From Candidatus Bathyarchaeia archaeon (GTDB lineage Archaea; Thermoproteota; Bathyarchaeia; Bathyarchaeales; Bathycorpusculaceae), in NCBI GenBank assembly GCA_049512935.1, contig JBEKWR010000032.1, positions 1 to 16,471 of the forward strand: a stretch of DNA of 16,471 nt. Reading direction: 5' to 3'. The translations under genes were made by a program, and so were the position numbers. The first letter of the stretch is position 1. Each line of letters begins with the position of its first letter. The notes under the pieces were generated by a model. That model worked only from the letters and a program-made list of their open reading frames with translations, did no database searches and was not told the origin of the DNA. Positions 1 to 16,471 of this stretch are shown here, one piece after another.

Positions 1-516
1 ATTCTTATACCAGCCGCGATTCTGACTGCCATGTGCTGCGTTTGGGGCTTAGGAATGCCTGCGATCGTTGACTTCATGTCAAAGTCAGCGTTGACCCTTA
101 AATTGACCAGCTTGGTGCCCTCTTTACTCGGCTCGTTCACCGACGTTGAAACCCCGATTTTCCTGGCGCTTCTCGTGCCAACCTTCGTCGTCGTTTACTG
201 GAGCTACTACAAGAACTATCTTGGAGTGCGGAACATCGGAGGCGGCTCAAACCCGATAAGCACCATGCTAAAGCACGCTTTCTTCTTTGACGACCTCTAC
301 TACGCTATAGCTAAGGGAATCGGAAAGCTATCCGTCGGAGTCAAGTACATTGAGGATTCAGCTAACAAACTAACCGTCAGCTTCGCCTACGGAACAGAAC
401 GCGCCGCTCAAAGACTCAAAAAAGTGCCGTCCACCACGGTGCAAAACTACATCGCCGCCGCCGTTGTCGGTTTCATTCTGATCGTGGTATTGATAATATT
501 GACTTTAGGAGTGTAA
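1..516 (+). CDS. nuoL: NADH-quinone oxidoreductase subunit L / MrpA-like antiporter subunit, C-terminal part (5'-truncated by window)
   Basis: Frame is open from base 1 (ILIPAAILTAM...). It has the FFFDDLY motif, a long amphipathic transverse helix, ...STTVQNYI and a terminal TM helix, as in the NuoL C-terminus. It lies directly upstream of nuoM. Confidence 0.8.
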   Translation: MLIPAAILTAMCCVWGLGMPAIVDFMSKSALTLKLTSLVPSLLGSFTDVETPIFLALLVPTFVVVYWSYYKNYLGVRNIGGGSNPISTMLKHAFFFDDLYYAIAKGIGKLSVGVKYIEDSANKLTVSFAYGTERAAQRLKKVPSTTVQNYIAAAVVGFILIVVLIILTLGV

Positions 517-520
517 CAAA

Positions 521-2101
521 ATGACGCTTCCAATTTTACTCTCAGTCTTCTTGATTCCCGCAGTAAGCATACCCTTCGTTTACTTAGTCGGAAAGAAATC
601 TGCAAAGTGGGCAGCAATCTTCGTTGCATTAATCGCGATGGTCAACATAGTACTGGTCTTATCGACTGTGCCAACGGTTCTGAACAACTCCTCACACCAG
701 TGGATCGAATCGTACACTTGGTTCGCAACTGGTTCGGTATCCGTCTCGTTTTCGTTGTTCACCGACGGCATCAGCGTCTCCATAGCTCTCGTCAGCCTTA
801 TTCTAATGGTCGTTGCGGCACTGTTCAGCATAAACTACATGGCGGGCAAAAAGCACATTGCCATCTACTACGCTTTGCTCACCATGCTGTCCGTGGGCTT
901 AGTCGGAGTGTTCATCACTTCCAACCTGATCCTGTTCTACCTGTGCTGGGAACTCATGCTTGTCCCCGCATACTTCATAATTGGAGAATGGGGCTACAAA
1001 GACTCATACAAGCAGGCATTCAAATTCTTCATCTGGACCCACGCGGGCGCAGTATTTGTCCTGTTGGGAATCGGAGCAGTCTACATAACCACAGGAACCG
1101 CGAACATGTTCACAGCGCAAGCTGCTCTGTTGACCGCGAGCCCAACCATCGTCAAATGGATACTGATCGCTTTGACAGGCGGATTCGCCGTTAAAATGGC
1201 TGTTATCCCAGTTCACATGTGGCTGCCTGACGCTCACTCTGAAGCTCCAGCCCCGATGTCTGCACTGCTCAGCGGAGTCATCATCAGCGCGGGAGCTTAC
1301 GCAATCTTGCGTCTCTCTCTGGGCATGGTTTTGCCATCAGTAGGCGTAACCTTCGCAACTGACTTCCTGCATGGCTTAGCAATCATCGGCATCCTTTCAG
1401 CCTTCTTCGGGTCAGCGGTAGCGCTGGTTTCAACAGACATTAAACGGCTTATCGCATACTCCAGCATCGCGCACATGGGGTACATAATGTTCGGGCTTTC
1501 GTTGTTCCCAGCAAGCGCCGCCGCAGGAACCATCGTGCTACTTTCCTCAGCCATCGCAATCACGGGTACGGTGATGCATATCATCAGCCACGCCTTAAGC
1601 AAAGGGCTTCTCTTCCTTAGCGCAGGAGGCATCATGCATCAAACAGAGGAGAGAGACATCCGCAAGATGGGCGGCTTAGCAGGCAAGATGCCGTTCACAG
1701 CGGTCTCCTCAACCATCGCAGCTTTAAGCATCGGCGGAGCACCGCCATTCGCGTGCTTCATAAGCGAGTTCCTAATCTTCGTCGGCGCCTTCGACGTGAT
1801 ACGGGTTGACTCTTTCTACATAATCCCAACCGCCCTGATGCTGGTGGCAACGGTCATTTCGCTTGCATACATGCTGAGGTTCGTTTCATTCATCTTCTTC
1901 GGGCAGCCTAAAGGCGAAAACGGCGAAGAAATCAAGGAAGCCGAGGCTAAAGAGGGCGAGCAGGTGAAAGAAGGACACAAAGGCTTAGAGGTGCCGAACT
2001 GGATTAAGCTGTCTTTCGCCATCTTAGTGGTGCTAGTTGTGTTCGTCGGGATTTACCCGTCGTTCTTCATACATCTAATTCAAACGGTGAGCATGGGTTA
2101 A
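521..2101 (+). CDS. nuoM: NADH-quinone oxidoreductase subunit M (proton-translocating antiporter-like subunit)
   Basis: 526 aa, polytopic. Motifs WELMLVPAY, KMAVIPVHMWLPDAHSEAP, DIKRLIAYSSIAHMG, FISEFLIF (TM12 Glu typical of NuoM). AGGAG RBS upstream. Confidence 0.9.
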   Translation: MTLPILLSVFLIPAVSIPFVYLVGKKSAKWAAIFVALIAMVNIVLVLSTVPTVLNNSSHQWIESYTWFATGSVSVSFSLFTDGISVSIALVSLILMVVAALFSINYMAGKKHIAIYYALLTMLSVGLVGVFITSNLILFYLCWELMLVPAYFIIGEWGYKDSYKQAFKFFIWTHAGAVFVLLGIGAVYITTGTANMFTAQAALLTASPTIVKWILIALTGGFAVKMAVIPVHMWLPDAHSEAPAPMSALLSGVIISAGAYAILRLSLGMVLPSVGVTFATDFLHGLAIIGILSAFFGSAVALVSTDIKRLIAYSSIAHMGYIMFGLSLFPASAAAGTIVLLSSAIAITGTVMHIISHALSKGLLFLSAGGIMHQTEERDIRKMGGLAGKMPFTAVSSTIAALSIGGAPPFACFISEFLIFVGAFDVIRVDSFYIIPTALMLVATVISLAYMLRFVSFIFFGQPKGENGEEIKEAEAKEGEQVKEGHKGLEVPNWIKLSFAILVVLVVFVGIYPSFFIHLIQTVSMG

Positions 2102-2114
2102 CTGAAGGTGAAAT

Positions 2115-3629
2115 GTGATGGTTGAAATAATAGACATCGTATTACCGATATTCACACTCGCAATAGCAGCGCTACTAACTATCCCAATATTCAGACGGAT
2201 ACGCAAAACCAAAAACCCCATGGGCTGGATGATAGGCTGGTTCGTGGCAGTTTTCGTAGCTGCAGGCGCAGGCGTAGCCAACCTTGCAGTAACTTATTAC
2301 AGCCAGTACGGCACTACTTCACCGCCGATACTTGACTTTGGCTTGAATGGCACAAACCCATTTTCAAGCGCCTTCATGATTGACGCCATCTCCATTTTCA
2401 TGGCGATAATCGTAGTAGCGCTTGCCGCAGTTGTCATAATATACTCAGTTTTCAGCGTCGGAGGCACCGAGCGACCTTCAGAACGCTATTTTGCCATCTT
2501 GCTGATGACCACGGCGGGCTTGCTTGGCGCCGTCCTCGCAGGCGACCTGTTAACCCTCTTCATATTCTGGGAGGTAGCCACGGCAGGCGCGGCTTTCTTG
2601 ATGCTCTTCAAGAAAAACGTGTTCAGCATCAACGCCACACTGAAATACCTCATCATGATTATCATCGCCTCAGCATTCACGGTTTTAGGCATCTCAATAG
2701 TTTACGGGATAACAGGAACCCTGAACTACATAGCAGTCGGGAGTGCTTTGGCGAAAGTTGGCACCAGCAACCACCTGCTGATAATAGCCTTCATATTTAT
2801 CGCTGCAGGATACGCCATTGAAGCCGCAATCGTACCCTTCCATTTCTGGTTACCAGACGCATACACTGCAGCTCCAGCGTCATCAGCCGCCTTTCTGTCA
2901 GCACTCATTGACCAGGGTGGCTACTATATCCTCATCAGGGTCCTACTATACATCCTGCTGCCGTCCACCCTCAACTGGACGTTAATGTTAGCAGTATTGG
3001 CGGCGGTAACCATGATTGTCGGTAACCTCTTCGCGTTGATACAGACCGACGTTAAACGTTTAATCGCGTACATATGCGTCGCCGACGTCGGCTACAACCT
3101 AGTGGCAATAACAAGCGTAACCGCACTGGGGATAATGGGTAACCTCTACTTCTTCCTAGTCGGCGGTATCACCACAGCACTCGCATTCATGGCTATCGGC
3201 GTGATAAACAGCCACGGATTCAGAAGCCTAGACGACATGTCAGGCCTTGGCAAAAGGATGCCACTGGTATGCTTGGCCTTGGTAATGGCTAGCTTATCAT
3301 TCGCGGGTGTTCCACCCTTCGGCGGATTTTTCGCTAAACTATTCGTCTTCACTGCCGCAATAGATGGCAAACTGGCGTGGCTGGCAATCATCGGAGTTAT
3401 CATGAGCGTGCTGCAGACGGCTTATCTGTTCAGGCTAATCTACGTGTTCTACGGGAAGAAACCAGCTGTTGAAACATCGATCAAGGAGTCGACACGCATA
3501 CTGATCCCGATCTTCATCTTTGCAGGCGCCTTAATCGTGGTAGGCATATACCCGCAAATAGTGCTCGGCCTAGTTCACCCCGTCGTAAACCAACTCAAGA
3601 GCCTTATACCAACTCTGTCAACTATCTAA
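2115..3629 (+). CDS. nuoN: NADH-quinone oxidoreductase subunit N-like / MrpD-like antiporter subunit
   Basis: 504 aa, polytopic. Motifs FIFWEV, VPFHFWLPDAY, DVKRLIAY, PPFGGFFAK (TM12 Lys typical of NuoN). GAAGGTGA RBS at 2104-2111; the true start may be ATG 2118. Confidence 0.8.
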   Translation: MMVEIIDIVLPIFTLAIAALLTIPIFRRIRKTKNPMGWMIGWFVAVFVAAGAGVANLAVTYYSQYGTTSPPILDFGLNGTNPFSSAFMIDAISIFMAIIVVALAAVVIIYSVFSVGGTERPSERYFAILLMTTAGLLGAVLAGDLLTLFIFWEVATAGAAFLMLFKKNVFSINATLKYLIMIIIASAFTVLGISIVYGITGTLNYIAVGSALAKVGTSNHLLIIAFIFIAAGYAIEAAIVPFHFWLPDAYTAAPASSAAFLSALIDQGGYYILIRVLLYILLPSTLNWTLMLAVLAAVTMIVGNLFALIQTDVKRLIAYICVADVGYNLVAITSVTALGIMGNLYFFLVGGITTALAFMAIGVINSHGFRSLDDMSGLGKRMPLVCLALVMASLSFAGVPPFGGFFAKLFVFTAAIDGKLAWLAIIGVIMSVLQTAYLFRLIYVFYGKKPAVETSIKESTRILIPIFIFAGALIVVGIYPQIVLGLVHPVVNQLKSLIPTLSTI

Positions 3630-3935
3630 GAAAAAAGGGCAACCCAAAAGCAAGCAATGACGCACCTAAGATACGACTTTCTCGCCTTTCTTTAAAATCT
3701 TGTACAATTGCAAATGTTGCCTTCTAGATGAGAAGACGAAATTGTTGTGATTGTACGCAATAAAGAAGCAGTTGAAAACATCAGAGGACTCGACAAAGCA
3801 GTTTCTCATCCGCAAAGACCAGCTAAAAAAACGAAGCTGCACATAGCGGCGGAGACCCACCGCATGGATGGCTGATTCTTGCAATGGCAAATTTCATATA
3901 CAAGCTAATTAATCTAAAAACGCGGTGCATACCTA

Positions 3936-5000
3936 ATGAGCGATTCATATTTCAAAAAGAAGCTTGAACCAATCAAAGTTAAACAAAAAAGCATTTCACA
4001 ACTTTTAACTGAAATGAGCAAAACCGCCTACCAGGGACGCAAACTCGGCGAGGCGGTAGATGTTTGGGAGAACATGCTCAAGGAAAAAGACCTCACCATC
4101 GCCATGGGCTTCGCAGGCAGCATGAGCACGGCGGGTCAATGGACGATTATTAACTGGCTTATGGAGAACCGTTTCATCGACGTGCTGGTTTCCACGGGCG
4201 CCAACGTTTCAGAAGACATAGTTGACGCTATGGGTTTGGGTTACTGGCAGGGAAGCCACATGGTTGATGATTCCGCGCTGCTTAAGGCAGACGTTAACAG
4301 GTACTACGACGTCTTCGGGAAAGAGACCGACTACCGAAAGATGGAGGAACTGGTCACTGACTTCGTGATGACCCTGAAAACAGACTACAACTACACATCC
4401 GCTGAGTTTCTGCATCTGCTCGGAAAGTATCTGGGCAAGAAAAAGATTCCAGCAATCTCCGCGGTCGCAGCCGCAAACGGGGTTCCAATCTTCAGCCCCG
4501 CCATGGTTGACAGCGCCTACGGCGAAACATTCCTCATGGCGAAAAACCAGGGACACAGCGTCCACATTGATTCCGTCAGGGAGTTTGACGAGTTCATCAG
4601 CATAGGCACAAAAACAAAGGATGTCGGCGTGGTCTACATCGGCGGCGGCGTACCCAAAGACCTAACGCAGCTCATAGCCATATCGGTTTCACCGCTAACT
4701 GAGGATCAAGGCGTCAAAGGCAGAAAAGGCGGCTTACGCAAAGGCTTACAAGAATACTACTACCCCCACAAGTACGCCATACAGATAACGACGGACTCTG
4801 CGCAGTGGGGTGGCCTGAGCGGGTGCACGCTGGAAGAAGCCATTAGCTGGGGCAAAATCAACAGCCAAGAAGGTACACGAGCAGTATGCTACTGCGACGC
4901 AACCATCGCACTGCCGCTGATTGCACATGCCTTGTGCGAGCGGATACCTGAGAAACGGAAAGGGCCAGACATGAGCTGGCTATTCAAAGGTGTCCAATAA
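3936..5000 (+). CDS. Deoxyhypusine synthase-like protein (divergent paralog, GGGVPK/GGLSGCT type)
   Basis: 354 aa. Motifs STGAN, NRYYD, SPAMVDS, GGGVPKD, QITTD, GGLSGCTLEEAISWGK (catalytic Lys present), CDATIALP. Confidence 0.9.
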   Translation: MSDSYFKKKLEPIKVKQKSISQLLTEMSKTAYQGRKLGEAVDVWENMLKEKDLTIAMGFAGSMSTAGQWTIINWLMENRFIDVLVSTGANVSEDIVDAMGLGYWQGSHMVDDSALLKADVNRYYDVFGKETDYRKMEELVTDFVMTLKTDYNYTSAEFLHLLGKYLGKKKIPAISAVAAANGVPIFSPAMVDSAYGETFLMAKNQGHSVHIDSVREFDEFISIGTKTKDVGVVYIGGGVPKDLTQLIAISVSPLTEDQGVKGRKGGLRKGLQEYYYPHKYAIQITTDSAQWGGLSGCTLEEAISWGKINSQEGTRAVCYCDATIALPLIAHALCERIPEKRKGPDMSWLFKGVQ

Positions 5001-5008
5001 AACAACCC

Positions 5009-5031
5009 TTTAACTTTTTTATTTTCTTTTT
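5009..5031 (+). terminator. Oligo-T archaeal terminator after the DHS-like gene
   Basis: TTTAACTTTTTTATTTTCTTTTT begins a few bases after the stop at 5000. Confidence 0.55.
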
Positions 5032-5162
5032 GCCAAGTCTATCTAGAAGCGCGGTGGTCATTTATCAGTGTGATTGTTGTGACGTCGTCTTCAATCAGGA
5101 TGTGCCGCACTTTTTCACTGATTTTACCCCATGAAACGGCTTCGCGGAGCCTGGCGTCTGAG
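5022..5162 (-). pseudogene. Decayed copy of the 3' ~45 codons of dys
   Basis: Aligns to 6494-6635 (about 105/134 identical by hand count). It translates ARLREAVSWGKISEKVRHILIEDDVTTITLI/(+1 frameshift)MTTALLDRLGKKK versus ARPREAVSWGKISEKAKRIMIEGDATVIMPIMTSALIDRLSKKK in dys. Confidence 0.92.
5110..5143. repeat. 34-bp perfect direct repeat, copy 1
   Basis: CTTTTTCACTGATTTTACCCCATGAAACGGCTTC, identical to 6581-6614. Confidence 0.95.
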
Positions 5163-5181
5163 AGCAAGTTTTCTGTAGGCT

Positions 5182-5227
5182 AAAAAGTTTTAAATCTATG
5201 TACTTACGTACATAATATTATGTACTT
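5182..5227 (+). promoter_or_regulatory. BRE/TATA promoter plus palindromic operator of the MNT-HEPN operon
   Basis: AAAAAG-TTTTAAAT lies ~25-30 nt before ATG 5220 (leaderless). TATGTAC-N4-GTACATA at 5197-5214 and the perfect 18-bp palindrome GTACATAATATTATGTAC at 5208-5225. Confidence 0.75.
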
Positions 5228-5837
5228 TGAACCTTTAACGAAAACCTCAGTCGAAATCCTTGCGCATCTCAGCTCAAAAATTCGTGAAAGCTTTACAGTG
5301 CGCCAGATTGCTGAAGCAATAAAAAAGGACTATAAAATTTCTCATGTGATGACGATGAGGTTAGCGGAGAAGCATTACATAATTGCAGAAAAGAAACCTC
5401 CAGTTACGTACTGCAAACTAAACCTAAAAGGCAATTCATCGCTTCTTGCTTACATCGAAGCGATACGCGCTAGTCGCTTCTTTTCCAAAAATCGAGATTT
5501 GGAAATACTCGTAAACGATATCTTTTCAAAAGTTCGTGGGCCATTTTTTACTTTAATGATCATCGGGTCTTACGCAAAAGGCACAGCTTCAAAAAAATCC
5601 GATTTGGACATTCTTCTCATAATTCCCGACCGGCAGATGGAAAGAGAAGTCTCATTAGCTGTGGGTTCCGTTGAGCACATTAGCCCCCTCAGCATCCATG
5701 ATACAGTGTTTACAAGTGATGAATTCGTGGATCTTTTAAACCAAAAAACGCCTAATATTGCATGGGAGGCAGTAGATAACAGAATTGTTGCGTATGGTGC
5801 TGAGGAATTCTTCAGAATCTTGGAGGCGATTTTATGA
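5220..5837 (+). CDS. Winged-HTH + minimal nucleotidyltransferase (MNT/MntA-like antitoxin)
   Basis: N-terminal wHTH-like segment (FTVRQIAEAIKKDYKISHVMTMRLAEKHYI). GS-X10-DXD motif (GSYAKGTASKKSDLD). ATGA overlap with the HEPN gene. Confidence 0.85.
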   Translation: MYFEPLTKTSVEILAHLSSKIRESFTVRQIAEAIKKDYKISHVMTMRLAEKHYIIAEKKPPVTYCKLNLKGNSSLLAYIEAIRASRFFSKNRDLEILVNDIFSKVRGPFFTLMIIGSYAKGTASKKSDLDILLIIPDRQMEREVSLAVGSVEHISPLSIHDTVFTSDEFVDLLNQKTPNIAWEAVDNRIVAYGAEEFFRILEAIL

Positions 5838-6445
5838 TAGATCAAGCAAGGACTAATGAAGCAAAAAGGAACGTGAAACAATATGTCGATGACGGTTTAT
5901 TAAAGCTCAATGAGAAAGATGCGCCAAGGTTTGTTGGCTTTTTTATGGCGAACGCAGAATCTTCTCTGCGTACGGCGTCTGTTCTGCAGCAAATATCAGA
6001 TGATGATTCACTTAAAGAAGCATTGAAGGTAGGCTTGAATTTTGAGTCCTACTTGTGGGTAATCGTATCTTGTTATTATGCGATGTTTTATGCCGCCACA
6101 GGTCTTTTGGCGAAACAAGGGATTAAAGCTTCAGGCCAAATAGTGCACAAGGTTACTGCAGATGCATTGATTCATTTTTTTGCTTCGAACGAAAAGCTGG
6201 CGAAGCTGCTTGAGCAATATGAAGAAGCGCAAACGGTTGGGTTGGAGTTGATTGGACGAGAGGAACTTATGAAAAAGATGCAAAAGAAGGCTGATGAACT
6301 AATAATATCATATGAGGGCGAGCGAAAGAAACGAAGCAAGTTCCAATATGACATAGGAGTCCAAGCAAAAAGAGGATACGCCCAAACTTCGCTTGAAAGA
6401 GCAAGAACCTTTGTTTTCGAAATAAACAAACTAATAAAATCATAA
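5834..6445 (+). CDS. HEPN domain protein (putative toxin partner of MNT)
   Basis: CYYAMFYAATGLL...G...H motif and C-terminal R-X4-Y (RSKFQY) typical of MNT-associated HEPN. Translationally coupled to the MNT gene. Confidence 0.85.
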   Translation: MIDQARTNEAKRNVKQYVDDGLLKLNEKDAPRFVGFFMANAESSLRTASVLQQISDDDSLKEALKVGLNFESYLWVIVSCYYAMFYAATGLLAKQGIKASGQIVHKVTADALIHFFASNEKLAKLLEQYEEAQTVGLELIGREELMKKMQKKADELIISYEGERKKRSKFQYDIGVQAKRGYAQTSLERARTFVFEINKLIKS

Positions 6446-6485
6446 AAGATGTATTTCAAAGGCTGGCAGAAAGTTAATCACTCTA

Positions 6486-7463
6486 CTAACCAGTTTTCTT
6501 TTTGCTCAGCCTGTCAATAAGCGCGCTGGTCATTATTGGCATTATTACTGTTGCGTCGCCTTCAATCATTATGCGCTTGGCTTTTTCACTGATTTTACCC
6601 CATGAAACGGCTTCTCGCGGTCTTGCGCCGCTGAGGCTTCCGTCCCACTCATCTGCTGTGCTGATGTAGACTACGAAGTCTAAGCCGTCTTTGAACTGGT
6701 TCCACCAAATCGTGTGATGCTTGCTGATGCCTCCGCCGACGATTAGGGCGCCGCTTTTCTTAGCGTCGAAAACGATGTTGTTGAGGTCACCTTCGTCTTT
6801 AAGCAAGTTAATCCTGAAGTCATGGTGGTCCTGACTGAAGAACCATAGCTGGTAGCCTACGGAGCCGTCGGTTATGCCTGGCACAAACACGGGGATGTTG
6901 TTTTTCGCTGCCCAGTAAAGAATTGAGGTTTCGTTGCAGCATCGTAAGCCGATTTCACGGCACAATTCGGTGGTGGAAAGTTCCCGTTTGCCTTCCTTGT
7001 ACAATTCCTCAAGGAGCCCGATGATTTTTTTCTCTATGATCATCCCGTAGCTGTCGTTTGGCACAAGCACGTTTCCAAGGCGGTTTACGCCTTCCCGGTG
7101 AAGTTTTGAATCGTTCATTACGAAGCTGCCTTTGTAGTAGTCTTTCCAGCATCGGGCAACGTCATGGTCCAATGTGCCGCAGGTTGTTATGACGACGTCG
7201 ACGAGTTTGCGCTTGACGAGTTCCTTGATTACGCCGCGGGTGCCCGTGGCAACTATGTCGGCGGGGAACGATAGAAACTTGACGCATCCCTCTGCGTTAA
7301 TCATGGACTCTATTATGCCCACGCCAACGGCAACCTTGCCAGCGGTGAAACCCCATGCCTTATCCATTTGGCGAACAAGCTCATCCACAGACATTCCCAC
7401 TGTAAAATCGTAATCCTTCACTGGTTCCTTATGAGGTACTTTAGGCAATAGCTTAATCTCCAA
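6486..7463 (-). CDS. dys: Deoxyhypusine synthase (canonical TACK-type, aIF5A modification)
   Basis: 325 aa, TTG start. Motifs TTCGTLDHD, NRLGN, PGITDGS, GGGISKHHTIWWNQF, DEWDGSLSGARPREAVSWGK, EGDAT. Confidence 0.95.
   Translation of the reverse strand: MEIKLLPKVPHKEPVKDYDFTVGMSVDELVRQMDKAWGFTAGKVAVGVGIIESMINAEGCVKFLSFPADIVATGTRGVIKELVKRKLVDVVITTCGTLDHDVARCWKDYYKGSFVMNDSKLHREGVNRLGNVLVPNDSYGMIIEKKIIGLLEELYKEGKRELSTTELCREIGLRCCNETSILYWAAKNNIPVFVPGITDGSVGYQLWFFSQDHHDFRINLLKDEGDLNNIVFDAKKSGALIVGGGISKHHTIWWNQFKDGLDFVVYISTADEWDGSLSGARPREAVSWGKISEKAKRIMIEGDATVIMPIMTSALIDRLSKKKTG
6581..6614. repeat. 34-bp perfect direct repeat, copy 2 (inside dys, encodes EAVSWGKISEK)
   Basis: Identical to 5110-5143. 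Confidence 0.95.
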
Positions 7464-7495
7464 TGCATTGGATAAACGAGAGTTTGAATAAATAT
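7459..7495 (-). promoter_or_regulatory. Putative dys promoter with palindrome over the start
   Basis: Minus-strand ATATTTATTCA lies ~25-30 nt upstream of TTG 7463. 14-bp palindrome TCCAATGCATTGGA at 7459-7472. Confidence 0.45.
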
Positions 7496-7512
7496 GTGTC
7501 GAAGTTGGCGAC

Positions 7513-8754
7513 CTATTTTCGGATTTGTCCGTTTCCCAGTATAACGTATTTTGTCGTGGTTAGATGCTGCACGCTCATGGGTCCTCGTGCATGGAGCTTC
7601 TGGGTGCTGATGCCGATTTCCGCGCCTAACCCGAATTGGTTGCCATCCGTGAACCGTGTCGAAGCGTTCCAGTAGACGGCGGCTGAGTCGACTTCGCGTA
7701 TGAACCGCATTGCTTTGTCAAAGTCCGCGGTGAGTATGCTGTCTGAGTGGTGAGTGCCGTACTTGTTGATGTGGGCTATGGCTTCGTTTAGGTCCTTGAC
7801 GACTTTTACGCCCATAATGAGGTCTGAGTATTCAGTGTACCAGTCCTGTTCAGTTGCAGCCTTCACGTCAGGAACGATCCTGCGGGTTTCCTCGTCACCT
7901 CTAACCTCGACGCCTTTCTCCCTAAGCGCAGCAACAACCATGGGCAGGTACCGCTCGGCGACTCTACTGTGAACCAGAAGTTTTTCCGCTGCGTTGCAAG
8001 TTCCAGGCCTTTGGCATTTGGCGTTAATGACTATGGGCGTCGCTTTTTCCAAGTCAGCGTCTTCTTCAACGTAAACGTGACAGTTACCTGTTCCCGTCTC
8101 AATAACTGGAATACGCGAAGTTTCAACCACGGTTTTGATTAGATCTGCGCCGCCGCGGGGAATAAGCACGTCAACATACTCGCGCATCCGCATAAGCTCT
8201 TCAGCAAACTTGCGGTCAGCCGACTCAACCACCTGCACAGCATCAACAGGCACCTGGGTTCCCAGCAGCGCGTCTCTGAGAACCTCGCCTATTGTAACGT
8301 TTGAGTTTAAAGCGTCAGAGCCGCCCCTGAGGATAACGGCGTTGCCTGATTTGATGCAGATTCCAGCCGAATCCGAAGTTACGTCAGGTCGCGACTCGTA
8401 AATAATCCCGATAACGCCGAGGGGCACACGCACCTGGCTGATTATCAACCCGTTGGGTCTTGTCCACGTGTTTAAGATTGTGCCGATCGGGTCTGGCAGA
8501 GCTGAGACTTCACGGAGACCCTTAGCCATACCTTGAATTTTACGTTGGTCAAGCGCTAAGCGATCAATCATCGACGCTTTGAGCCCGCTGTGCATTGCCG
8601 CGTCAACGTCCGCCAAGTTGGCAGTTAAAATCTTCTCCGTGTTCGCTTCCAAAGCGTTTGCAATTCTGCAAAGCGCCGTGTTCTTCGCTTCAGCCGTAAG
8701 ATGAGCCATCTCAACTGAGGCAGCCTTGGCTTTTTTGCACATTTCAGTTATCAT
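7513..8754 (-). CDS. proA: Gamma-glutamyl phosphate reductase (glutamate-5-semialdehyde dehydrogenase)
   Basis: Motifs VPLGVIGIIYESRP, KSGNAVILRGGS, PRGG, GNCHVY, catalytic CNAAE, NASTRFTDG.FGLGAEIGISTQKLHARGP. Confidence 0.97.
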   Translation of the reverse strand: MITEMCKKAKAASVEMAHLTAEAKNTALCRIANALEANTEKILTANLADVDAAMHSGLKASMIDRLALDQRKIQGMAKGLREVSALPDPIGTILNTWTRPNGLIISQVRVPLGVIGIIYESRPDVTSDSAGICIKSGNAVILRGGSDALNSNVTIGEVLRDALLGTQVPVDAVQVVESADRKFAEELMRMREYVDVLIPRGGADLIKTVVETSRIPVIETGTGNCHVYVEEDADLEKATPIVINAKCQRPGTCNAAEKLLVHSRVAERYLPMVVAALREKGVEVRGDEETRRIVPDVKAATEQDWYTEYSDLIMGVKVVKDLNEAIAHINKYGTHHSDSILTADFDKAMRFIREVDSAAVYWNASTRFTDGNQFGLGAEIGISTQKLHARGPMSVQHLTTTKYVILGNGQIRK

Positions 8755-9878
8755 TTTTCTTCCCCGATTAGGTGGATATTTCTACGTTCAACCGCCTCTT
8801 TAGGTTTGTCTGCGCCAAGTTTGACCTGGACCTCCGCAGCTTGGCAGCCTTTAATCAGGTTCAATTCGCCGCTGGTAAAGTTAGGGTTGCCTTTCGCAAA
8901 CTCAACCTTGCACTCATCCCTGATGCTGACAACATCGCCGGCGCTGAAGTGCCCAACTACACGCGTTATGCCCACTGGCAAAAGGCTTGAACCTTCAAGA
9001 ATTGCTTTTTTTGCACCTGTGTTAACGTGAAGCTCCCCTTTAACCGAGGCACCGTAAGCTATCCAACGCTTCACCGCAGGCATCGACGTCTGAGGCTTAA
9101 AGAAGGTGCCGACGTCTTTCCCAGCAAGAACATCCACTAAGACGTTTTCTCTACGGCTGTTAGCTATCACGACAGGGATGCCGCATGAAGTTGCGATTTC
9201 GGCGGCTTTAATTTTGCTCTGAATGCCGCCTCTGCCGCGCTTGCTTTTCCCGTTAAGCGAGCTTTTGAGTTCAGGAGTTACGGCTTCTACGGTTTTAATC
9301 AGCTGCGCGCCGGGTTCGTGCGGGTCAGCGGTGTATAAGCCGTCAACGTCTGAGAGTATTATTGTCATGTCAGCGCCGATGGCGCCTGCCAGCAGGACTG
9401 AGAGGATGTCGTTGTCGCTGAAGTTCACCTTGTAACCTTCCGTCTGCCTCAGTTCAGCCACAGACGTCACGTCGTTCTCGTTGATTATCGGGACAACGCC
9501 CGTTTTCAAAAGCATGTTCAAAACGTTACACATGTGAAGGTAAGATGCCCTGTTGGAAAGGTCTTCCGCGGTAAGCAGAATCTGAGCGGCTTTCAACCCG
9601 TAAGCTTTGAAGAGTTCTCGGTACTTTGCCATCAGCACGCTCTGCCCCGTCGCCGCAGCCGCCTGCTGAAAAACCACGTCATTAGGTTTAGGAGGTATCC
9701 CGAGCTCCGCTATTCCCGCGGCAACCGCGCCTGAGGTTACAAGAACAACTTTGTCGCCCTGCTTGGTTACCGCTGCGATTTGGCTGGTCAGCTTCTGCAT
9801 TTCTTCCTCGTCTAGGTTTCCCTCGCTGGTCGTTATGCCGCTGGTCCCAACCTTAACAACTATCAATCTTGAAGGCAT
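8751..9878 (-). CDS. proB: Glutamate 5-kinase with C-terminal PUA domain
   Basis: Motifs VVKVGTS, VTSGAVAAG, QAAAATGQ, PIINEND, FSDNDILS, LSDVDGLY, GGIQSKIKAA, SLLPVGI..V.G.F..GD (PUA). 4-bp overlap with proA. Confidence 0.97.
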   Translation of the reverse strand: MPSRLIVVKVGTSGITTSEGNLDEEEMQKLTSQIAAVTKQGDKVVLVTSGAVAAGIAELGIPPKPNDVVFQQAAAATGQSVLMAKYRELFKAYGLKAAQILLTAEDLSNRASYLHMCNVLNMLLKTGVVPIINENDVTSVAELRQTEGYKVNFSDNDILSVLLAGAIGADMTIILSDVDGLYTADPHEPGAQLIKTVEAVTPELKSSLNGKSKRGRGGIQSKIKAAEIATSCGIPVVIANSRRENVLVDVLAGKDVGTFFKPQTSMPAVKRWIAYGASVKGELHVNTGAKKAILEGSSLLPVGITRVVGHFSAGDVVSIRDECKVEFAKGNPNFTSGELNLIKGCQAAEVQVKLGADKPKEAVERRNIHLIGEEK

Positions 9879-9885
9879 CTGTCAA

Positions 9886-10023
9886 TCACTTTTAGAGATA
9901 GAATTGAGATATGCGGGGGTTCCTTAAAAATACAACCAAAAAACAACAATAAAATTTTGTTAGTTCCTAGAAATTCTGAGTTTAAACATACCATTGCATT
10001 AATATTTTAGAAAAATATATAAG
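9886..10023. promoter_or_regulatory. Divergent promoter region proB / hppA
   Basis: AT-rich. Minus-strand TTTTTAAG (9923-9930) and GTGAT RBS-like element before proB. Plus-strand GAAAAA-TATATAAG (10010-10023) lies ~25 nt before ATG 10048. Confidence 0.55.
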
Positions 10024-10038
10024 GAAAATGGACGTGGC

Positions 10039-12276
10039 TTGTTGAACATGCTCATACCCTTACAAGCACTAATAACAGCAAACAGTTACTCAGTTTCTCC
10101 ACTTGTATTCTGGATTGCTCCCATCGCGGGCGTTATCGCCGTAATCTCTTCACTTTTGCTTATGCGTCACATAGGCAAAATGAGCGCCGGTGGTTCAAAA
10201 GCCCAAGAAGTTGGAGCCGCCATTCGAGAAGGCGCGTACGCTTTCCTAAAACGTCAATACACAACAATCGCAATTATCACGGCAGTGGTGTTTGTTCTGC
10301 TGTGGGTCGCTTTGCCAAGTGGCCCATTTGGGTTAGGTACCGCCTCAGCCTTTTTGGTTGGTGCCGTTGCTTCTTTGGCTGCTGGCTACATAGCCATGGA
10401 CAACGCCACCAAGGCCAATGTGCGTACCGTTGCGGCGGCGAAAGAAAGTGGTGCAGAAAAAGCCCTTAAAACCGCTTTTTACGGCGGTGCAACTATGGGC
10501 ATGGCGGTTGTTGGTTTATCGCTTTTAGGTGTAAGTTTTCTATTCATGCTTTATGGTGGCTACAACGCCATGTTCAACAGTGGCTCAATGACTCTTACTC
10601 AAGCCGCAACATTAGGCAGAGATGCAGCAAGCGGAATTGTAGGCATGGGTTTTGGGGCTTCATTAATTGCTTTGTTTGCCCAACTCGGAGGCGGAATTTA
10701 CACTAAAGCCGCGGACGTAGGTGCAGATCTCGTAGGCAAAGTAGAAGCGGGCATACCTGAAGATGACCCACGCAACCCCGCAGTCATCGCTGATAACGTC
10801 GGCGACAACGTGGGTGACTCAGCTGGAAGAGGCGCAGACCTGTTTGAATCTGCGACTGGAGAGAACATCGGCGGCATGGTCATCGGAGGCTTAATCAGCA
10901 TAGCCACAGGAAATTTGGTCTTCCTGTTCTTCCCACTCATCGCGCGCGCCTTAGGCATCTTTGCGACATTGATCGGCATGCCTTTCGTGAAGCTTAACGC
11001 GGCAGAAGCTAAGCATCCGATGAAAGCCCTACGAAAAGGCCTCATGGTAACCACGATAGTATCGGGCATACTGTTTCTGTTCGCTACAATTTTCCTTTTA
11101 GGCAACGGCGACTTCTCAATCACGTTCCTCTACCTGTATTTCTGCTTACTTTCTGGCTTAGCCGCAAGCGTAGCAATCGACTACATCACTGACTACTACA
11201 CTGGAAGCGACCGTGGCCCAGTCGGACGCATAGCCAAAGCAAGCCAAACAGGTGCCGCAACAAACATAATCACAGGCTTCGCCGTAGGACTCGAAACAAC
11301 CGCATTACCCATAGTTTCGCTAGTTATTGCCCTCGTAACATCCTACTACTTCGGTACACAATTCGCCGTTTCGTGGAATGCATCACATGTAGCTCAAATT
11401 ACACCGTTCATAGGCGGAATTTACGGAACCACACTTGCCACCATGGGTATGCTCGCAGTTATGGGCATGGTACTTGCACTTGACGGCTTTGGACCGATCG
11501 CTGACAACGCAGCAGGCATAGCTGAAATGTCAGGCGAAGGCGGCGCAGAAGAAACCATGGAAGCGTTAGATGCAGTAGGAAACACGACAAAAGCATTAAC
11601 CAAAGGCTTTGCCCTCGGCTCAGCTCTGCTCGCGGCACAACTGTTGTTCCAAACGTTTGCTTCAGAGGTTTCTGCAACTAAAGCTTACGCTGGTAAAGCC
11701 TTTGTCGTAGACATCTCTAATCCAGCCGTGCTAATCGCTGGTTTCATCGGTGCAATGCTGCCATTCTTCTTCTCATCTCAAGCAATCAGTGCTGTTGGCA
11801 AAGCAGCCGCTGAGATGGTGGAAGAAGTCAGACGGCAATTCAGAGAAATTCCAGGAATCATGGAAGGCACAGGCAAACCCGAATACGGCAAAGCAGTGGA
11901 CATCAGCACAAAAGCTGCGTTAAAAGGCATGGTGCTTCCGGGACTAATCCTTGTCATCGTTCCAGTAATCGTCGGTGTCCTGTTAGGACCCGAAGCTGTA
12001 GGCGCATTCGTAATCGGCGCAACGCTCTCAGCCGTGCCGCTAGCACTGTTCATGAACACAGGCGGAGGCGCATGGGACAACGCGAAGAAGTTAATTGAAA
12101 CAGGCAAGTACGGCGGCAAAGGCTCACCAGCTCACGCCGCAGCAGTAGTAGGCGACACAGTCGGAGACCCATTAAAAGACACTGCGGGACCAAGCCTTCA
12201 CGTACTCATAAAACTGCTCAGCACACTATCCATCGTCTTCATCCCGCTGTTCATAAACCTGCTACACCTCATATAG
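10039..12276 (+). CDS. hppA: Membrane-bound H+-translocating pyrophosphatase, K+-independent type
   Basis: Motifs GGGIYTKAADVGADLVGKVEAGIPEDDPRNPAVIADNVGDNVGD, GPIADNA, LDAVGNTTKA (Lys = K+-independent), GGAWDNAKK, GDTVGDPLKDTAGP. ATG 10048 is the likelier start given TATA spacing. Confidence 0.96.
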   Translation: MLNMLIPLQALITANSYSVSPLVFWIAPIAGVIAVISSLLLMRHIGKMSAGGSKAQEVGAAIREGAYAFLKRQYTTIAIITAVVFVLLWVALPSGPFGLGTASAFLVGAVASLAAGYIAMDNATKANVRTVAAAKESGAEKALKTAFYGGATMGMAVVGLSLLGVSFLFMLYGGYNAMFNSGSMTLTQAATLGRDAASGIVGMGFGASLIALFAQLGGGIYTKAADVGADLVGKVEAGIPEDDPRNPAVIADNVGDNVGDSAGRGADLFESATGENIGGMVIGGLISIATGNLVFLFFPLIARALGIFATLIGMPFVKLNAAEAKHPMKALRKGLMVTTIVSGILFLFATIFLLGNGDFSITFLYLYFCLLSGLAASVAIDYITDYYTGSDRGPVGRIAKASQTGAATNIITGFAVGLETTALPIVSLVIALVTSYYFGTQFAVSWNASHVAQITPFIGGIYGTTLATMGMLAVMGMVLALDGFGPIADNAAGIAEMSGEGGAEETMEALDAVGNTTKALTKGFALGSALLAAQLLFQTFASEVSATKAYAGKAFVVDISNPAVLIAGFIGAMLPFFFSSQAISAVGKAAAEMVEEVRRQFREIPGIMEGTGKPEYGKAVDISTKAALKGMVLPGLILVIVPVIVGVLLGPEAVGAFVIGATLSAVPLALFMNTGGGAWDNAKKLIETGKYGGKGSPAHAAAVVGDTVGDPLKDTAGPSLHVLIKLLSTLSIVFIPLFINLLHLI

Positions 12277-12289
12277 TCAAGCAGGAAAC

Positions 12290-12322
12290 TGGGAATTTCT
12301 TTTCCCAAAATCTTTTATTTTT
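12290..12322 (+). terminator. Hairpin plus oligo-T terminator after hppA
   Basis: TGGGAA-TTTCTT-TTCCCA followed by TCTTTTATTTTT. Confidence 0.6.
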
Positions 12323-12464
12323 CAAGCGTCCAGGGCTTAGGCTTTATTGACTCTTAATTGGGTCATCTAAAAAATCGTTGGGGTAAAAGAGGAGAGAAAG
12401 AGGAAGGACCCTAAAGCCCAGTAGCATATTTTTATTTCTTTGTGCACAATTAGCCTAAAGAGAA

Positions 12465-13550
12465 GTGCATATTGTGAAGATTATCGAGAAAAACCTGCGG
12501 CAAGGCTTCGTTAAAGTCGTACCTGACTCGCCAGATGACCTGTGGCATCTCTATAACGTCATCTACAAGGGCGACGAAGTCTACGCTTACAGCAGCCGAG
12601 CCATAAAAAGCGACACTGAAACAAGCCGCCCCAAAAGCGCCGAGCGCGTCTCAGCTTTCATGGGCGTCAAAGTGGAATCCGTCAGCTGGGACAAATTTCT
12701 CGGTAGGCTGCGGGTCCACGGGCTAATCTGCCACGCGCCCGACATCATCCCGACAGGCGCCCACCACACCCTGAGCATTTCGCTGGATAAGCCGGTAACA
12801 ATCGTCAAGAGCGAATGGCCTGGTCACCTTCTTGACAGACTTGAAAAAGCAAGCCAAACCGAAAAACCCATGCTCATAATCTCCATCGATGACGAAGGCT
12901 TCGCCATAGCGGAAACTAAACAGTACGGGTACGAAACCCGAGTTGAACAACGCATCCGTCTGCCTGGGAAGCAGGAGGCTGACAAACGGGTTGAAGCAAC
13001 AAAAGCGTACTTCCGTTTAGCAGTTGGCAGCCTCGACAAACTTTGGAGTCAAAATCGCAATCCAATCGTCATCATCGGCGCAGGCTACGTAAAAACTGAC
13101 TTCGTACGGTACCTAAACGAAGAAGCCCCAGAAATGGCAAAATCCGTTGCCGACGTGAAAAGCGTCAACAACGGCGGAACAGCAGGCATCGACGAAGCAT
13201 TGCGTTCAGGCGTCTTGTTGAAAGCGGCGCATCAACTTCGGCTCGTGGACGAGATGGAAACAATAGAGGAAGTCATGAAGCGGCTTGGCAAAGGCGAAGG
13301 CAACGTAACCTACGGGTTCGATTCAGTGGAGAACGCAGTTAAGTCTGGTGCGGTTGAGAAACTTGTGATTGCAGACACAGCTATCCGCGACGCAGACGAG
13401 CAGCAGCGGCTGAAGCTTGAGGAACTCATGCGTGAAGCGGAGAGGCGCCGCGCAAACGTAACCGTAATCAGCACCGAGCATGAGGCAGGCGCAAAACTCT
13501 TAGGCCTAGGCGGTATCGCAGCGTTGCTGAGGTTTCCCATATACGGCTAA
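12465..13550 (+). CDS. pelA: Pelota / Dom34 ribosome rescue (mRNA surveillance) protein
   Basis: 361 aa, GTG start. Motifs DDLWHLYNVI..GD.V, RLRVHG, GAHHTL, PGK, VTYG, STEHEAG.KL.GLGGIAALLRFPI. Confidence 0.96.
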   Translation: MHIVKIIEKNLRQGFVKVVPDSPDDLWHLYNVIYKGDEVYAYSSRAIKSDTETSRPKSAERVSAFMGVKVESVSWDKFLGRLRVHGLICHAPDIIPTGAHHTLSISLDKPVTIVKSEWPGHLLDRLEKASQTEKPMLIISIDDEGFAIAETKQYGYETRVEQRIRLPGKQEADKRVEATKAYFRLAVGSLDKLWSQNRNPIVIIGAGYVKTDFVRYLNEEAPEMAKSVADVKSVNNGGTAGIDEALRSGVLLKAAHQLRLVDEMETIEEVMKRLGKGEGNVTYGFDSVENAVKSGAVEKLVIADTAIRDADEQQRLKLEELMREAERRRANVTVISTEHEAGAKLLGLGGIAALLRFPIYG

Positions 13551-13586
13551 AAATTTGAGCCAATGTGAATTAGAGGTTGCTTGCCA

Positions 13587-13642
13587 TTTATAAAGGGCTT
13601 TATAAAGGGATGATGTTATATACTCCCTGTGTAATTTAAATA
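13587..13642 (+). promoter_or_regulatory. tbp promoter with tandem TATA boxes
   Basis: TTTATAAAGGG twice (13587-13597, 13599-13609), plus TTATATAC (13616-13623) and TTTAAATA (13635-13642). Confidence 0.6.
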
Positions 13643-13661
13643 CTCAAGCGCGTGAATTTAT

Positions 13662-14225
13662 ATGAGTAAACGAAAACCAATAATTTCGATACAAAACATC
13701 GTAGCCTCCGTATCACTTAATCAGAAAATTGACCTGCAGAAAATCGTTGAAAAATTCCCGCAGACCGAGTACAACCCGAGTGTTTTCCCAGGCTTAGTGT
13801 TCCGCCTTAAAAAACCGAAAACCGCCACGTTGATTTTCGGGACAGGCAAAATGGTTTGCACAGGCGCTAAATCCGAGAAGGAATCCCGTAGCGCCGTGGA
13901 AAAAGTCGTTAAAGAACTCCGCGGCGAAGGCATTCAGATTACTGAGAAGCCGATCGTTAACATCCAAAACATCGTTGCCTCGGCTGAGCTCGGCGGCGAA
14001 ATCGACTTGGAAAGCTTAGTGTATAAGCTTGAACGGGTAATGTACGAGCCCGAGCAGTTTCCAGGCGCAGTATTCCGCATGGCTGAACCTAAAGTCGTCT
14101 TCCTGATCTTCTCCGCTGGCAAACTCGTCTGCGTAGGCGCAAAGAAAGAAGAGCAGGTTTACGAAGCAGTCGATAAAATCCAGCAGCTACTTGAAGAAAA
14201 AGAACTCATCTACTACCCAACCTAA
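13662..14225 (+). CDS. tbp: TATA-box-binding protein
   Basis: Two internal repeats: IQNIVAS...YNPSVFPGLVFR...LIFGTGKMVCTGAK and IQNIVAS...YEPEQFPGAVFR...LIFSAGKLVCVGAK. Confidence 0.98.
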   Translation: MSKRKPIISIQNIVASVSLNQKIDLQKIVEKFPQTEYNPSVFPGLVFRLKKPKTATLIFGTGKMVCTGAKSEKESRSAVEKVVKELRGEGIQITEKPIVNIQNIVASAELGGEIDLESLVYKLERVMYEPEQFPGAVFRMAEPKVVFLIFSAGKLVCVGAKKEEQVYEAVDKIQQLLEEKELIYYPT

Positions 14226-14227
14226 AC

Positions 14228-14932
14228 CTATTTTTTCATTCTTCTGCGAACCGCAGGATTCAAATCTGAAAGTTTCTTGAGCGCCAACTCAAAAGTCTCG
14301 TCCGAAGACAGCTCCCTATGAATGAATACGCCTGTCCTGCCGACTGCGTCACGTTTTAGAAGCGTGTGAACCCGATCCAGAACCGTTTCAGCCGAGATGC
14401 CGAGGGTTTTGGCGGCGTCTTCCTCTCTGCCGATGATGCTGCTTTCAACATGCCCCTTCTCTGTGGGTTCGATAAGCATCAGCCTTTTATCGACGCCTGG
14501 GAAACGGGCGTTGGCTTTGAGTTGGCTTAGGCTTGCTTCTCCGCCGAACATGTAGAACTCCCGCTCAACCCTGCGCATCTGCATAAGGGGAAACGAAACG
14601 GTTACTTGCTCGCAGACTTCGATGTGTGCTTTCATAGCGTAATTCGGCGTCGCTTGCACAACATATCGAGCGTTAACAGGCACCTTTGCTTTTTCCAAAG
14701 CAGTCTCTACAAGAAAGCTGTTCTGCACCTCAGGAATGAAAACGTCTCCGTCGCTGCCTTTTTTAACGTCGCCGCGGGCCACGCTTCCATAGGCAACCGA
14801 AGCCAGATGAAACGCTTCCAGCGCAGACATTACTTCTTCGGTTTTTTTCCTCAGTTCTTTTAAAAGCGTCCAGCGTGCGCTGGTGTAAGTTACTTCTCTG
14901 TAATCTGAAAGTTTTGTAGGCTTAACTGTCAT
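14228..14932 (-). CDS. Predicted nucleotidyltransferase (Pol-beta superfamily, archaeal COG2413-like)
   Basis: Motifs Y...RW.LL..LR, YGSVARGDV...SDGDVFI, VQATP, E.EFY.FGG, GVDKRL.LIEP..GH, R...L..RD.VGRTGVF. Confidence 0.85.
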   Translation of the reverse strand: MTVKPTKLSDYREVTYTSARWTLLKELRKKTEEVMSALEAFHLASVAYGSVARGDVKKGSDGDVFIPEVQNSFLVETALEKAKVPVNARYVVQATPNYAMKAHIEVCEQVTVSFPLMQMRRVEREFYMFGGEASLSQLKANARFPGVDKRLMLIEPTEKGHVESSIIGREEDAAKTLGISAETVLDRVHTLLKRDAVGRTGVFIHRELSSDETFELALKKLSDLNPAVRRRMKK

Positions 14933-15138
14933 TTTTGTCAGCCGTCTAAATCAGTCAGCGTCTCAAGTATTTATTCAATTTCAAGGGATTCGGCGATAAA
15001 TACGCTATGTAAGCCTTTTTTCAGTGCTTCTTTTAAGGTTTGTTCAGTTTTGCAAAGTTCTTTAGATAAGATACTGATGCTCAAAATTGTGATCAATTGG
15101 CAATAACCTTAGCTGTTTTTCTTAATGCGAAAATCTTG

Positions 15139-15160
15139 AAAAAATAAAAAAGGAAAGGGA
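15139..15160 (-). terminator. Oligo-T terminator after the surface-protein gene
   Basis: Minus strand TCCCTTTCCTTTTTTATTTTTT, ~25-45 nt downstream of the stop at 15183. Confidence 0.6.
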
Positions 15161-15182
15161 GATTGTTTTTTGGTTGCTTTTT

Positions 15183-16471
15183 TTATGGTCGTTTTCTTAG
15201 GAGTAGTACCGTAGCTACTGCTAGTGCGATGATTATCACTATGATTGCTACTGCGATGTACATTGTAAGCTCTGATGTGCTGACGAGGTTTGATTGTGGC
15301 GTTGCGGTTGGCGCTGGTGTTGGGGCAGCTGCTTGAGCGTAGAAGGATGTTTCTGCTGTAGATCCGTAGTATGCTCCTGAACCTGCAAATGATGCGACCA
15401 CTGTGAAGTTGCCTGGGATGTCAGGTGCCCAAGATAGGCTGAACGCGCCGTTTTCATCAGTCATTGCCTGTCCGATTACTCTTGTGTTGCCGTTAGAGTC
15501 TCTTACGCTGACGGTGACTGGTACGCCTGTGAAGGTTGTTGGTTCTGGCTGCTGCATGTAAACGTACTGCATCCAAGCGCTCTGCATTGCATCAGATGCG
15601 ACTGGGACGCCGCTTGGAAAGTCTGCTGCTTGCTGAGCCTGCTTTGTGCCTGCAGATATGTCCATGACTGTGCCGCGTATCACAACTGGTACGCCCACAG
15701 TTGCAGCTATGTTTGGCGCCGTAACGGTTGTTGCGCTTGGTCCTTGACCGTAGCAGTCAATCTGCTGGTCATAGGTGTCGTCGACAACTCCGTAGCCGCT
15801 TGCGATTGCCATGTTGCCTCCGTACATCTGGTTGCCGTAGTCAGGGTTGCTCCATACTAGCAGTCCAGTGGTTGCGTTGACGCACCATACCTTGTAGTTC
15901 GGGTACAGTGGGCTGTTAGGTGAGTGTTCACTGCTGATGGTATAGACCATTCCGTCCGCAATGGTTGCGATGAACATTGGTGTTTGACCGTAGGGTAAGA
16001 AGTTCGCTGCTGTGCTGTTGTCTGGCGTGTTTCCGTTACCGAAGGTCCACAGTAGCGCGCCTGTCTTGTCGTTGAACGCGTAGAGGTCTCCGTCGTAGCC
16101 AGTCCAATATAGAGTTCCATAGGCAACGTTATCCTGTGAAGTCCCGTCTCCCGTGTACATCCAAGCAACGTTGTTGGTTGCTGGAGGATACACTGGACCC
16201 CACATGTATGCGCCAGTGCTGAGACTGTAGCCGTAGTGGTCTAAGCTTTCTTGGTCCCAGAAGATGAAGACGCCTGTGGTTGGATCCCATGCGCTGATGA
16301 TTCGGCTCAGGTTTCCTGGTGCCTGCGGATAAGTCTGCCACCAGTTTACGGCTCCGCTTGGGATTCCGTTGGCTCCGGCTGCTAGGCTTATTTCAGTGAT
16401 GTTTGCGTTGTAGGTTTCTGGTGTTGACATGAAGTCGCCGACGTGTGCTCCGAAGGTTCCCTGCGTGAGAA
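15183..16471 (-). CDS. Membrane-anchored PQQ-like beta-propeller surface protein, C-terminal part (5'-truncated by window)
   Basis: Frame is open to the window end (LTQGTFGAHVGDF-MST...). Propeller blades LYAFNDKTGALLWTFG, WCVNATTGLLVWS, YSLSTGAYMWGP. Ig-like C-terminal domain, Pro/Thr linker, TM helix and RKRP tail. Confidence 0.85.
   Translation of the reverse strand, partial: LTQGTFGAHVGDFMSTPETYNANITEISLAAGANGIPSGAVNWWQTYPQAPGNLSRIISAWDPTTGVFIFWDQESLDHYGYSLSTGAYMWGPVYPPATNNVAWMYTGDGTSQDNVAYGTLYWTGYDGDLYAFNDKTGALLWTFGNGNTPDNSTAANFLPYGQTPMFIATIADGMVYTISSEHSPNSPLYPNYKVWCVNATTGLLVWSNPDYGNQMYGGNMAIASGYGVVDDTYDQQIDCYGQGPSATTVTAPNIAATVGVPVVIRGTVMDISAGTKQAQQAADFPSGVPVASDAMQSAWMQYVYMQQPEPTTFTGVPVTVSVRDSNGNTRVIGQAMTDENGAFSLSWAPDIPGNFTVVASFAGSGAYYGSTAETSFYAQAAAPTPAPTATPQSNLVSTSELTMYIAVAIIVIIIALAVATVLLLRKRP

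Follow-up and report, generated by a model that had tools for sequence, protein, structure and literature searches.

How small defence or addiction modules spread to new chromosomal sites without a recombinase is a question that has stood since 2000, the year in which 'insertion with long target duplication' was reportedly named. We address it here at one locus of a peat archaeon of the Bathyarchaeia, where an MNT-HEPN cassette lies against the 3' end of a deoxyhypusine synthase gene (dys), an essential gene, and where the tail of that gene is present twice. The whole stretch of DNA that was analysed, 16,471 nt in length, is called the window, and the features of the locus within it are the following.

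3936..5000, plus strand: DHS1, a deoxyhypusine synthase paralogue of 354 aa (PF01916, 291.8 bits; NF002006, 436.5 bits against a cut-off of 434).
5001..5021, no strand: native DHS2-DHS1 spacer, alignable to the spacers (11-54 nt) at empty sites in congeners.
5022..5165, minus strand: displaced native DHS2 tail (codons ~276-325), frameshifted and with a premature stop, 71-79% identical to the functional tail.
5110..5143, minus strand: first copy of a perfect 34-nt island (EAVSWGKISEK codons), within the remnant, exact identity.
5188..5219, plus strand: putative promoter/operator region of the cassette, with TTTTAAATC at 5188-5196 and the palindrome ATGTACTTACGTACAT at 5198-5213.
5220..5837, plus strand: MNT-type nucleotidyltransferase of 205 aa (PF18765, 27.6 bits, cut-off 26.9; PF01909, 27.3 bits, cut-off 21).
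5834..6445, plus strand: HEPN-like protein of 203 aa, called 'UPF0332 family' in one source (PF05168, 20 bits, below the cut-off of 22).
6446..6493, no strand: junction DNA from cassette to duplicated tail, source of T-G-stop, the new final codons of DHS2; without relatives elsewhere.
6486..7463, minus strand: DHS2, a functional deoxyhypusine synthase of 325 aa (PF01916, 359 bits; NF002294, 446 bits, cut-off 350).
6581..6614, minus strand: second copy of the perfect 34-nt island, within functional DHS2, exact identity.

DHS1 is convergent with DHS2, is 24% identical to it and bounds the insertion site on its far side. A first-pass annotation of the sequence had reported a perfect 34-bp direct repeat in the DHS2 tail, and when the letters were recompared it proved exact, with 5110-5143 identical to 6581-6614, mismatches on both flanks and no third copy in the 16,471-nt window. 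On the minus strand the 34-mer translates to E-A-V-S-W-G-K-I-S-E-K, the K of EAVSWGK being presumably the catalytic lysine of deoxyhypusine synthase. A longer, imperfect repeat surrounds this core: 5022-5146 aligned with 6494-6617 at 79.2% over 125 nt, and a repeat search returned 5062-5156/6533-6627 at 77% (spacing 1471) and 5022-5062/6494-6534 at 83% (spacing 1472), a difference in spacing that indicates a 1-nt indel between the copies. Homology extends to ~5165 as judged by eye, giving a whole imperfect repeat of ~145 nt, and the proximal copy is the 3' part of DHS2 at 6494-6637. The C-terminal translation of functional DHS2 ends in SGARPREAVSWGKISEKAKRIMIEGDATVIMPIMTSALIDRLSKKKTG and a stop; the left (distal) copy ends in SDARLREAVSWGKISEKVRHILIEDDVTTITLINDHRASR and a stop, and past its frameshift reads LDRLGKKKI. 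Between the copies lie the MNT gene, the HEPN-like gene, a 40-nt junction and the functional tail, and nothing else, as had been described. A T-rich run is located at 5014-5031, its start overlapped by the native spacer.

That the cassette was inserted, as claimed from the sequence alone, was confirmed in congeners. Of 107 congener loci, 39 are empty, with DHS2 and DHS1 back to back and a single tail; the spacer between the genes measures 11-54 nt in these 39, 67-294 nt in 19 and at least 566 nt in 49. The remnant closes with KKKI-stop, and directly after it come a ~19-nt spacer and the DHS1 stop, both alignable to the empty-site genomes, so the broken distal copy is, as proposed, the displaced native tail, still joined to its native surroundings. 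The proximal copy, ending in KKKTG-stop within unrelated DNA, completes DHS2. The catalytic codons, which had been named as the point of insertion, simply fall within the duplicated block: the block starts near codon 276, and the cargo borders the gene where its stop codon lies. A donor for the junction DNA was sought, and window 6440-6500 was unmatched in any fetched locus. A 9-nt fragment of the DHS1 tail in the junction (TTCAAAGGC) was judged to be chance, and Rfam returned no RNA family in the 16,471-nt window.

Identity to the tails of relatives reaches 91% for the proximal copy and at most 76% for the distal copy, and by segment identities, which give hints only, the functional tail is as native-like as the gene body. 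A tree of tails (117 columns, 123 rows) gave AU p values of 0.27-0.58 for six gene/remnant pairs and did not reject sisterhood of the copies; for the two tail copies of the window as sisters, p was 0.42 in a short alignment of 117 columns. The circle of the first-pass annotation, which was to have brought in a foreign replacement tail, gains no support from these comparisons. In two congeners, G098 and G074, tails of other species are nearer to the functional tail, and likewise to the remnant, than these two are to one another; such distances hint at imported tails, with AU tests short of significance.

Outside the 34-nt core the two tail copies are 71-74% identical, and the odds of a perfect 34-nt run arising in such a repeat come to ~3e-4 to 9e-3 by our own arithmetic. 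An identical core was shared by 80 of 6786 pairs (1.2%) of congener DHS2 genes, and the core of the window differs by at least 1 nt from that of each of 116 other congener DHS2 genes; on these comparisons the match exceeds chance. As the remnant flanks are strongly decayed, the insertion appears to be older than the perfect core, which speaks against the crossover that had been placed within it and suggests that the core may be a later gene-conversion island.

The cargo itself was characterised by profile, structure and motif searches. The MNT protein has the nucleotidyltransferase motif GSYAKGTASKKSDLD from residue 116, which fits G[SG]x9-13DxD; its N-terminal ~90 residues had no family match, and its score against NCBIfam MntA was weak (24 bits against a cut-off of 60). 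The HEPN-like gene overlaps that of MNT by 4 nt, and its product has 444 homologues. Its predicted structure (pLDDT 82.7) gave as best Foldseek matches the HEPN proteins 1o3u, 1ufb, 1wol and 2hsb, with probabilities of 0.98-1.00 and target-normalised TM of 0.47-0.77 and none at E<=0.001; going by this model, the partner of MNT is predicted to have a HEPN fold. A motif search found the Rx4-6H RNase motif absent from the HEPN-like protein, and the residues invariant in 25 homologues include H105, R167, Y172 and R189, in an arrangement other than Rx4-6H. PDB sequence searches yielded 0 matches for HEPN, one chance-level match for the HEPN profile and only HI0073 (E 0.18) for MNT, and PADLOC left the HEPN-like protein without a family and gave MNT only weak nucleotidyltransferase matches. 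The region at 5188..5219 is kept upstream of MNT in cassette relatives and is probably a promoter. The G+C content is 39.4% in the insert vs 49.0% in the window. From its sequence the cassette is predicted to be a toxin-antitoxin (TA)-like pair.

No integrase had been seen in the first reading, and accordingly none of the 15 scanned window ORFs matched a recombinase family. At congener dys loci 1 of 103 scanned ORFs matched a mobility family (an IS200-like fragment in G002) and integrases numbered 0; none of 37 ORFs beside metagenomic cassettes matched a recombinase, and an intact integrase-bearing element was found at dys in none of the 107 loci. The single tyrosine recombinase of the genome, on contig C2, was considered as a trans-acting helper and rejected, as it adjoins tRNA-Gln in a block of HTH genes and has no link to dys. 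It sits 5 kb from a third DHS paralogue. A 5000-to-6528 joint in runs X1 and X4 was likewise considered as an excision product; its contig is ~90% identical to the window, so it was assigned to an empty-site-like relative.

Other congeners were searched for dys-tail duplications beside variable cargo, a check suggested by the first-pass annotation, and remnants were found in 8 of them, with varied cargo beside the 6 where it was annotated. Repeat lengths across these events range over 54-221 nt, with the longest perfect runs at differing places. The left ends of the remnants lie at codons 249-308, and for 5 of 7 the start falls in the stretch of codons 276-292 that surrounds the catalytic lysine. 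This zone is A-rich, and G049 and G131 may represent one event. TA modules dominate the small cargo at the site (PIN-MazE in at least 9 genomes, plus Fic, PBECR2 and a DUF6036 NTase), and related cargo is common to species, namely to G049, G131 and G016 and also to G081 and G059. The latter two have the same PIN-MazE cassette plus remnant at ~75% identity, and the G081 remnant is identical to its own tail at 53 of 54 positions, which indicates that repeat homogenisation occurs. In G004 the remnant and downstream DNA resemble the functional tail and context of G003, and the functional tail of G004 itself differs. The MNT-HEPN cassette of the window was found at 0 of 116 other congener dys loci (tblastn, blastn). 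A related cassette occupies the same dys site in the metagenome contig L178, an independent contig of a relative that runs from HEPN through tail and core into the gene body and whose junction DNA is 37.5% identical to that of the window; the dys site may have been struck twice, which would imply site preference. A literature search yielded no paper naming dys as a target.

Homology to cassette relatives is bounded exactly, at window 5165/5179-6447. At loci other than dys the cassette is present in nine congeners, and target-derived repeats flank 3 of the 9; at a tRNA-Asn locus the 3' part is repeated (55 nt at 91%), and at loci at the 5' end of myo-inositol-1-phosphate synthase the repeats span 126 nt (85% identity) and 167 nt (77%). 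Metagenome contigs with usable flanks had target-derived repeats in 6 of 28 cases, representing 4 distinct loci; at a metagenomic cas6 tail 165 nt are repeated at 99.4%, and the distal copy retains the native stop and downstream gene. The orientation of the cassette relative to its target varies by locus. Overall the repeats measure 42-221 nt, and their identities are continuous from 99.4% and 98% down to 73%, as expected of ageing duplications. Cassette and repeat are separated by 0-55 nt at one end and by 48 nt at the opposite end, and the spacing is equally tight at tRNA-Asn, inositol-phosphate synthase and cas6. A search of genome contigs with the single MNT protein found no relative. By these comparisons the cassettes appear to form a family of two-gene units that occur singly at scattered chromosomal places in these peat Bathyarchaeia, and a putatively recombinase-free insertion scar recurs among related archaea at dys and also at the ends of other genes.

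The explanation that we favour, at somewhat less than an even chance, is insertion with long target duplication of a promoter-MNT-HEPN module at the 3' end of DHS2, a term that names the class of event rather than its chemistry. On this reading a self-contained module of ~1.3 kb and 39% G+C entered the very 3' end of DHS2, needing no recombinase of its own and leaving ~145 nt of target duplicated. The copy attached to the gene body keeps DHS2 intact, its frame extending 2 codons into the junction DNA, and the distal copy, still joined to the old spacer and DHS1, has decayed into a pseudo-tail. The 34-nt island would have been kept or re-made identical by gene conversion between gene and remnant and would not mark the original crossover. 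The insertion, the empty sites, the native setting of the remnant, the recurrence, the lack of recombinases and the further target-flanked cassettes are observed, while we infer an origin of the repeats in target duplication, joining through break repair by the host and upkeep of the island by conversion. Target duplication fits the different target-derived repeats of the cassette family at other loci better than a fixed dys attachment site would. A perfect 34-nt run with flanks of 71-74% is very unlikely by plain decay, so an extra process, conversion, is required and is postulated here. Against the target-duplication reading, the remnant starts at codons 276-292 look like a preferred crossover zone. 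Gene 3' ends and tRNA 3' parts are classical targets of integrases, which also counts against it. The tail distances in G098 and G074 and the possible second strike seen in L178 weigh on the same side.

A doubtful but real possibility is a Campbell-type single crossover, in which a small circle bearing the cassette and a dys 3' segment, having arisen by repeat-by-repeat excision from another dys locus, recombined in the conserved 34-nt core, either through the homologous recombination of the host or with a tyrosine recombinase supplied in trans; in that event the element would have brought the proximal tail, and the distal one would be native. The perfect core with sharply diverged flanks on either side fits such an event, and an identity met in only 1.2% of congener pairs looks recombination-selected, but the remnant flanks are too decayed for a core of the same date. 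Remnant starts cluster at the core in the 5 of 7 events, yet dys repeat lengths range over the 54-221 nt noted above. The tail-versus-remnant distances in G098 and G074 and the resemblance of the G004 remnant to the G003 tail would follow from exchange of this kind, whereas the functional tail of the window is not detectably foreign. L178 places a cassette of the family beside a dys tail in a second lineage, but the absence of the cassette from all 116 other congener dys loci means that no donor was sampled, and the cassette family, which at 5 or more further loci lies in one orientation or the other between unrelated repeats of target origin, would need a new homology arm each time. The genome does have its one tyrosine recombinase on contig C2; no case has a linked one.

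The remaining alternatives are less probable. We consider it very unlikely that the locus is the relic of a larger integrase-bearing element at the dys 3' end, mostly deleted, with the addictive TA-like pair retained by counter-selection of its loss. Gene 3' ends and tRNAs are usual targets of such elements in archaea, and the predominance of TA modules among the small cargo at dys would suit such a history, but the cassette sits tight against its repeats here and at other loci, repeated precise deletions being unlikely, and an intact integrase element was seen at 0 of 107 dys loci. Slightly less credible still is homology-facilitated illegitimate recombination, in which linear DNA of a related archaeon recombined by homology within dys at one end and was joined illegitimately at the other, upstream of the end of the resident tail, which was thereby duplicated. 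It requires a donor with the cassette beside dys, sampled only in the L178 lineage, and leaves both the perfect core and the target-derived repeats at the family's other loci unexplained, even if the variable left boundaries of the remnants, the junction DNA without relatives and the cargo common to species (G049/G131/G016; G081/G059) agree with it. An assembly artefact, in which a chromosome with DHS2 and the distal tail and a separate 1471-nt circle were misthreaded via the 34-nt repeat, seems scarcely tenable. Public k=31 contigs of four runs all end at this repeat (4735-5139, 5114-6610 and 6585 onward) and are compatible with both threadings, but insert depth equals flank depth in all four runs (in X1, for example, 11.2 vs 9.6-14.7), and L178 independently spans HEPN through tail and core into the gene body. 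Moreover, the alternative chromosome would have a frameshifted DHS2, the 1.47-kb circle would be without a replication gene, and reads longer than 34 nt should resolve the repeat.

Read as insertion with long target duplication, which appears here in Bathyarchaeia with TA-like cargo, the locus offers rich material: a cassette family with at least 6 distinct repeat-flanked landing sites in the genus, and one gene tail struck repeatedly by different cargo, with ages spanning 99.4% to 73% repeat identity. The locus also shows that an archaeal translation-modification gene tolerates, at its end, repeated rewriting of the last codons. A bolder proposal, which we think unlikely, is that integrase-free addiction cassettes are active mobile units of Bathyarchaeia that cycle via long flanking repeats at gene ends. 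If so, the 34-nt island at the dys catalytic codons would be the footprint of ongoing excision and re-integration and the ultra-conserved dys core a cross-species landing pad, which would explain the dys-tail scars in at least 9 genomes of one genus, with differing cargo where examined. Such cycling corresponds to the virus-like life cycle formerly proposed for restriction-modification units.

Several known systems resemble parts of the locus. MNT-HEPN (MntA/HepT) pairs are type VII toxin-antitoxin systems, and the cassette is like them in its two-gene operon with a 4-nt overlap, minimal nucleotidyltransferase with a GSx(10)DxD motif and HEPN-fold partner, and unlike them in that the partner has no Rx4-6H RNase motif, the MNT has ~90 extra N-terminal residues and profile scores are weak. 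CIMEs are att-flanked, recombinase-less relics of integrative elements in streptococci that have their att site in common with a known cognate integrase element. The cargo at dys, between attL/attR-like repeats and without recombination genes of its own, is CIME-like, but unlike CIMEs it has no cognate integrase element at dys in 107 loci.

Among thaumarchaeal integrative elements, 14 of 68 use the 3' ends of protein genes (Krupovic et al. 2019, PMC6563490). Going by the parts of that paper available to us, the dys case shares with them a gene 3' end as target, an element side whose sequence takes the place of the final codons and provides a new stop, attL/attR-like direct repeats and a site verified against the empty site of a sister species. 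Those elements have integrases, are kilobases long and have att sites with a median of 17 bp, whereas the dys insert, which lacks the integrase of a site-specific integrative element, has repeats of 42-221 nt; dys occurs 0 times in the main text as available.

The closest likeness is to insertion with long target duplication as in print for restriction-modification (RM) units without other mobility genes (Furuta et al. 2010, PMC2853133, citing Nobusato et al. 2000 as its reference 37 for long target duplication). In the available portions of the 2010 paper, no archaeal case survived the filter of the survey. The insert at dys has repeats longer than 30 bp (~145 nt), an empty site and no mobility gene in an insert of <20 kb. 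Both kinds are small addiction-type units in which a mobility gene is absent, with direct repeats >30 bp that derive from the local target and vary in length by case, a single-copy empty site in related genomes and lower G+C in the insert. The cargo at dys is an MNT-HEPN TA-like pair, whereas that of the RM units is a restriction-modification system, and the dys repeats, unlike those of the RM units, are old and decayed apart from the 34-nt island. Unlike the survey cases, so far as that source describes them, the dys case has an archaeal host and a single gene tail that was struck repeatedly by different cargo.

The window, contig C32 of an archaeal genome (2.3 Mb, 93% complete), was found to be present as DNA in peat and wetland metagenomes. 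Two facing deoxyhypusine synthase paralogues with 24% identity, DHS1 and DHS2 (dys), enclose a broken extra DHS2 tail (the remnant) and an inserted MNT-HEPN cassette, with the following features:

3936-5000, + strand: DHS1 (PF01916 match)
5022-5165, - strand: broken extra DHS2 tail (remnant)
5220-5837, + strand: MNT nucleotidyltransferase gene
5834-6445, + strand: HEPN-like gene, overlapping the MNT gene by 4 nt
40 nt between the HEPN-like gene and DHS2: junction DNA
6486-7463, - strand: DHS2 (PF01916 match)

The 34-nt perfect repeat described in the first-pass annotation was confirmed as exactly identical, and sits inside a longer imperfect repeat, 125 nt at 79% identity including a 1-nt indel. 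The remnant carries a frameshift and a premature stop, and the G+C content of the insert is 39.4%, compared to 49.0% for the window. A second gene with a nucleotidyltransferase domain (14228-14932, - strand; PF01909, 25.6 bits) is arranged tail to tail with the TBP gene (13662-14225) and might be another solitary nucleotidyltransferase cassette.

The MNT protein passed two Pfam nucleotidyltransferase cut-offs and contains the GSx10DxD motif. For the HEPN-like protein, named UPF0332 by one source, 444 homologues were found, with 80-100% identity among the 120 matches listed, and a 94%-identical homologue was assigned to 'Candidatus Bathyarchaeia archaeon' by one source; its family is large and very conserved. 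The predicted model of the protein (pLDDT 82.7) had HEPN proteins as best structural neighbours, with no match at E 0.001, and the Rx4-6H RNase motif was absent from the protein. Given the nucleotidyltransferase cut-offs and motif and the HEPN structural neighbours, without Rx4-6H, 'TA-like' is a fair label for the pair, toxicity being putative.

Dys is an essential gene. Congener dys loci were fetched (116 loci), and DHS2-DHS1 spacers were counted at the 107 loci with both gene ends, window included. Spacers were empty (11-54 nt) at 39 loci, 67-294 nt long at 19, and 566-8141 nt long with cargo at 49. The window remnant ends in ...KKKI-stop, followed by a spacer of about 19 nt and the DHS1 stop, both of which align with the empty sites, while the functional DHS2 tail ends in ...KKKTG-stop in unrelated DNA. 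The empty sites and the continuity of the remnant with the native spacer and DHS1 stop support the insertion and tail displacement first proposed; the cassette was inserted here, and the original tail is the distal copy.

Public contigs (k=31) from four sequencing runs covered the region at even depth, and all break at the 34-nt repeat, so that threading is unproven by them. An independent metagenome contig of a relative (L178) spans HEPN, tail and core without a break and extends into the gene body; compared to the window, its HEPN gene is 86% identical and its junction DNA only 37.5%. In a contig from runs X1 and X4, about 90% identical to the window over the DHS2 overlap, a DHS2 tail follows the DHS1 stop almost immediately.

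Dys-tail duplications beside variable cargo, which the first-pass annotation had proposed to look for, do recur. Each genome's own tail was compared to its spacer, and remnants were found in 7 of the 68 spacers of at least 60 nt. One more (G083) was found outside this comparison, and a decayed remnant in G059 was recognised only through alignment to G081.

Dys-tail remnants (genome: identity, length)
Window: 79%, 125 nt
G098: 81%, 115 nt
G074: 73%, 119 nt
G049: 89%, 91 nt
G081: 98%, 54 nt (53/54)
G131: 82%, 88 nt
G004: 85.5%, 221 nt
G083: 81.5%, 65 nt

All remnants are in direct orientation and downstream of newer cargo, and five abut DHS1. The dys 3' site is a hotspot with a recurring scar. 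DHS2 of G004 (L036 6303-7276) is spread over several frames with apparent frameshifts, and reflects either an assembly-quality problem (the genome is 71% complete) or a decaying gene.

The site collects defence-type genes. PIN-MazE pairs were identified as spacer cargo in at least nine genomes, and other cargo included Fic, PBECR2 nuclease, OLD-family nuclease and DUF6036 nucleotidyltransferase, as well as transporters and secreted repeat proteins. The OLD-family ATPase-nuclease was located at L112 (G079) 8070-9902 and a Fic/DOC gene at L090 (G108) 2144-2632. The spacer of L032 (G016) holds three tandem small cassettes (PIN_3-MazE; PIN with a 77-aa ORF; a 67-aa ORF), with one PIN gene split over two ORFs and no detectable tail remnants between the cassettes.

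The window cassette was found at none of the 116 other congener dys loci. Relatives were detected at other loci in nine congeners (MNT identity 65-80%), and their nucleotide homology to the window, exactly 5165/5179-6447, is confined to the promoter/operator palindrome, MNT and HEPN. Repeats of the local target bracket the cassette at three of these nine loci: the 3' part of tRNA-Asn in G019 (55 nt, 91%), and the 5' end of the myo-inositol-1-phosphate-synthase gene in G108 (126 nt, 85%) and G004 (167 nt, 77%). Of 28 metagenome contigs with usable flanks, six, from four loci, showed the pattern. In one of them (L165:552-2373), the last ~55 codons of cas6 (PF10040) are duplicated around the cassette with 164/165 identity (99.4%), and the distal copy retains the native stop and next gene. 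Of the events seen, this insertion is the most recent and offers the best prospect of settling the mechanism; those in G081 and at the tRNA-Asn locus are young as well. Cassette orientation relative to the target varies among loci.

At the G019 locus (L147, 720-830 and 2205-2310), the full-length tRNA-Asn departs from the congener consensus at five positions (C5G plus two bases each in the T-loop and the acceptor) and the partial distal copy agrees with that consensus, so the 'intact' copy may, judging from sequence, be the damaged one. Contig L187 carries a 95-nt direct repeat (83%; 62-154 / 2380-2472) around an MNT-HEPN relative and an additional ORF, and neither an Rfam family nor an ORF with a Pfam domain was matched by the repeat.

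As the first-pass annotation had stated for the window, no integrase was encoded among the 103 ORFs scanned at congener dys loci, where one IS200-like fragment was present, or among 37 ORFs flanking metagenomic cassettes at 10 loci. The only tyrosine recombinase detected in the window's genome (511 aa) is on contig C2 (L159:11053-18395), amid HTH and unknown genes, in a block ending close to tRNA-Gln(CTG) and a third DHS paralogue; the block may be an element integrated at this tRNA gene.

An insertion accompanied by a long target duplication is the reading we tentatively adopt, at somewhat below an even chance. Repeats derived from different targets flank one cassette family at several loci, with the cassette in either orientation; the repeats vary in length and grade continuously in identity from 99.4% to 73%, and no recombinase occurs anywhere among the ORFs scanned. 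A Campbell-type crossover of a circle carrying a dys tail, as originally suggested, is the second, less likely reading. The perfect core flanked by sharply diverged sequence would fit it, as would the rarity of an identical core (80 of 6786 congener pairs), remnant starts within codons 276-292 in five of seven cases, and hints from G098 and G074 that tail and remnant derive from different lineages; AU tests on the tails did not separate the two readings. Evidence against the 34-nt core as the original crossover point comes from the remnant outside it, where nine amino acids are replaced over 17 codons and no sampled tail exceeds 76% identity; beside flanks so decayed, 34 nt equally old would be expected to have changed too.

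The G081 cassette is 75% identical to that of G059, yet at 53 of 54 positions the G081 remnant agrees with that genome's own tail, which shows, at the level of sequence comparison, that repeats at the dys site can be re-homogenised. Because of this, and since the core looks younger than the decayed remnant flanks, the 34-nt island would be a gene-conversion tract between gene and remnant. The remaining weight is shared by a larger element since deleted, by homology-facilitated illegitimate recombination and by mis-assembly.

Insertion with long target duplication was described for bacterial restriction-modification units without a mobility gene, whose flanking repeats vary but exceed 30 bp and whose relatives have the site empty, and no archaeal case was found in that survey (PMC2853133). 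The dys case shares with these units the variable repeats, the empty sites and the lack of a mobility gene, and differs in its host, an archaeon, and its cargo, a TA-like pair. The archaeal host, the TA-like cargo and the repeatedly hit dys tail are what is new beside the known insertions of this class.
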